From contig CBFGVN010000001.1 in NCBI GenBank assembly GCA_965651845.1, positions 7,323 to 71,322 of the forward strand: DNA of 64,000 nt. The letters are read 5' to 3'. Below, piece by piece: positions 1 to 64,000 of the stretch. The notes under the pieces were generated by a model. That model was given only the letters and a program-made list of their open reading frames with translations. It had not been told where the DNA came from and ran no database searches. Both the position numbers and the translations under genes were made by a program. The stretch is from an uncultured Chryseobacterium sp. (GTDB taxonomy: Bacteria > Bacteroidota > Bacteroidia > Flavobacteriales > Weeksellaceae). The stretch's first letter is position 1. Every line of letters begins with the position of its first letter.

Positions 1-339
1 CTTCAGAATTTTTTGAATGTCGTGAAATCTCCTTATACCTCAGAGCTCCAAACAGATAATGATGCGGCTTTCATCACCTGCGAATATCTGATCGCCTATG
101 ATGGAAGAATTATGCTTTCCCACAACAATATTCTTCACTATCATTCTTCGAGGCTGCCTAATAAAATTATCATTATGGCTAATGTTTCGCAGATTGTAAA
201 CAACCTGAACGATGCGATGGGGAAAATAAAGCGCAACGGAAATATAAAGAATCTTACTTCTATCAGCGGAAGCCAATCGAAGCTCGATACCTCTTCCAAT
301 GCCAATACGAAACTATTTTTATTGCTGCTTGAAGATTAA
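1..339 (+). CDS. LUD (LutC/YkgG)-domain protein, C-terminal part; 5' end outside window
   Basis: Frame open from base 1 (LQNFLNVVK...). The segment AAFITCEYLIAYDGRIMLS...LTSISG resembles a LUD domain, and this position before cdsA is usual in Flavobacteriia. Confidence 0.6.
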   Translation, partial: LQNFLNVVKSPYTSELQTDNDAAFITCEYLIAYDGRIMLSHNNILHYHSSRLPNKIIIMANVSQIVNNLNDAMGKIKRNGNIKNLTSISGSQSKLDTSSNANTKLFLLLLED

Positions 340-363
340 GCATCAACTTCTAAACTCAAAATT

Positions 364-1236
364 TTGGACAAAAATCTCATTCAAAGAACTATCTCAGGAA
401 TTGTTTACGTTGCAATTATTATTCTTTGTACAACTCCACTAGGAGCACAACTCATCAACAGCATTTCGCCGGATCTTGTAAAGCAGGAATACCTGTATTA
501 TGGTTTAATTACGCTTTTACTGGGAGTCGGTTCTTGGGAGTGTTTTAAAATAATGAAATTCGGGAATGGCTACGAAAGATGGATTGTACTTCCTCTAATT
601 ATTTTTATTTTTTATATTTTTTCTAAAAGATATTTTCATTTCGATTTCTTTTTCGATTTCAGGATCAGTGAGATTCTGGCAATGCTTTTAATTGTTATCG
701 CTGTAGTCACTTTATTTAAATATCCGAACGAATTGTACTACGACAGCGGAAAACTGATTTTTACGGTCATTTATGTGGCTCTGCCGTTCAGTTTCGCGTT
801 GGGATTGCCTAGGTTTTCAAGATTCGATGACAGATTTTCCCTTGAAGTCCTTTTCCTGTTTATTTTAATCTGGAGCAGTGATACGTTTGCCTATCTTACA
901 GGCAAATTCTTCGGGAAACATAAAATGGCTCCTAAAATTTCCCCTAAAAAAACCTGGGAAGGATATATTGGCGGAGTTGTTTTAACTTTAATTTTATCTT
1001 ATTTCATTGAACAGTATCATCCGGATCTTCGCGGAAACTGGATGGTAGTAGGGTTTTTAGTGGCGGCATTTGCCCCTGTCGGAGATTTGGTAGAAAGCCA
1101 GCTGAAAAGAAATTTCGGTGTAAAAGACAGCGGAAACCTCATTCCGGGGCATGGCGGAGTATTAGATCGGCTGGATAGTTTTTTAATCTGCGTTCCTGTC
1201 GTATATTTGTACTTTATTTTAGAAAAATTTATTTAA
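364..1236 (+). CDS. cdsA: Phosphatidate cytidylyltransferase
   Basis: Polytopic membrane protein with SPKKTWEG and KDSGNLIPGHGGVLDRLDS signatures; TTG start. Confidence 0.95.
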   Translation: MDKNLIQRTISGIVYVAIIILCTTPLGAQLINSISPDLVKQEYLYYGLITLLLGVGSWECFKIMKFGNGYERWIVLPLIIFIFYIFSKRYFHFDFFFDFRISEILAMLLIVIAVVTLFKYPNELYYDSGKLIFTVIYVALPFSFALGLPRFSRFDDRFSLEVLFLFILIWSSDTFAYLTGKFFGKHKMAPKISPKKTWEGYIGGVVLTLILSYFIEQYHPDLRGNWMVVGFLVAAFAPVGDLVESQLKRNFGVKDSGNLIPGHGGVLDRLDSFLICVPVVYLYFILEKFI

Positions 1237-1240
1237 TCTC

Positions 1241-1894
1241 ATGAAATTACACAGAGAATCGAAAGGAACAATTACCGTAGCAACCCTGCTTTTCATTATT
1301 TTGGGTGCCTTGGCTATTTATTTTCTTAAAATATGGTCATTGGTGATCATCTTACCTTTATTGGTAATTTACAGCTTAGTATTCTGGTTCTTCAGGGTTC
1401 CGAATCGTGAAATTTTAGAACACAGAGAGAACGTGGTGGCTCCTGTTGACGGGAAGGTAGTAATGATTAAAGAAGTGGAAGAAGATGAATTCATTAAAGG
1501 AAAAGCCATTCAGGTTTCGATCTTCATGTCTCCATTAAATGTTCATATCTGCAGATATCCGGTTTCAGGAAAAGTAATTTATAAAAAATATCATCCCGGA
1601 AAATATTTGGTTGCATGGCATGAAAAATCTTCTACTGAAAATGAAAGGACAACAGTTGCCGTTGAAAGCTTAACAAATCATAAGGTGGTATTCAGACAAA
1701 TTGCGGGCTACGTGGCCAGAAGAATCGTTTTCTATTGTAATGAAGGCGATGAAGCAAAAGCAGGACATGAATTCGGATTCATTAAATTTGGTTCGAGAAT
1801 GGATGTTTTTCTGCCTTTGGACACGGAAATCATCTGTAAGATCGGAGATATCACAAAAGGTGGTTTGGATGTGATCGCTAGAATGAAGGATTAA
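1241..1894 (+). CDS. psd: Phosphatidylserine decarboxylase proenzyme
   Basis: APVDGKV, IFMSPLNVH and the FGSRMD autocleavage motif; 4 nt after cdsA. Confidence 0.93.
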   Translation: MKLHRESKGTITVATLLFIILGALAIYFLKIWSLVIILPLLVIYSLVFWFFRVPNREILEHRENVVAPVDGKVVMIKEVEEDEFIKGKAIQVSIFMSPLNVHICRYPVSGKVIYKKYHPGKYLVAWHEKSSTENERTTVAVESLTNHKVVFRQIAGYVARRIVFYCNEGDEAKAGHEFGFIKFGSRMDVFLPLDTEIICKIGDITKGGLDVIARMKD

Positions 1895-1914
1895 GATTTA
1901 ATGTAAAAATATTT

Positions 1915-1945
1915 AAGGACTGTTTCAAAAGAAGCGGTCTTTTTT
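1915..1945 (+). terminator. Intrinsic terminator after psd
   Basis: aaggactgtttc-aaaa-gaagcggtcttt stem with G-U pairs, followed by a T tract. Confidence 0.7.
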
Positions 1946-2021
1946 ATTTAAACACAAATTGCATGAATTTTTTTTACGAGTGAACATAAAAAAATATTAA
2001 ATTTTAAAACGTAATATTTCC

Positions 2022-2088
2022 ATCAATAGGAATGGGCTTTAGCCCATTTAACGAAATAAACCATCAATTTGGCTTTAGCCAAAACTTA
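2022..2088. repeat. REP-like double palindrome (GGCTTTAGCC family), copy 1
   Basis: atcaataggaatgggctttagcccatt...aatttggctttagccaaaactta; second copy at 20608-20673. Confidence 0.8.
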
Positions 2089-2133
2089 AAAACCAGTTGC
2101 AATTACCACAGCCTATAACCTAAAATCTGCAAT

Positions 2134-2481
2134 CTACTTAATATACCCTTTCACCTCATGAATCAATCTCAAAATAAAATCCACAGGCAAATCCTCATCC
2201 ATATCAATTAAAAGGATTTTAAACTTCTTTCTGCCTTCCTGAAGCAGTTCTGGATAATCTAGCCTATCACCATGATAAAAGCTTACGTAATGCTTTTTAT
2301 ATTTTTTGCTGTAATAAAAATAACACAGCATTTTCTTTTTATACTTAAAAAAAGGTAATCCAAAACTCAAAGTTTCAGTAATATTTTCTGTATCGGATTC
2401 CAGTATTTTTTTGCGCAAAAAAAGAAGAGTACTTCTATCAGGCTCTTCAATTCTGTAGAAATACTCTTGTATTGGGTTCAT
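2134..2481 (-). CDS. DUF1801/YdhG-like protein
   Basis: 115 aa with ETLSFGLPFFKY..LCYF and VSFYHG patterns typical of the family. Confidence 0.7.
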   Translation of the reverse strand: MNPIQEYFYRIEEPDRSTLLFLRKKILESDTENITETLSFGLPFFKYKKKMLCYFYYSKKYKKHYVSFYHGDRLDYPELLQEGRKKFKILLIDMDEDLPVDFILRLIHEVKGYIK

Positions 2482-2567
2482 TTTTTTAATTTATTTGGGT
2501 GGAAGATAGGCATTTGAAGAAGGAAGATTAATATAACGTCAGCAAACTTCAAGCTTCCTACCTTTAT

Positions 2568-4406
2568 TTAATCAAAATTCTGTAGCTCAACAAGCTTGTG
2601 ATACATCCCTCTTTTTGCGATAAGATCGTGGTGGGTTCCCTGTTCTACAATCACTCCTTTTTCCATCACTACGATCCAGTCTGCTTTCTGAATGGTTGAA
2701 AGTCGGTGGGCAATCACCAATGACGTTCTGTTTTCCATCATCTTTTCCAGCGCATCCTGAACAAATCGTTCCGATTCTGTATCTAAAGCAGAAGTGGCTT
2801 CATCCAGAATCATGATTGGCGGATTTTTCAGCACTGCTCTTGCGATAGAAACCCTTTGTTTCTGACCTCCGGAAAGTTTTCCGCCGTCGTCTCCGATATT
2901 AGAATCATATCCTTCAGGAAGATTGGTAATGAATGAATCTGCATTCGCAATTTTTGCCGCTGCTATGACCTCTTCTCTCGTTGCATCCGGTTTACCCATC
3001 AGAATATTATTGTAAACAGAATCGTTGAACAGTACCGATTCCTGCGTTACCATTCCCAACAGCTGGCGGTATTCTTTTAATTTTAAATTTTTAATATCAA
3101 TACCGTCAATTAAAATTTCACCTTCAGAAACATCATAGAATCTTGCCAAAAGATTAGCAATTGTAGTCTTTCCACTACCGCTTTGTCCGACAAGCGCAAC
3201 AGTTTTTCCTTTCGGAATGATCAATGAAAAGTTTTTAAGGATGGTATGGTCTTTATCATAAAAGAAACCGATATTATTAAATTCAATCTGATTATTAAGG
3301 GTAGAAATTGTGACAGGGTTGGCTGCCTCGTCAATTTTCACATCAGCATCCAGGATATCCAATACTCTCTCAAGAGAAGCTTCTCCCTTCTGAACATTCC
3401 CGATGGAGGTAGATAAACTTTTTGCTGGAGGCAGAATCTGGAAGAACATTCCCAGGAAAACCAGAAAATCTGCCGGAGAAATAGACTGTTCTACAATAAT
3501 TTGTTTTCCGCCGTACCATGCGATAATTAAGAAAGTAATGGATCCTAAAAATTCGCTCATCGGAGACGCCAATTCTTTCTTTCTTCCTAAGCTGATAGAG
3601 CTATTGATCCATCTTTGCATCGACTGCGAGAATCTGTTGCCCATGATTTTTTCAGCATTGAAAATTTTGATCACTTTTGAAGATTTCAATGTTTCATCCA
3701 CGATGGAAAAAATAGTTCCCATTTCATGCTGAGCTTCATGAGAGTTCTTTTTCAGGCTTTTCCCTACCAATGCGATCATTGTTCCCATGACAGGCAGTAC
3801 GAGCAGGGAAAAAAGCGTCATTTCCGGACTTAAAAAGAATAATGTAAGCAATGTACTGATCAACATAAACGGAGCATTGATTAATTCTATCAAACTTCCT
3901 AAAATATTACCTTCCACTTCACCTACGTCATTCGACATACGGGACATTAAGTCACCCTTTCTGCGTTCTGTGAAAAAGGAAACAGGAAGTGAAAGGATTT
4001 TGTTGTACATCGCACTACGAAGATCTTTCGTAACGCCTACACGATAATTAATCAACAGAAAAGATCCTAAATACCGGAATAAATTTCGCAATAAGAACAT
4101 AAAAGCCGTAACAATGCACAGCCAAGCCAAAACTTTAAGGGCACCATGTTCTGTTACCAAATTCTGAACATAATAGTTAGAATATTCCTTCAGGTAATTA
4201 AAAAAATCTGTAATGTCTCCCGAATACTCAGGAGCTTTTTCATATTTTTCAGGCTTTATAGTTCCGAAAAGCATTCCCAAAACCGGTAAAATAGTTCCCA
4301 AAGATGCAATCTGAAATACAGAATACATGATATTGAAAAATAAACTTCCGTAGATATATTTTCGATGAGGTCTTGCGAACTTTAGTATTTTTAAATATTG
4401 ATTCAT
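2568..4406 (-). CDS. ABC exporter, fused permease/ATPase (MsbA-like)
   Basis: N-terminal TM domain; Walker A GQSGSGKT, LSGGQKQR, ILDEATSALD, IAHRLST. Confidence 0.92.
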   Translation of the reverse strand: MNQYLKILKFARPHRKYIYGSLFFNIMYSVFQIASLGTILPVLGMLFGTIKPEKYEKAPEYSGDITDFFNYLKEYSNYYVQNLVTEHGALKVLAWLCIVTAFMFLLRNLFRYLGSFLLINYRVGVTKDLRSAMYNKILSLPVSFFTERRKGDLMSRMSNDVGEVEGNILGSLIELINAPFMLISTLLTLFFLSPEMTLFSLLVLPVMGTMIALVGKSLKKNSHEAQHEMGTIFSIVDETLKSSKVIKIFNAEKIMGNRFSQSMQRWINSSISLGRKKELASPMSEFLGSITFLIIAWYGGKQIIVEQSISPADFLVFLGMFFQILPPAKSLSTSIGNVQKGEASLERVLDILDADVKIDEAANPVTISTLNNQIEFNNIGFFYDKDHTILKNFSLIIPKGKTVALVGQSGSGKTTIANLLARFYDVSEGEILIDGIDIKNLKLKEYRQLLGMVTQESVLFNDSVYNNILMGKPDATREEVIAAAKIANADSFITNLPEGYDSNIGDDGGKLSGGQKQRVSIARAVLKNPPIMILDEATSALDTESERFVQDALEKMMENRTSLVIAHRLSTIQKADWIVVMEKGVIVEQGTHHDLIAKRGMYHKLVELQNFD

Positions 4407-4609
4407 TCAATGAAAAAATTGGATAGCAAAATTACGTAATTTAAATGATAAGACGTTTTAATGGTCTTTTTACTTTCTCTAATATGTTTTACTTCTTCTG
4501 TTTTTGTTACAATTTTTAACAGCTGAGATGCTTTTAATCCGGTTGTAAAGATTCGTAAAAGAAAAAACCACCAAGAAAATGGTGGATTTGCGGTATCATT
4601 AAAATTTTA

Positions 4610-5530
4610 TTAAAATTTCACTTTTTCATTATATTTTGGTGTAAAATTCTTTGGGGTTAGTTTTTCCAAAGTCTTTCCAAAATTATTTGCGATTTGCGTC
4701 AAATTATCAAAATCTACAACATTCACATCATCGCTTTCATTATGATAGTGACTTGCTTTCGTCATATCAACGGTTGAGAAAGAATGGGCGATAATTTTCT
4801 TTTTCACAAAATTCACGTTATCTGATCTGTAGAATAATTGTTCCGAAGCATAAGGATCAGGATTAATTTTTAAACCATTTTCCGCATTCTTATTAAATAA
4901 TTCATCCAAATCAGAAAATTCGTCACCAGTCATGAATAAAGCATTTTTTCCGAATGCAGATTCTGTTGCCACCATTTCAAAATTTAAAAGGGTAGTAAGG
5001 TTATTATAAATTTTATCTAAATTTTTATCCTGAGAAATCGCTTTTGAACCCAGCATTCCTTTTTCCTCCCCGTTAAAAGCCATGAAAACCATAGAGAATT
5101 CCGGTTTTTTGTCTTTAAAATAATCTGAAATTCCTACGAGCATTGTGATTCCGCTTGCATCATCATCAGCTCCGTTATAGATGTTGTCGTTTGCATTATT
5201 GCTTGTTCCGATGTGATCGAAGTGTCCTGAGAAACCCAGAAACTTGTCTGTTTTACCTTTTTTAATTCCACAAACATTGTATGCCGTTTTTCCTTTATAA
5301 TTGAATGGAACCAAATATGAATTTCCGGTACAGTATTCTAAATTGTTTTCTTTAAAAAGTTTTGCAATATAGTTGGCTGCATTTTCGTTTTCCTGCGTCC
5401 CGATTTCACGACCTTTCATTTCATCTGAAGCCAAAGTTGAAAGTACGGTCTGGATTCTTTCTTTTGAAACTTCCTGCGCGAAAGTGAATATTGAAAAGAG
5501 CGAAAAGGTAAGATAGGTTAGTTTTTTCAT
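4610..5530 (-). CDS. Secreted M28 family metallopeptidase
   Basis: Signal peptide from MKKLTYL (ATG at 5530); GHFDHIG, GADDDASG, FNGEEKG, NFEM, RSDN and YH zinc-binding motifs. Confidence 0.9.
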   Translation of the reverse strand: MKKLTYLTFSLFSIFTFAQEVSKERIQTVLSTLASDEMKGREIGTQENENAANYIAKLFKENNLEYCTGNSYLVPFNYKGKTAYNVCGIKKGKTDKFLGFSGHFDHIGTSNNANDNIYNGADDDASGITMLVGISDYFKDKKPEFSMVFMAFNGEEKGMLGSKAISQDKNLDKIYNNLTTLLNFEMVATESAFGKNALFMTGDEFSDLDELFNKNAENGLKINPDPYASEQLFYRSDNVNFVKKKIIAHSFSTVDMTKASHYHNESDDVNVVDFDNLTQIANNFGKTLEKLTPKNFTPKYNEKVKF

Positions 5531-5602
5531 TTTTAAATAAATTATAAACAATCTGTCGCAGTTTAAACGGAAATGTTGCAATTAAATTTTTATTTCTTTT
5601 TT

Positions 5603-5694
5603 CTCCCACAGATTACACGGATTTTCACAGATGATTATGTTATATTTTTATTTATATTAAAAAATATCTTCAAAATCCGTGTAATCTGTGGGAG
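5603..5694. repeat. Perfect 23-bp inverted repeat element (MITE/REP-like)
   Basis: ctcccacagattacacggatttt (5603-5625) and its exact reverse complement (5672-5694) around an AT-rich spacer. Confidence 0.85.
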
Positions 5695-5758
5695 CTTTAA
5701 AACAAAAAAACAGCCTCTTAAAAAAGAAGCTGTTCTCACTCAAAAAATCGTTGTAAGG

Positions 5759-6148
5759 CTATCGAAGTCTGTCTACAGATTTTACGAGCCTCTCATCTTT
5801 CTTGATATAGATGTTTGCAATAAACAAACAGATAATCGCAATTAATGAAAAAATTGGCTCAATACCCTTCTCTGGAATTTGGATTCCTCCGGATAATTTT
5901 AGTAACCAGTAAATCAATACACCAATCAACAAAGCGTTTATAATGATGCTGATATTATTCAGCAAAATTTGTCTTTTTCTGTTTTTAAAACTAAAAACAC
6001 TCAGTAATCCAACCAAAACAAGGACAATACAGCCGATATTTAGCACAGGAAAACTATCAGAAATGATAACATCCTGTCCTGTAACAAACAGAAACACAGC
6101 AGCTAAAACTGCCAAAAAAGTCCATATAGTCTGTATTCTTTGTAGCAT
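5759..6148 (-). CDS. DUF4293 family membrane protein
   Basis: MLQRIQT N-terminus, FKNRKRQ, and C-terminal IKKDERLVKSVDRLR; divergent from rho. Confidence 0.88.
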   Translation of the reverse strand: MLQRIQTIWTFLAVLAAVFLFVTGQDVIISDSFPVLNIGCIVLVLVGLLSVFSFKNRKRQILLNNISIIINALLIGVLIYWLLKLSGGIQIPEKGIEPIFSLIAIICLFIANIYIKKDERLVKSVDRLR

Positions 6149-6205
6149 TGAATATTAAATTCTAGGCAAAAATAACATAAATTTTGCACAATTCAAAAAT
6201 AAGTG

Positions 6206-6213
6206 TAGATTTG
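6206..6213 (+). promoter_or_regulatory. Bacteroidota -7 promoter element for rho
   Basis: TAGATTTG matches TAnnTTTG, about 80 nt upstream of the ATG at 6295. Confidence 0.6.
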
Positions 6214-6294
6214 CATTATACGAATGTACTTGAAAACAAAAGTCACCGGACTTACTTTTCTTATTCACAATTAATTACATTTTTTACATTAAAT

Positions 6295-8121
6295 ATGTTT
6301 AACATTGAAACGTTAAGGTCAAAATCCGTAACGGAACTGACTAAAATCTTAAAAGATTTGGGCGTTAAAGTTGCAAGAAACAGCAATGAAAATGACAAAA
6401 TCTTTGCAATTCTTGACTTTCAGGCTTCAAATCCTAAGGTGGCGAAAGATTACTTCAACGTCACAGAAACCAGTATGAATGGTGAGGAAAAAGAGACAGA
6501 AAAACCTGCAAAGGCTCCTGCTAAAAAACCTGCTCCGAAAAAAACGGCAGCCAAACCGAAAGCGGAAACCAAAACATCTACAAATATAAAACCACAAGCT
6601 GAAGAAAAACCTAGAATAGAGGCTACGGAACAAGTTTCTGAAGAACCTAAACCGGCAGAGGTAAAAGCTGAAACTGCAGAAGAAACATCTGCATCTTCGG
6701 CCAAGAAAAAAAGGAAAAGGGTTTCAGCGACAAATATAGCAAACACAGAGATGTCGCAAGAAAAACCAGAAGTTCCTAAAAACATAGAACCTCAAGAATC
6801 TGTTCCGGCAGAAGAAAAGCCCGCAAACCCTCAACCGCAGCAGGCCAGACCTCAAAAAGGGCAACACAACAATCCGCACAACGCCGGAAACCAACATAGA
6901 AATCAAAATCAAAACCCGAATCAGAACCAAAACCAGAATAAGCAGCAACAGCAGCAACATTCTGAAAGGAATGATGAGCAGCACCATGAAAAGAAGGAAT
7001 TCAACTTCGACGGAATGGTAAGCATTGAGGGAGTTTTGGAGATTTTACCTGATAATTACGGATTTTTACGTTCATCGGATTTCAGCTATATTTCGTCACC
7101 GGATGATGTGTATGTTTCGACGGCTCAAATCAGAAATTTTGGACTGAAAACCGGAGATACGGTTAAAGGTATTGTAAGATTACCGAAAGAAGGCGAAAAA
7201 TATTTTTCTTTATTAAGACCCACTGAAGTTAATGGACGTGATCTTGCTTTCATTAAAGACCGTGTTGCTTTCGAATATTTAACACCACTTTTCCCGGAAG
7301 AAAAATTCAACTTAGCTGGAAAAGGCTCTACCATTTCTACAAGGGTTGTGGATTTATTCGCACCGATTGGGAAAGGACAAAGAGCAATGATTGTTGCCCA
7401 GCCTAAAACGGGTAAAACAATGTTGCTGAAAGATATTGCCAATTCTATTGCAGCCAATCACCCTGAAGTATACATGATGGTTCTTCTGATCGACGAACGT
7501 CCGGAAGAGGTTACTGATATGGAAAGAAGTGTAAATGCGGAAGTGATCGCATCTACCTTCGATGAAGCGGCAGAAAAGCACGTAAAAGTTGCCAACCTTG
7601 TTTTAGCAAAAGCTCAGAGAATGGTGGAATGCGGACATGATGTTGTTATTTTATTAGATTCAATCACAAGATTAGCAAGAGCGTACAATACCGTAACTCC
7701 TGCATCCGGAAAAGTGCTTTCCGGTGGTGTTGATGCTAATGCGCTTCACAGGCCGAAAAGATTCTTCGGTGCAGCGAGAAAAATTGAAGGAGGAGGTTCT
7801 TTAACGATTATTGCAACAGCTCTTATCGACACAGGCTCTAAAATGGACGAGGTGATCTTTGAAGAATTCAAAGGAACGGGTAACATGGAACTTCAATTAG
7901 ACAGAAAAATTGCCAACAGAAGAATTTATCCTGCCATTGATCTGGTAGCTTCGAGTACTCGTAGAGACGATTTACTTCTTGATGAGGTTACTTCTCAGAG
8001 AATGTGGATTTTAAGAAAGTATCTTTCTGAAATGAATCCTATAGAAGCTATGGAATTTGTCGACAAAAACATCAAAGGAACCCTGAACAACGAGGAATTC
8101 CTGATGTCTATGAATAAATAG
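6295..8121 (+). CDS. rho: Transcription termination factor Rho with long N-terminal low-complexity insert
   Basis: [68 protein letters not shown]. Start set at MFNIETL. Confidence 0.97.
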
Positions 8122-8145
8122 AATAACTTAATTTGTTTATTATAC

Positions 8146-8182
8146 AACCCTTTCAGAGTTTCAAACTCTGAAAGGGTTTTTT
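8146..8182 (+). terminator. Long perfect hairpin / terminator after rho
   Basis: aaccctttcagagttt-c-aaactctgaaagggtt followed by a T tract. Confidence 0.8.
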
Positions 8183-8320
8183 ATTAGAAGATAAAAGCAA
8201 GAAGTCAAAGTAATATCAAATCAAACCATCAATGTTAAAGATTTATTAAAGTAATCCCCATTTTTTGAAGATAGGTTTATTTATGGCTAAATTTGAATAA
8301 TAACATTAAAAATAATAATT

Positions 8321-8917
8321 ATGTCATTTGAATTACCAAAATTAGGATATGCTTACGATGCACTAGAGCCAACGATTGATGCAAGAACTATGGAGATTCA
8401 CCATACAAAGCATCACCAAGCATATATTGACAATTTAAATAATGCCATTAAAGGAACTGATCTGGAAGGTAAAACTATCGAAGAAATCTGCCAGACAGGA
8501 ACAGATAAACCAGCGGTAAGAAACAATGGTGGAGGACATTTCAACCATACTTTATTCTGGGAAATTTTAACGCCGGGCGGAAGCAAAGAGCCTGTAGGAA
8601 ACGTAAAAGCTGCTATTGAAAACTATGGAGGATTTGATAAGTTCAAAACAGATTTTTCAGATGCTGCTAAAACAAGATTTGGCTCAGGTTGGGCATGGTT
8701 GGTAAAAAATGCTGACGGTTCAGTTGCTGTAACCTCTACCCCAAATCAGGACAATCCATTAATGCCTGTTGCAGATGTAAAAGGAACTCCGGTTTTAGGA
8801 CTTGACGTTTGGGAGCACGCTTATTACTTGAACTACCAAAACAGAAGACCAGACTATGTTGCTGCGTTTTTCAGCGTAGTAAACTGGGATAAAGTTGAGG
8901 AATTATTCAACAAATAA
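8321..8917 (+). CDS. sodA: Superoxide dismutase, Mn-type signature
   Basis: [28 protein letters not shown]. The GGG and QD residues point to a Mn or cambialistic enzyme. Confidence 0.9.
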
Positions 8918-8937
8918 TTTTTAACTATTATAAAATG

Positions 8938-8970
8938 AAAAGGTTCAGAAAATATTTCTGAACCTTTTTT
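8938..8970. terminator. Bidirectional terminator between sodA and the convergent gene
   Basis: aaaaggttcagaaa-ata-tttctgaacctttt. Confidence 0.8.
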
Positions 8971-9391
8971 AATATCTTGTGGTATCACTTCCGGAAAGCC
9001 CGTTCATTCTCAAGCCATATTTCCAGTTCACATATGCGAAAACCTGGTACAATTTATATTCAAATTTTATCCCGTAATTTTCTTTAGGATCATAATCAAT
9101 AGAAGATTCTATAATATTTCTGTATCTGCCGGAAAAATAATAAGAATTCCATTCACTTACCAAAAGGGTATTTTTGGTTTTCAGATAAGATTCAGAATAT
9201 TGGCTGATTGGTTTTGCAACGGCATTCAGGAAATAATCAAACTGAGTATCGATTACCGTAAGATCCCATTCTCCGTCTTCATTTTTTGAAGGCTTCATCT
9301 CAGATTTCTCTTTGTCATTTTTAGGATCAGTTTGCGCTGAACAATTGAAAGATAAAAGAGAAACAATTAATATTAAAATTAAGTTTTTCAT
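8969..9391 (-). CDS. DUF6146-like exported protein, probable lipoprotein
   Basis: Signal ending LSFNC; IDTQFDYFL, EWNS, IDYDPKENYGIKFEYKLYQVF. Confidence 0.7.
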   Translation of the reverse strand: MKNLILILIVSLLSFNCSAQTDPKNDKEKSEMKPSKNEDGEWDLTVIDTQFDYFLNAVAKPISQYSESYLKTKNTLLVSEWNSYYFSGRYRNIIESSIDYDPKENYGIKFEYKLYQVFAYVNWKYGLRMNGLSGSDTTRY

Positions 9392-9438
9392 ATTCATGAA
9401 TTTACATAAAAAAAGCACTCAAAAAGAGTGCCTAAAAT

Positions 9439-10629
9439 TTATGGTTCTTTCTGGAGAATTACAAACGCCGGGAAGTGATCGCTGTAACCTCCTGTGAACT
9501 GATCTCCGTTCCAGGATCGGAAAGGATAGCCTTTGTAATTTCCTTCTTTATTGACTAAGTAAGGCGGAGCAAAAATTTCCGCTTTATAAACAGAATATTC
9601 TTTTGTCACCTGGTCTGAAATCAGATTTTTAGAAACAATAATCTGGTCAAACAAGTTGGGTGCATCCTGATATGCCAATGAAGCCACGCCTTTTTTGTAT
9701 AAAGGATACATCAAATTAAGATAAGGAGTTGTTTCACTTAAATCTTTCGGGCTTGGCTGGGCTTTCAGATAATTTTTTAAACTAGAACTTACAGGATCAT
9801 CATTGAAGTCACCCATCGCAAATAATTTTGTTGATGGATCCGCTGCTCTTATACTGTCCATTTGCTGTTTCAATAAAGCCGCAGCCGCATTTCTTTTTGG
9901 TAATGAAATTGCTTCACCGCCTCTTCTTGAAGGCCAGTGATTCATGAAGAAGGCCACTTTTTCGTTATCTAAAAATCCGGTTACTACCAAAATATCTCTT
10001 GTGTATTCTCTTTTTCCATCGTCACCAAAAACTTTCAGTTCTTTTTTCAATGAATTTGTCGGAGTAAATCTTCTTTTCTGATAGATTAAAGCAACATCAA
10101 TTCCCCTGTAATCGTAAGAATTGTAATGAATAATTCCGTAATCGTATTTTTTTAGAGCAGGTTCTTTAATGAGATCTTCGATTACCTGTCTGTTTTCCAC
10201 CTCGATAAGGCCTACCACAGCTGGAGCTGTTTTGGTGTACTGAGCTCCCATCTCAGAAATTACTTTTGCCTCGTTGGCCAGTTTTGCCTTATAAATTTTA
10301 GTGTTATAATTTTTAGGGCTGCTTGGTGTAAATTCGTCGGATCCGCTTTGATATCTTATCGCTTTTTTCCCTTTTAAAGCTTCATCGCTCCAGGTTCCGT
10401 CATATTTTTCGGCTTCCAGGAATTTGATGGAGTCCATAGGAATACTTCTGTGAAAGGCCGGGTTTTTAATATCTTTCGTGCCATCAATATAATCTGCCGA
10501 GCGTATTGTATCCCAAAGGTTTTCTACATTCAAAAAACCTACTGTGGCTACTTTTCTCAGTTTTCCCTGCTGTTGTGAAAATGCCATTATCGAAAAAATG
10601 ATGGCCAATAAACTCGAAAATCTCTTCAT
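9439..10629 (-). CDS. Secreted endonuclease/exonuclease/phosphatase (EEP, DNase I-like fold) family protein
   Basis: Signal peptide; FLNVENLWD, LIEVEN, RGIDVAL, NHWPSR, MGDFND, FDQI and SDHFP motifs. Confidence 0.9.
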   Translation of the reverse strand: MKRFSSLLAIIFSIMAFSQQQGKLRKVATVGFLNVENLWDTIRSADYIDGTKDIKNPAFHRSIPMDSIKFLEAEKYDGTWSDEALKGKKAIRYQSGSDEFTPSSPKNYNTKIYKAKLANEAKVISEMGAQYTKTAPAVVGLIEVENRQVIEDLIKEPALKKYDYGIIHYNSYDYRGIDVALIYQKRRFTPTNSLKKELKVFGDDGKREYTRDILVVTGFLDNEKVAFFMNHWPSRRGGEAISLPKRNAAAALLKQQMDSIRAADPSTKLFAMGDFNDDPVSSSLKNYLKAQPSPKDLSETTPYLNLMYPLYKKGVASLAYQDAPNLFDQIIVSKNLISDQVTKEYSVYKAEIFAPPYLVNKEGNYKGYPFRSWNGDQFTGGYSDHFPAFVILQKEP

Positions 10630-10662
10630 CCTCTTAGAGTTATTTAATAATTATTTAATCTG

Positions 10663-10817
10663 CAAATTTACTTTTTTTTAATTCAAAACATTTTAAATAT
10701 TTGTAAATTTAAAGTGTGGTATTCCTGTTTTTTTTATATAATGATTCTTAAAAGTTTGCAATGTTAAGAAAAAATAACGTGAAAGAGGTGGTAAATTATA
10801 AAATTTGACTAAATTTG
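10663..10817. promoter_or_regulatory. Divergent promoter pair for the EEP nuclease (-) and TonB receptor (+)
   Basis: TAAATTTG on the minus strand at 10663-10670 and on the plus strand at 10810-10817. Confidence 0.6.
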
Positions 10818-10880
10818 CCTCCCCAACTTTTAAACTGTTGAAAATTAACAAGAAAAGTATTTAAAAAAATAAATATACTC

Positions 10881-13748
10881 ATGATTAAAAAACTATCATT
10901 AGTCTCTTTATTTACTTTGCTTCCAGCTTCATATTATTTTGCGCAGACCACTGTATCTGCGTATCTGAAAGATGCAGACGGAAAGCCTGTAGAACGGGCA
11001 GAAGTAGATCTGAAAGGGAATGACAATGATGTAACGGCCGACAAAATCGGATATTTCCAATTTGTAGATTTACAGCCGGGGCATTACCAAATTGTGATTA
11101 CGAAACCGAATTACGAAACCAAAGTAATGGAGTTTGACGTAGCCAATGAGAAGAAAAAGGATCTAGGGACAATTACTCTATATTCTACATTGACAAGCGC
11201 AGATCAGGGCTTAGCAATTATTGACAGTGATGGTGATGATGAAGATAGTAATAGTGGGCAGGCTTCTACAGTTGGTTTACTGCAGTCTTCTCAGGATATT
11301 TTCAGCAGAATCGCAGCGTTTGATTTAGGTTTCTATTGGTTCCGCCCAAGAGGGATTGATGGAAGATTCGGAGAAACCATGTTGAATGGTGTTTCTATGA
11401 TTAAGTCTGATAACGGTAATGTTGACTTTGGAAACTGGGGCGGGCTTAATGAAATTACAAGATACCCAGAAATTTCTGCCAACCATTCACCATCTGAATA
11501 TGCTTTCGGAGGAAACAGTTCAGTGGTATATAAAAATACAAAAGCAAGCGAATACAGAAAAGGATTTCAGTTTACTCAATCTTTAACCAATAGAAATTAC
11601 AGAAACAGAACATCTTTGAGATACAGCTCAGGAATGAGCAAAAAAGGATGGGCATTTACTGTAATGGGGGCGAGAAGATGGGCTGATGAAGGTATCCAGG
11701 AAGGAACTTTCTATGATGCTTACGGAGCTTACTTAGGTATCGAGAAAAAGTTTAACGATAAGCATACGATGACATTCAACTTTATCGGTGCACCTTACAG
11801 AAGATCTACTTCAAGCCCGAGTACTCAGGAAGTTTATGATTATAGAGGAGTACATTATAACTCATATTGGGGCTACCAGGATGGCGAGCAGAGAAGCGAA
11901 AGGGTAAGAAAAGGCTTCCAGCCGATTTTCCAAATTCAGGATTTCTGGAAAATTAATAAAAACTCAAGCCTCTGGACTTCACTGTCATACCAATTCGGGA
12001 AAGATAAAGGATCCCGTTTAGACTGGCAGAACGTACAAAACCCTTCTCCAACATATTACAGAAACTTACCAAGTTACTACGATTCTTTAGATCCTAATGC
12101 TTCAGTAGTAAATCCTGACGGAACAATGACGACAGCTCAGGATGCTTTCCAAACCTCTTTAGCAGGATGGACTTCGGGAGACCCCAACATTACACAGCTA
12201 AACTGGGACAGATTGTACAGAAGAAATATGCAGCAGCCAGCTGACACCTATTACGGACAGTTTGGAAAAAGAGCTTTATATTATTTAGTGAACGATGTAA
12301 GCGATGATAAAATCTGGAATGCCGCCACACATTTTGTTCATAATTTTAATGATACTACTAAATTCTTATTAAACGTATCTTATCAAAATTACCGATCAGA
12401 GCAATATAGAGAAGTAAATGATCTTTTAGGAGCAGACTTTGTCTTAAACAGAGATCCGTTTGCCGCAACCAACCAACCCGGAAAATCAGGTTTATTTAAT
12501 GAAGGTGAAGAAAATGTAACGAAAAAAGTAGGTGATAAAATGACTTACGACTACATTTTCAGAAGACAGGAAGTAAAGGTAAACCCGGGAGTGAAGTTTA
12601 CAACCGGAGCATTTGATGTTTTTGTTTCTGCAATGGCCGCATATTCTTCTTCAAGCAGAGAAGGCTTATTCAAGCATTATTTATATCAGGATTCTTACGG
12701 AAAAGGAACAGATTACAATTATTGGAACTACGGATTAAAAGGTCAGGTTATTTACAGGCTGAACGGTAGAAATTTCTTTGTATATAATGGAGCTTATTAT
12801 TCTCAGGCGCCTTATTTGGAGGATTTGTTTATCAACCCGAGAGTCAATGGATCTGTTGCACCCAATGTAAAGAATATGGTAGTAAATGCTAATGATTTGA
12901 GCTACGTAATTTCTACACCTTTCTTAAAACTAAGATTAACAGGATATTTAGTGGATACAGAAAATGAAACAACAGTTCAAAGGTTTTTTGCTGATGGAAT
13001 TCAATTAAGTAATTCTGATGATCAGGGAGATCAGACAATTGTTCAGAGTGCTTTCGTTACGCAGGTAATGACAGACGTGAAGAAAAGAAATATGGGGCTG
13101 GAATTGGGAGTAGATGTTAAAGTACTTCCTACATTATCTTTTCAAGGATTGGCAAGCTTAGGACAATATACTTATAGAAACGATCCTACAACTTACTTTG
13201 CATCTGATGCTACAGGAACTTTCTCAAATGGGCTTCCTTATCTGAATTTAGGAAAAGCCTATATTAATAATTATCGTCAGGGAGGGACTCCTCAGCAGGC
13301 ATTCTCTTTAGGCTTCCGTTACAATAATCCAAAATATTGGTGGGTAGGAGCCAACTGGAATTATTTTGATGACAATTATCTGGATCCATCTGCTTTAATC
13401 AGAACAGAATCTTTCATCCAAAACAACAATTCGGGAACACCTTATTATAACCTTACAGAGTCTGAGCTGAGAAGAGTACTGGAACCTACAAGATTGCCTT
13501 CTTCATTCTTTCTGAATGCAAATGCAGGTAAATCTTGGGTCATTGGTAAATATTATGTATTAATTTCCGCAACGGTAAACAACATTCTCAATAACAGAAA
13601 ATATATTACCGGGGGATTTGAACAGACTAGAAATGCTAAATTCCCTGATTTTGTACAGGATGCAGATAGAGAATTTACTCTTTTCGGACCAAAATATTGG
13701 TATACCCAAGGAAGATCATACTTCGTAAATTTACAGTTTAGATTCTAA
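10881..13748 (+). CDS. TonB-dependent outer-membrane receptor with N-terminal carboxypeptidase-regulatory-like domain
   Basis: Signal peptide, Ig-like N-terminal extension, plug FRPRGIDG..LNG, beta-barrel ending GRSYFVNLQFRF. Confidence 0.88.
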   Translation: MIKKLSLVSLFTLLPASYYFAQTTVSAYLKDADGKPVERAEVDLKGNDNDVTADKIGYFQFVDLQPGHYQIVITKPNYETKVMEFDVANEKKKDLGTITLYSTLTSADQGLAIIDSDGDDEDSNSGQASTVGLLQSSQDIFSRIAAFDLGFYWFRPRGIDGRFGETMLNGVSMIKSDNGNVDFGNWGGLNEITRYPEISANHSPSEYAFGGNSSVVYKNTKASEYRKGFQFTQSLTNRNYRNRTSLRYSSGMSKKGWAFTVMGARRWADEGIQEGTFYDAYGAYLGIEKKFNDKHTMTFNFIGAPYRRSTSSPSTQEVYDYRGVHYNSYWGYQDGEQRSERVRKGFQPIFQIQDFWKINKNSSLWTSLSYQFGKDKGSRLDWQNVQNPSPTYYRNLPSYYDSLDPNASVVNPDGTMTTAQDAFQTSLAGWTSGDPNITQLNWDRLYRRNMQQPADTYYGQFGKRALYYLVNDVSDDKIWNAATHFVHNFNDTTKFLLNVSYQNYRSEQYREVNDLLGADFVLNRDPFAATNQPGKSGLFNEGEENVTKKVGDKMTYDYIFRRQEVKVNPGVKFTTGAFDVFVSAMAAYSSSSREGLFKHYLYQDSYGKGTDYNYWNYGLKGQVIYRLNGRNFFVYNGAYYSQAPYLEDLFINPRVNGSVAPNVKNMVVNANDLSYVISTPFLKLRLTGYLVDTENETTVQRFFADGIQLSNSDDQGDQTIVQSAFVTQVMTDVKKRNMGLELGVDVKVLPTLSFQGLASLGQYTYRNDPTTYFASDATGTFSNGLPYLNLGKAYINNYRQGGTPQQAFSLGFRYNNPKYWWVGANWNYFDDNYLDPSALIRTESFIQNNNSGTPYYNLTESELRRVLEPTRLPSSFFLNANAGKSWVIGKYYVLISATVNNILNNRKYITGGFEQTRNAKFPDFVQDADREFTLFGPKYWYTQGRSYFVNLQFRF

Positions 13749-13785
13749 CATTATCTACTAACTACTTTAATTTAAAATTATTAAA

Positions 13786-15180
13786 ATGAATAATATAAAG
13801 AAATACTTAAGTTTAGTAACAGGAGTTGCATTCGCCGCAATTTCTATTACCTCTTGTGTACAAAAAGATGAGTGGGAAACTCCGCCTATCAATTGTGAAA
13901 ATAAATTTCCTGAAGCAAATACAACAATGGCTGCCATTAAAGCGATGGCACCTGCGAATGGAGCTGTATTGATCACTACCGATCAGATCTTTGACGGATA
14001 TGTAGTTTCTTCTGACGAAAACGGAAACTTCTATAAAACAATTTCTTTCCAGGATAAGCCTGAAAATCCGACAGTGGGTCTTCAAATAGAAGTTGATAAA
14101 TCCAGCAATTATGCAGATTACCCAGTTGGAGCACATATCAGAATTAATGCTAAAGGATTAAGAGTAGGAACAGATAGAGGAGCTGTAAAATTAGGTTCCG
14201 TTGACCCTACTTATGCAATCGGAAGAATTCCGGCTTCTTTGGTAGGTAGATATATTTCAGGAGTTTGTAATGGAAACGGTCTTGATGTAGCTACTATCAA
14301 GCCATTAGAGTTACCAAACCTTGCTGCTGCTAAAAGTGAGCAATACATTAATACATTGGTAAAAGTATCAAATACTCAGTTTACAATTGGAGATATTTAT
14401 CCTGTTAATAAAACATATATTGATTATGTTGCTGGTGCCGGAGTTGATACAGACAGAACATTGGAAGATGCTTCAGGGAACAGTGTAGTTCTAAGAAATT
14501 CTGGATTTTTCTCCGAAGGATCGGCTTTACTGCCAACAGGAAATGGAGATATTACTTTTGTAGTGAGCCGTTACAATACAACTTGGCAAATGTTGATCAG
14601 AAATACTAAGGATGTAAACTTCAAAGGAGCAAGAGTGGACGCAACTCCGCCAAAAGGGGGCACTGCGATCACTTATTCGGGTTCTTTCCTTGAAAATTTT
14701 GAAAGTTATTCAACTTCACCTGCAAACTTGGAAGTTTATCCTAAATATGTGAACGATCCACTTTTAGGAAACAGATATTGGCAGTTGAAAACTTTTAGTG
14801 GAAACAAATATATTCAGCTAGGAGCAAATTCCGGTTCAGGACCTTATGTAACTTATTTTGTGGTACCGGTAGATTTTACGGCTGCAAATACATTGAAATT
14901 TGATGTGAATGTAGGATTCTGGAATGGGAATGCTTTAAAAGTTTATTATACAACAAACTATACTCCTCTTGGAGACATTACACAGGCTACCAAAACAGAT
15001 ATTACATCTGCATTTACAATTCCTCAGACACCTACAAGTGGATACGGTGTTTTAGCTCCGGCTGGAACATATAATATTCCTGCTTCATTAACGGGGAACG
15101 GATTTATTTTATTCGAATACTCAGGAAACGGAAGTGGTGTTACTACTACAATTCAATTAGATAATATTCAGGTACAATAA
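13786..15180 (+). CDS. DUF5689-domain surface lipoprotein
   Basis: Lipobox ITSC followed by VQKDE (export-signal-like); GYVVSSDENGNFYKTISFQD is characteristic of DUF5689; C-terminal beta-sandwich. Confidence 0.82.
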   Translation: MNNIKKYLSLVTGVAFAAISITSCVQKDEWETPPINCENKFPEANTTMAAIKAMAPANGAVLITTDQIFDGYVVSSDENGNFYKTISFQDKPENPTVGLQIEVDKSSNYADYPVGAHIRINAKGLRVGTDRGAVKLGSVDPTYAIGRIPASLVGRYISGVCNGNGLDVATIKPLELPNLAAAKSEQYINTLVKVSNTQFTIGDIYPVNKTYIDYVAGAGVDTDRTLEDASGNSVVLRNSGFFSEGSALLPTGNGDITFVVSRYNTTWQMLIRNTKDVNFKGARVDATPPKGGTAITYSGSFLENFESYSTSPANLEVYPKYVNDPLLGNRYWQLKTFSGNKYIQLGANSGSGPYVTYFVVPVDFTAANTLKFDVNVGFWNGNALKVYYTTNYTPLGDITQATKTDITSAFTIPQTPTSGYGVLAPAGTYNIPASLTGNGFILFEYSGNGSGVTTTIQLDNIQVQ

Positions 15181-15202
15181 AAAATCCGAATGTTTAAATA
15201 TC

Positions 15203-15231
15203 AAAGGCTGTCTTTTTTAGACAGCCTTTTT
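15203..15231. terminator. Bidirectional terminator
   Basis: aaaggctgtct-tttt(t)-agacagccttttt between convergent genes. Confidence 0.8.
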
Positions 15232-15239
15232 ATTTTAGT

Positions 15240-15641
15240 TTAATGCTTAAAGTGATAAATTTGGTAGACCACATAATTTTCGGTATTCCAGCATAAAATA
15301 TTTTCTTCAATCAATCTATATAATTCCAATTCCAAATATTTATCTGTAAAATTGAGGTTCTTGTATTCAGAATGAGTAAGAATAAATTGTTTAAATGCCC
15401 AAAGTGAAAATGTGATGTCATCCATAAAATAATCATAATGACATTCAGTTCCTTTTATATTCAAACTGCATCCGCTTCCATGAAACCAGAAATGATAATC
15501 TTTTATTATACCTTTTCTTGCAAATTGAAGTCCTATTTGAGAAAGTATTCTTTCGTTTTTAATTAAATTATGTTCTTTTCGGATTAATTTTTCAAAATCT
15601 TTTATACACTTTATATACTTTGAAAGTATCTCTTCAATCAT
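15240..15641 (-). CDS. Hypothetical protein with FHGxGC motif (DUF6896-like)
   Basis: Very AT-rich ORF starting MIEEILSK; HFWFHGSGC motif; own -7 element immediately upstream. Confidence 0.55.
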   Translation of the reverse strand: MIEEILSKYIKCIKDFEKLIRKEHNLIKNERILSQIGLQFARKGIIKDYHFWFHGSGCSLNIKGTECHYDYFMDDITFSLWAFKQFILTHSEYKNLNFTDKYLELELYRLIEENILCWNTENYVVYQIYHFKH

Positions 15642-15699
15642 AATGCAAAAATAAAAAAACCACCGCAAAAGCAGTGGCTTATATTAGTATTAAATTCTT

Positions 15700-16170
15700 T
15701 TAAAAAGAAACTTCATTCACTTCTTTCCCCCTTTGGAAATTCATTGTTTTCTGACTTCCTTTATAAGCTATATTAACGAGGTTAATCTGCTTAGGAAAAG
15801 TGCTTAGAAGAATCGTATTTTTTATCTTTAAAGTATTGATATCTGAAACGCCTCCAGCCTCAAAATACACCCATACAGTTTCTCCGCTTACCTGACTTCC
15901 TGTGAATGTTATCGTTTTCGGAGAGCCATTGACGTATACATCAAAATTATTATTTACATATTTTTTTACTTCTGCCTCGAATCCTGCCGTATTAGGATTT
16001 ATTTTAATGGCATCCGAAATATGGTTTGTATTCATTTTTGTGGTGAACTTCAATGTCTTGCTTCCGTCTATATAATCCACTTTCGTCATTGAAGAGTAAA
16101 AGTCCACATACGTAAAACTCATTAACATAAAAAATGTTAAAATTCCTGATATATATAAAAATTTTTTCAT
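15700..16170 (-). CDS. DUF6702 family exported protein
   Basis: Signal from MKKFLYIS; DFYSSMTKVDY, VWVYFE, IKNTILLSTFPKQINLVNI. Confidence 0.75.
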   Translation of the reverse strand: MKKFLYISGILTFFMLMSFTYVDFYSSMTKVDYIDGSKTLKFTTKMNTNHISDAIKINPNTAGFEAEVKKYVNNNFDVYVNGSPKTITFTGSQVSGETVWVYFEAGGVSDINTLKIKNTILLSTFPKQINLVNIAYKGSQKTMNFQRGKEVNEVSF

Positions 16171-16228
16171 TTTAAATAATAGATTTGCAATCAAGCTTGT
16201 TTGTATTAAGTCACAAATAATATGCCAA

Positions 16229-16981
16229 TTAAAAATTAACGTTCACAGAGTACTTATCGTAAAATGCCTTGATGTGTGCCACTGCTTCGTCAGCCGTGTC
16301 TACCACACGATAAAGCTCAAGATCTTCTTCGTGAATCATTTTTTCTTTTAACAAAGTTTCTTTAAACCAATCCAAAAGACCGCTCCAAAAATCAGAGCCG
16401 ACTAAAACGATTGGAAACCTCCCGATTTTGTTAGTCTGAATCAATGTTAAAGCTTCTGTAAGCTCATCCAATGTTCCAAATCCTCCCGGCATTACGACAA
16501 AACCTTGAGAATATTTCACAAACATCACCTTTCTTACGAAGAAATAATCGAAGTTCATGGAATATGATTTGTTGATGTAAGGATTAAAATGCTGCTCAAA
16601 CGGCAGGTCAATATTCAGCCCGATAGATTTTCCTTGTGCATTGAAAGCACCTTTATTTCCGGCTTCCATGATTCCGGGGCCGCCTCCGGTAATAATTCCG
16701 AATCCTATTTTTGTAATTTTTTCTGCAATTTCTACAGCCATTTTGTAGTATTTGCTTTGAGGTTTCAGCCTTGCAGACCCGAAAATAGAAACGCAGGGTC
16801 CTATTTTTGCCAGTTTTTCGTAGCCGTCTACAAACTCAGCCATTACCTTAAATACCATCCAGCTGTCTTTCGTGATGGTTTCGTCCCAGGTTTTTTGCCT
16901 TAGACTGTTTTGTAATTTTGTTTCGTTAATATCAAGTTCAGGATTTACTAAACTTTCATCCCTCATTCCTTCAATTCCCAT
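16229..16981 (-). CDS. LOG family (TIGR00730) nucleotide phosphoribohydrolase
   Basis: SIFGSAR, TGGGPGIMEA, FFVRKVMF, PGGFGTLDE. Confidence 0.92.
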   Translation of the reverse strand: MGIEGMRDESLVNPELDINETKLQNSLRQKTWDETITKDSWMVFKVMAEFVDGYEKLAKIGPCVSIFGSARLKPQSKYYKMAVEIAEKITKIGFGIITGGGPGIMEAGNKGAFNAQGKSIGLNIDLPFEQHFNPYINKSYSMNFDYFFVRKVMFVKYSQGFVVMPGGFGTLDELTEALTLIQTNKIGRFPIVLVGSDFWSGLLDWFKETLLKEKMIHEEDLELYRVVDTADEAVAHIKAFYDKYSVNVNF

Positions 16982-16990
16982 TGCAAAAAA

Positions 16991-17704
16991 TTATTTAAAA
17001 TGTTTTTCGGCTTCTATTACAGATTCCGGTCTTCCGACATCTATCAGGATACTGTCGTGCAAAAAGCCATGAATATGCTCTGTCTGCATCAGATCCAGAT
17101 ATTCTTCCATAACGGAAAATTTGCCTGTTCTTTTTATTTTATCAAAGATAACAGGGTTGATGCAGTGAACACCGCTGAAAGCCAATGCTTTGAATCCTTT
17201 GTTGAATTCCGCGAGCCTCTGTTCACCGGTCTGTACATTCAGCCAGCCCCTCAAAACCATATCATCATTGAATAGTAATTTTCGTGAACTTTCTCTATCC
17301 GAAACAGCTAATGTAGCAAAATCTTTTATCTTTTTATGATATTCTACAAAGTCTGTGATATTGATGTCCGTTAAAATATCCGCGTTCATGATGAGAAAAT
17401 CTTCCCCGTGATCAAGAAGTTTTCTGGCAAAAACCAAGCCACCGCCGGTTTCCAATAGTTCTTCCGTTTCGTCTGAGATTTCTATTTTGCATCCGAAATT
17501 ATTATTTTGATTTAAAAAATCAACTATTTGATTTCCAAAATGGTGAACATTTATGACAAAATCGGTTATTCCGAAACTTTTTAAATATTTAATATTTCTT
17601 TCCAAAAGAGGGACGCCGTTCACCTTTACCAATGCTTTCGGATGATGATCTGTAAAAGGTTTTAATCTTGTGCCTTTTCCTGCTGCGAAAATAAGTGCCT
17701 TCAT
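16991..17704 (-). CDS. Sugar-phosphate nucleotidyltransferase (MurU-like)
   Basis: AAGKGTRLKPFT..PKAL, LETGGGL, NADIL; same operon as the AmgK-like kinase. Confidence 0.85.
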   Translation of the reverse strand: MKALIFAAGKGTRLKPFTDHHPKALVKVNGVPLLERNIKYLKSFGITDFVINVHHFGNQIVDFLNQNNNFGCKIEISDETEELLETGGGLVFARKLLDHGEDFLIMNADILTDINITDFVEYHKKIKDFATLAVSDRESSRKLLFNDDMVLRGWLNVQTGEQRLAEFNKGFKALAFSGVHCINPVIFDKIKRTGKFSVMEEYLDLMQTEHIHGFLHDSILIDVGRPESVIEAEKHFK

Positions 17705-17784
17705 TATTTATAATAGATAAGTGATGAATGATAATCGATAAATATAAACAGTTTTTCAATCATTTATAAATAATCGCTTATCAT

Positions 17785-18192
17785 TTATGAATTCAGTTGA
17801 TGCTGCTCATCATGATGAAGGCTGATTTCAACTTTATCACCATATTTTTCCTGAATAAAATGAGCAATTTTAATTGCAGAATACACTGATCTGTGCTGTC
17901 CTCCGGTACATCCGAAATTGATCTGAAGATTTTCAAAGCCTCTTTCCAGATAGTTGTCGATATTAATTGAAACTAAGCTTTTGATTAATTCTAAAAACTT
18001 TGGCATTTCAGTTTTTGTTTCCAGATATTCCTGAACGCCGATGTCATCTCCGGTCTGGATTTTATATTCCTCAATTCTTCCGGGATTTAAAATTCCACGG
18101 CAATCGAACGTAAAACCGCCGCCGTTTCCCGATTCATCCTTTGGAATTCCTCCTTTTTTATACGAAAAACTGTGTATGTCGATGTGTAGCAT
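17785..18192 (-). CDS. Stand-alone RapZ C-terminal-domain protein
   Basis: SFSYKKGGIP, FDCRGILNPGR, FGCTGGQHRSV. Confidence 0.85.
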   Translation of the reverse strand: MLHIDIHSFSYKKGGIPKDESGNGGGFTFDCRGILNPGRIEEYKIQTGDDIGVQEYLETKTEMPKFLELIKSLVSINIDNYLERGFENLQINFGCTGGQHRSVYSAIKIAHFIQEKYGDKVEISLHHDEQHQLNS

Positions 18193-18307
18193 TTTCTTTT
18201 CTATTTAAATTTTGAACTATAAAGTTCATTGTTTATTGTTAATTTTTTTTTTTCACTTCTGCGATTCACTTTTATCATTCTGAGGGAATCTCAACTTGTT
18301 TTTTTAG

Positions 18308-18404
18308 ATCCTTCGACTGCTTCGTGCTCAGGATGACATCGCTGATACTAACTGCCTTATTGAAACGTAATTCAATCATTGTCAGTCTGAGCCTGTCGAA
18401 GACT
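18308..18404 (-). repeat. 97-bp palindromic MITE/REP-like element, copy 1
   Basis: Matches the reverse complement of 20467-20563 with 8 mismatches; imperfect terminal inverted repeats cttcgac..ctcag..tgaca / tgtca..ctgag..gtcgaag. Confidence 0.88.
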
Positions 18405-19424
18405 TTAATTATTCAAAATTTCCTCAATTTTCAACCTTGTTTTCTCCAAACTCAATTGATGAATCACTTTTTCCAGCTCAGGAAAATCTTTTATATCTTC
18501 CCAGTTACGGGCAAATTCTGTTATATTTTCAATTCCTTTTTCTATGCTTGCAATAAAATGATGCTTCCTTTGAATAAGCCCCCGAAATCCGTAAGCCCCC
18601 AAAACCTGCAAAAATCTCATCAGCTGAATTGGTTTAACCGAATTTTTTAGTTGAAGCTGAATGTCGTTATTTTCAAATTGGCAGATATAAAAATCAAGCA
18701 TTTCATTTTTAAAATTTTCAGGGAAATTAGCTTTCGCCTGAAACAGAAAAGAAATCACATCATACATCAAAGGCCCTTCCATTGCAGACTGATAATCGAT
18801 AAATGAAACTTCATTTTTTTCATCAACCATAATATTTCTGGACTGAAAATCGCGGATCATTAATCCTTTGGGTTCAAGATTTTCGATGAGGTTTACGATT
18901 CCCTTGAATTCTTTCAGAAGGGTAGATTTATGATATTCCAGTTCCAAAACATCTGCCACGAAATTTTTAAAATAATATAAATCGTGGGTTACAGGAAGTT
19001 CATCATACCTTTCATATTCAAAAGTTTTGCTGAAATCAATGGTATCCTGTGTTGAAATTTGTAGCTGATATAATTTTTTTAAAGTCTGCTTGATTAAAGA
19101 TTTTACTTTTTCAGATAAGCCCTCCTTTGAAATAACTTCCGAAAGGGTATTTTCTCCCAGAAACTCCTGAATGTACATTTTTTTATCCTCAGAAATTTTA
19201 AAAATTGTCGGGGTGTTGAGGCCTAAATCTGAGAAAATTTTAGAATAATATAAAAAACTTTCGTTCTCCCTGATATTTTCATTGCATGTAATAATATACT
19301 TCTGATTTTCAGTTTTAGCTAAAAAATTTACTCTCGAAGAACCACTTTGAGCTAAAGTAATAAACTCAGAAGATTTTTTACCTGTATAATTTTCAAAAAA
19401 TTGTTTGGCGATTTCAGAATTCAT
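18405..19424 (-). CDS. APH-fold phosphotransferase, probable anomeric MurNAc/GlcNAc kinase (AmgK-like)
   Basis: SGSSR, IRDFQSRNIM, IDYQSA, GPLMYD, LQVLGAYGFRG; operon with a MurU-like gene. Confidence 0.82.
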   Translation of the reverse strand: MNSEIAKQFFENYTGKKSSEFITLAQSGSSRVNFLAKTENQKYIITCNENIRENESFLYYSKIFSDLGLNTPTIFKISEDKKMYIQEFLGENTLSEVISKEGLSEKVKSLIKQTLKKLYQLQISTQDTIDFSKTFEYERYDELPVTHDLYYFKNFVADVLELEYHKSTLLKEFKGIVNLIENLEPKGLMIRDFQSRNIMVDEKNEVSFIDYQSAMEGPLMYDVISFLFQAKANFPENFKNEMLDFYICQFENNDIQLQLKNSVKPIQLMRFLQVLGAYGFRGLIQRKHHFIASIEKGIENITEFARNWEDIKDFPELEKVIHQLSLEKTRLKIEEILNN

Positions 19425-19433
19425 AGACGAAAC

Positions 19434-19468
19434 AAATATAGTAATTTACAGTCTAATTTCTATATTTG
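19434..19468. promoter_or_regulatory. Back-to-back -7 elements for the kinase operon (-) and xrtF (+)
   Basis: TATATTTG on the minus strand at 19434-19441 and on the plus strand at 19461-19468, each within 10 nt of an ATG. Confidence 0.65.
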
Positions 19469-19472
19469 CATT

Positions 19473-20003
19473 ATGCTAAAGGATTTTAAACCAGTTTTAA
19501 GCATTTTGTTGCGCTTCATCATCGTTTATCTGGTGCTGCTTTTTGCTTACCAGTTTTACCTGAATCGTTTTCAAAGCGAGGGGCTCGATCCTTTTTCCAG
19601 GATGATTGCCGAACAGGTGCGTCATATCCAAAATTCTATCAGCTATCCGACTCAGCTTTACAATGATGTGAAAAGGGAGCAGGTTTGGTTTTATGTAAAA
19701 ACCGGTTATGCAACAAGAATGGTGGAAGGTTGTAATGCAATTTCTGTAATGATCCTTTTTATAGCATTTGTTTTTGCCTTTTATAAAGGTTCGAAAACAT
19801 TTGTTTTTGTATTGGCCGGCTTGGTTTTACTTTATCTGATGAATCTCCTCAGAATTGTAGGGTTAAATATCGTAATGACCGATTACAAGCAATATGGAAA
19901 GATTTCGCATGATTTTATTTTTCCTGCCGTGATCTATGGAACTGTTGTGGTTCTCTGGTTAATTTGGATTAAATTTTTTGCTTTAAAACATGAAAATTCT
20001 TAA
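19473..20003 (+). CDS. xrtF: Exosortase family protein XrtF
   Basis: Membrane protein with the Cys-Arg-His triad: VEGCNA, NLLRI, SHDFIFP. Start MLKDFKP. Confidence 0.88.
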   Translation: MLKDFKPVLSILLRFIIVYLVLLFAYQFYLNRFQSEGLDPFSRMIAEQVRHIQNSISYPTQLYNDVKREQVWFYVKTGYATRMVEGCNAISVMILFIAFVFAFYKGSKTFVFVLAGLVLLYLMNLLRIVGLNIVMTDYKQYGKISHDFIFPAVIYGTVVVLWLIWIKFFALKHENS

Positions 20004-20436
20004 TTGGTTTTTAGTGATCCTCGGTGTATTTGGCCTGATAGCTGTGAGAGGGCTTGAGGATAAAATTTTCTATGATCCTTTTCTTAATTATTTTCATGAA
20101 GCCAATAAAAATCTGGCATTTCCTTCTTTTGAGTGGGGAAAATTAATTGCCGGATATCTTTTCAGATTTATTTTAAATTTATTTTTTTCCTGTCTGATTA
20201 TTCATTTTTGGTTTAAAAATATAAAATGGACCATTCAGGGAGCGATTTTAATTACTATAATTTTCGCCATCACTTTCCCGATTTATCTGTATTGTATTTA
20301 TGATAGATTTGAGATAGGGTATTTATTTTCGTTTTATATGCGGAGGTTTGTGATACAGCCTTTAATTTTATTGCTGATAATTCCGATGTTTTATTACCGT
20401 AAACAGGTGGTGGAAAAGGGCAAAGAAAGCAAATAG
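19990..20436 (+). CDS. Exosortase F system-associated membrane protein
   Basis: FYDPFLNYF, FRFILN, FYMRRFVIQP; overlaps the xrtF stop. Confidence 0.85.
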   Translation: MKILNWFLVILGVFGLIAVRGLEDKIFYDPFLNYFHEANKNLAFPSFEWGKLIAGYLFRFILNLFFSCLIIHFWFKNIKWTIQGAILITIIFAITFPIYLYCIYDRFEIGYLFSFYMRRFVIQPLILLLIIPMFYYRKQVVEKGKESK

Positions 20437-20466
20437 GCTGAGAAAGCTAGTTTTTATGATTGATAT

Positions 20467-20563
20467 AGTCTTCGACGAGCTTAGACTGACACTGATTGAA
20501 TTACGTTTCAATAAGGCGGCTAGTATTAGCGATGTCATCCTGAGCGCGAAGCAGTCGAAGGAT
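20467..20563 (+). repeat. 97-bp palindromic MITE/REP-like element, copy 2
   Basis: Inverted copy of 18308-18404 (89/97 identical). Confidence 0.88.
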
Positions 20564-20607
20564 TTATTTTAAATGCAAATAGTTTTTCACAAATGATACA
20601 ATTTTTT

Positions 20608-20673
20608 ATCAATAGAAGCGGGCTTTAGCCCGTTTTAGAGAATAACCGCTAATTTGGCTTTAGCCAAAACTTA
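20608..20673. repeat. REP-like double palindrome (GGCTTTAGCC family), copy 2
   Basis: atcaatagaagcgggctttagcccgtt...aatttggctttagccaaaactta. Confidence 0.8.
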
Positions 20674-20688
20674 AGGATTAAAATAAAA

Positions 20689-21687
20689 CTACTCAGCGCT
20701 GTGCTTATCTACACAAGTCACATTTTCAGGCGTCCACTTTACTCTTTTTACAAAATCTTTTTCGCGAACCGGGCAGTCTGAGATTTGGCAGATCGGGCAG
20801 GAAATCAGCTTGCAGTCATCCATGTGAAAATTAAACTCAACGCTTCTTTTTGTGTTTTTAGCTAAAAGAATAATCATTTTTTCCATTTCATTGTGGGCAT
20901 CGCGAAGGCTGTAATACCAAGGTAAAGTAATGTGGGCATCGATGTGTAGGGAAGCTCCAAACTGCTGGATTTTCATGTTGTGAACGTCTATCCACTCTGT
21001 ACGGCGGTTTTCTTCCAGAACTTTAATGATTTGGTTTAACAGCTCAGGATCTTGCTCGTCCATAATTCCGCTTAAAGATTTTCGAACGATCTTGTACCCA
21101 ATAAATATGATATAAAGCCCAAAAAGCAAGGCTACGGCAGAATCCAGCCAATAAATTTTTGTAAAATAAACGATCACCAAACTGATCACCACTCCAAGTG
21201 TGGTAATGGTATCAGATTGCAAGTGCTTTCCGGATGAAATCAGAACCAAAGAGTTTTCACGCTCTCCTTTTTTTATGGAAATATAACCCAGTAAATAGTT
21301 GATAACAGCCGTTGCTGCAATAATCCAGATTCCAATATCAATTTTATTTAAAACCTTCCCAGTCAATAAACTATGAACGCCTTCATAAATGATCATTATC
21401 CCGGCAATGGCAATTAAAGCTCCCTCGATGCCGGAAGTCACAAACTCTACTTTTCCGTGTCCGTAAGGGTGGTCTTCGTCCTTAGGTTTGGCCGCCAAAT
21501 GCAAAGAATAGAGTCCCATGAATGCACTGATTACATTCACAATGCTTTCCATGGCATCAGAGAATACGGCATCGGAACTGGTAAGCTTCCACGCAACAAT
21601 TTTTCCGATAAAAAGGATAATTCCAAAAACGGCAATAAGCTTTTGAAAGCCTACCTTATCTTTAATTTTATTCTTTTGAACGTTCAT
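20689..21687 (-). CDS. Cation diffusion facilitator family transporter
   Basis: SDAMES, KPKDEDHPYGHGKVE, HLQSD; Cys-rich C-terminus (HMDDC..SCPIC...C). Confidence 0.9.
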   Translation of the reverse strand: MNVQKNKIKDKVGFQKLIAVFGIILFIGKIVAWKLTSSDAVFSDAMESIVNVISAFMGLYSLHLAAKPKDEDHPYGHGKVEFVTSGIEGALIAIAGIMIIYEGVHSLLTGKVLNKIDIGIWIIAATAVINYLLGYISIKKGERENSLVLISSGKHLQSDTITTLGVVISLVIVYFTKIYWLDSAVALLFGLYIIFIGYKIVRKSLSGIMDEQDPELLNQIIKVLEENRRTEWIDVHNMKIQQFGASLHIDAHITLPWYYSLRDAHNEMEKMIILLAKNTKRSVEFNFHMDDCKLISCPICQISDCPVREKDFVKRVKWTPENVTCVDKHSAE

Positions 21688-21740
21688 AGTTTGATAAAAA
21701 AAAGAATCTCAATTCTGAGACTCTTTTTATTTTTGTTAGT

Positions 21741-22733
21741 TTACACTAAGTTATTTGCTACAATGTATTCTGCGATCTGTACTGCATTGGTAGCGGCTCC
21801 TTTTCGCAGGTTGTCTGCCACAATCCAAAGATTCAGGGTCTTCGGCTGTGAAAGATCTCGTCTTATCCTTCCGACGAAAACTTCATCTTTACCTTCTGAG
21901 TACAGCGGCATTGGATATTCGTTGTTTTTCACGTCGTCCATTACCACAACTCCCGGCGTTTCTGATAAGATTTTTCTTACTTCATCAATATCAAATTCGT
22001 TTTCAAATTCGATGTTTACACTTTCAGAATGACCTCCCTGTACAGGAACTCTTACTGCAGTTGCCGTTAAATTAAATGTATCGTCACCTAAAATTTTCTT
22101 AGGTTCTTTCATTAATTTAATTTCTTCTTTCGTATAATCATCATCCGCAAAAACGTCGCAGTGCGGAAGTGCATTTTTGAAGATCTGATAAGGATAAACT
22201 TTTGCTATGGAGTCGTCTCCGTTGATCTCTAAATTTAGCTGGTCAACCGCCGCTTTACCAGTTCCGGTAACGGATTGGTAAGTAGACACGATTACTCTTT
22301 TCAGATCATATTTTTTGTTTAAAGGTCCTAAAACCATTACTAATTGAATCGTTGAACAGTTCGGATTGGCGATGATTTTGTCTTCTTTTGTTAAAACATC
22401 CGCATTGATTTCCGGAACGACTAACTTCTTGCTTGGGTCCATTCTCCATGCCGATGAATTGTCGATCACTGTTGTTCCCACTTCTGCAAAAAGCGGAGCA
22501 AACTCAAGGGAAGTAGAACCTCCTGCTGAGAAAATGGCAATATCCGGTTTGGCAGCTATAGCGTCTTTTATGCTTACAATCGTAAATTCTTCCTGTTTAT
22601 ACTTCACCTTTTTACCAATAGATCTTTCCGATGCTACCGGAATTAACTCGGTGATAGGGAAGTTCCTTTCTTCCAGAACTTTAAGCATAACTTGTCCAAC
22701 CATTCCTGTTGAACCTACTACAGCTACTTTCAT
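21741..22733 (-). CDS. asd: Aspartate-semialdehyde dehydrogenase
   Basis: VGSTGMVG, IDNSSAWRM, IIANPNCSTIQ, DNLRKGAATNAVQIAE. Confidence 0.97.
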   Translation of the reverse strand: MKVAVVGSTGMVGQVMLKVLEERNFPITELIPVASERSIGKKVKYKQEEFTIVSIKDAIAAKPDIAIFSAGGSTSLEFAPLFAEVGTTVIDNSSAWRMDPSKKLVVPEINADVLTKEDKIIANPNCSTIQLVMVLGPLNKKYDLKRVIVSTYQSVTGTGKAAVDQLNLEINGDDSIAKVYPYQIFKNALPHCDVFADDDYTKEEIKLMKEPKKILGDDTFNLTATAVRVPVQGGHSESVNIEFENEFDIDEVRKILSETPGVVVMDDVKNNEYPMPLYSEGKDEVFVGRIRRDLSQPKTLNLWIVADNLRKGAATNAVQIAEYIVANNLV

Positions 22734-22812
22734 TGATTTAATTAAAAAATTTAAAGATTAAAATATTTAAAAATTATAAACTCAGTATTTATAATTCATA
22801 ACTCATAACTTT

Positions 22813-23244
22813 TTACGCCCCGAAGACTCTAGCCCACGGGAACGCGAATGCGAATAAACCTACTGCAATTAATCCCATAATTACAATTCCTAAAGAAATG
22901 GTAGGATTGGTTTTTACTTTTTTGTTGATAACAGTCATTAAAACAGCTGCGATCAACATCGAAAATGGATGTTCTACATATTGAAATCTTAAGTCTGCGT
23001 TTTTCATTATTGAACCCATATCCATTCCTTTTGAGAATTTAATGATCAACATAACAACTCCCAATAAAAACTGAACGTGGAAGAAGATCATTGTGAAAAG
23101 TGTTGTTTTCTTCAGGAAATTATTCACTTTACCACTGTATCCGAACATGGTAGCCAAAAGCGCAATAACAAATAATGTCACTAAAAGAATTTCCAAATAT
23201 CCAAATCCTTTATGAGCATTAAGCAAAATGTTGTAAAAATCCAT
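22813..23244 (-). CDS. Conserved four-TM membrane protein with His residues (often labelled cytochrome B-like)
   Basis: Four hydrophobic helices; AHKG, FHVQ, RFQYVEHP, FPW. Confidence 0.6.
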   Translation of the reverse strand: MDFYNILLNAHKGFGYLEILLVTLFVIALLATMFGYSGKVNNFLKKTTLFTMIFFHVQFLLGVVMLIIKFSKGMDMGSIMKNADLRFQYVEHPFSMLIAAVLMTVINKKVKTNPTISLGIVIMGLIAVGLFAFAFPWARVFGA

Positions 23245-23282
23245 AATCCTATTTTTTCTTTTTTCTAGTTCACAAATATAGC

Positions 23283-23308
23283 AAAAATCCCGGCGAAAAG
23301 CCGGGATT
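23283..23308 (-). terminator. Intrinsic terminator of the TonB receptor gene
   Basis: aatcccggc-gaaaa-gccgggatt with an A tract on the plus strand (U tract on minus). Confidence 0.8.
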
Positions 23309-23334
23309 GATATTTATAAAATCTAATGTTTTTA

Positions 23335-25917
23335 TTAGAAGTTGAATGATAGATTTGCAGCCCATGTTCTTCCGAATCCGAAAAGCACACGATTTGATGG
23401 GTCGATACCTTTGTATAAAGTTGATTGGTAAGCTTCGTACTGAGCCGCTGTTGCAAACTGATCGCTTGTCTTAGTGAACACGTTTGTTGAAGCATCAGAA
23501 ATATAAGTAGTATCAAACAAGTTGTATACATTAGCACCAATTGTAAAGTATTGATTGTTATCTCTTAGTCTGATTTTATAAGATACCCCAACGTCAAATA
23601 GGTTAAAATCTGGCAACTTCATTACTCCTTTTTGTTGTGCCGTTTCGTTAGAGAATGTTGCGATATCAATTGAAGAGTAAAGTTTACCTACATATCTCCA
23701 AGTACTGAAAATACTAAGATCTTTTACCGGCTTTACAGTAGCTCCCAATGATGCTGTCATTTGAGGGATACTGTTGTTGCTTGTTCCTCCCACTTTTACT
23801 TTATCTAAATAAAGAGTTGTAGATGTAGAAGTTCCAGCTAAAGTAAGCGGGTTGTTGTTGTCATCAAACGCAGCTCCTGTAGCATTACCTTCATAGTAGT
23901 AATCTCCCCAAGAGAACATACCTTGAATTTCTAAGAAATTAAGTGGTTTGTAAACTGCATCTACTTCAACTCCTTGGTGGATTTCAGTAATACCGCTGAT
24001 TTCTGCATATCCTGTAGTTGTTGTATTATCAGGTAAAGTAAACGTTTGGTTTGTTCTTCTTAACCATCTGTCTCCCCATGAAGTTCTATAGATGTTAACA
24101 TTGGCACTAAGCTTAGAAGATCTGAAGCCATAACCAATCTCAGCAGAGAAGATTTTTTCGTTAGTTAATGTTGGATTTACTACCTGGAAGTTACTTGGGT
24201 AAACAGAATTGAAGAATGGTTGTTTACTATAATATCCGACATTTGCAAAAACATTGTGGTTTTCATTAATGTTATAGTTCGCACCTCCTTTGATGTTATA
24301 ACCAAATAAATTTTTAAACCCTGTTTTTGTATTAACCGTTTGTCCTTGTTGTTTAGTTACACCATCTTGGATAAAGTTGTCAATTCTTTGGTAACCCTGG
24401 TTAGAAACCGATCCTTGTGCGAATACGGATAAATTATCTTTAGAATATTCTACCTGACCAAATCCACTATACCAAATAACCTCTCCGTCGTTGCTATATC
24501 CAATCTGATCCTGAATTGGAGCTGTTTTTCCTCCGAATGGATTCCAAGTTAACTTTTGATAATCGTAAGAATTGCTAACAATATTAGGGGCAACATTTTT
24601 GTTATTACTATCCTTATATCCAGAAGCTCCATATAGATCTGAAACAACTTGATAGTGATATCCATAATAATACCTGTCGTCTGTACCTACTGAGAAATTC
24701 CAGTTGTCGTTGATTTTGTGTTGGAAGTTTGCTAAAATACCATACCAGTTGTGAGAGTTTATACTTGATCTACGGATCAAAGTACTTCCAGGAGCAGCTG
24801 TATTTACGTTAACAGCCTTGTTTGCGGCAAAGATAGCATCATAATTGAAGTGACCGGAAGCATCAAGGAAAGATGCATCAGTAATTCCTTTTCCTCCAAC
24901 TCTACCTAAATCACCAGTTCCACCACCTCTACCATTAGACATATAGGCTACAGTACTTAACTTTGATTTATCATTGATATTCCAATCCCAGTTAAGCATC
25001 ATTACAGGCTTAGAATAATAGTTAGCTCTGTTAGCCAACGCTACTTTATTTCCATTTGCATCTGTGTAATAACCATAATCTGAGTTATACTGTCTGTATG
25101 GTGTACCGTCTTGATCCGGATTAAACTTTATATAATTTGCAATTGTAGGAGAGAATGTTCTCTGGTTATGCCACTGAGGTGCAGAAGTTATTGTAAATTG
25201 GAAATTATGTTTTTTATTAGGTTCCCAACCTAATGCAAAATAGTAAGCATAAGATTCATAATCTGTATTTTCGATGTAAGTGCTACCAGCTTGTCTGCTC
25301 ATTAAGAATGAAGAAGACCATCCTTTATCAGATTTACCGGTATTATAAGCGAAAGATGTTTTAAAATAATCGTTGTTACCAACTCCTAATCTAATAATCC
25401 CTCCTTTTTTCATATCTGCTGATTTTGTTAAGAAGTTCATTGTACCTCCTACAGAAGCAATTGCTAACTTAGAAGAACCTAAACCTCTTTGTACCTGCAT
25501 TGTACTCGTAACGTCAGCTAATCCGGTCCAGTTTGAGAAATAAACAGTACCACCTTCCATATCATTTACAGGCATACCGTTTACCATTACAGCAATGTTT
25601 CTAGATTCAAATCCACGCATTGTGATCTGAGAATCTCCAAAACCACCACCACCTTTTGTAGCATATACAGACGGTGTCGTGTTCAATAATTCAACAAGCT
25701 CTTGGTTTCCTTGTCTTTCAAGAATTTGTGCAGCTTTAATAGTAGATACTGCAACCGGTGTCTTTCTATCTTTCGCGATATCAGTAACACCTCTTAAGAT
25801 TACCTCTTCAATGTCTTTGGATTTGGATACTGTATCCTGACCCTGTTGAGCATAATAAACGCTGGCTGTAGATAAGGTAATTATCGCAGTCAGCATTGAT
25901 TTGTTGATTAATTTCAT
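23335..25917 (-). CDS. TonB-dependent receptor
   Basis: Signal peptide, IEEVIL TonB-box-like segment, plug (TPSVY, MRGF, VNGMPVND, VQRGLG), C-terminal GRTWAANLSFNF. Confidence 0.92.
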   Translation of the reverse strand: MKLINKSMLTAIITLSTASVYYAQQGQDTVSKSKDIEEVILRGVTDIAKDRKTPVAVSTIKAAQILERQGNQELVELLNTTPSVYATKGGGGFGDSQITMRGFESRNIAVMVNGMPVNDMEGGTVYFSNWTGLADVTSTMQVQRGLGSSKLAIASVGGTMNFLTKSADMKKGGIIRLGVGNNDYFKTSFAYNTGKSDKGWSSSFLMSRQAGSTYIENTDYESYAYYFALGWEPNKKHNFQFTITSAPQWHNQRTFSPTIANYIKFNPDQDGTPYRQYNSDYGYYTDANGNKVALANRANYYSKPVMMLNWDWNINDKSKLSTVAYMSNGRGGGTGDLGRVGGKGITDASFLDASGHFNYDAIFAANKAVNVNTAAPGSTLIRRSSINSHNWYGILANFQHKINDNWNFSVGTDDRYYYGYHYQVVSDLYGASGYKDSNNKNVAPNIVSNSYDYQKLTWNPFGGKTAPIQDQIGYSNDGEVIWYSGFGQVEYSKDNLSVFAQGSVSNQGYQRIDNFIQDGVTKQQGQTVNTKTGFKNLFGYNIKGGANYNINENHNVFANVGYYSKQPFFNSVYPSNFQVVNPTLTNEKIFSAEIGYGFRSSKLSANVNIYRTSWGDRWLRRTNQTFTLPDNTTTTGYAEISGITEIHQGVEVDAVYKPLNFLEIQGMFSWGDYYYEGNATGAAFDDNNNPLTLAGTSTSTTLYLDKVKVGGTSNNSIPQMTASLGATVKPVKDLSIFSTWRYVGKLYSSIDIATFSNETAQQKGVMKLPDFNLFDVGVSYKIRLRDNNQYFTIGANVYNLFDTTYISDASTNVFTKTSDQFATAAQYEAYQSTLYKGIDPSNRVLFGFGRTWAANLSFNF

Positions 25918-26127
25918 AATCGTTAGTAATAGTTAGATTTAAATTTTATGCAAAATTCGGGAAATAAAGTTTAACTAATATTAACTATATGTTAATTTTT
26001 AACGAATCTTAATAGCGTGTAAGATGTTGATTTTCAATTTTATAAATAAAAATTGAATTTTTGTATGAAAAAAATCATATTATTGAATTTTTAACAAATC
26101 AAGGCTATTTTTGTTAAAAATTCAACG

Positions 26128-26988
26128 CTATTTCACGGCTTTGAGACTCAAATCCATATTCTCGGCAGAGTGCGTCAATGCGCCTGCAGAGATATAGGTA
26201 ACACCTGTCGAAGCGATTTCTTTCAGCTGTTCACGGGTAATCCCGCCGGATGCTTCAGTTTCACAAACCCCATTGATCATTTTTACGGCTTGCTTTATTG
26301 TTTTAACGTCCATATTATCAAGCATAATCCTGTCGACTTTTGCTTTGATGGCTTCCTGAACTTCTTCAAGGTTTCGGGTTTCAACCTCTATTTTTAATTT
26401 CTTTTTATTCTTTTTTATATAATCTTTAGCCATTTTCACGGCATTTGTGATGCTTCCGTTGTAGTCGATGTGGTTGTCTTTCAGCATGATCATATCGTAA
26501 AGACCATATCTGTGATTGGTTCCGCCACCGATTGCTACCGCCCACTTTTCACAAACTCTGAAATTCGGAGTAGTTTTTCTTGTGTCTAAAAGTTTTGTTT
26601 TAGTGCCTATTAATCTGGAATCCCAGTCATGGGTAAGGGTTGCGATTCCACTCATTCGCTGCATACAGTTTAGGATCAATCTTTCCGTTGATAATATGGA
26701 TCTTGCGCTTCCGGTGACAATGAATGCGACGTCACCAACTTTTACGGCATCTCCATCTTTTACGAAAGTTTCAACTTTTAAGTTTTTATCAAAAGTTTTA
26801 AAGATAATTTCAGCCAATTCCACGCCGGCAAGGATACAGTTTTGTTTTACCAAAAGCTTTGCACTCTGCTCCAGATCTTTCGGAATCGTAGAAAGCGTAG
26901 AATGGTCGCCATCCTGGATATCTTCTTCTAAAGCGTTTTTGATGAATTGTTTTAAAACTTTATCTGTAACGTATGCTGGTCTTTTCAT
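26128..26988 (-). CDS. nadC: Quinolinate phosphoribosyltransferase
   Basis: DTRKTTP, NHRYGLYD, KDNH, MLDNM, EASGGI. Confidence 0.96.
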   Translation of the reverse strand: MKRPAYVTDKVLKQFIKNALEEDIQDGDHSTLSTIPKDLEQSAKLLVKQNCILAGVELAEIIFKTFDKNLKVETFVKDGDAVKVGDVAFIVTGSARSILSTERLILNCMQRMSGIATLTHDWDSRLIGTKTKLLDTRKTTPNFRVCEKWAVAIGGGTNHRYGLYDMIMLKDNHIDYNGSITNAVKMAKDYIKKNKKKLKIEVETRNLEEVQEAIKAKVDRIMLDNMDVKTIKQAVKMINGVCETEASGGITREQLKEIASTGVTYISAGALTHSAENMDLSLKAVK

Positions 26989-27003
26989 TTTATATGCTTT
27001 TTT

Positions 27004-28575
27004 TTAAGCTAAATCTTTATTATAAAACGCGCCCTTATTCTCCGTCATTTCCATAGACTGTGTAATGATGAGGTAGGCAACGGTTGTTAAATTCCTTAAT
27101 TCTGATAGCTGCGGTGAAAGAATGGAGTAGTGGTAAATCTCATTTACGGCGGCAGCAATTTCCTGGTGTTTTTGTAAAGCCATGTTCAAACGGCGGTTGC
27201 TTCTTACAATTCCCACAAGATCGCTCATCATTTCCTGAAGCTGTTTTCTTAAATAAGAGACAATTACCATCTCATCCATGATTTTCATTCCTTCTTCGTT
27301 CCATTCGGGAACTGCTTTCAAATCGTCGAAATTAAAATTATTTTCATTTAATAAATCAACGGTTTTCATGGCCGCATTATGTCCGAAAACCAGACCCTCT
27401 AATAAAGAATTTGATGCTAATCTGTTCGCGCCGTGAAGTCCGGAATTGGTACATTCGCCCACTCCGAAAAGGTTTCTGATGGAAGACTGCCCGTCACTGT
27501 CCACTTCAATTCCGCCCATTAGGTAATGACAAGCCGGAACAACAGGAATCAGCTGAGTGAAAGGATCAATCCCTTCATCTTTGCATTTTTTATAGATATT
27601 TGGGAAATGTTCAAGGAATTTATCATGATTCATTTCCCGGCAGTCTAATCCTACATATTCATCACCGGTGATCTTCATTTCTGCATCAATGGCTCTTGCA
27701 ACGATGTCTCTGGAGGCCAGTTCTTCACGTTCATCATATTTATGCATGAATTTTTCGCCCCTTTTTGTTCTTAATTTTGCCCCGTCTCCGCGAACAGCTT
27801 CTGAAATTAAGAATAGCATTCCATCTATTTTGCTGTACAAAGCCGTCGGATGAAACTGGTAATACTGCATATTGGAGACCTTTCCTTTTGCTCTTGCAAC
27901 AAAAGCAATTCCGTCACCTGTTGCAATCGTTGGGTTGGTGGTATTTTTATAAACGTGTCCGGCTCCGCCTGTTGCGACCAACGTTATTTTAGAAGTAATT
28001 TTTTTAATTTTCTTGGATTTTTCATCTAAGATGTATGCTCCGTAGCAATGGATGTCGCCTTCGTTCAGCTCTTTTCCCGGAACATGGTGTTGTGTAATGA
28101 TATCGATTACATAATGATGATCAAGAATTTCAATATTCGGGCTGTTTTTAGCGGTTTCCAATAAAGCTCTTTCTATCTCAAACCCTGTGATATCTTTATG
28201 ATGTACAATTCTGTTTTCGGTATGCCCGCCTTCTCTTCCTAGTGCAAATTCTCCATTTTTCATGTCAAAATTTGCGCCCCATTCTACAATTTCTTTGAAT
28301 CTTTTCGGAGCTTCAGTTACCACCATTTTCACGATATCGCGTTTGTTTTCGCCGTCTCCGGCACGCATGGTGTCTTCGATATGTTTGTCGAAATTATCAT
28401 TTTTAGAATCTGTAACTACGGCAAGACCGCCTTGTGCGTATTTGGTATTGCTTTCGTCTTCATCAGATTTTGTTACGATGATTATTTTGGCATCAGGAAG
28501 CTGCTCAGAAACCTTTATGGCGTAAGAAAGTCCCGAAATGCCGGAACCAATTACTAATACATCCGCTTTTATCAT
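27004..28575 (-). CDS. nadB: L-aspartate oxidase
   Basis: IGSGISG, AQGG, REGGH, QFHPT, SEAVRG, HYLMGG, GLHGANRLASNSLLEG; adjacent to nadC. Confidence 0.95.
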   Translation of the reverse strand: MIKADVLVIGSGISGLSYAIKVSEQLPDAKIIIVTKSDEDESNTKYAQGGLAVVTDSKNDNFDKHIEDTMRAGDGENKRDIVKMVVTEAPKRFKEIVEWGANFDMKNGEFALGREGGHTENRIVHHKDITGFEIERALLETAKNSPNIEILDHHYVIDIITQHHVPGKELNEGDIHCYGAYILDEKSKKIKKITSKITLVATGGAGHVYKNTTNPTIATGDGIAFVARAKGKVSNMQYYQFHPTALYSKIDGMLFLISEAVRGDGAKLRTKRGEKFMHKYDEREELASRDIVARAIDAEMKITGDEYVGLDCREMNHDKFLEHFPNIYKKCKDEGIDPFTQLIPVVPACHYLMGGIEVDSDGQSSIRNLFGVGECTNSGLHGANRLASNSLLEGLVFGHNAAMKTVDLLNENNFNFDDLKAVPEWNEEGMKIMDEMVIVSYLRKQLQEMMSDLVGIVRSNRRLNMALQKHQEIAAAVNEIYHYSILSPQLSELRNLTTVAYLIITQSMEMTENKGAFYNKDLA

Positions 28576-28606
28576 TATACTTACTTTAGGTCAATCGTCT
28601 AAACAA

Positions 28607-29233
28607 TTAAATAAATTTAAACAATTTTTCGTTTGGTTTTCTTACTTTTTTCATATGCTGGAAATAATCTTCCTCCGATCGGTAGCCCAAAGCAAGGGTA
28701 ACGGTTACTTTTTCGGTTTCAGGATTTATGTTTAGAATTTCTTCAATAAGCTCCTGTCGGAAACCTTCCATCGGGCAGGAGTCTATATTTTCTATAGCTG
28801 CAGCGTACATGAGATTTGCCAGAACGATATAGGATTGTTTTTCTGCCCAATTGAAAATTTCATCTTGCGTTTTTTGACTAATATGTTGATTGATGCTGTT
28901 TCTGAAAAGTTCAAGTTTTTCCGGAGGAGTTTCCCTTACCTCGGAAATGTGCCTGAAATATCCGTTGACATAGTTCTCATCAACTGTTTTTTTTGAAATA
29001 ATAACAATGAGATGAGAACAGGTGGAAATCTGTGACGGATTGTAAAAAGCAGGAATTAATTTTTGCTTCATTTCCTCACTTTCCACAACCAGGATTTTAT
29101 AAGGCTGAAGACCCAGAGAGCTTGCAGATAACTTCCCTGATTCAAGAATATTGAAAAGTTTTTCTTGAGGGATGATTTCTTTATTAAATTTTTTCACAGA
29201 ATATCTTCTGCTTAAAGCCTCTAAATAATTCAT
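28607..29233 (-). CDS. Nitroreductase family NAD(P)H-dependent oxidoreductase
   Basis: RRYSVKKF, SASSLGLQP, IDSCPMEGF, ALGYR. Confidence 0.9.
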   Translation of the reverse strand: MNYLEALSRRYSVKKFNKEIIPQEKLFNILESGKLSASSLGLQPYKILVVESEEMKQKLIPAFYNPSQISTCSHLIVIISKKTVDENYVNGYFRHISEVRETPPEKLELFRNSINQHISQKTQDEIFNWAEKQSYIVLANLMYAAAIENIDSCPMEGFRQELIEEILNINPETEKVTVTLALGYRSEEDYFQHMKKVRKPNEKLFKFI

Positions 29234-29303
29234 ATGACAAATTTAAGAATTGAATGTGAATTAAATTAGTTTAAAACGAAATATCTCATTCTAAATTAAG
29301 GCC

Positions 29304-29339
29304 AAAAAAAGACCGCTCCAAAAAATTGAAGCGATCTTT
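29304..29339 (-). terminator. Terminator of T9SS cargo gene A
   Basis: aaagaccgctccaa...ttgaagcgatcttt imperfect stem with an A tract on the plus strand. Confidence 0.6.
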
Positions 29340-29359
29340 ATAATAGAATGATGTTTTTA

Positions 29360-31357
29360 TTAATCTCTATTTTTCACAAGCACCCATCCTGAATATTTGA
29401 TTGGGGTGTTTTTCTTGTCATTTTCATTCCATGAAACAGAATACCAGTAGCTTCCTGTCGGAACTTTTCTTCCGCCTACTGTTCCGTCCCATCTGTATTT
29501 TGTTGATTTGTCTGCGCGGTGAATCTGCGCGCCGTATCTGTCGAATACATTGAAAACAAGATTTTGTTTGCCTGCCAATGCAGAATAATCGATACCGTCG
29601 TTGATTCCGTCTCCGTTTGGAGTAATTACATTAATTAAATTCGGAACTACGATGGTAACGTCGATAGGCTCACAGTCATAAGCATCTTTTACATATATTT
29701 TAGTATCTCCTCTCGCAACATTTTTGAATTCATTAGAATCCTGCCAGTTGATGCCGTCTAATGAATACTGGTAAGGTGCAGTTCCTCCTATTGCGTAAAC
29801 AGTAACTGTAGTGCTGGAAATATCAATGCTTGATATGACAGGTTGTTCTGCAGCGTACACTTTTACTGTTTGTGTCGCCACACATTCTCCTGATTTTAAT
29901 TTTACCCAATATGTCCCTACTCCCACATCATTAATGGTTTGAGTAGTAGCACCTGTGCTCCATTCGTAGCTTGTAAATCCTGGTCCTGCATCCAATGTTG
30001 TTTTGTCTTCAATACAAATAATTTTATCTTCTAAAATTTTTGAGAAAACCGGTGGAATCACCTCCAACGTAACTTTTGCAATATCGTAACAGCCGAAAGA
30101 GTTTGTTACTTTAATATAAACCACCCCGTTCGGAGCAATATAGTTATTTGGATTTGCAATAGGGTTGGTTCCATTCTGAGCATCTGTTAATGATGGGAAA
30201 TAAGTTTTAGTTATACCTGTAGATGTACCTATTACCGGTGCTGTCGTAAGATTGAATAAACCTGTTGAAGGCTTGGTTTCAATAAAACAAGTTCGTAAAG
30301 AAGCGTCTGTGGCGGTAACTGTTGGAGCAACTTTTAATGTGATCGTTGCATCATTATTGTCACATAATACCGATGATGGATCTTTAATCACTACAGAAAT
30401 ATTGGTATCAGAATTATACTGGAAATTTGTAGGATTCGCAATCGGAGTTCCACTTCCTGTAATATAATAAGTGAAATTATAATTGCTCGGAGTTGCCGTA
30501 AGCTGAGAGTTGAATGTCGTTAAATCAACCGTTGACATACCCGCCAAATCCGGACAGATCGATTTTGTAATCGCACTTTCCAGCAAAGGAATTTTATCAA
30601 CAAAAACTTTTACGTTTTTAATTGAATGTCTTGATCTTGCCCCACCTGTAGAAGCTGAAAATCCGAAATATCCTACCGTCATTGCAGCTGCAGCACCGGA
30701 AGGAGCAAAAGACTGATTACAGATTACTGTACCATTAACTGTAATTTTTACAATCCAGTTTGCAGGAGCAGCAGGATCTACTTCTGCGGTCACTTCAACG
30801 TGCTTATAAGCCGATCCCTGGAACGGTAACGTTGAATTAAGATCCGGAGAGTGGAAAGAACTTCCAGGAATATTGAAGAATTCCACATTGTTGGTGTCGG
30901 TTGTGTTTTGCACCTGTCCGTAAGCAACGTGTACTTTACTCATACCGGTGCTTCCTGTAGCATTGTTGTAGGTATCAAAGCCTACGATGAAACCGATTGC
31001 ATTTTGTGAAACTCCGATACCGGAACCTAATACGCTGGCAACCGGTGGGTTAGCTAAATACCAGAATGCGATGCCATCTCCGTTATAGGTCTGGCTGGAA
31101 TCCATTCTGAAGTCAAATTCTATCCTCCATTTGTCACAATACTTTAGGTTGATTGGCTCATTGAGTCGGATAGATCCGGAATTATCATTCACGTCCGGGG
31201 TAAGCTGCACGAAATCTCCACTTACCACAGTAGGTCCTACCATCGTCCATCCTGTAGTGTTTACTGGATTTCCGGAGAGCTGATAAGTTTGAGAGAGAAG
31301 CTGCTTAGGCAGACAGAATAATAAAATGAAAAATAAAAGGGGTAGTTTTTTTTCCAT
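29360..31357 (-). CDS. T9SS type-B CTD surface protein A with N-terminal L-type (legume-lectin-like) domain
   Basis: Signal peptide; GDGIAFWY...VGFDTY...YFGFSASTGG lectin motifs; C-terminal PNLINVITPNGDGIND...FDRYG...WDG...YWY. Confidence 0.88.
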   Translation of the reverse strand: MEKKLPLLFFILLFCLPKQLLSQTYQLSGNPVNTTGWTMVGPTVVSGDFVQLTPDVNDNSGSIRLNEPINLKYCDKWRIEFDFRMDSSQTYNGDGIAFWYLANPPVASVLGSGIGVSQNAIGFIVGFDTYNNATGSTGMSKVHVAYGQVQNTTDTNNVEFFNIPGSSFHSPDLNSTLPFQGSAYKHVEVTAEVDPAAPANWIVKITVNGTVICNQSFAPSGAAAAMTVGYFGFSASTGGARSRHSIKNVKVFVDKIPLLESAITKSICPDLAGMSTVDLTTFNSQLTATPSNYNFTYYITGSGTPIANPTNFQYNSDTNISVVIKDPSSVLCDNNDATITLKVAPTVTATDASLRTCFIETKPSTGLFNLTTAPVIGTSTGITKTYFPSLTDAQNGTNPIANPNNYIAPNGVVYIKVTNSFGCYDIAKVTLEVIPPVFSKILEDKIICIEDKTTLDAGPGFTSYEWSTGATTQTINDVGVGTYWVKLKSGECVATQTVKVYAAEQPVISSIDISSTTVTVYAIGGTAPYQYSLDGINWQDSNEFKNVARGDTKIYVKDAYDCEPIDVTIVVPNLINVITPNGDGINDGIDYSALAGKQNLVFNVFDRYGAQIHRADKSTKYRWDGTVGGRKVPTGSYWYSVSWNENDKKNTPIKYSGWVLVKNRD

Positions 31358-31536
31358 ATACGAGAGTTTATTAGTTTTAGACTTTGTAAATATAATTAAT
31401 TTTCATTGATTAATGATGAGTTGTTTTATAGTTTTGTGTATAGATTTATTAAATTTGTTTAATGAATAGAATAAATATCAGAAAATTTTACTTTTTTGAA
31501 GTTTATGATTCAGATCATAAATCCTTTAGTTGTCGT

Positions 31537-31574
31537 AAAAAGAACACTCCGAATATTTTTTGAGTGTTCTTTTT
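31537..31574 (-). terminator. Terminator of T9SS cargo gene B
   Basis: aaaaagaacactc...gagtgttcttttt. Confidence 0.7.
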
Positions 31575-31597
31575 CTATATAGGATAGGAATTGATTT

Positions 31598-33856
31598 TTA
31601 GTCTCGGTTTTTAACTAGAATCCATCCTGAATATTTAATTGGCGTATTCTTCTTATTATTTTCATTCCATGAAACAGAATACCAATAGTTTCCTGTAGGA
31701 ACTTTTCTTCCGGCTACGGTTCCGTCCCATCTATATTTGTTGGACTTATCGGCCTGATGTATTTTTGCGCCGTATCTGTCAAATACATTAAATACAAGAT
31801 TTTGTTTCCCTGCCAATGCAGAATAATCAATCACGTCGTTAATTCCGTCTCCGTTTGGAGTAATTACATTAATTAAATTCGGAACTACAATTGTAATATC
31901 AATCGGATCACAGTCATAAGCATCTTTCACATAAATTTTAGCATCTCCCCTCGGAACATTTTTAAATTCATTAGAAACCTGCCAGTTAATACCATCCATC
32001 GAATATTGATATGGTGCCGTTCCTCCCGTTACATATACCGTAACTGTCGTATTTGAAATATCAACACTCGTTATTACAGGTTGTTCAGAAGGATAAACCT
32101 TTACCGTTTGTGTAGCGACACATTCTCCTGTTTTTAATTTTACCCAATATGTTCCAACCGTTACATTATTAATAGCCTGAGTGGTTGCTCCGGTGCTCCA
32201 TTCATAACTTGTAAATCCTGGTCCTGCATCCAGAGTTGTTTTATCTTCGATACAAATGATCTTGTCTTGTAAAACACTTGAAAATACTTGTGCAATTACA
32301 ATTAAATTAACTTTTGCGATGGCATAACAACCATTGGCATTAGTCACTTTAATATAAACGACTCCATTAGGAGAAATGTAGGCAGTAGGATTCAATATTT
32401 CATTGGTTCCGTTTGCTGCATCAGTTACCGATGGATAATATTTTTTAGTCGCAGATTGTGTAGTTACCGCTGCTAAAGTAAGGTTGAATAATGCCATTGA
32501 CGGGTTACTTTCAATAGAACATGACCTTAAAGTTGCTCCCTGTACCGTAACTTCCGGGTATAAAGCAAGGGTTACTTCAGCTACATCCACACATCCTTGC
32601 GGTGTAGTTACTTTACAATAAAGCGTTGCTGCAGGTGAAAGATATGCTGTTGGGTTTGTTATCTGGTTAATATTATTATTCAGGTCGTACATCGTATTGT
32701 AGAACTGTTTGGTAACTCCCGGAACTGTCGATACGGCAGCTGTGGTGAGATCAAATATTGCACCTCCCGCATTATTGTTGTTACATCCGGTTAGCGTTGC
32801 ATCAGAGGCTGCAAAAGGAGTTGGGTTTAATACAATTTGTCCGTCTCCATTGTCACATAACGTAGATGAAGGATCCTTTACAACTACCGTAATATTCACA
32901 GGACCAGAATATTGATAACTTGAAGGATTGGTAATAGGTGTTCCGCCGGGACCAAAATAAGTAAAGATATAATTGGCCGGATTTGTTACAAATTGATTTT
33001 GAAAAGAGGTTAAATCCACAGTGCCGTTTCCTGTTGCCGGATTTACACAGACAAAAGGTGTAACTGTATTCGTTAAAATCGGAACTTTATCAATATAAAT
33101 TTTAGCATTTTTAATAGAATGTCTTGCACTGGCTCCACCTGTTGCCGCAGAGAATCCAAAATATCCGGTCGTCATCCCGATTGCTCCGCCTGAAGGTGCA
33201 AAAGACTGATCCACGATCAGAACGCCATCAAGTCGGATTTTGATGATCCAGTTGGTCGGGTTTGTAAGATCGGTTTCTCCGTTTACTTCAACGTGCTTGT
33301 AAGTAGAACCTACAAATGGCTGCGTAGGATTCAGATCCGGTGAGTGGAATGTGCTTCCCGGTGTATTGTTATATTCAATATTATTGTTTCCGACAGGTAA
33401 ATTGTTGGTTCCGTACAAAAGGTGAATTTTACTCATTTGTCCCTCTGTGGTATTGTTGAAAATATCAAAACCAACCATCAATCCATTGGCATTTGCAGGA
33501 ATTCCTAATCCTCCTCCGGCAACAAATGCTGATGGTGGATTAGCGAGATACCAAAAGGTAAAGCCATCGCCTCTTCCATATTGTGTCGTACCGTTTCCAT
33601 CAATTCGGAAATCGAATTCCACTTTCCATTTGTCACAATATTTAAGGTTGATAGGGGTTGAAAGCTTTATAGCGCCATATTGATTTCCCATATCCTGGGT
33701 AAGCCGTATAAAATCTCCGCTTACTGCTGCGCTTGACACAAGATCCCATCCGGTTGTGTTTACCGGATTTCCTGCAAGCTGATAAGTCTGGGAGTATAAT
33801 CTTCCTGATACAGAGACGAAAATAATAAAAAGATAATAGAGTAAATTTTTTTTCAT
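31598..33856 (-). CDS. T9SS type-B CTD surface protein B with L-type lectin-like domain
   Basis: Start MKKNLLYY; GDGFTFWY, YFGFSAATGG; two stalk repeats; TPNGDGIND CTD. Confidence 0.88.
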   Translation of the reverse strand: MKKNLLYYLFIIFVSVSGRLYSQTYQLAGNPVNTTGWDLVSSAAVSGDFIRLTQDMGNQYGAIKLSTPINLKYCDKWKVEFDFRIDGNGTTQYGRGDGFTFWYLANPPSAFVAGGGLGIPANANGLMVGFDIFNNTTEGQMSKIHLLYGTNNLPVGNNNIEYNNTPGSTFHSPDLNPTQPFVGSTYKHVEVNGETDLTNPTNWIIKIRLDGVLIVDQSFAPSGGAIGMTTGYFGFSAATGGASARHSIKNAKIYIDKVPILTNTVTPFVCVNPATGNGTVDLTSFQNQFVTNPANYIFTYFGPGGTPITNPSSYQYSGPVNITVVVKDPSSTLCDNGDGQIVLNPTPFAASDATLTGCNNNNAGGAIFDLTTAAVSTVPGVTKQFYNTMYDLNNNINQITNPTAYLSPAATLYCKVTTPQGCVDVAEVTLALYPEVTVQGATLRSCSIESNPSMALFNLTLAAVTTQSATKKYYPSVTDAANGTNEILNPTAYISPNGVVYIKVTNANGCYAIAKVNLIVIAQVFSSVLQDKIICIEDKTTLDAGPGFTSYEWSTGATTQAINNVTVGTYWVKLKTGECVATQTVKVYPSEQPVITSVDISNTTVTVYVTGGTAPYQYSMDGINWQVSNEFKNVPRGDAKIYVKDAYDCDPIDITIVVPNLINVITPNGDGINDVIDYSALAGKQNLVFNVFDRYGAKIHQADKSNKYRWDGTVAGRKVPTGNYWYSVSWNENNKKNTPIKYSGWILVKNRD

Positions 33857-34030
33857 CTGAAACAAATTGGTTGATTTAGTTAGTTTGTAAAGATATTGAA
33901 TTTTGTGCGTTTTCTGATTATTATTTGTTAAATATGGCATTGATTTTATTAATTAAATAATAAAAATTAAAAAATGTAATTAAAGTAATAATTTTAATTT
34001 AAAAAATACCTATTAAAATATCAATTGAAT

Positions 34031-34064
34031 AAAAAAAGATCACTTCATAATTGAAGTGATCTTT
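34031..34064 (-). terminator. Terminator of T9SS cargo gene C
   Basis: aaagatcacttca-taat-tgaagtgatcttt. Confidence 0.8.
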
Positions 34065-34073
34065 GGGGTGAAA

Positions 34074-36326
34074 TTATTCCCTATTTTTTACCAATACCCA
34101 GCCGTTGTAGGTTGTTTGTGTATTGTTTTTGTTATTTTCATTCCATGTGATGGTGTACCAGTAAGTTCCGGTCACTACTTTTTTACCTCCGGCAGTTCCG
34201 TCCCATTTATAGTTTCGCAGTTTGTTTGCTTCATATAATTTGTTTCCATATCTGTCATAAATGGTGAAAACCAGATTTTTCTTGTAGGCTAAAGCTGAAT
34301 AATCAATTACGTCATTTAAATTGTCTCCGTTTGGCGTAATCGCATTGATCAGATTTGGTACAGTGATTTGTACGTGAATTGGCTCACAATTGTAAGAGTC
34401 TCTTACATATACTACCACTTCTCCTCTCTGAAGACCTGTGAATACATTAGAATCCTGCCAGTTGATACCGTCCAAAGAATATTGGTAAGGAGCTTTTCCT
34501 CCAGCTACATTTACAGTAATTGTATTATTGGTAATATCGATACTTGAAATTACCGGCTGTGGTGCAGGGTTTACCTTTACAATTTGCTTGGTCGTACATT
34601 TTCCTGTTTTCAGCAACACCCAATAAAGTCCCACAGAAACTCCCTGGATAGATTGGGTGGTATCTCCCGTACTCCACAAATAGCTGTCGAATCCTGGTCC
34701 TGCATCAAGAGTGGTTCTGGAATCTATACAAATTGTTTTATCTTTTAATATAGTAGAATAAACTGGTTCTAAAACTTTCAGATTAATTTTAGCAATCATA
34801 AAACATCCTGCAACATTTGTGATTCTTACATAAACCACCCCGGTTGTTGTAATGTAATTTGTTGGTGTTCCAATAGGGTTGGTTCCTGCCAAAGCGTCCG
34901 CTAAAGTTTTATAATATATTTTAGTAATTGATTGTGCAGATGTTACATTAGCTTGTGTTAAATCAAATGAAGCCGTATTAGGTGCACTTTCAATAAAGCA
35001 AGATTCTAAAGAAGCATCCGTTGTAGGAATTTGCGGGAAATATGCTAAAGTAATTGGTGCAGACCCCGTACATCCAAGAGGAGTTGTTACTTTTACATAC
35101 ACTGTTCCTGCAGGAGACAGATAATTCATCGGATTGGCAATTGGGTTGGTTCCCGCATTTAGATCCGCCATTGTTTTATAATATATCTTAGTCGAACCAG
35201 GCGGTTCATTTACATTGGCAAGTGTTAAATTATACGTTGCCGATCCTATATTATTGTTGTTACACGCTGTAAGAGTTGCCGGAGTTGCCGTAAATGGTGA
35301 AAGGTTTAATTGGATCTTCCCGTCCGGATTGTCACAAAGAACTCCTGAATTATCTTTAATTAATACAGAAACTGTCGTATTTGTACTGAACTGATAGTTC
35401 GCCGGATTCGTAATCGGAGTTCCGGAAACACTATAAGAAAACGTATAATTACTAGGATTCGTTACAAACTGATTCTGGTAGGAAGTTAAGTTTACTGTTC
35501 CCTGACCCGTTGCCGGATTAGGACAGAAAGTATCCGTTACAGTCGGTGTGTTGATCGCTACTTTATCTACATAAACTTTTACGTTTTTAATAGAATGTCT
35601 CGACCTGTTCCCTCCTGTAGAAGCAGAAAATCCGAAATATCCCACCGTCATTGAAGCAGCAGCTCCTGATGGTGCAAAAGATTGATTACATATTACATTG
35701 CCGTCAATCATAATTTTTATAATCCAGTTGGCCGGAGCGGCAGGATCTACCTGAGATGTTACTTCAACGTGTTTGAAGGTGGCTCCCTGAAAAGGCAGCG
35801 TTGTATTCATATCCGGAGAGTGGAAGGAGCTCCCGGCAACATTGAAAAACTCTACATTGTTATTATCCGTAGTATTTTGAATTAATCCGTAGCCAACATG
35901 TACCTTGCTCATTACAGCTGTTGTAGTATTGTTATATGTATCAAACCCTACAACTAAACCGATTGCATTTTGAGATACTCCAAGTCCGGAACCTAGTACA
36001 CTGGCTACCGGCGGATTTTGAAGATACCAGAATGCAATACCATCTCCGTTAGCGGTTTGGTTGGAATCCATTCTGAAGTCGAACTCCACTTTCCACTTAT
36101 CACAGTATTTTAAGTTGATGGGATCATTCAGTCTGATAGATCCCGATTGATTATTGGTATCAGGAGTAAGCTGTATAAAATCGGTATTAACTACCGTGGG
36201 AGAAACCATTGTCCATCCAGTTGTATTTACCGGATTTCCAGAGAGTTGATATGTTTGAGAGCTGAAATGCTGTGGAAGGCACAACAATAGGATTAATAAA
36301 AAAAGGAAGTAGTTGTTTCTATTCAT
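34074..36326 (-). CDS. T9SS type-B CTD surface protein C with L-type lectin-like domain
   Basis: Lectin head close to that of gene A; CTD TPNGDNLND...YDRYGN...WDG...YWY. Confidence 0.88.
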   Translation of the reverse strand: MNRNNYFLFLLILLLCLPQHFSSQTYQLSGNPVNTTGWTMVSPTVVNTDFIQLTPDTNNQSGSIRLNDPINLKYCDKWKVEFDFRMDSNQTANGDGIAFWYLQNPPVASVLGSGLGVSQNAIGLVVGFDTYNNTTTAVMSKVHVGYGLIQNTTDNNNVEFFNVAGSSFHSPDMNTTLPFQGATFKHVEVTSQVDPAAPANWIIKIMIDGNVICNQSFAPSGAAASMTVGYFGFSASTGGNRSRHSIKNVKVYVDKVAINTPTVTDTFCPNPATGQGTVNLTSYQNQFVTNPSNYTFSYSVSGTPITNPANYQFSTNTTVSVLIKDNSGVLCDNPDGKIQLNLSPFTATPATLTACNNNNIGSATYNLTLANVNEPPGSTKIYYKTMADLNAGTNPIANPMNYLSPAGTVYVKVTTPLGCTGSAPITLAYFPQIPTTDASLESCFIESAPNTASFDLTQANVTSAQSITKIYYKTLADALAGTNPIGTPTNYITTTGVVYVRITNVAGCFMIAKINLKVLEPVYSTILKDKTICIDSRTTLDAGPGFDSYLWSTGDTTQSIQGVSVGLYWVLLKTGKCTTKQIVKVNPAPQPVISSIDITNNTITVNVAGGKAPYQYSLDGINWQDSNVFTGLQRGEVVVYVRDSYNCEPIHVQITVPNLINAITPNGDNLNDVIDYSALAYKKNLVFTIYDRYGNKLYEANKLRNYKWDGTAGGKKVVTGTYWYTITWNENNKNNTQTTYNGWVLVKNRE

Positions 36327-36489
36327 TTATCGGTACACTTAAAATTAGACGCGTAAAGATATTAATTCCTAATCAATTAATATGTATTTAATATTAATTT
36401 TACCACAAATGATGGTTATTTTATAAGAAATGATAAGTTAAGTATTGAAATGATGAAAAGTTTTAATCTAAATTTAGTTTTGTTATAAA

Positions 36490-36966
36490 TTAAAATAACG
36501 AATTATTTTCAAGATTTTCAAAATACGTGTCGATTTCAAGATTGGGAGAGCTGGCAGCGGCAACAGCAAGTTTATCACACAATTCGTTTTCAAAATGTCC
36601 CGCATGTCCCTTTACCCAGTGCATTTTAGGTTTGTGAATATTATATAAAGCTGCAAATCTCTGCCACAGATCGGGATTTTTTACATTTTTCCAGCCTCTT
36701 TTGATCCACCCCGAAAGCCAATCCTGGTTGATGGCATCTGCAACATATTTGCTGTCCGTATAAATATGAATGTCGTTATCAGGAGATTTCAGTTTTTCCA
36801 AAGCCGTAATTACCGCCAGAAGTTCCATTCGGTTATTGGTGGTTTTTCGGAAGCCTTTGGAAAATGTTTTCTGGTATTTTTTTTCAGGAACACGCATGAG
36901 AATTCCATATCCGCCTTTTCCGGGATTTCCACTGCAAGCTCCGTCGGTGTATATTTCTATTCTCAA
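36490..36966 (-). CDS. rnhA: Ribonuclease HI
   Basis: YTDGACSGNPG, TTNNRMEL, TDSKY, WVKGHAGH, NELCDKLA; TTG start. Confidence 0.96.
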   Translation of the reverse strand: MRIEIYTDGACSGNPGKGGYGILMRVPEKKYQKTFSKGFRKTTNNRMELLAVITALEKLKSPDNDIHIYTDSKYVADAINQDWLSGWIKRGWKNVKNPDLWQRFAALYNIHKPKMHWVKGHAGHFENELCDKLAVAAASSPNLEIDTYFENLENNSLF

Positions 36967-37029
36967 ATTTTATTTAATTGAAATTGCTTAAACTTAAAGT
37001 TATAAAGATTTATTGATTTTAATATTAGA

Positions 37030-37095
37030 GATGTCATCCTGAACTTGTCGAAGGCTCTTATATAATCAAGGCTCCGAGAGCCTCAGCCTGACACC
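37030..37095. repeat. Palindromic repeat of the TGTCATCCTGA family between dnaB and rnhA
   Basis: gatgtcatcctgaacttgtcgaagg...ggctccgagagcctcagcctgacacc shares arms with the 97-bp element. Confidence 0.7.
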
Positions 37096-37121
37096 GTGGG
37101 AATATTTTTTAAAATTAATAA

Positions 37122-38714
37122 TTAAAAAGGAAAATCATCGTCATCATCAAAATCATTCATTGAAGATCCTGAAAGCTGTGAGCTGTCCGGAAGATCAAAT
37201 GCTGCCCCTGGCTGAATGGTCGTTTTAATTTTATCAAAACCACTTTGTTCTTTAGATCCGAAGTTCGAAGGATATCCTCCGGCACTTCCGCCATCAAAAG
37301 CTGCTTCAATATCTCCAAATTTAGCAAAATGCTTTAAGAATGATAAACGAACATCGGCAGTAGCACCGTTCCTATGCTTTGCAATGATTAACTCGGCCTG
37401 GTTTTCCGTTGAAGTTTCCTGACCTTCTTCATCATTATCCCAAACAGTGATTTTATAATATTCCGGTCTGAAGATGAAAGATACAATATCCGCATCCTGC
37501 TCAATCGCTCCAGATTCCCTCAAATCGGAAAGCTGAGGTCTTTTTCCCGGACGGGTTTCCACACTACGCGAAAGCTGGGAAAGTGCAATTACCGGAACGT
37601 TCAATTCTTTTGCGATTGCCTTTAAGGAACGGGAAATCATGGAAATTTCCTGTTCACGGTTTCCAACACCTTTTCCACCGCTTCCTGCAGTCATTAGCTG
37701 AAGGTAGTCGACCATGATGAGTCGTACACCATGCTGCATTACCAGTCTTCGGCATTTTGCACGGAAGTCGAATATGGAAAGGGAAGGTGTTTCGTCGATA
37801 TATAGAGGAGCATTTTCCAGTTCGGATACATTCGAGAATAGTCTTTGCCATTCGTCGTCGTCCAAAGTTCCTTTTCTTAATTTTTCGGATGAGATTCTTG
37901 TTTCGGAAGCAATCATTCTGGTGATGAGCTGTACTGAAGCCATCTCGAGGGAGAACAGAGCCATCGGAATTTTGTGGCCTACTGCAATATTTCTCGCCAT
38001 GGAAAGCAGAAATGCCGTTTTCCCCATCGCCGGACGTGCCGCGATGATGATAAGGTCGGAGTTTTGCCAGCCTCCGGTTTCTTTATCCACATCCCTGAAA
38101 CCTGAAGGTACTCCGGAAAGTCCCTGCTTGTCTTTCAGAGATTTGATGGTGTCGATTGCTTGTTTTACCAATGAGTTGGCCGTGTCAAAACCTTTTTTAA
38201 TGGTTCCGTTGGTGATTTCAAAAAATGACTGTTCTGCTTTGTCTAAAAGTTCAAAAACGTCTGTTGATTCTTTATAGGCTGCGTCAATTACATTTGCGGA
38301 AACATTAATTAAGCTTCTTAAAATATATTTTTCCAGAATGACACGAACGTGATATTCGATGTGGGCAGAAGAGCTTACCCCCAACGTAAGATCAATGATA
38401 TAGCTGTCACCTCCTGCAAGACTTAATTTTCCTTCTTTCTTCAGATCCTGAATGATGGTCATTAAATCCACAGGCTGGTTGCCTTCGTACAATTTTAAAA
38501 TGGTAGAAAAAATTACAGAATGTCTCGGGTCATAGAAAACCTCCGGTGTAAGCAAATCAATAGAATGGTCGAGCCCTTTTTTATCAATCAAAAAAGTACC
38601 GATTACCAGTCTCTCGAAATCCACTGCATTTGGAGGCATTTTTCCATCAGCAATTGACAGCTCTTTCGCGAAGTTCCCGTTCGTCAAAGAAGATAATGTT
38701 TCTTTCTGCGCCAT
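37122..38714 (-). CDS. dnaB: Replicative DNA helicase with acidic C-terminal extension
   Basis: AARPAMGKT, FSLEM, VDYLQLM, LSQLSR, SDLRESGAIEQDAD, IAKHRNG; no intein. Confidence 0.97.
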   Translation of the reverse strand: MAQKETLSSLTNGNFAKELSIADGKMPPNAVDFERLVIGTFLIDKKGLDHSIDLLTPEVFYDPRHSVIFSTILKLYEGNQPVDLMTIIQDLKKEGKLSLAGGDSYIIDLTLGVSSSAHIEYHVRVILEKYILRSLINVSANVIDAAYKESTDVFELLDKAEQSFFEITNGTIKKGFDTANSLVKQAIDTIKSLKDKQGLSGVPSGFRDVDKETGGWQNSDLIIIAARPAMGKTAFLLSMARNIAVGHKIPMALFSLEMASVQLITRMIASETRISSEKLRKGTLDDDEWQRLFSNVSELENAPLYIDETPSLSIFDFRAKCRRLVMQHGVRLIMVDYLQLMTAGSGGKGVGNREQEISMISRSLKAIAKELNVPVIALSQLSRSVETRPGKRPQLSDLRESGAIEQDADIVSFIFRPEYYKITVWDNDEEGQETSTENQAELIIAKHRNGATADVRLSFLKHFAKFGDIEAAFDGGSAGGYPSNFGSKEQSGFDKIKTTIQPGAAFDLPDSSQLSGSSMNDFDDDDDFPF

Positions 38715-38821
38715 AGTTCTGCAAAGATAGTTTTTTTGAAAAGTAATAAAAAAATAGTAACTAATATTTTACTGTTGATAAGTCTAAAATCCTAGTATTG
38801 AAAGGCTTTTTCTTAGTGAAT

Positions 38822-38852
38822 AAAAAAATCACCCCAAAAGTGAGGTGATTTT
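38822..38852 (-). terminator. Terminator of T9SS cargo gene D
   Basis: aaaatcacc...ggtgatttt with an A tract. Confidence 0.65.
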
Positions 38853-38879
38853 AAGTGTCTGATAATTAATTATTTTAAA

Positions 38880-40949
38880 TTATTCGATATTTTTTACCAA
38901 TACCCATCCGCTGTATTTCGTTTCGGTATTGTTTTTATCGTTCTCGTTCCATGAGATCGTGTACCAATACGTTCCTGTGATGATTTTCTTACCGCCGGAA
39001 GTACCGTCCCAGGTATAGTTTCTGATTTTATCTGCCTGATACAGCATGTTTCCATATCTGTCATACACGGTGAAAACCAGATTTTTCTTATACGCTAAAG
39101 CTGAATAATCGATAAAATCGTTTTTGTTGTCTCCATTTGGTGTGATAGCATTAAGAAGATTCGGAACCGTTACCTGAACTTCGATCGGAGTACAGTCGAA
39201 AGCGTCTTTTACATATACCTTGTTTTCACCTCTCGGAAGATTGGTGAATACATTTGAATCCTGCCAATTAATACCATCAATAGAATATTTGTAAGGCGCT
39301 TTTCCGCCGGCAACATTTACTGTGAATGAATTGTTTGTGATATCAATACTTGTAATTACAGGCTGTTGGGAAGATAGAACTTTTACAGGCTGTAAAGTCC
39401 AACATTCTCCTGTTTTCAATTTTACCCAATAAGAACCAACGCCTACATTCGTAATTGATTGTGTTGTTGCTCCTGTGCTCCATTCGTATCCGTCGAATCC
39501 AGGACCTGCATCAAGAGTTGTCATGTCTTCCATACAGATTGTTTGGTCTTTCAAAACATTAGAATGTACTGGAGGCAGAACTTTTAAAGTAATTTTTGAA
39601 ATTGCATAACAGTTGTTTTCACTGACTACTTTTACATAAACTACTCCGTTTGCAGAAATGTAAGCATTAGGATTTAGTATTTCATTGGTTCCGGCAATTG
39701 CATCTGCCTGAGTTTTATAGAACTTTTTAGTCATTCCGGTTTGGGAAGTCACATTTGCTAATGTTAAATCAAATGAAGCTGTTGTGATATTCGAATCGAT
39801 GAAACAAGATTCTATGGTTGCATCGTAAGCCACGACTAAAGGATAGAATTGCAATGTAATTGTTGAATGCCCTACACATTGCCCGGCGGTAGTCACTTTT
39901 ACATATACTGTTTTTTCACCTGAAACATAATTTGCCGGATTCTGAATTTCATTTGTTCCTGCGTTCAGATCATTAAGTGTAAGATAAAATTTCTTAATGG
40001 CAGTATTATCAAAATAAACATTTGCCGCCAACAGATTAAATGTTCCTGTTCCCGCTCCATTGTTGTTACAAGCTTTTATTGTCACATCCTGAGGGGTGAT
40101 TGTCCCAAGTTTGAATTTAAATGAACCGGTTTGTCTACAGTCATTTAACGGGTTATTCGGATCTGCCGGATCCTGATAATGCATACTGTAATAATAGGTA
40201 TCTGCTGCATTTACCATGATTGGAGTTGTAATAGGGTTGGTTCCGAATAATGCATCATTAGCAGTTGTATGATAAGTAATGATAAAATTTGGGTTACCAT
40301 TCAAGATTCCTGCAGATAATGTACTAAAATCAAACTGGCCCGGTAAAGGACATGTTGAAACCAGGTTTGGACCTCCCGCCGGATTGGGATCTCCCGGAGC
40401 TACAAACGGATTCGGAGCCAAGCTTGGATCTGTAAACGCTGATGAAAGAGCTGCAGTTCCACCCCAAGTTAAAGAGAAGCCATAAGGGTTACTTGGGATG
40501 TAGTTGTCTATTAAAAGATAGTAAGTTTCTCCTGCATTCACCGTTAAAGGTGGGTTCCATTGATCTCCAGTTTCTGTAGAGCTTAATCCTGTCGGGCCGG
40601 TTAACCCGGAAAAGTTACAGCTTGCAGCATTACCGAAATCCCATGTAGCACAATCAATATTCGGTCCGTAAACAGCGAAGTCATAATCATAATGAGTGAC
40701 ATTAGGAACCGTATTAGGATTTATTGTAAACTCGATTGTTCCAGAGGTAGCTGCTGTGAATGTGTACCAAACGGAATAATGTTCCACATCCAGACAGCTG
40801 GGCGAGGTATTCTCCTGTACGGTACCTGAGCTGTTGGGATTATAGGAAATGTCAGAATTACCACAAACCGGGATTGCTGAAACACAGTCTGATTGTGAGA
40901 AAGCCATTTGTGATAAAAACACTATGACGAGTAGTAATAGTTTCTTCAT
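38880..40949 (-). CDS. T9SS type-B CTD surface protein D with a Cys-containing N-terminal beta-sandwich head
   Basis: QSDCVSAIPVCGN head, SVWYTF, DYDFAVYGPN, GETYYLLIDNY; stalk repeats; TPNGDNKND CTD. Confidence 0.86.
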   Translation of the reverse strand: MKKLLLLVIVFLSQMAFSQSDCVSAIPVCGNSDISYNPNSSGTVQENTSPSCLDVEHYSVWYTFTAATSGTIEFTINPNTVPNVTHYDYDFAVYGPNIDCATWDFGNAASCNFSGLTGPTGLSSTETGDQWNPPLTVNAGETYYLLIDNYIPSNPYGFSLTWGGTAALSSAFTDPSLAPNPFVAPGDPNPAGGPNLVSTCPLPGQFDFSTLSAGILNGNPNFIITYHTTANDALFGTNPITTPIMVNAADTYYYSMHYQDPADPNNPLNDCRQTGSFKFKLGTITPQDVTIKACNNNGAGTGTFNLLAANVYFDNTAIKKFYLTLNDLNAGTNEIQNPANYVSGEKTVYVKVTTAGQCVGHSTITLQFYPLVVAYDATIESCFIDSNITTASFDLTLANVTSQTGMTKKFYKTQADAIAGTNEILNPNAYISANGVVYVKVVSENNCYAISKITLKVLPPVHSNVLKDQTICMEDMTTLDAGPGFDGYEWSTGATTQSITNVGVGSYWVKLKTGECWTLQPVKVLSSQQPVITSIDITNNSFTVNVAGGKAPYKYSIDGINWQDSNVFTNLPRGENKVYVKDAFDCTPIEVQVTVPNLLNAITPNGDNKNDFIDYSALAYKKNLVFTVYDRYGNMLYQADKIRNYTWDGTSGGKKIITGTYWYTISWNENDKNNTETKYSGWVLVKNIE

Positions 40950-41011
40950 TAGTAAATGATTTTTAGGAATATTTAGTTTATAGTTTAGTTATAGTTCAAG
41001 CTTCATGAATT

Positions 41012-41040
41012 AAAAAAAACCGCTTAAAAAAGCGGTTTTT
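41012..41040 (-). terminator. Terminator of T9SS cargo gene E
   Basis: aaaaaaccgctt-aaa-aagcggtttttt. Confidence 0.8.
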
Positions 41041-41056
41041 CTTGTATAGGTAGAGA

Positions 41057-43135
41057 TTAATCTCTGTTTTTTACCATTACCCATCCTGAGAATTTGAATG
41101 GTGTATTTTTCTTGTCATTTTCGTTCCACGTTACAGAATACCAGTATGTTCCTGTAGGAACTTTTTTACCTCCCGTGGTACCGTCCCACTTGAATCCGCT
41201 GAATTTATCAGCCTGACCAACTTTTACTCCATACCTGTCGTAAATGCTTAATACTAAGTTTTGTTTACCTGCTAATGCAGAATAGTCAATAATATCGTTT
41301 ACTCCATCTCCGTTAGGCGTGATTACGTTTACTAAGTTTGGTACTACAACGGTTATTGTAATAGGATCACAATCGTAAGAGTCTTTTACGTAAATCATAT
41401 TGTCTCCTCTCGGTACGTTTGTGAAAATGTTAGAATCTTGCCAGTTGATATTGTCCATTGAATATTTATATGGAGCTGTTCCTCCTACAACATTCACAGT
41501 AATTGTATTGTTGGTAATGTCAACATTTGAAATGACAGGCTGTTCAGAAGGATAAACTTTTACAGTTTGTCTTGTCACACATTCTCCTGTTTTCAGATCT
41601 ACCCAATACGTTCCTACCGTTACGTTATTGATCGTCTGTGTAGTAGCACCCGTACTCCATAAGTATCCGTTAAATCCAGGACCTGCATCTAAAGTAGTTG
41701 TATCTTCCATACAGATTATTTTGTCTTCCAAGACATTAGAATATACCGGAGGAAGTACTATTAAGGTTACTTTTGCTACTCCATAACATCCGTTTCCGTT
41801 TGTTACTTTAATAAATATGACTCCGTTTGGAGAGATGTATGTAGTTGGGTTTAGAATTTCATTAGTTCCTGCTACGGCATCAGCTAAAGAAGGATAATAT
41901 TTTTTAGTAACTCCTGTCTGTGACGTTACTGCTGCAAGCGTAAGATTAAATGAAGCTGTAGAAGGATTTGCCGGAATGAAACAAGATCTCAATGTCGCTT
42001 CAGTTACCACAACCTGCGGATAGAAATTCAATGTAATCTGAGCACTGTCTGAACATCCTTGTAATGTTGTTACATTTACATAAATACTACCTGTAGAAGA
42101 TGTAAAGTTTGCAGGATTGGTAATTTCGTTAGTCCCCGCAATAAGATCTGCCATTGTAGGATAATACTTTTTAATGGCTGTAGGATCGGACGGAAGAACA
42201 TTTGCAGATGTTAAATCATAAACACCTGTGCCTGCATTATTGTTGTTACAGGTCGTTAAAGTAACATCAGATGCTACAATATTTCCTTGCTTGAACTTAA
42301 ATGTACCTGTTTGTTTACATTTACTGATCGGGCTATTCGGATTTGTAGGATCTACGTAGCTGATACTATAATAATATACAGTAGTTGTATTTACCACCTG
42401 AGGAGCCGTGATCGGGTTGTTACCAGTAAGAGCGTCGTTTGAGCTCGTATGATAGCTTACCTGGAAGTTTGGATTTCCATTGATGATACCGGCAGAAAGT
42501 GTTGTAAAATCAAATGTTGCAGGATCAGAACATATGATCACTTCATTAGGACCACCCGGAGTTGTGCTTGGCGTTCCCGGCGGAACAAAAGGATTTGGCT
42601 GAATTGCTGAAGTAAACGGAGAAGATAGAGTAGCAGTACCACCCCAGCTCAATACGAAACCATTAGCATTCGATGAGAAGTTATCTACGATCAGATAATA
42701 AGTTTCTCCGGCAACTACATCCAGATATTTTACAAATCCGTCACCACCTGCACCTTCAGTAGTATCTGTAGCAGTCATATTAAGACCTGTTAAGATTCCA
42801 CTTGCAGTAGAAGCATAAGAACATCTGATAGGAGTGCCTAAGCTGCCGCATGGTTTGTTCGGGCCAAAAACAGCCCAGTCGTAATCGGCCTGAGCATTTG
42901 GAGTAATTAAAAAGGTAAGTGTTCCACTCGTGGAAACCGTAAAGGTATACCATACGGAAAAGTGTTCAATAGATAAACATCCTCCTCCAAGAGGTTGCTC
43001 CTGAATGTTTCCGAATCCGCTCGGTGTATAGGAAATATTAGAATTCCCACAAACAGCAAGGGCTGAAGTACAGTCTGTCTGTGCGTAAAATAATTGATCA
43101 ATTATGCTCAAAAAAATTAGTAAAGTTTTTTTCAT
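41057..43135 (-). CDS. T9SS type-B CTD surface protein E, head paralogous to D
   Basis: QTDCTSALAVCGN, SVWYTF, DYDWAVFGPN, GETYYLIVDNF; TPNGDGVND CTD. Confidence 0.86.
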   Translation of the reverse strand: MKKTLLIFLSIIDQLFYAQTDCTSALAVCGNSNISYTPSGFGNIQEQPLGGGCLSIEHFSVWYTFTVSTSGTLTFLITPNAQADYDWAVFGPNKPCGSLGTPIRCSYASTASGILTGLNMTATDTTEGAGGDGFVKYLDVVAGETYYLIVDNFSSNANGFVLSWGGTATLSSPFTSAIQPNPFVPPGTPSTTPGGPNEVIICSDPATFDFTTLSAGIINGNPNFQVSYHTSSNDALTGNNPITAPQVVNTTTVYYYSISYVDPTNPNSPISKCKQTGTFKFKQGNIVASDVTLTTCNNNNAGTGVYDLTSANVLPSDPTAIKKYYPTMADLIAGTNEITNPANFTSSTGSIYVNVTTLQGCSDSAQITLNFYPQVVVTEATLRSCFIPANPSTASFNLTLAAVTSQTGVTKKYYPSLADAVAGTNEILNPTTYISPNGVIFIKVTNGNGCYGVAKVTLIVLPPVYSNVLEDKIICMEDTTTLDAGPGFNGYLWSTGATTQTINNVTVGTYWVDLKTGECVTRQTVKVYPSEQPVISNVDITNNTITVNVVGGTAPYKYSMDNINWQDSNIFTNVPRGDNMIYVKDSYDCDPITITVVVPNLVNVITPNGDGVNDIIDYSALAGKQNLVLSIYDRYGVKVGQADKFSGFKWDGTTGGKKVPTGTYWYSVTWNENDKKNTPFKFSGWVMVKNRD

Positions 43136-43226
43136 GTAGGGGAAATTTTATATCACAAATATAAAAAATTATTAATCTTAATTTAAAGTTTTTAAGATTA
43201 ATTTAATAAAATCATATATATTGTTC

Positions 43227-44462
43227 TCAATATTGCATTTTTCTTAATTTCGGATTTGTGCTTCCAACTATTAATGCTACCAGTATTGTCATACTTCCTC
43301 CGAAGACTACAGACCGTACTACACCGAGCAATTTCGCCATCAGCCCGCTTTCAAATTGTCCCATTTCGTTGCTCGACATAATAAAAATTGAATTCACGCT
43401 CAAAACCCTTCCTCTGATATTGTCCGGCGTTTTCAGCTGAACGATCGTTCCTCTGATCACTACCGATATTCCGTCCAGCATTCCGCTTAATACCAAAAAC
43501 ATGAATGATAGCCAATACAAATGTGACAATCCGAAGCCAATAATACAAAGACCAAATCCTGTTACCACTCCAAGTAAAATCTTACCTTGGTTTTTTCTTA
43601 ACGGAATAACGGACAAAATTGTGATGATACACATTGATCCAATATCCGATGCTGCATTCAGTAATCCGAAACCTTCTGCACCTACTTTTAAAATATCAGT
43701 GGCATACACAGGAATCATCGCTACAGCGCCTCCGAAAAGAACGGCAAACATATCCAGACACAGCGCTCCAAGGATCTCTTTAGTCCTGAAAATATAGGAA
43801 ATTCCTTCGCGCATGCTATCTATAACGTTAATTTGATCTTTTTTGTATTCGGAATATTGTTTTTTTAACTGAAAAAAGAATAAAGAAGCTAAAAATATTA
43901 ATGAAATAATAACAACTAATGTCCATTTTACACCAAAAAAGCCAATTAAGAAACCACCTACCGCATGTCCGCAAACCGAAGAAATAAGGAAAGTAGCCTG
44001 ATTTAAAGTAACGGCATTGGGAAGATTCTCCTTTTGCACAATTTTAGGAATCATAGATGGAACAATAGGTCCGATAAAAGCTCTCGCAATTCCCGTAAAA
44101 AAAATCACACCATATATAAAGTAGGTGATCTGGTGTCCCGTAAAATGCATTTCAACATTAAGGAAAGCGGGAATCAACAGCAATCCGATTAAGAAAATAT
44201 AGGCATAGTTGCAGATTAAAAGTAATCTTTTTTTCTCGTTCATATCGATCACATGACCAGCGTATAAAGCACAGCTTACTGCCGGAATTACTTCCGAAAG
44301 TCCGATTAAACCAATTGAAAAAGGATCTTTTGTTAATTGATACACCCACCATCCCAATAAAGTTGCGAGCATTCTGAAAGCTAAGACGATAAAAAATCTT
44401 CCCGTAAGAAGGTTTCTGAATTCGACATTTTGCAATGTCTGTAACGGGGTAAACGAAATCAT
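43227..44462 (-). CDS. MFS transporter (MFS_3/EntS-like)
   Basis: About 12 TM helices; GWWVYQLT, AGHVIDM, LDMFAVLFGG, TPDNIRGRV. Confidence 0.88.
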   Translation of the reverse strand: MISFTPLQTLQNVEFRNLLTGRFFIVLAFRMLATLLGWWVYQLTKDPFSIGLIGLSEVIPAVSCALYAGHVIDMNEKKRLLLICNYAYIFLIGLLLIPAFLNVEMHFTGHQITYFIYGVIFFTGIARAFIGPIVPSMIPKIVQKENLPNAVTLNQATFLISSVCGHAVGGFLIGFFGVKWTLVVIISLIFLASLFFFQLKKQYSEYKKDQINVIDSMREGISYIFRTKEILGALCLDMFAVLFGGAVAMIPVYATDILKVGAEGFGLLNAASDIGSMCIITILSVIPLRKNQGKILLGVVTGFGLCIIGFGLSHLYWLSFMFLVLSGMLDGISVVIRGTIVQLKTPDNIRGRVLSVNSIFIMSSNEMGQFESGLMAKLLGVVRSVVFGGSMTILVALIVGSTNPKLRKMQY

Positions 44463-44555
44463 CCGACAAAAATAGTCTCAAATATTCATTTGAGACTATA
44501 GATCTTATATTTTTTTTAAATGATAAATTAAATTGAAGCTAAAAGATAAAATCTA

Positions 44556-44921
44556 TTAGTTGTCTGCTCTGGTAGAGCTCAAAACCAATGCTGCAACACC
44601 AGCCGCTCCGATCACAACGGCTCCTGCAGTCGTTCTTGCTTTTCTGCTGTCTCTTACCGCAGCTACATTAGCTTTAGGAATAATTACTGCTGTACTGTCT
44701 TTTTTTCCGGCTGTCCCGATCAGATTATCGCCATCCACATTACGGAATAACATTCTTTGATTTTTAGAACCGTCTCTCATGGTAACTACATACATTCTTC
44801 CGGCTTGTAAATTAGAATAATCATTTTTTGCAACATCCTGTGTGTATTTTGTAGTTGCACAAGATGAAATTACAAATAATGACGTCAATAAAGATGATTT
44901 TAAAAGTACAGATGCTTTCAT
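44556..44921 (-). CDS. Small hypothetical lipoprotein with C-terminal hydrophobic helix
   Basis: Lipobox ISSC; small beta domain; AVVIGAAGVAALVL tail. Confidence 0.7.
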   Translation of the reverse strand: MKASVLLKSSLLTSLFVISSCATTKYTQDVAKNDYSNLQAGRMYVVTMRDGSKNQRMLFRNVDGDNLIGTAGKKDSTAVIIPKANVAAVRDSRKARTTAGAVVIGAAGVAALVLSSTRADN

Positions 44922-44990
44922 TATTATTTTTTAATTTCTCAAATTTATAATTTTTTTCGAATATACGTTTCCGGAATTGAAAAAATCTGT

Positions 44991-46490
44991 TTAAAGTTTG
45001 TAAATTTCCAATAAATCTGCAATTTTTCTATCGTTTGCGAGTCTTGGAGTTTTGTTTTGCCCTCCCAATTTGCCCTGCGATTTGGCATATTCATGAAATG
45101 CATTTTTCTTTAACAGGGAAATATGAAGCTTTTGCAGAATATTTCCGGAAATCAGATCATCGTAATAGGTATTACGTTTTCTCAACTGGTCATCAAGTTC
45201 TTTTTTAAAAAGTTCTAAATTTTCAGGTTCTTTCTCAAACTCGATAAACCATTCATGATAAGGAAGACCTTCGGTAGGATTTACCTGCGGAGCAAGATGG
45301 AATTCCGTAATCTGTGCCGGAAATTTTTCCAGCGTTGCCTTCATGGCTTCTTCCACTTCAAATGCGATGACATGTTCTCCAAAAGCAGAGGTAAAATGCT
45401 TCGTTCTTCCACTTACAAGAATTCTGTAAGGTTTTTTATCGATAAATCTTACGACATCACCGATGGAATATGCCCAAAGTCCTGAATTTGTAGTTAATAT
45501 TAAAGCATAATCTTTATGAAGCTCAACATCTTTTAAGGTAAATCTTCTTGCATCTGGTTTTCCGTATTCTTCCAGTGGAATGAATTCATAAAAAATCCCA
45601 TGATTGGTTAAAAGTAATAATCCATCCTTAGTATAATCATCCTGAAATGCAAAGAAACCTTCCGAAGCAGGAAATGTCTGAACAATATCCACTTTTCCGC
45701 CCAAAAGCTCTTCCATCTTATCACGGTAAGGTTCGTAATTGACACCACCTGTAACAATTAATTGAAGATTAGGGAAGATCTGTTTGATTTTTTTGCCGTG
45801 TTTTTCAATCAGTTTTTCAAAATACATGATCAGCCATGGCGGAATCCCCGAGATCAGGGTCATGTTTTCTTTTTCCGTTTCTTCAACGATTTTATCAACT
45901 TTCGCTTCCCAGTCTTCCATAAGATTGGTTTCCCAGGTTGGAAGGCGGTTTTTCTGCAAATAATTTGGAATATGATGGGCAACAATCCCGGAAAGGCGGC
46001 CTGTTTTTATCCCGAAAATTTCTTCCAGCTCGGGGCTGCCCTGGAGAAAAATCATTTTTCCTTTTACAAAATCTGCATTGTTTTTTTTAGCAATGTAATG
46101 GAAAAGCGCACTTTGAGCACCTTTTATCTGATAAGGCATTCCTTGTTTTGAGATGGGAATGTATTTCGAACCGGAAGTGGTTCCCGAAGTTTTTGCAAAA
46201 TATTCAGGAGTTTCTGTCCAGAGAATATTGGCCTGTCCTTTTTTTACTTTTTCGATATAAGGTTTCAGGTCTTCGTAATCGGAAACTTTTACTCTTTCCT
46301 GAAAATCTTTAACGGTTTTAATATTTTCAAAATCATGTTCTCTTCCAAAAAGTGTTTTTTTGGCGGTATTTACCAATGACAATAATAATTCTTCTTGATT
46401 CTTTTCAGAATTTTTCTTGAATTCTTCAGCTTTCCGGACGTGTTTCTTTGCCCAGACCAATGCTACATTTTTCTTTAGGAAGTTTAACAT
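44991..46490 (-). CDS. GH3 (acyl-acid amido synthetase) family protein
   Basis: AKTSGTTSGSKYIP, FPASEGF, YSIGDVV, GRTK, GGQNKTPRL. Confidence 0.9.
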   Translation of the reverse strand: MLNFLKKNVALVWAKKHVRKAEEFKKNSEKNQEELLLSLVNTAKKTLFGREHDFENIKTVKDFQERVKVSDYEDLKPYIEKVKKGQANILWTETPEYFAKTSGTTSGSKYIPISKQGMPYQIKGAQSALFHYIAKKNNADFVKGKMIFLQGSPELEEIFGIKTGRLSGIVAHHIPNYLQKNRLPTWETNLMEDWEAKVDKIVEETEKENMTLISGIPPWLIMYFEKLIEKHGKKIKQIFPNLQLIVTGGVNYEPYRDKMEELLGGKVDIVQTFPASEGFFAFQDDYTKDGLLLLTNHGIFYEFIPLEEYGKPDARRFTLKDVELHKDYALILTTNSGLWAYSIGDVVRFIDKKPYRILVSGRTKHFTSAFGEHVIAFEVEEAMKATLEKFPAQITEFHLAPQVNPTEGLPYHEWFIEFEKEPENLELFKKELDDQLRKRNTYYDDLISGNILQKLHISLLKKNAFHEYAKSQGKLGGQNKTPRLANDRKIADLLEIYKL

Positions 46491-46589
46491 GGCTCAAATT
46501 GCATCATATATAAGCAATAAAAAACCGATGAATGAGTATACATCGGTTCTTCGAAATTTGATTATGAAAATAACAACTATATGTTGAGT

Positions 46590-46871
46590 TTATTTGTTTT
46601 CTTTATACCGTTTGTCCGGCGTTCCGTCCTTTTTCAGCTTTTGATTGGCCTTGTATCTTTTATCCGGTGTTCCGTCTTTTTTCATTTTGGTGGCCGTGGG
46701 TGCAGTTGCAGGTTTTGCGGTGGTCGCTGTAGCAGCGGGCTTCGCAGGTTTTGCTGCTTTTACTGTTTTAGCAGTCGGATGAGGTGCTGCTGTTGTAGCC
46801 GGAGCTGTTTGCTGAGCTGTTGCAAGTCCTAGTCCTAATACTATAGACAATGCAGATAATAATTTTTTCAT
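46590..46871 (-). CDS. Small secreted basic protein with two KKDGTPDKRYK repeats
   Basis: Signal MKKLLSALSIVLGLGLATA; Ala/Lys/Pro/Thr linker; duplicated motif. Confidence 0.75.
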   Translation of the reverse strand: MKKLLSALSIVLGLGLATAQQTAPATTAAPHPTAKTVKAAKPAKPAATATTAKPATAPTATKMKKDGTPDKRYKANQKLKKDGTPDKRYKENK

Positions 46872-47145
46872 AAGAACTATGTTGTTTTGTTGATTCAAAG
46901 TTATACAAAAACCAAGCTGAAAAAATTGGTTTTTTGAAACTTAACTAAAGTTTATTACAGATTAAAAAAAGATTAAATGAGTTTTATGTAACAATAAATC
47001 TGATGAATTATTTTAATGAATAACTTGACAAAAAGAGAAATCTATTGTTTGAATTAAAAAGCCTTGATATGCTGATCTTGCTCAACAAAAAACCTGCTTT
47101 CCCTAAATAGAAAAAGCAGGTCCTAACATATGTATGAAAAGTTGG

Positions 47146-47538
47146 TTAACGCGTACAGTTGGCTGTCCATGTTCTACCATCCTTTAAGTATAAAATTTTC
47201 AATTCATCATTATCAATTCTTATGTAAGAAGTGGCTGTAGAACCTACCATTACCAAAGTATGATCTCCTTCCTGATTAAACTCAATTCCGTTCAGGTCGG
47301 GAATTCCGTTGGAGAATGCAAAATTATACTTTGTACCACTCGCTATTTTCGTTACAAATACACTACCGTTGTCTGTACTGATATCATTGTCTGCATCATT
47401 GTAGGAAATATTTCCCCTGTAAGTTCCCGCGAAAAAATCGTTGTTGGCAGGGTCATCATCATCGCTACAAGATGCAAATGACGTGACGGCAAAAAATACC
47501 AGTAGGAACAATCCTAAAATTCTAATTGCTTTTTTCAT
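47146..47538 (-). CDS. Hypothetical surface lipoprotein
   Basis: Lipobox FASC followed by acidic SDDDD export-signal-like segment; all-beta body. Confidence 0.75.
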   Translation of the reverse strand: MKKAIRILGLFLLVFFAVTSFASCSDDDDPANNDFFAGTYRGNISYNDADNDISTDNGSVFVTKIASGTKYNFAFSNGIPDLNGIEFNQEGDHTLVMVGSTATSYIRIDNDELKILYLKDGRTWTANCTR

Positions 47539-47794
47539 AATATTATTTCTTTAAAGGTTTGGCTAAGGTAAATTTTACAAATGCGATGCCACTTAACGAT
47601 ATCAGAATTCTTTTAACTATTAATTAGAATTTTTAGCAAAATATTAATATTTAAAATGATTTCAATGAATAATTTTAAACTTTAAGTAATCTGTAATTAT
47701 CGGTGAAAAGAAAAAAATATCCGTACCTTTGTGGAAATCAAACGGTTTCGGAAAACTCCCGGAATCGCTTTTGTCGTTTATATTTTTACTATTT

Positions 47795-50700
47795 ATGCAG
47801 TTAAAAACCATCAACGAAAAGTTCCTTCCCGATTTGCTTCAAAAAGAATTTGGAAAAGAAATTTTTACTCAATTAGATACGCATCAACATATTTCTGTAA
47901 AAGGAAGTGCAGGATCTGCAGTTTCTATTTTTGCGGCCGAGCTTTTTCTTACGCAGAAAAAGACCATTCTTTATCTGGTAGATGATAAGGAAGATGCGTT
48001 GTATGCCAATACGGAAATGGAAGACTTGTTGGGGAAAGATAAAGTTCTGTATTTTCCGGCAACCCATCTTGAGCCGTATCAGGTGGAGAAAACACAAAAT
48101 GCCAATCTGGTTCTGAGAACAGAGGTTATTCATAAAATTACATCCGGAAAATCTCCGAAAGTCATTGTTGCATATGCCGGAGCCCTGTCTGAAAAGGTTT
48201 TGAAGAAAGAAGATTTTAAAGCCATTTCACATCATATTAAAGTAGGCGATCAGCTTGATTTTGATTTCGTAGATGAATTATTAAACCATTATAATTTTCA
48301 GCAGGCGGATTTTGTTTCCGAACCGGGAGAATTTTCCGTGAGAGGAGGAATTGTAGATGTCTTTTCTTTTTCCAATGAGAAACCTTACCGGATCACATTT
48401 TTCGGAAATGAAGTGGAAAGCATTAAAACTTTTGATATCGAAACACAGCTTTCTATCGATAAAATAAAAGAATTTCAATTGGTTTCCAATATGAATTTTT
48501 CTGTTTCCGGAAGCAGGGTTTCTCTACTTCAGTTATTGCCGAAAGAAAGTTTTGTGATTTCTAAAAATGCAATCGTTGGAATGCAGAAACTGAAAACATT
48601 CTACGAAAAGGCGTTGGAAAAATATGAAACATTAAGCAAAGATATTGCTCACAGATCGCCACAGGAATTATTCATTTCCGATCAGGAATTTTTATTTGAT
48701 TATAAAAAGTTTAAAACTGTCGATTTCGGAAGTGTTGCCATTGATGGAGTGATCGAATTGGCTGAAATTAAGATCGACCAGACCTCACAGCCGTCTTTCC
48801 ATAAAAATTTTGAATTGCTGATTGAAGATCTCGAAGGAAGACAAAATGAAGGTTTCGATACATGGATTTCTTTTTCAACAGAAAAACAAAAAGAAAGATT
48901 AGAATCTATTTTCGAAGAACTGGAACATGAGCTTCCTTTTAAAAATTTTAAATCCGAACTCCACGAAGGCTTTGTAGACAACGATCACAAGATTTTGGTA
49001 TACACGGATCACCAGATTTTCGACCGTTATCAAAGATATAAGGCTAAAAATACATTTGCAAAATCTGAACAGTTGACATTGAAGGATTTAATGTCATTAA
49101 AAGTAGGAGATTATATTGCCCACATCGACCACGGAATCGGAAAATTCATGGGGCTGGTGAAAGTGAATAACGACGGCAAAATCCAGGAATGTTTCAAACT
49201 GACCTATAAAAATGGTGATTTATTATATGTAAGTATCCACTCGCTCCACAAAATTTCAAAATACAACGGTCCTGAAGGAAGGGAAATTGTTTTGAGCAAA
49301 CTAGGCTCCCCATCCTGGAAATCGTTAAAACAGAAAACGAAAGCAAAAGTAAAACAGATAGCTTTTGACTTAATACAATTATACGCACAAAGAAAAACAG
49401 CGAAAGGATTTGCCTACACTCCTGATTCTTATTTACAAAATGAATTGGAGGCAAGTTTCCTTTACGAAGATACTCCTGATCAGGAAAAAGCAACCATTGA
49501 TGTAAAAAAAGATATGGAAGCTGATACTGTGATGGATCGATTGGTCTGCGGTGATGTTGGGTTCGGAAAAACAGAAGTGGCAATCCGTGCGGCGTTCAAA
49601 GCGGCGACCGACGGGAAACAGGTTGCAGTTTTGGTTCCGACTACTATTCTTGCCTTTCAGCATTACAGAAGTTTTAAAGAAAGATTAAAGGATTTTCCGG
49701 TAAATGTCGCCTATGTCAATCGTTTCAGGACGGCAAAGCAAAAAAATGAAACATTGGAAGGCCTTAAAAACGGGAAAGTTGATATCATCATTGGAACGCA
49801 TCAGTTGGCAAGCAGTTCTGTTAAATTTAAAGATTTAGGATTATTAATTATTGATGAAGAGCACAAATTCGGAGTTTCGGTAAAAGATAAATTAAAAACT
49901 TTAAAAAGTAATGTTGATACACTGACATTAACAGCAACACCGATCCCGAGAACCTTACAGTTTTCCCTGATGGCGGCAAGAGATTTGTCGGTGATCAAGA
50001 CGCCGCCGCCAAACAGACAGCCTGTTGATACACAATTAATCGGTTTTAATGAAGAAACGATCCGGGATGCTGTTTCTTATGAGATTCAACGTGACGGGCA
50101 GGTATATTTTATCAACAACAGGATTGAAAATCTTAAAGATATTGCAGGATTAATTCAAAGATTGGTTCCTGACGCAAGGGTAATTATCGGGCACGGGCAA
50201 ATGGAAGGGAAGCAGCTTGAAAAAAATGTCCTGGATTTCATGGAAGGAAAATACGACGTTCTGGTTTCCACAACGATCGTAGAAAGTGGAGTGGATGTTC
50301 CGAATGCAAATACCATCTTTATTAATGATGCCCACAGATTCGGGATGGCAGACCTTCACCAGATGAGGGGAAGGGTAGGACGTAGTAACAGAAAAGCTTT
50401 TTGTTACCTGATCACGCCGCCTTATGACATGATGACTTCCGATGCGAGAAAACGACTGGAAGCAATCGAGCAGTTTTCGGATTTGGGAAGTGGTTTTCAG
50501 ATTGCAATGAAAGATTTGGAAATCCGTGGTGCGGGCGATCTTCTGGGAGCTGAACAAAGTGGATTTATTAATGAAATGGGCTTTGAAACCTATCAGAAAT
50601 TAATGCAGGAAGCCTTGGAAGAATTAAAAGATGATCAGGCTTTTGAAAATTTATTCGAAAATGAAGAGGAGAGGAATAAATTATTTAAAACAACCAAAGA

Positions 50701-51166
50701 TGTGAATATTGATACGGATCTGGGGCTGATGCTTCCGGATTGGTACATCTCAAATACAGAGGAAAGATTGTTGCTTTACCAGAAGATTGCTGAGATCGAT
50801 AATGAGAAAGATCTGGAAAAATTTGAATCAGAATTAATAGATCGCTTTGGAGATTTACCGAAAGAAGCTATTAATTTATTAAAAAGTGTAAGCTTAAAAT
50901 GGCTTGCTGCGGACATCGGATTCGAAAAAATTGTAATGAAAAACGGGGTGTTTTTAGGGTACTTCCCAAGTAATCCTCAGGATAAATTTTATCAGACCAA
51001 TAAGTTCAGAACTATTATTAATTATTTAACGAAAAACCCTGCAGAGGCTCAACTGAAGGAGAAAATCGGCAAAGACGGAAATCAGCTTATGATGAGAAAA
51101 GATAAGGTGATCAATGTAGATGAGGTGAATTTTCTTTTAAAATCAATTTTGCAAAGCGAAGTGTAA
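47795..51166 (+). CDS. mfd: Transcription-repair coupling factor
   Basis: PGEFSVRGGIVD, HIDHGIG (CarD-like RID), CGDVGFGKTEVA, IDEEH, TATPIPRT, QMRGRVGRS, DLEIRGAG. Start set at MQLKTIN. Confidence 0.97.
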   Translation: MQLKTINEKFLPDLLQKEFGKEIFTQLDTHQHISVKGSAGSAVSIFAAELFLTQKKTILYLVDDKEDALYANTEMEDLLGKDKVLYFPATHLEPYQVEKTQNANLVLRTEVIHKITSGKSPKVIVAYAGALSEKVLKKEDFKAISHHIKVGDQLDFDFVDELLNHYNFQQADFVSEPGEFSVRGGIVDVFSFSNEKPYRITFFGNEVESIKTFDIETQLSIDKIKEFQLVSNMNFSVSGSRVSLLQLLPKESFVISKNAIVGMQKLKTFYEKALEKYETLSKDIAHRSPQELFISDQEFLFDYKKFKTVDFGSVAIDGVIELAEIKIDQTSQPSFHKNFELLIEDLEGRQNEGFDTWISFSTEKQKERLESIFEELEHELPFKNFKSELHEGFVDNDHKILVYTDHQIFDRYQRYKAKNTFAKSEQLTLKDLMSLKVGDYIAHIDHGIGKFMGLVKVNNDGKIQECFKLTYKNGDLLYVSIHSLHKISKYNGPEGREIVLSKLGSPSWKSLKQKTKAKVKQIAFDLIQLYAQRKTAKGFAYTPDSYLQNELEASFLYEDTPDQEKATIDVKKDMEADTVMDRLVCGDVGFGKTEVAIRAAFKAATDGKQVAVLVPTTILAFQHYRSFKERLKDFPVNVAYVNRFRTAKQKNETLEGLKNGKVDIIIGTHQLASSSVKFKDLGLLIIDEEHKFGVSVKDKLKTLKSNVDTLTLTATPIPRTLQFSLMAARDLSVIKTPPPNRQPVDTQLIGFNEETIRDAVSYEIQRDGQVYFINNRIENLKDIAGLIQRLVPDARVIIGHGQMEGKQLEKNVLDFMEGKYDVLVSTTIVESGVDVPNANTIFINDAHRFGMADLHQMRGRVGRSNRKAFCYLITPPYDMMTSDARKRLEAIEQFSDLGSGFQIAMKDLEIRGAGDLLGAEQSGFINEMGFETYQKLMQEALEELKDDQAFENLFENEEERNKLFKTTKDVNIDTDLGLMLPDWYISNTEERLLLYQKIAEIDNEKDLEKFESELIDRFGDLPKEAINLLKSVSLKWLAADIGFEKIVMKNGVFLGYFPSNPQDKFYQTNKFRTIINYLTKNPAEAQLKEKIGKDGNQLMMRKDKVINVDEVNFLLKSILQSEV

Positions 51167-51191
51167 CTCAAATTGTAAAGGAAAAATAAAA

Positions 51192-51233
51192 TGTTGCCGT
51201 ATTGATGTATTTCCAATACGGCAATGTTGTTTT
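51192..51233 (+). terminator. Terminator after mfd
   Basis: ttgccgtattg...caatacggcaa stem followed by tgttgtttt. Confidence 0.65.
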
Positions 51234-51768
51234 ATATTGTAGCATAGATTTTTGGGAAACAAATACGGATAAAATTTCCTAAATTTTTAGTTTAAATTAA
51301 TAATTAATCAAGAATTACTGTTTGTAGAAAAAAATCTACAAAGAAAATTATTAAAAAAAAATTAAGATTTCAGATTGGAATACAGCCTTTTTTACTCGAA
51401 AAAATTGTATTAAAAAAATAAAATTTTCGGAAGGATTTAGAAGCTTAATTCTAATAATTTGTCACACAAAATTGATTAATCATATTGCATTATTTTTATT
51501 TAAAATCTCCATAAATTACTTTTAAAAGGTGAATTATTTAAACATAAAAATCACTTTTTAATGATTAAATATAAAACAATAAGTTTCTTTTAAGTGAATT
51601 ATTTGTTAAATTTTGTGTTGAAAAACAGCAAAACCTAACACTTGTTCGTAGTAATAATTCTAATTTTTGCAAAGTTGAAATATGTTGTAATTGGTTAGTT
51701 TAGATGGGTTTAGGAATTGTAACTCTACTTTTTATGGGTTTTTTTAATTACATTTGCAGTCCCTTATT

Positions 51769-52590
51769 ATGAAAAAAACTGTGTATTGCTGTGTAGCTGG
51801 ATTGTTATCGATCCAGGCCTATGCGCAGGTGGGAGTTGGTACGAGTACCCCCAATTCTGTTCTCGATGTAAACGGGAAAACCACCTTAAGAAAAGAACTT
51901 AGAGTAGGCGGTACTTCTGCCCAGGCTGGAAATCCCGGGCTCAATGGCCAAGTATTGGTTTCCCAAGGAGAAGGTTTACCTCCTGTTTGGAAATCTCTGA
52001 ATGTTACCTTCATGGAAGAAGGTCAGTACAAATTAGTCAATTCGTACTTATCAACGGATCAAACGGGTATTACCACCCTTTCTAATGGTATCTTAGGCGA
52101 TAGTGTTTACAAAAACAGCGTCGGTGATGATGTCACAGATACCAGCAAAGGAAAATGGGTAAAAATAGCCGGTCTTGAAAACAATTTCACAATCAAAGAC
52201 AACAGAAACAGACTTACTTATCAGTTCCAGACGGGAGTTGAGATGAAGTCTTCTTCTTCTACTACATCACAGAACATTAGTTTCACTTGTGGTGTTTTCA
52301 GAAACGGAAAACTCGTAGCAGTACGTCCGGACAAAATTTCTTCAACAAATAATTCTGAAAAAGCTGGAATCCAGGATTATATTTTTACCTTGAATTATAC
52401 GGAACAAAACGTTCCGATCGGCGCCCACAAAGTGGAGGTTGCTTGTAGGAAAATCAATGCATCGAGCAGCAATGCTCAATTTGCTATTGGACGAAATGTA
52501 TCGAATACCAACAATGTTTCGAATGCATTTACCTTAGAATCTATGATGAAAATAGATCTCTTGGAATATGTAACCTACCAAATCAACTAA
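51769..52590 (+). CDS. Secreted fibre-like hypothetical protein P1
   Basis: Signal ending AYA-Q; QVGVGTSTPNSVLDVNG and GQVLVSQGEGLPPVW motifs; C-terminal beta domain with two Cys; -7 element TACATTTG at 51749-51756. Confidence 0.75.
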   Translation: MKKTVYCCVAGLLSIQAYAQVGVGTSTPNSVLDVNGKTTLRKELRVGGTSAQAGNPGLNGQVLVSQGEGLPPVWKSLNVTFMEEGQYKLVNSYLSTDQTGITTLSNGILGDSVYKNSVGDDVTDTSKGKWVKIAGLENNFTIKDNRNRLTYQFQTGVEMKSSSSTTSQNISFTCGVFRNGKLVAVRPDKISSTNNSEKAGIQDYIFTLNYTEQNVPIGAHKVEVACRKINASSSNAQFAIGRNVSNTNNVSNAFTLESMMKIDLLEYVTYQIN

Positions 52591-52604
52591 ACCTAAAATA
52601 ATTC

Positions 52605-53420
52605 ATGAAAAATATATTTTCTATCCTATTCATCGCAATAGGGTTATTACTCTCTGCCCAAATCGGAATCAAAACAGAATCTCCAAAATCGACGCTAGAC
52701 GTTAATGGAGACACGAATTTAAGAGGAAAACTTGCTGTTTTAGATGTAGCGGAAAACAAACTTTCGGAAGGAACCGACACTCAGGTTTTGGTTTCTCAGG
52801 GAGAAGGATATCCGCCGATCTGGAAGACATTAAGAATTCCGGAATATGAGCCGAATAAGTTTTATTTAATTTTTAATAATTCTTTTTCGGATGAGACAGG
52901 CGTTTCATTCACAAGTTCGGATGAATCTACAATTACTTCAAGATCTACGACATTTACAAAGAATAATACGTATACAAACTTTGCGAAGTTTAAAAAAATC
53001 CCGGGTCTTACCCAAACGATCAATGTGTACAGTACGATAAGCAAAGCCTATTTTCAGTTTGAAACGGTGGTTCAGGCAACTTTCTCCTCAGTAGGAAGTA
53101 CAGATAGCTCCATTGATTATGCCTGCGGAATATTTGTGGATGATAGATTAATAAACCTGAGACAGGGAAATCTAAAGGCAAGCAGTGCCAATAATCCCTT
53201 CCTTACGCACAACCAGATTGGTCTTGTAGAAAATCTTTCGAAAGGATCGCATACGGTAACGGTATCTTGCTCCAGGCTGGATTCTTATAACGTTGCCAAC
53301 GGAACGGTTCTGGGAATCGGAAAAGCAGTGGCTTCCAATATTGATTCTTTTATTTCTCAATCTTCTCTGAAAGTGGATGTTTATGAAGTTCCACAGGTAT
53401 TCAATACAATTACAAATTAA
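52605..53420 (+). CDS. Secreted fibre-like hypothetical protein P2 (paralogue)
   Basis: QIGIKTESPKSTLDVNG, QVLVSQGEGYPPIW, YACGIF, VSCSR, LGIGKAV. Confidence 0.75.
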   Translation: MKNIFSILFIAIGLLLSAQIGIKTESPKSTLDVNGDTNLRGKLAVLDVAENKLSEGTDTQVLVSQGEGYPPIWKTLRIPEYEPNKFYLIFNNSFSDETGVSFTSSDESTITSRSTTFTKNNTYTNFAKFKKIPGLTQTINVYSTISKAYFQFETVVQATFSSVGSTDSSIDYACGIFVDDRLINLRQGNLKASSANNPFLTHNQIGLVENLSKGSHTVTVSCSRLDSYNVANGTVLGIGKAVASNIDSFISQSSLKVDVYEVPQVFNTITN

Positions 53421-53425
53421 TACAA

Positions 53426-54169
53426 ATGAAAAAATTATTACTGATAACAAATTTATTGATCACATTTTTATACAATGCTCAAGTAGGAGTCAATACAACA
53501 ACTCCGGTGAATATGCTTGACATCAATGGTGATCTTAATGCAGGAAAAGAATTAAGAACAGGAGGAACAAATACCGTAAAAGGATCTGCTGGTGCTGCAG
53601 GAACTATTTTCCACAATAATTCGAGCTTAACGGTCAATGACTGGAAAAGCATAAAAGTAGCCAACGGATTGACAAGTATGTCGCTATATCAGATGAGTAC
53701 ACTGGAAGATAAAACAGGTGTTTCATTTTCCGGAAATGACGGCTCAACTTTACCATATGATGAAGGAGCAACAATAACAAGCTCATGGAGTGTCTTATCT
53801 GGAACTCAGGGAACTTTCTCGATCACCAATGCTACAAACAAAGTAACATTCAATTTTCAGACAACAGCGCAGAAAACTGGAAACGGAAATGCTTCTACAA
53901 GTTTTGCGTGCGGAATTTTTGTTGATAATAAATTAAGAGCCGTAAGAACAGACGTTATTATAGGCGGTGACGGGACGAATAAAATTTTCAACCTGAATGC
54001 TACTCTTGCCAATCTTACTCCAAAAAACAATTATACTGTAAAAGCTGCGTGTACGAAAAGAAACATCAATTCGAACACCTTAGGAATAGGAAAAGCCGTA
54101 AATAGTACTTATTTGAATTCGGATATGTCCGAATCCGTACTTACACTTTCGGTTTTGCAGCCCTACTAA
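53426..54169 (+). CDS. Secreted fibre-like hypothetical protein P3 (paralogue)
   Basis: QVGVNTTTPVNMLDING, FACGIF, AACTK, LGIGKAV. Confidence 0.75.
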   Translation: MKKLLLITNLLITFLYNAQVGVNTTTPVNMLDINGDLNAGKELRTGGTNTVKGSAGAAGTIFHNNSSLTVNDWKSIKVANGLTSMSLYQMSTLEDKTGVSFSGNDGSTLPYDEGATITSSWSVLSGTQGTFSITNATNKVTFNFQTTAQKTGNGNASTSFACGIFVDNKLRAVRTDVIIGGDGTNKIFNLNATLANLTPKNNYTVKAACTKRNINSNTLGIGKAVNSTYLNSDMSESVLTLSVLQPY

Positions 54170-54298
54170 TTTTTTCATAAATAAATGATAATTATAAGAT
54201 CTAAACACGTAAGTTTTTAGATTTTTTTTATTAATTATGATTCTTAATTGGAGTTTTTCAACGAAAATCAATTATATTTGACGGGAAAATTATAATAT

Positions 54299-55153
54299 AT
54301 GACAAAAAAATACTTTCTTTCAACTTTTGCGGCTTTGGCACTGGGCTTTGTGGTGTCTTGCGACAATACAACCGATGATCCGCCCAATCAAAATAACAAT
54401 AATCCCGGAGGATCTACCATCACCGGCCCGAGAATTTTAAGCAAAGTAAACAACGGAACAAAAGATACCGAAGAATATGTTACAACGATAGGCGGCATGC
54501 TTTCTGATGCTTATATCAGAGATGCGGGATCTACCAATACCGTTACAGCGAGCGTAACTTATACCGGAGACAAGATTACAAAAATCAAATATCAGGATAA
54601 TGTAAATCCGCATGTGGTCGACAACCTGTATACGATATCTTATACCAACGGAAAAATGTCTGCCATTTCTATGGATCAGACAGCGATGTCTACCACAAAT
54701 CATAGTGATTTTACTGTTTTTTATGATGCCGGAGGACAATTGTACAGAATCGTTGAGAAGAAAAAAATGGGAGGAAGCACTTCGTACACGCATTATGTGG
54801 AACACAAATTTACTTTCTCTTCAAGCAATGTAGCGAAAGTAGATTATACTACAATGCTGATGAGCGGAGGAAATCCTGATACTTCTACAGCTTCTACGAT
54901 TACGTATTCGTATGATAATTATGACAGCAAGATCAACCCTTATACGACGTTGCCAAAAGAATACTTTATGGTAACAGGTACCTTATTCCCGATCAATTTT
55001 TATATGCTTTCTTCTAATAATACAGGGAAGATAACGATACAAAATCCGTCGGGGCCACCAATATCTGTGCCTAAAGGTTATCTGTATGATTCTCAAAATT
55101 ATCCGGTTTCTGACCAGAGCCAGACAATTAAATACATATACAAGCCGTTATAA
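54299..55153 (+). CDS. Surface lipoprotein L1, YD-like beta-meander (DUF4595-like, tentative)
   Basis: Lipobox VVSC plus acidic DNTTDD; YTGDKITKI, YDSKINPY; ends YIYKPL. Confidence 0.7.
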   Translation: MTKKYFLSTFAALALGFVVSCDNTTDDPPNQNNNNPGGSTITGPRILSKVNNGTKDTEEYVTTIGGMLSDAYIRDAGSTNTVTASVTYTGDKITKIKYQDNVNPHVVDNLYTISYTNGKMSAISMDQTAMSTTNHSDFTVFYDAGGQLYRIVEKKKMGGSTSYTHYVEHKFTFSSSNVAKVDYTTMLMSGGNPDTSTASTITYSYDNYDSKINPYTTLPKEYFMVTGTLFPINFYMLSSNNTGKITIQNPSGPPISVPKGYLYDSQNYPVSDQSQTIKYIYKPL

Positions 55154-55256
55154 GTAAAGACTATTTTTTAATAGTTTTAATGGAATATTAATAATTAGAT
55201 AATTTTTATTCAAAAAAAAATTATATTTGTGAAAAATTAAATAATACCCCTTTGGA

Positions 55257-56183
55257 ATGAAACGACTTTTTTATTTTGTTTTATTATTAGTTGGTGTTTC
55301 TACGATCCACTCTTGTAAAGATTTATTAGATGAAGACGGAAATCCATTGCTAGATGTCAATAACAACACAGGACTGAATGGTCCCAGAGCTTTATACAGA
55401 GAAATCACAGATTCAGATACATTAGCTACGTATTATTACAACGGACTGCAGTTATCAAAAGTGATTACAGACAGTGCTTCTGTAACAGATATTGCATGGA
55501 GTGGAGATAAAGTGAGCAAAATCGACTTCAAAGGTTTTCTTGATCTTGATGGCGACGGAGACCTGGATAAAGACAGTATCGTCTTTACACAGCTATTCAC
55601 TTACGGAAATACGGGAAGACTGGAGTCTATTTCAGAGAACCGTTCATTCTATAAGAGGACTATTGCTCCACCGGCTCCGCCAAGCCCACAGACTCTTTAC
55701 AAAAAGACAAAAACTCTTTATAACTTAAAATATTCTGCTGCTACGGCAAAATTGGATTCAATCATTATGAGAAACGGACCTGATGCTTCAGGAACTCCAT
55801 TCGCATACACAGATTATTCTAAAACCAAGTATGAATATTTAGGAGATAATATTTCTAAAGTGACAAGACATTACGGCCCTATGAGTGGAGGTGTTTTCAG
55901 CCCGGCAATCACAAAGTTTGCGTATGACTACTCAAATTATGATGCCAAGCTTAGTCCATTTACATTGATACCGACTGCTTATAAGATTTCAAGACTTTTA
56001 TCTACAGAAATCAATGATATAGAAAGCTGGATCTTATCACCAAACAGCCCGAAAAGATTTTCAATTACAGATCTTACGCTGCCTATTCCGGTTCCTGTAG
56101 TATTCTCAACAGATTACAACTACGATCCGCAGACATACATGACAAAAGGATACGGCGTAAATTATATCTATAAACCATTGTAA
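55257..56183 (+). CDS. Surface lipoprotein L2, paralogue of L1
   Basis: Lipobox IHSC plus KDLLDED; WSGDKVSKI, YDAKLSPF; DLDGDGDLD insert; ends YIYKPL. Confidence 0.7.
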   Translation: MKRLFYFVLLLVGVSTIHSCKDLLDEDGNPLLDVNNNTGLNGPRALYREITDSDTLATYYYNGLQLSKVITDSASVTDIAWSGDKVSKIDFKGFLDLDGDGDLDKDSIVFTQLFTYGNTGRLESISENRSFYKRTIAPPAPPSPQTLYKKTKTLYNLKYSAATAKLDSIIMRNGPDASGTPFAYTDYSKTKYEYLGDNISKVTRHYGPMSGGVFSPAITKFAYDYSNYDAKLSPFTLIPTAYKISRLLSTEINDIESWILSPNSPKRFSITDLTLPIPVPVVFSTDYNYDPQTYMTKGYGVNYIYKPL

Positions 56184-56271
56184 GAAATCATTTTTAAACA
56201 ATATTTAAACTCAATCTTTCCGAAGGTTGAGTTTTTTATTTTTAATGCCTAATTTTGTAAAAATTTCTTTA

Positions 56272-56835
56272 ATGAAATACTTAATAGTAGGGCTGGGAAA
56301 CAAAGGCTCTGAATATGAAAATACACGACACAATATAGGCTTTAAAGTCGCTGAAAAAGTTGCAGAGACTCTCGAAGCTCCTTTCAATACCACCAATTTC
56401 GGGTGGATGGCAGACGGAAAATACAAAGGAAGAAGAGTGCTAATCCTGAAACCGGATACCTACATGAATCTTTCCGGAAATGCCGTGAGATACTGGATGC
56501 AAAAAGAAAATATCCCTCTGGAAAATGTTTTAATTGTGACAGATGATCTGGCACTGCCTTTTGGGACGTTAAGGATGAAAGGAAAAGGATCCGATGCGGG
56601 TCACAACGGGCTTAAAAATATCAACGAAGTTTTGCAGACCCAAAATTACGCACGCCTTCGTTTTGGAATTTCTGCAGATTTTTCCGAAGGGAGACAGGTT
56701 GACTATGTTTTAGGAACTTGGAATGAAGAGGAAACAGAAAAGCTGTCCGAAAGAATTGATACATTTTCTAAGGCCTGTCTTTCGTTTGTTTTTGCTGGAA
56801 TTAATAATACGATGTCTGCTTTTAACGGAAAATAG
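56272..56835 (+). CDS. pth: Peptidyl-tRNA hydrolase
   Basis: [37 protein letters not shown]. Confidence 0.96.
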
Positions 56836-57258
56836 TTATCTATAAACTAAAATATCCTTTACAATTTTCTTTTCGAAGAAATTCTTTTCACTTACGGTAA
56901 AACGATAATTGTGCTCCTGCTCAAAAAACTCTATCGGAGTGGTTGGCGCATCGTCTGCTTTCCAGGTAATGACTAAAGTAACTTCATTCGCAGAATTGAT
57001 GTCCTTATCAGAAAATCTGAATAATGTGCCTGGTAAAGGGTTGCTTGGATTGTCTTTTAGGTCGGATTTTGCTTTTTTGGGATGCATCTGAGCCATATCT
57101 TTTAAAAGTAATGAAAAAGGTTTCCCAATATATTTTTCCTTGTTTGTTTCAAATTTTTTGGCATAAGCAAGCGTATCGCTGACAGTCTTCTGTGCTTTTA
57201 ATATTCCATTTAAAAATAATAAAAGAGTAACCAGGATGATATTTATCTGTATTTTCAT
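56836..57258 (-). CDS. Secreted hypothetical protein
   Basis: Signal MKIQINIILVTLLLFLNGILKA-Q; KEKYIGKPFSLLLKDM; stop codon abuts the pth stop. Confidence 0.65.
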   Translation of the reverse strand: MKIQINIILVTLLLFLNGILKAQKTVSDTLAYAKKFETNKEKYIGKPFSLLLKDMAQMHPKKAKSDLKDNPSNPLPGTLFRFSDKDINSANEVTLVITWKADDAPTTPIEFFEQEHNYRFTVSEKNFFEKKIVKDILVYR

Positions 57259-57364
57259 GAGTTTATCTGCAACATTTTTGAATATCAAAAGTAATCAAAT
57301 TGCTTTAGCTAAAAACATAATTAATATATAAATGACACAAATATTTTTCACAAATAACTGTTAT

Positions 57365-57405
57365 AGATTCTTCACTTTACTTTCGCTCCGTTCTGAATGA
57401 CATCG
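57365..57405. repeat. Degenerate half-element of the TGTCAT(C/T)C(T/A)GA palindromic family
   Basis: agattcttcactttactttcgctccgttctgaatgacatcg resembles agatccttcgactgcttcgtgctcaggatgacatcg at 18306. Confidence 0.55.
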
Positions 57406-57544
57406 TGGTAAATATTTCGTTTTTTAATTAAACAAAAAAGACCACCTCAATGGATGGTCTTCAGATGTACTTTTAAAGATTTAATTTCCAATCTATCTAA
57501 CTATAACATATTTATCTAGATCTTTGGAGCTGGTTGTTTCTTTT

Positions 57545-58180
57545 CTACAACCAGGTTACGGCGCCTGTTTCAACGTCATAATTGGCTCCTACGATTTTTA
57601 TTTTACCTTCTTCTTCAAGGTTTTTCAATGTTGAACTCTGCTTACGAATGTCTTCGATTGCATTTTTTACGTTTTGCTGGTTCAGTCTTTCCAGCAGAGA
57701 ACTGTTTTTAGAAGAACGCTCTTCACCTTCTTCGATCACTTCAGCGATGATCGGGTCAAAATGATTGATCAGGTGGTTCAGGTTATCCATTCCCATTCCT
57801 TCGATTTGTGCTGCATCCAGTCCGCCTTTCAAAGCGCCGCATTTCGTATGTCCTAAAACTACGATAAGCTTAGAGCCTGCAACGTTGCATCCGAACTCCA
57901 TAGAGCCCAAAATATCCTGGTTCACAAAATTTCCCGCAATTCTGATACTGAAAACATCTCCCAGTCCCTGATCAAAGATAAGCTCCGCAGAAGTACGGCT
58001 GTCGATACAGCTTAAAATCACTGCAAATGGCCATTGCCCCTCACGCGTGGCGTTTACCTGCTCCAAAAGGTCTCTGTTTGCCTTAAGATTGTTTACAAAT
58101 CTTTGGTTTCCTTCTTTTAAAAAGTTTAAAGCTTTTTCCGGAGTAATGGTTGACTGAGTTTCATATGTGTGTGCTTTCAT
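57545..58180 (-). CDS. Beta-class carbonic anhydrase
   Basis: LKEGNQRF, SCIDSR, RIAGN, GHTKCGA. Confidence 0.93.
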   Translation of the reverse strand: MKAHTYETQSTITPEKALNFLKEGNQRFVNNLKANRDLLEQVNATREGQWPFAVILSCIDSRTSAELIFDQGLGDVFSIRIAGNFVNQDILGSMEFGCNVAGSKLIVVLGHTKCGALKGGLDAAQIEGMGMDNLNHLINHFDPIIAEVIEEGEERSSKNSSLLERLNQQNVKNAIEDIRKQSSTLKNLEEEGKIKIVGANYDVETGAVTWL

Positions 58181-58228
58181 AATTTATTTTGAATGTTTTT
58201 TATTAAAGTTAAAAATTTATTTTTGAGC

Positions 58229-59821
58229 TTACATAGCTCTTCTGTGGGTAACCAAAATATGAGAATCTTCATCGGTTTCATAATCCCTGTAGGAAGTTTT
58301 GAAGCCTAGAAGTTCTACCTCAATATCTTCTTCCTTCGCCCTGATATTGGCAAAATCCTGAATCATCTCCAGAACATCCGTCGCAATATAGGACGTGCCT
58401 CTCGCATCGATCGTCACGGTAGAATTTGGTTTGATATTTTTAAGTGTTTTTTTGATAGCTGCCTTGTTTAAGAATGAAACTTCCTCAGCAAGTTTGATAT
58501 TGATTCCGTCTGCATCATCTAATTTTTCTCGGCTTAAATAATAAGCACGCTTCATATTCCCCTGAAGAATGTAGAAAATAGAGATCGCAAGACCAATTCC
58601 GACTCCTTTTAATAAATCTGTCGCCACAACAGCTACCACCGTTGCTACAAACGGAATAAACTGGAACTTTCCTAAATGCCAGAAATGCTTGAACGTCGCA
58701 GGTTTTGCCAATTTATAACCTACCAAAATCAGTACCGCCGCCAAAGTCGCCAATGGAATTAAATTTAAAACCACCGGAATTGAAAGGACACAGATCAACA
58801 ACAAAATCCCGTGAATGATCGTAGATGACTTTGATGTTGCCCCTGCATTTGCATTCGCTGAACTCCTTACCACCACCGAAGTCATCGGAAGACCACCGAT
58901 AAATGAACTGATGAGGTTACCGATTCCCTGAGCTTTTAGCTCCAGATTGGTATCTGTAATTCTTCTTTGCTGATCCAGCCTGTCGGATGCTTCAATACAA
59001 AGTAAGGTCTCAATCGATGCCACGATAGCAATCGTTGCTCCCACAATCCATACTTTTGGATTGGTAAATCCGGCGAAGTCGGGTAGTGTGATCAGATTTT
59101 TAAAATCGTCAACAGACTGAGGAACCGGCAATGAAACCAAGTGCTGGGATCCTATAGCTAATGAGCTGCCTGTCATTTTAAAGATTTCATTTAAAAGAAT
59201 TCCAGTAACTACGGCTACCAAAGCTCCGGGAAGCATTTTTATTCTTTTTAAAGCATGAACTTTATCCCAGGTGATCAAAATAGCCACTGAAACTAAAGTC
59301 ACAATAATTGCACCCGGATGAATCGCCCCGAATAGTTCATCGAAATATCCGAAATTCAATCCATTATCAAAAATTGACTGGTGTCCTTCGTAATCTTTAT
59401 CAAATCCCAAAGCGTGCGGAATTTGTTTTAAAATAATAATGATACCGATCGCGGCAAGCATTCCTTCAATCACATTATTCGGGAAATAATTGGAAATACT
59501 TCCTGCACGGACAAATCCTAAAATCAATTGAATAACCCCCGCAACAATCCCTGCGCAAAGGAAAAGCTCGAATGCGCCAAGATCTGTAATAGCTGTTAAG
59601 ACAATGGCCGTAAGACCTGCAGCCGGCCCTGAAACCGATATATTCGAATTACTGAGCGTTCCTACGACTATACCGCCCACTATTCCTGCAATAACGCCGG
59701 ACAATGGTGGAGCACCTGATGCTAATGCAATTCCTAAACATAAAGGAAGTGCGACTAAAAATACTACGAGTCCTGAAGGGAAATTCTCCTTAATTCCTCC
59801 TATTAATGATGTTTTTTTCAT
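58229..59821 (-). CDS. SulP/SLC26 family anion (probably bicarbonate) transporter
   Basis: VALPLCLGIA, SGPAAG, ASIETLL, ELKAQGIGN, GGLPMTSVVVRS; STAS-like tail. Confidence 0.92.
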   Translation of the reverse strand: MKKTSLIGGIKENFPSGLVVFLVALPLCLGIALASGAPPLSGVIAGIVGGIVVGTLSNSNISVSGPAAGLTAIVLTAITDLGAFELFLCAGIVAGVIQLILGFVRAGSISNYFPNNVIEGMLAAIGIIIILKQIPHALGFDKDYEGHQSIFDNGLNFGYFDELFGAIHPGAIIVTLVSVAILITWDKVHALKRIKMLPGALVAVVTGILLNEIFKMTGSSLAIGSQHLVSLPVPQSVDDFKNLITLPDFAGFTNPKVWIVGATIAIVASIETLLCIEASDRLDQQRRITDTNLELKAQGIGNLISSFIGGLPMTSVVVRSSANANAGATSKSSTIIHGILLLICVLSIPVVLNLIPLATLAAVLILVGYKLAKPATFKHFWHLGKFQFIPFVATVVAVVATDLLKGVGIGLAISIFYILQGNMKRAYYLSREKLDDADGINIKLAEEVSFLNKAAIKKTLKNIKPNSTVTIDARGTSYIATDVLEMIQDFANIRAKEEDIEVELLGFKTSYRDYETDEDSHILVTHRRAM

Positions 59822-59964
59822 GATGTAAAGCTGTGTAATATAACAGATCTATTAGTCCTTCAATAAATCAATTATAAAAGATTGGAAATTTAATTTTTAA
59901 AGTACATGTGTATTCAATATCAAAACTGATATGAATAATTATCAAAAAAAATCTAACTTTAAAA

Positions 59965-60270
59965 TTAAGCTTCCGGAGGCGGAGAAAATATAGTAAGTAA
60001 AGGTGACAGATGAAAGGAATCATCTACCAGTACGAAAGATTTGCCTTCGATGGAAGGTTCAAAAAACTTCAGATAATCGAAAACATCCAAAGGTTTTGGA
60101 AGTGTCTTTTCGTAAACAATAAAAGAGGACGGGTGAGAATGCGGCTCTTCTTCATTGATCACTACATTCGTTCTTGTAAGATCCCAGCCGAATACGGAAG
60201 CAATACCAGGTAATGCCGTAAAGTTTAGGAAAAACAATAATGTAATAATACTCCAGAATTTCATTTTCAT
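59965..60270 (-). CDS. Small exported protein with EEEPHSH and C-terminal IFSPPP motifs
   Basis: N-terminal hydrophobic helix; same strand as, and between, can and sulP. Confidence 0.7.
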   Translation of the reverse strand: MKMKFWSIITLLFFLNFTALPGIASVFGWDLTRTNVVINEEEPHSHPSSFIVYEKTLPKPLDVFDYLKFFEPSIEGKSFVLVDDSFHLSPLLTIFSPPPEA

Positions 60271-60292
60271 TCTCTTTTTTAAAGAAAAAACT

Positions 60293-60961
60293 TTAGTTTT
60301 TCTTTCTGCTCATCACCCAATCCGAACTTGTAAGGTTGTAGATCTTTTGGATGTCTTTCAAGATCTTTTCGAAATCAATCTCCAGATCAATAATCTTACC
60401 TGTTCTAAGGTCGAATACCCAGCCATGAACAACAGGAAACTCTTCTAAGATGTATCGCTCCTGTACACAAGCCATTTTCACCACGTTAATACACTGCTCC
60501 TGAACGTTGAGTTCTACAAGTCGGTCATAACGTTTTGCTTCATCTTCGATAGCGTCCAGCTCAGCCTGGTGTAATCTGTAAACATCGCGAATGTTTCTCA
60601 GCCATGGGTTTAATAATCCTAAATCCTGAGGCGTCATCGCTGCTTTTACACCACCGCAGTTGTAATGTCCGCAGACAATAATGTGATTCACTCTCAGATG
60701 TTCCACGGCGTATTGAATAACGGCTGTAGAACTCATATCCAAAGTATTGACCACATTGGCAATGTTTCTGGTTACAAAAACTTCGCCGGGTTTCGTCCCC
60801 ATAAGCTCTTCTGCCGTAACTCTGCTGTCCGAACATCCGATATACAGATAATCAGGATGCTGAGTTTTTGCCAGTTCATGGAAGAAATTAGGATCTTCTG
60901 CAAGCTTGGACTCTACCCATTTTCTGTTGTTTTCAAAAATAACTTTGTACGACTGTGACAT
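60293..60961 (-). CDS. can: Beta-class carbonic anhydrase (Can/YadF type)
   Basis: IGCSDSRV, RNIANVV, IQYAV, GHYNCGGV, LVELNV. Confidence 0.93.
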   Translation of the reverse strand: MSQSYKVIFENNRKWVESKLAEDPNFFHELAKTQHPDYLYIGCSDSRVTAEELMGTKPGEVFVTRNIANVVNTLDMSSTAVIQYAVEHLRVNHIIVCGHYNCGGVKAAMTPQDLGLLNPWLRNIRDVYRLHQAELDAIEDEAKRYDRLVELNVQEQCINVVKMACVQERYILEEFPVVHGWVFDLRTGKIIDLEIDFEKILKDIQKIYNLTSSDWVMSRKKN

Positions 60962-61242
60962 AATTTTAATTTGGTTTTATAATTATTTATTTCGTTTAAA
61001 TTATTTTTAAAATCAATAGACTAAATCGATAATACAAAAATAAAGATTTTACGGAAAATGCAACTACTTTTAACAAAGTTTAATATTAAAATATGCTTAA
61101 AATCATAATTAATAAAGCACAAAAGTTGTTTTTTCTAAAATGTTTTGATGTAATTGTAATTTAAACTTAAAAAAATAAGGATAAAATTACAGAAATGATA
61201 GTAAAATAATAAAGATTTTTCCTAAACTCTGGAACCCGAACC

Positions 61243-61800
61243 TCAAACTTTATTATTAATATATCCCTCCGTCGCATCTTCGGCTGGGAAAATTTTAGCT
61301 GGATTTCCCAATACGACGGAATTTTCAGGAACATCAAAATTAACATAGGAATTCGGACCAATAAGAACATTGTTTCCGATGCTGATAGCGCCGACAATCA
61401 CTGCATTTGTGCCGATCCAGACTTGATTGCCAATGATAGGATAACCTGCATTTTTCCCGCGGTTTTGCTGTCCGATGGTGACACCCTGTGCAATATTGCA
61501 GTTTTTCCCGATTTTTGCCTTAGGATTTATCACCAAACTTCCCCAATGTCCCAGGTAAAAACCTTCTCCGATCTCCGTTTCGGGGTAGATCTGGAAACCG
61601 TATTTGATCTGATGGCGTCTTAGAACCAACCGCCAGAAAAGTCCGGGTAAAGATTTTTTCTTATATTTTTGGGTTTGTCTTAAAATATAGATGAAATGAA
61701 GGTTGGGGTTAATACATTTTGCCCAAATTTCAAAGGTGGAAAGCCACTTTCCGCTTTCCCGGTAAAAATCTTTTTGAAGCGTAGAATATTGATCTGCCAT
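61243..61800 (-). CDS. Serine acetyltransferase-like hexapeptide O-acetyltransferase (polysaccharide locus)
   Basis: IGEGFYLGH, IGKNCNIAQGVTIG, PIIGNQVWIG, LGNPAK. Confidence 0.85.
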   Translation of the reverse strand: MADQYSTLQKDFYRESGKWLSTFEIWAKCINPNLHFIYILRQTQKYKKKSLPGLFWRLVLRRHQIKYGFQIYPETEIGEGFYLGHWGSLVINPKAKIGKNCNIAQGVTIGQQNRGKNAGYPIIGNQVWIGTNAVIVGAISIGNNVLIGPNSYVNFDVPENSVVLGNPAKIFPAEDATEGYINNKV

Positions 61801-61846
61801 ACAACAAATGTAAGAAATCTGCGGTTTTCAGATAGATTAATTTTAA

Positions 61847-62998
61847 TTATAATTCGTCTAAAATTGAAGTGATTGTATTCACTGAATTCTCCAGGTTGAA
61901 AGGCATTTCGTAATCTTTCAGCTTTTCCGAATATTTTTCAAATGATTCGGGTTGAGTCAACGCTTTTTTCATTCCGTCATAAATTCCGTCTTCGGAGTTT
62001 TCTACAACAAGACCTAATTCCCCATTGCTTAGCATTTCATTAGCACCGGAAACTTCAGTGGAAATTATTCTTTTTTTTAAGGTAATTGCTTCAAAAAGTA
62101 CCGTCGGAAAGCCTTCGTATCTCGAACTTAACATATAAAAATCCGCATTTTTAAAATAAGGATAAGGATTATCTGTAAAGCCGAGCATCGTCGCTGTTTC
62201 ATCGACACCAAGATCTGATTTTAATTTTTTAATATTTTCAAAATCATAACCGTCGCCAACGATTAGAACTTTATGTTTAAAGCCCTCATCCAGAAGTTTT
62301 TTATGCACTTTTAATAATCTGTCGAACCCTTTTTGTGGGAATACAGTCCCAACAGAAATAAAAGTGGGAACAGAGTGGTCGAATTCATATTTCAAAACAG
62401 GCTGATCTGCTTTGGCAATAAATTCTTCCGTATCCAAAGGATTATAAATTTTTACGATTTTTTGTTTTTCCGTTTCGTTTTTAGCTAAACTATGGAAAAG
62501 ATGTTCAATTTTTTCCGAAATCACCATGATTTTATCAAAACCGAAAAACTTCCTGATTTCATCATTGGTATAGCCTTTCACTTGGGAAAGATCATTATGA
62601 ATCCAGACTATTTTTTTTGAGCTTTTTAAAGGAGATCCTAAAATTTCGTCCCGCATTCCATGAATTGCCGCAAACTCAATGTCGTATTTTTTATTCTTTA
62701 ATTTTCCTTTGTATAAAAGATTCGGAAATTTTTTTAATATCCCCTGATACAATACTCTAGCCGCCTTTCTGGGAATTTCATGAGGGCGGTTGGTCGTAAT
62801 CATTTCTCCTTTGTTGAGGTATAAAATATTAATCCATTTTGGAACTTCAGGTAAGTATTTTCCGGAATAAAGATTTAATAATAAATCGATTTCGTCCTTG
62901 TCTTGAGGTAGATTATTCAGAAAGGTCACCAATACTTTTTCTGCACCGCCGTGTCGCAGAGAACCTATACGGATGAGTATTTTCTTTTTTTCAGACAT
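61847..62998 (-). CDS. GT4 family glycosyltransferase
   Basis: GGAEKV, WIHND, QKGFDRL, SSRYEGFPTVLFEA. Confidence 0.9.
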   Translation of the reverse strand: MSEKKKILIRIGSLRHGGAEKVLVTFLNNLPQDKDEIDLLLNLYSGKYLPEVPKWINILYLNKGEMITTNRPHEIPRKAARVLYQGILKKFPNLLYKGKLKNKKYDIEFAAIHGMRDEILGSPLKSSKKIVWIHNDLSQVKGYTNDEIRKFFGFDKIMVISEKIEHLFHSLAKNETEKQKIVKIYNPLDTEEFIAKADQPVLKYEFDHSVPTFISVGTVFPQKGFDRLLKVHKKLLDEGFKHKVLIVGDGYDFENIKKLKSDLGVDETATMLGFTDNPYPYFKNADFYMLSSRYEGFPTVLFEAITLKKRIISTEVSGANEMLSNGELGLVVENSEDGIYDGMKKALTQPESFEKYSEKLKDYEMPFNLENSVNTITSILDEL

Positions 62999-63561
62999 TA
63001 TTTTTTCACAGGTTTATATTTGTGAGGGAGATGTTCTTTAATATACGCTTCAAGTTTTGGTCTGTCCTTTTCCAGTTCACGAGGATACATCACATTGTTT
63101 GCCAGTAATTTGTCACCATATTCTTCAATCGTACAGATATATTTTGCAGGAACACCTGCGTACACCGTTCCGCTTGGCATAGATGTCGTAAGAATAGAGC
63201 CCGCACCCAATACACAGTTATCTCCCATTTCCACACCCAGCATAATGATTGTATCTGCTCCGATAAGACATTGCTTGCCGATTTTTATCCTTCCGAAAGT
63301 TCTTACATCTTTATATTTATCAAAAAAGTGTAAGGCATTTTGACCGCCATCATGGTTTACAAATCTTACATTGTTGGAAAAAGTGGTTTCCTCACCAATT
63401 TCTATTAAAAAACATTCTGTTCCGAATTGGGGAACTTCCACAAAGCGAACATTTTTACCCACTTTTAAGCCTTTTGCAAGACAGATTTTAAGGTAAATTT
63501 TCTGTATCATAAACTGATACGTGGTGTGAATCTTCAGAATAGCGCGGTATAATAAAAGCAT
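62998..63561 (-). CDS. Hexapeptide-repeat acyltransferase
   Basis: LIEIGEE, NHDGG, IKIGKQCLIG, VYAGVPAK. Confidence 0.85.
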   Translation of the reverse strand: MLLLYRAILKIHTTYQFMIQKIYLKICLAKGLKVGKNVRFVEVPQFGTECFLIEIGEETTFSNNVRFVNHDGGQNALHFFDKYKDVRTFGRIKIGKQCLIGADTIIMLGVEMGDNCVLGAGSILTTSMPSGTVYAGVPAKYICTIEEYGDKLLANNVMYPRELEKDRPKLEAYIKEHLPHKYKPVKK

Positions 63562-63563
63562 AT

Positions 63564-64000
63564 TTATTTTTTTGAAAGATTGATGATAATATCTTCAACA
63601 GCATTAAAAATTTTCTGATTGTCGAATTGTTTTTCAATATCCTTTAAATTGTCATTGATCTGAGAAACCAATTCAGGATCTGTAAGGAATTTTTTCATCG
63701 ATTCGTACATTTCTTCGGTTTCGTAATTGATGAGGTAACCTGTCTTCCCATGCTCGATCATTTCAGGAATTCCTCCCACGTTTGTTGAGATGATAGGCTT
63801 CTGAAGGATAAGAGTATCGGCAATAATCAATGGCCAGCCTTCGGACTCGGACGGGAGAATGAAAAAATCTGCGTTTTTCACATACGGATAAGGATTCATT
63901 GACGAACCAAGTAATTTGAAACTCTCCGTTACCCCAAGATTTTCTGCCTGTTTTTTCAAATTTTCCATCTCTTCGCCATCTCCGATAACAATGATATGGT
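63564..64000 (-). CDS. GT4 family glycosyltransferase, C-terminal part; 5' end outside window
   Basis: IGDGEE, NPYPY, PSESEGWPL, STNVGGIPEM; frame open to the window edge. Confidence 0.85.
   Translation of the reverse strand, partial: HIIVIGDGEEMENLKKQAENLGVTESFKLLGSSMNPYPYVKNADFFILPSESEGWPLIIADTLILQKPIISTNVGGIPEMIEHGKTGYLINYETEEMYESMKKFLTDPELVSQINDNLKDIEKQFDNQKIFNAVEDIIINLSKK

What the first reader, a model, noticed from the sequence alone, without database searches (positions are those of the whole stretch)
36490..37320. DnaB helicase carries an SSB-like C-terminal acidic tip and lies directly upstream of RNase HI
Seen: after the last helicase motif (IAKHRNG...HFAKF), DnaB continues through a roughly 55-aa Gly/Ser/Pro-rich linker and ends MNDFDDDDDFPF. 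rnhA follows on the same strand. Established: the E. coli SSB tip is MDFDDDIPF, it docks SSB-interacting proteins, and E. coli RNase HI is one of them. T7 gp4 helicase also uses an acidic, Phe-terminated tail to hold the polymerase. Inference: the helicase hexamer displays six SSB-Ct mimics that recruit RNase HI, primase or repair factors to the fork, giving a helicase-tethered R-loop removal module.
Basis: partly seen in the sequence, partly recalled or inferred. Interest (0 to 1): 0.8.

Follow-up and report, generated by a model that had tools for sequence, protein, structure and literature searches.

The report
DnaB helicase with SSB-like tail
The replicative helicase of this Chryseobacterium, like that of almost every Bacteroidota genome sampled, ends in a floppy acidic tail tipped with Pro-Phe, resembling the docking peptide of the DNA-coating protein SSB. 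This probably tethers an unidentified fork partner, and the link to the neighbouring RNase HI gene holds in only one sub-family.

Summary
dnaB (window 37122-38714, minus strand, 530 aa) has a 63-residue extension beyond the DnaB_C domain that ends MNDFDDDDDFPF. rnhA (36490-36966) follows on the same strand after 155 nt.

The tail is not a local oddity. Of 149 sampled Bacteroidota DnaBs, 126 end in x-Pro-Phe and 145 end in an aromatic residue, after an acidic run. Ten further genomes from families the first sample missed gave 8 PF ends.

The tip differs from the SSB tip of the same genomes. SSBs and DUF3127 proteins almost always end LPF, whereas DnaB almost never has Leu at -3. Genomes with aberrant DnaB tips keep ...DDLPF on SSB.

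The dnaB-rnhA pairing is narrow. It holds in 80/80 Chryseobacterium loci and 39/41 genomes of the Chryseobacterium-like clade of the family. It was found in 0/9 other genera of the family and 0/110 elsewhere.

That clade also has a tail-less canonical SSB and an RnhA with its own conserved ...[S/G/T]LF end.

No partner was identified. The one complex prediction, RnhA with the tail, gave no answer.

The reading is therefore a conserved docking tail of SSB-Ct / T7 gp4 type. RNase HI is a clade-specific candidate client at most. This scan found the same DnaB tail before on other DNA (e1-2349123, e1-2277042). I found no paper describing it.

The parts
37122..38714 (-). dnaB, replicative DNA helicase, 530 aa including its stop codon
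   Evidence: ORF. Pfam DnaB N 27-128 and DnaB_C 201-467. An ortholog was found in 399/401 genomes of the phylum.
37314..38114 (-). DnaB_C (RecA-like motor) domain, residues 201-467
   Evidence: PF03796, E 4.3e-107. Solved DnaB chains align only up to query residues 468-475 and end there.
37125..37313 (-). C-terminal tail, residues 468-530, which no solved DnaB has
   Evidence: It is conserved in 80/80 Chryseobacterium loci and in family relatives.
37188..37244 (-). Conserved tail block 1, SGFDKIKTTIQPGAAFDLP (residues 491-509), specific to the Chryseobacterium-like clade
   Evidence: A505 and F506 are invariant; G492, F493, T499, P502 and P509 are at least 90% conserved. It is absent in this form from divergent genera of the family.
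37125..37172 (-). Conserved block 2 plus tip: SGSSMND, a run of five Asp, then F-P-F at the C-terminus (residues 515-530)
   Evidence: G516, S517, N520 and D521 are invariant. The pre-tip motif S-x-[MLIAF]-[NDG] is found in 106/120 class-level relatives, and PF ends in 126/149.
36967..37121 (-). dnaB-rnhA spacer of 155 nt, carrying two short dispersed-repeat modules (about 37022-37054 and 37068-37093)
   Evidence: No terminator-like site lies in it. The modules recur at 5-7 other places in the assembly. The spacer is 9-20 nt in most other genera of the clade.
36490..36966 (-). rnhA, RNase HI, 158 aa, TTG start
   Evidence: PF00075, E 1.5e-41. It is 1e-47 to E. coli RNase HI chains. D8, E48, D71 and D131 are invariant in 54 relatives.
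36493..36525 (-). RnhA C-terminal extension (residues 148-158) ending ...NSLF
   Evidence: It lies beyond the alignment to E. coli RNase HI. L157 and F158 are at least 90% conserved. [S/G/T]LF ends are seen in 104 of 116 distinct dnaB-linked RnhAs, but not in 4 unlinked relatives.
38825..38852 (-). Terminator-like hairpin upstream of dnaB, which would isolate dnaB-rnhA from the gene before it
   Evidence: 12-bp stem followed by a T run. This is a consensus match only.

Best explanation
The housekeeping DnaB of Bacteroidota carries a flexible C-terminal extension. It ends in an acidic run followed by x-Pro-Phe (or at least an aromatic residue) at the free carboxyl end. This is the same design as the SSB C-terminal tip and the T7 gp4 helicase tail.

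The most likely mechanism is a docking peptide. Six tails per hexamer project from the RecA-like C-terminal face, which leads at the fork. Each can insert its terminal Phe and carboxylate into a basic/hydrophobic pocket of a replisome or fork-processing protein. This keeps that protein concentrated at the helicase.

Shown here: the sequence, its position, phylum-wide conservation, and its difference from the native SSB tip. Inferred: that it binds a partner, and which partner. The near-absence of Leu at -3 and the lack of co-variation with SSB suggest one or a few dedicated partners rather than the whole SSB interactome.

In the Chryseobacterium-like clade the tail gained an extra conserved block and rnhA was placed directly behind dnaB. 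RNase HI is therefore a candidate client there, but not the general one.
For: Phylum-wide conservation of the tip:
- PF ends by kinship level: 29/29 same order, 43/51 same class, 18/20 other classes, 36/49 same family. Overall 126/149 end in PF and 145/149 in an aromatic residue.
- 8 of 10 further genomes, from families the first sample missed, end in PF.
- The genome background for PF ends is 0.3%.
- On average 4.2 of the nine residues before the tip are acidic and 0.2 are basic.

Other evidence:
- The linker varies in length and sequence while the tip and the pre-tip motif S-[KR]-M-N-[DE] persist. This is the signature of a short linear motif on a tether.
- No solved DnaB has this extension; chains are 434-474 aa and align only up to query residue 475.
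- Precedent: the acidic C-terminal tails of T7 gp4 bind basic patches of the polymerase, and deleting them cuts processivity (PMC12593628). The SSB-Ct DDDIPF is a docking hexapeptide (PMC5872125, abstract).
- Second, mobile-element-like DnaB paralogs of 441-452 aa in some of the same genomes are too short to carry the tail.
Against: - No binding partner is shown.
- Leu at -3, near-invariant in SSB and DUF3127 tips of the same genomes, is seen in only 3 of 126 DnaB tips. The tip may therefore not fit the classical SSB-Ct pockets.
- A few lineages have lost the Pro-Phe (ends ...EDFDD...VDEQD...DDIFH) and still keep the pre-tip motif. The tip is therefore not indispensable everywhere.
- Disorder of the tail is inferred from composition and indels only. 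The full-length model was too poor to use.
Confidence: 0.7

Rival explanations
1. One reading: the tail's job is to recruit RNase HI to the helicase, which gives a helicase-tethered R-loop removal module.
For: - rnhA lies directly behind dnaB on the same strand in 80/80 Chryseobacterium loci and 39/41 genomes of the Chryseobacterium-like clade, mostly 9-20 nt apart.
- There is no terminator-like site between the genes here.
- E. coli RNase HI is an SSB-Ct client that is localised to forks through SSB (titles of Petzold 2015 and Wolak 2020 in the reference list of PMC10164576; entry 4z0u is among the E. coli RNase HI chains).
- The Lys that I recall as critical in E. coli (K60, from memory) aligns with K60 here.
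- The canonical SSB of this clade has no tail.
- The linked RnhAs have a clade-specific conserved C-terminal end.
Against: - The tail is phylum-wide, but rnhA was downstream of dnaB in 0/9 other genera of the family and 0/110 genomes elsewhere. RNase HI cannot explain the tail in general.
- All the clade-specific features may stem from one ancestral event, and kin are not independent.
- A DUF3127 SSB-like protein in the same genome carries a canonical ...DDDDDLPF tip. An ordinary SSB-type tip is therefore still available to RNase HI.
- K60 is not among the positions that are at least 90% conserved in the clade.
Confidence: 0.2
2. A loading or self-regulation role. The acidic tail acts on DnaB itself or on its loader. 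It could be a DNA mimic that occupies the ssDNA-binding surface of the bare-domain DciA or of DnaB until loading. In effect it would replace the disordered extension that DciA has in other phyla.
For: - The own DciA is a 97-aa bare domain.
- Blaine et al. report that Bacteroidetes, Rhodothermaeota and Chlorobi DciA are mostly 'Group 4', lacking the extensions that are essential in V. cholerae and M. tuberculosis (bioRxiv 10.1101/2022.01.24.477630). These are the lineages in which DnaB has the tail.
- SSB's own tip binds its own OB fold (PMC3936761, abstract).
Against: - This is a phyletic coincidence only, with no test of contact.
- The same paper puts Thermotogae and Chloroflexi largely in Group 4, and I could not check their DnaB.
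- DciA is present in the two genomes whose DnaB lost the PF end, so there is no co-loss.
Confidence: 0.15
3. T7-like coupling: the tail holds the replicase (Pol III alpha or tau) or the primase on the helicase, as the gp4 tail holds gp5.
For: - The same architecture sits on a helicase of the same superfamily, with the tail on the face where the polymerase sits in T7 (PMC12593628).
- E. coli DnaG binds the SSB-Ct (PMC5872125).
- Universality across the phylum fits a core replisome partner.
Against: - No data here bear on Pol III, tau or DnaG of this organism.
- In E. coli the tau-DnaB and DnaG-DnaB contacts need no such tail.
Confidence: 0.15
4. A neutral low-complexity extension without function.
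For: Part of the tail (467-490) is variable, G/S/N-rich and full of indels.
Against: - The terminal motif is kept across several classes of the phylum.
- Invariant positions lie inside the tail: A505, F506, G516, S517, N520 and D521.
- 145/149 relatives end in an aromatic residue, against a 0.3% background for PF ends.
Confidence: 0.03

Closest known systems
Bacterial SSB C-terminal tip (SSB-Ct; E. coli MDFDDDIPF, Bacteroidota ...DDLPF) on a disordered linker
   Same: Both have a flexible linker, an acidic run and Pro-Phe at the free C-terminus. The window's M-N-D-F-D5-F-P-F parallels M-D-F-D3-I-P-F, including the upstream Met and Phe.
   Different: The tip sits on a hexameric helicase, not on an OB-fold tetramer. 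Position -3 is F here and V/M/A/P/T in relatives, with Leu in only 3 of 126. SSBs and DUF3127 proteins of the same genomes have Leu. The DnaB tip does not co-vary with the SSB tip. Its clients are unknown.
Bacteriophage T7 gp4 helicase-primase acidic C-terminal tail (and gp2.5 tail)
   Same: Both are DnaB-superfamily hexamers with an acidic tail on the C-terminal face. In T7 the helicase and the SSB share the same kind of tail, which is what is seen here for DnaB, SSB and DUF3127. The T7 tail tethers the polymerase (PMC12593628).
   Different: This is a cellular chromosomal helicase. The tail is much longer (63 aa against 17) and has extra conserved internal motifs. It ends Pro-Phe. The partner is not known to be the polymerase.
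Canonical DnaB (E. coli, G. stearothermophilus, V. cholerae, Aquifex, T. aquaticus structures)
   Same: The N-terminal collar and RecA-like C-terminal domain match at E 1e-78 to 3e-115.
   Different: The solved chains end within a few residues of query position 468-475. None has the 55-63 residue extension.

Membership tests
DnaB replicative helicase (PF00772 + PF03796) | N-terminal DnaB domain plus C-terminal RecA-like DnaB_C domain | tested here: met
   PF00772 at 27-128 (E 1.8e-25) and PF03796 at 201-467 (E 4.3e-107). The PDB DnaBs match at up to 3e-115.
DnaB replicative helicase (PF00772 + PF03796) | Housekeeping chromosomal copy rather than a mobile-element paralog | tested here: met
   The best match in 399/401 genomes of the phylum falls in identity with taxonomic distance: 97% in the genus, about 60% in the order, about 50% in the class. 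The separate paralogs of 441-452 aa are only 41-45% identical.
SSB-Ct-type docking tip | Motif at the extreme C-terminus ending Pro-Phe with a free carboxylate | tested here: met
   The protein ends ...FPF followed by a stop. PF ends in 126/149 relatives.
SSB-Ct-type docking tip | Run of acidic residues immediately before the tip | tested here: met
   Five Asp here. On average 4.2 of the nine preceding residues are acidic in relatives.
SSB-Ct-type docking tip | Ile or Leu at position -3 (D-D-D-[IL]-P-F) | tested here: not met
   Phe here. Among 126 PF-ending relatives the counts are V 35, M 37, A 19, P 10, T 7, I 4 and L 3. SSB and DUF3127 tips in the same genomes are nearly always LPF.
SSB-Ct-type docking tip | Carried on an intrinsically disordered linker | tested here: inconclusive
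   G/S/N/P-rich composition and frequent indels among relatives point to disorder. The AlphaFold2 model of the whole protein was poor throughout (mean pLDDT 47), so its low confidence in the tail proves nothing.
SSB-Ct-type docking tip | Binds pockets of SSB-interacting proteins | not testable with these tools
   This needs peptide binding assays.
T7 gp4-type helicase tail | Acidic, aromatic-terminated tail on the C-terminal face of a DnaB-superfamily hexamer | tested here: met
   (145/149 relatives end in an aromatic residue). The T7 description is in PMC12593628.
T7 gp4-type helicase tail | Tail binds basic patches of the replicative polymerase | not tested
   No polymerase of this organism was examined.
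RNase HI (PF00075), for the downstream gene | RNase H fold with the carboxylate catalytic residues | tested here: met
   PF00075 E 1.5e-41. The match to E. coli RNase HI is 1e-47. D8, E48, D71 and D131 are invariant in 54 relatives.
dnaB-rnhA operon as a conserved unit | Adjacency conserved wherever the tail occurs | tested here: not met
   80/80 Chryseobacterium loci and 39/41 genomes of the Chryseobacterium-like clade have it. It was found in 0/9 other genera of the family and 0/110 genomes elsewhere in the phylum.

The most novel reading that the evidence does not exclude
In Bacteroidota the replicative helicase is itself an interaction hub. Its six acidic, Phe-tipped tails recruit a dedicated partner that other bacteria reach through SSB or through the loader's own tail. 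Candidates are the bare-domain DciA loader, PriA, or the replicase.

In the Chryseobacterium-like clade this hub was rebuilt together with four other changes: loss of the tail from canonical SSB, transfer of the SSB-type tip to a DUF3127 OB-fold protein, fusion of rnhA into the dnaB operon, and a new conserved C-terminal end on RNase HI. The result would be a helicase-tethered RNase HI acting at the front face of the fork.
Probability: 0.15. Interest if true: 0.8.

Novelty: new variant of a known kind. Interest (0 to 1): 0.6.

Why it matters
Replisome organisation is known almost only from E. coli, B. subtilis and phages. In those systems SSB's tip is the hub, and DnaB contacts its partners through folded surfaces.

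A conserved docking tail on DnaB across a whole major phylum points to a different wiring of helicase, loader, polymerase or repair factors. That phylum includes gut Bacteroidales, Flavobacteriia and Chlorobia-type lineages. The tail gives a simple handle to find the partner: a 10-16 residue peptide. It could also be a phylum-selective target.

For RNase HI, the clade-specific operon offers a natural test of whether R-loop removal can be tied to the helicase rather than to SSB.

Tried and rejected
1. Complex prediction of RnhA (alignment A2) with the last 70 residues of DnaB (alignment A1). The score was 0.02 against a mark of 0.32, which the tool reports as no answer. This is neither for nor against binding.

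2. AlphaFold2 model of full-length DnaB from a 40-row, low-diversity alignment. Mean pLDDT was 47 and even the core was poor. It is unusable for judging disorder or fold-back of the tail.

3. Co-loss test. The two genomes whose DnaB lacks the aromatic end (G255, G375) still have DciA and RNase HI. This is uninformative.

4. Co-variation of the DnaB tip with the SSB tip. None was found; SSB stays ...DDLPF whatever the DnaB end. This argues against a strict shared-pocket model.

5. Search for another conserved neighbour of dnaB as a partner clue, using 97 downstream ORFs scanned against Pfam. No replication protein appeared. The one recurrent neighbour in Flavobacteriaceae is a roughly 420-aa protein with an N-terminal signal-like segment and no family, so it is not a cytoplasmic partner.

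6. The idea that the DnaB tail replaces a lost SSB hub in Chryseobacterium. This is weakened because a DUF3127 SSB-fold protein in the same genome carries a canonical tip.

7. Transcript evidence. Only assembled contigs were available. In one RNA library of a plant metagenome, two overlapping contigs of a 90-95% relative run from inside dnaB through the spacer into rnhA. Contigs cannot show a single transcript, and DNA may be present in the library.

8. Literature. Five full-text searches found no description of a DnaB C-terminal SSB-like tail. The Petzold 2015 and Wolak 2020 papers on RNase HI and SSB are not held.
Full report
**What is there**

The window comes from a Chryseobacterium genome; the 80 best related loci are all Chryseobacterium at 93-97% identity. 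On the minus strand, dnaB occupies 37122-38714 and encodes 530 aa. Pfam finds the N-terminal DnaB domain at 27-128 and DnaB_C at 201-467.

Residues 468-530 lie beyond any family model. They also lie beyond the end of every solved DnaB. Those chains are 434-474 aa and align only up to query residues 468-475. The protein ends MNDFDDDDDFPF.

rnhA (36490-36966, 158 aa, TTG start, PF00075) follows on the same strand after 155 nt.

**Is the tail conserved?**

I located DnaB in 399 of 401 genomes sampled across the phylum. I then read the 3' end of the gene and about 1.8 kb downstream in 100 of them. I added 49 genomes of the same family and ten from families the first list had missed.

| Kinship to the window | DnaBs ending in Pro-Phe |
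|---|---|
| Same order | 29/29 |
| Same class | 43/51 |
| Other classes of the phylum | 18/20 |
| Same family | 36/49 |
| All | 126/149 |

- 145 of the 149 end in an aromatic residue.
- Eight of the ten extra genomes end ...D-A-P-F or similar.
- The nine residues before the tip hold on average 4.2 acidic and 0.2 basic residues.
- Only 0.3% of long frames in this genome end in PF.

The stretch between the helicase core and the tip varies in length and sequence. From the [HQ]RNG motif to the end there are 23 to 105 residues.

Within the class a second element persists 10-20 residues before the end. It is S-[KR]-M-N-[DE], here SSMND, and it is found in 106/120 class-level relatives and 0/20 in other classes. 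Together with the acidic run and the PF end it reproduces the pattern of the E. coli SSB nonapeptide M-D-F-D-D-D-I-P-F.

A variable tether with a fixed terminal motif is the signature of a docking peptide.

**How does it compare with the native SSB tip?**

In 40 genomes spread over the phylum the tailed SSBs end almost invariably in ...D-x-L-P-F. DnaB has Leu at -3 in only 3 of 126 PF-ending cases. The other residues there are V 35, M 37, A 19, P 10, T 7, I 4 and F 4.

Genomes whose DnaB end is aberrant still have ...DDLPF on SSB. The aberrant ends are ...FDIF...DDLF...PAVF...EDFDD...VDEQD...DIPW and ...DFPI. The two tips therefore evolve independently.

The helicase tip is more likely tuned to one or a few partners than to the whole SSB interactome.

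**The rnhA link**

rnhA lies directly downstream of dnaB, on the same strand, in these samples:
- 80/80 Chryseobacterium loci.
- 39/41 genomes, representing about 40 genera, of a Chryseobacterium-like clade of the family. The gap is typically 9-20 nt.

It was not found downstream of dnaB in these samples:
- 9 more divergent genera of the same family.
- 110 genomes elsewhere in the phylum.

In the window no terminator-like site separates the genes, and one lies upstream of dnaB. The unusually long spacer is explained by two short dispersed-repeat modules.

The operon is therefore real but young. It cannot be the reason for a tail that predates it by the depth of the phylum.

**Other features of the same clade**

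1. Its DnaB tail has an extra, strongly conserved block, GF[DE]KIKTTI[DQ]PGAAFD[LM]P.
2. Its RnhA has a roughly 10-residue C-terminal extension ending [S/G/T]LF. This is seen in 104 of 116 distinct sequences. Four unlinked RnhAs of relatives end differently.
3. Its canonical SSB is a short, tail-less protein ending ...EILLLGGK.
   - In a 100%-complete Chryseobacterium genome it is the only strong PF00436 hit.
   - Flavobacteriaceae and the divergent genera of the family keep a second, tailed SSB.
   - The additional tailed SSBs in the clade are of the type found here next to a DUF932-like ORF, probably on an integrative element.

All these features may go back to one ancestor, so their co-occurrence is a lead and not a statistic.

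**Does the tail replace a lost SSB hub?**

Probably not. A scan of all 14,785 closed frames of at least 60 aa in the assembly found, besides DnaB and the element-borne SSB, one further convincing acidic-x-PF protein.

It is a 125-aa DUF3127 protein ending GDDDDDLPF. Its model is confident over residues 1-90 (pLDDT above 90). Its best structural matches are bacterial SSB OB folds, with Foldseek E about 1e-6, TM up to 0.76 and rmsd 2.2-2.9 A.

All 24 DUF3127 proteins read in other genomes also end acidic-x-PF, 19 of them in DLPF. An SSB-type tip is therefore still on offer in this cell.

**Partner**

It is not counted either way.

Candidates from established knowledge:
- The classical SSB-Ct clients: RNase HI, DnaG, PriA and RecQ.
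- The replicase, by analogy with T7 (PMC12593628).
- The loader. The own DciA is a bare 97-aa domain. Blaine et al. report that Bacteroidetes, Rhodothermaeota and Chlorobi DciAs mostly lack the extensions that are essential elsewhere. A tail on the helicase could make up for that.

None of these could be tested here. Presence or absence of DciA and RNase HI in the two tip-less genomes was uninformative. No other replication gene is a conserved neighbour of dnaB.

**Comparison with what is known, and novelty**

The closest known things are the SSB-Ct and the T7 gp4 tail. The window's tail meets the positional, acidic and Pro-Phe criteria of an SSB-Ct. It fails the [IL] at -3 criterion. It works like, but is not a copy of, the SSB tip.

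Five full-text searches found no description of such a tail on a cellular DnaB.

The scan itself has met it before. One follow-up on another Bacteroidota genome reached the same phylum-wide conclusion (e1-2349123), and another found the like in Clostridia (e1-2277042). Several first readers had noted DUF3127 proteins with DLPF tips. These are not independent evidence. I re-derived the conservation and the DUF3127 fold here.

- The tip's systematic difference from SSB and the lack of co-variation.
- The pre-tip motif.
- The narrow range of the rnhA operon.
- The clade-specific remodelling of SSB, RnhA and the tail.

**Verdict**

This is a real, conserved and undescribed variant of a known kind of docking tail. 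The partner is unknown. The RNase HI module is a plausible local elaboration (about 0.2) but is not the general explanation.

Noticed in passing
L214, L215, L284-L288 (Chryseobacterium-like genomes); not found in the 84%-complete own assembly: The canonical SSB (PF00436) of the Chryseobacterium-like clade is a short protein without any C-terminal linker or tip (it ends ...EILLLGGK or ...EELLLLGTK). In a 100%-complete Chryseobacterium genome it is the only strong SSB hit. Flavobacteriaceae have this short SSB plus a tailed one ending ...DLPF.
   Followed up: partly
G000 contig C8, L304:1442-1819 (minus strand): A 125-aa DUF3127 protein: residues 2-88 match PF11325, followed by a low-confidence linker and GDDDDDLPF. 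Its model matches bacterial SSB OB folds best (Foldseek E about 1e-6). All 24 DUF3127 proteins read in other Bacteroidota end acidic-x-PF, 19 of them in DLPF. It looks like an uncharacterised SSB-type protein that carries the SSB tip.
   Followed up: yes
L001:1249-1896 (own genome, contig C13): A second SSB ending ...VTDDLPF lies next to a DUF932-like ORF. The same type (...FHTSQIKLHGG...DDLPF) recurs as an extra SSB in several genomes of the clade. It is probably carried by an integrative conjugative element.
   Followed up: partly
window 36493-36525 (minus strand): RnhA has a roughly 10-residue C-terminal extension ending ...NSLF. [S/G/T]LF ends are seen in 104 of 116 distinct dnaB-linked RnhAs but not in four unlinked relatives. 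It could be a clamp-binding-like or other docking end; this was not tested.
   Followed up: partly
window 37022-37054 and 37068-37093: Two short modules in the dnaB-rnhA spacer recur at 5-7 other places in the assembly. Foreign contigs also pile up on them in public runs. This is a small dispersed repeat that lengthens the spacer from the usual 9-90 nt to 155 nt.
   Followed up: partly
window 31598-33940, 34074-36326, 38880-40949 (all minus strand): Three large paralogous ORFs (780, 750 and 689 aa) flank the dnaB-rnhA pair. They share repeated middle modules and a nearly identical C-terminal roughly 90 residues (...ITPNGD..ND.IDYSAL...W.LVKN). From memory this resembles the gliding-motility-associated / type IX secretion C-terminal sorting domain.
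   Followed up: no
L086:489-1748 and about 25 other loci (Flavobacteriaceae and some other families of the class): A highly conserved protein of about 420 aa (57-85% identity) with a signal-like N-terminus and no Pfam or NCBIfam family lies directly downstream of dnaB on the same strand. It was not found in the own assembly.
   Followed up: partly
L183:1366-1659 (own genome, contig C580): DciA is a bare 97-aa domain without N- or C-terminal extension ('Group 4' of Blaine et al.). It scores only just above the Pfam cut-off (24.2 bits).
   Followed up: partly
G448:C32, G438:C8, G403:C53, G424:C22, G421:C1, G436:C179: Some genomes of the family have a second DnaB-like gene, 41-45% identical, in frames of 441-452 aa that are too short to hold the tail. 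These are probably mobile-element helicases.
   Followed up: no
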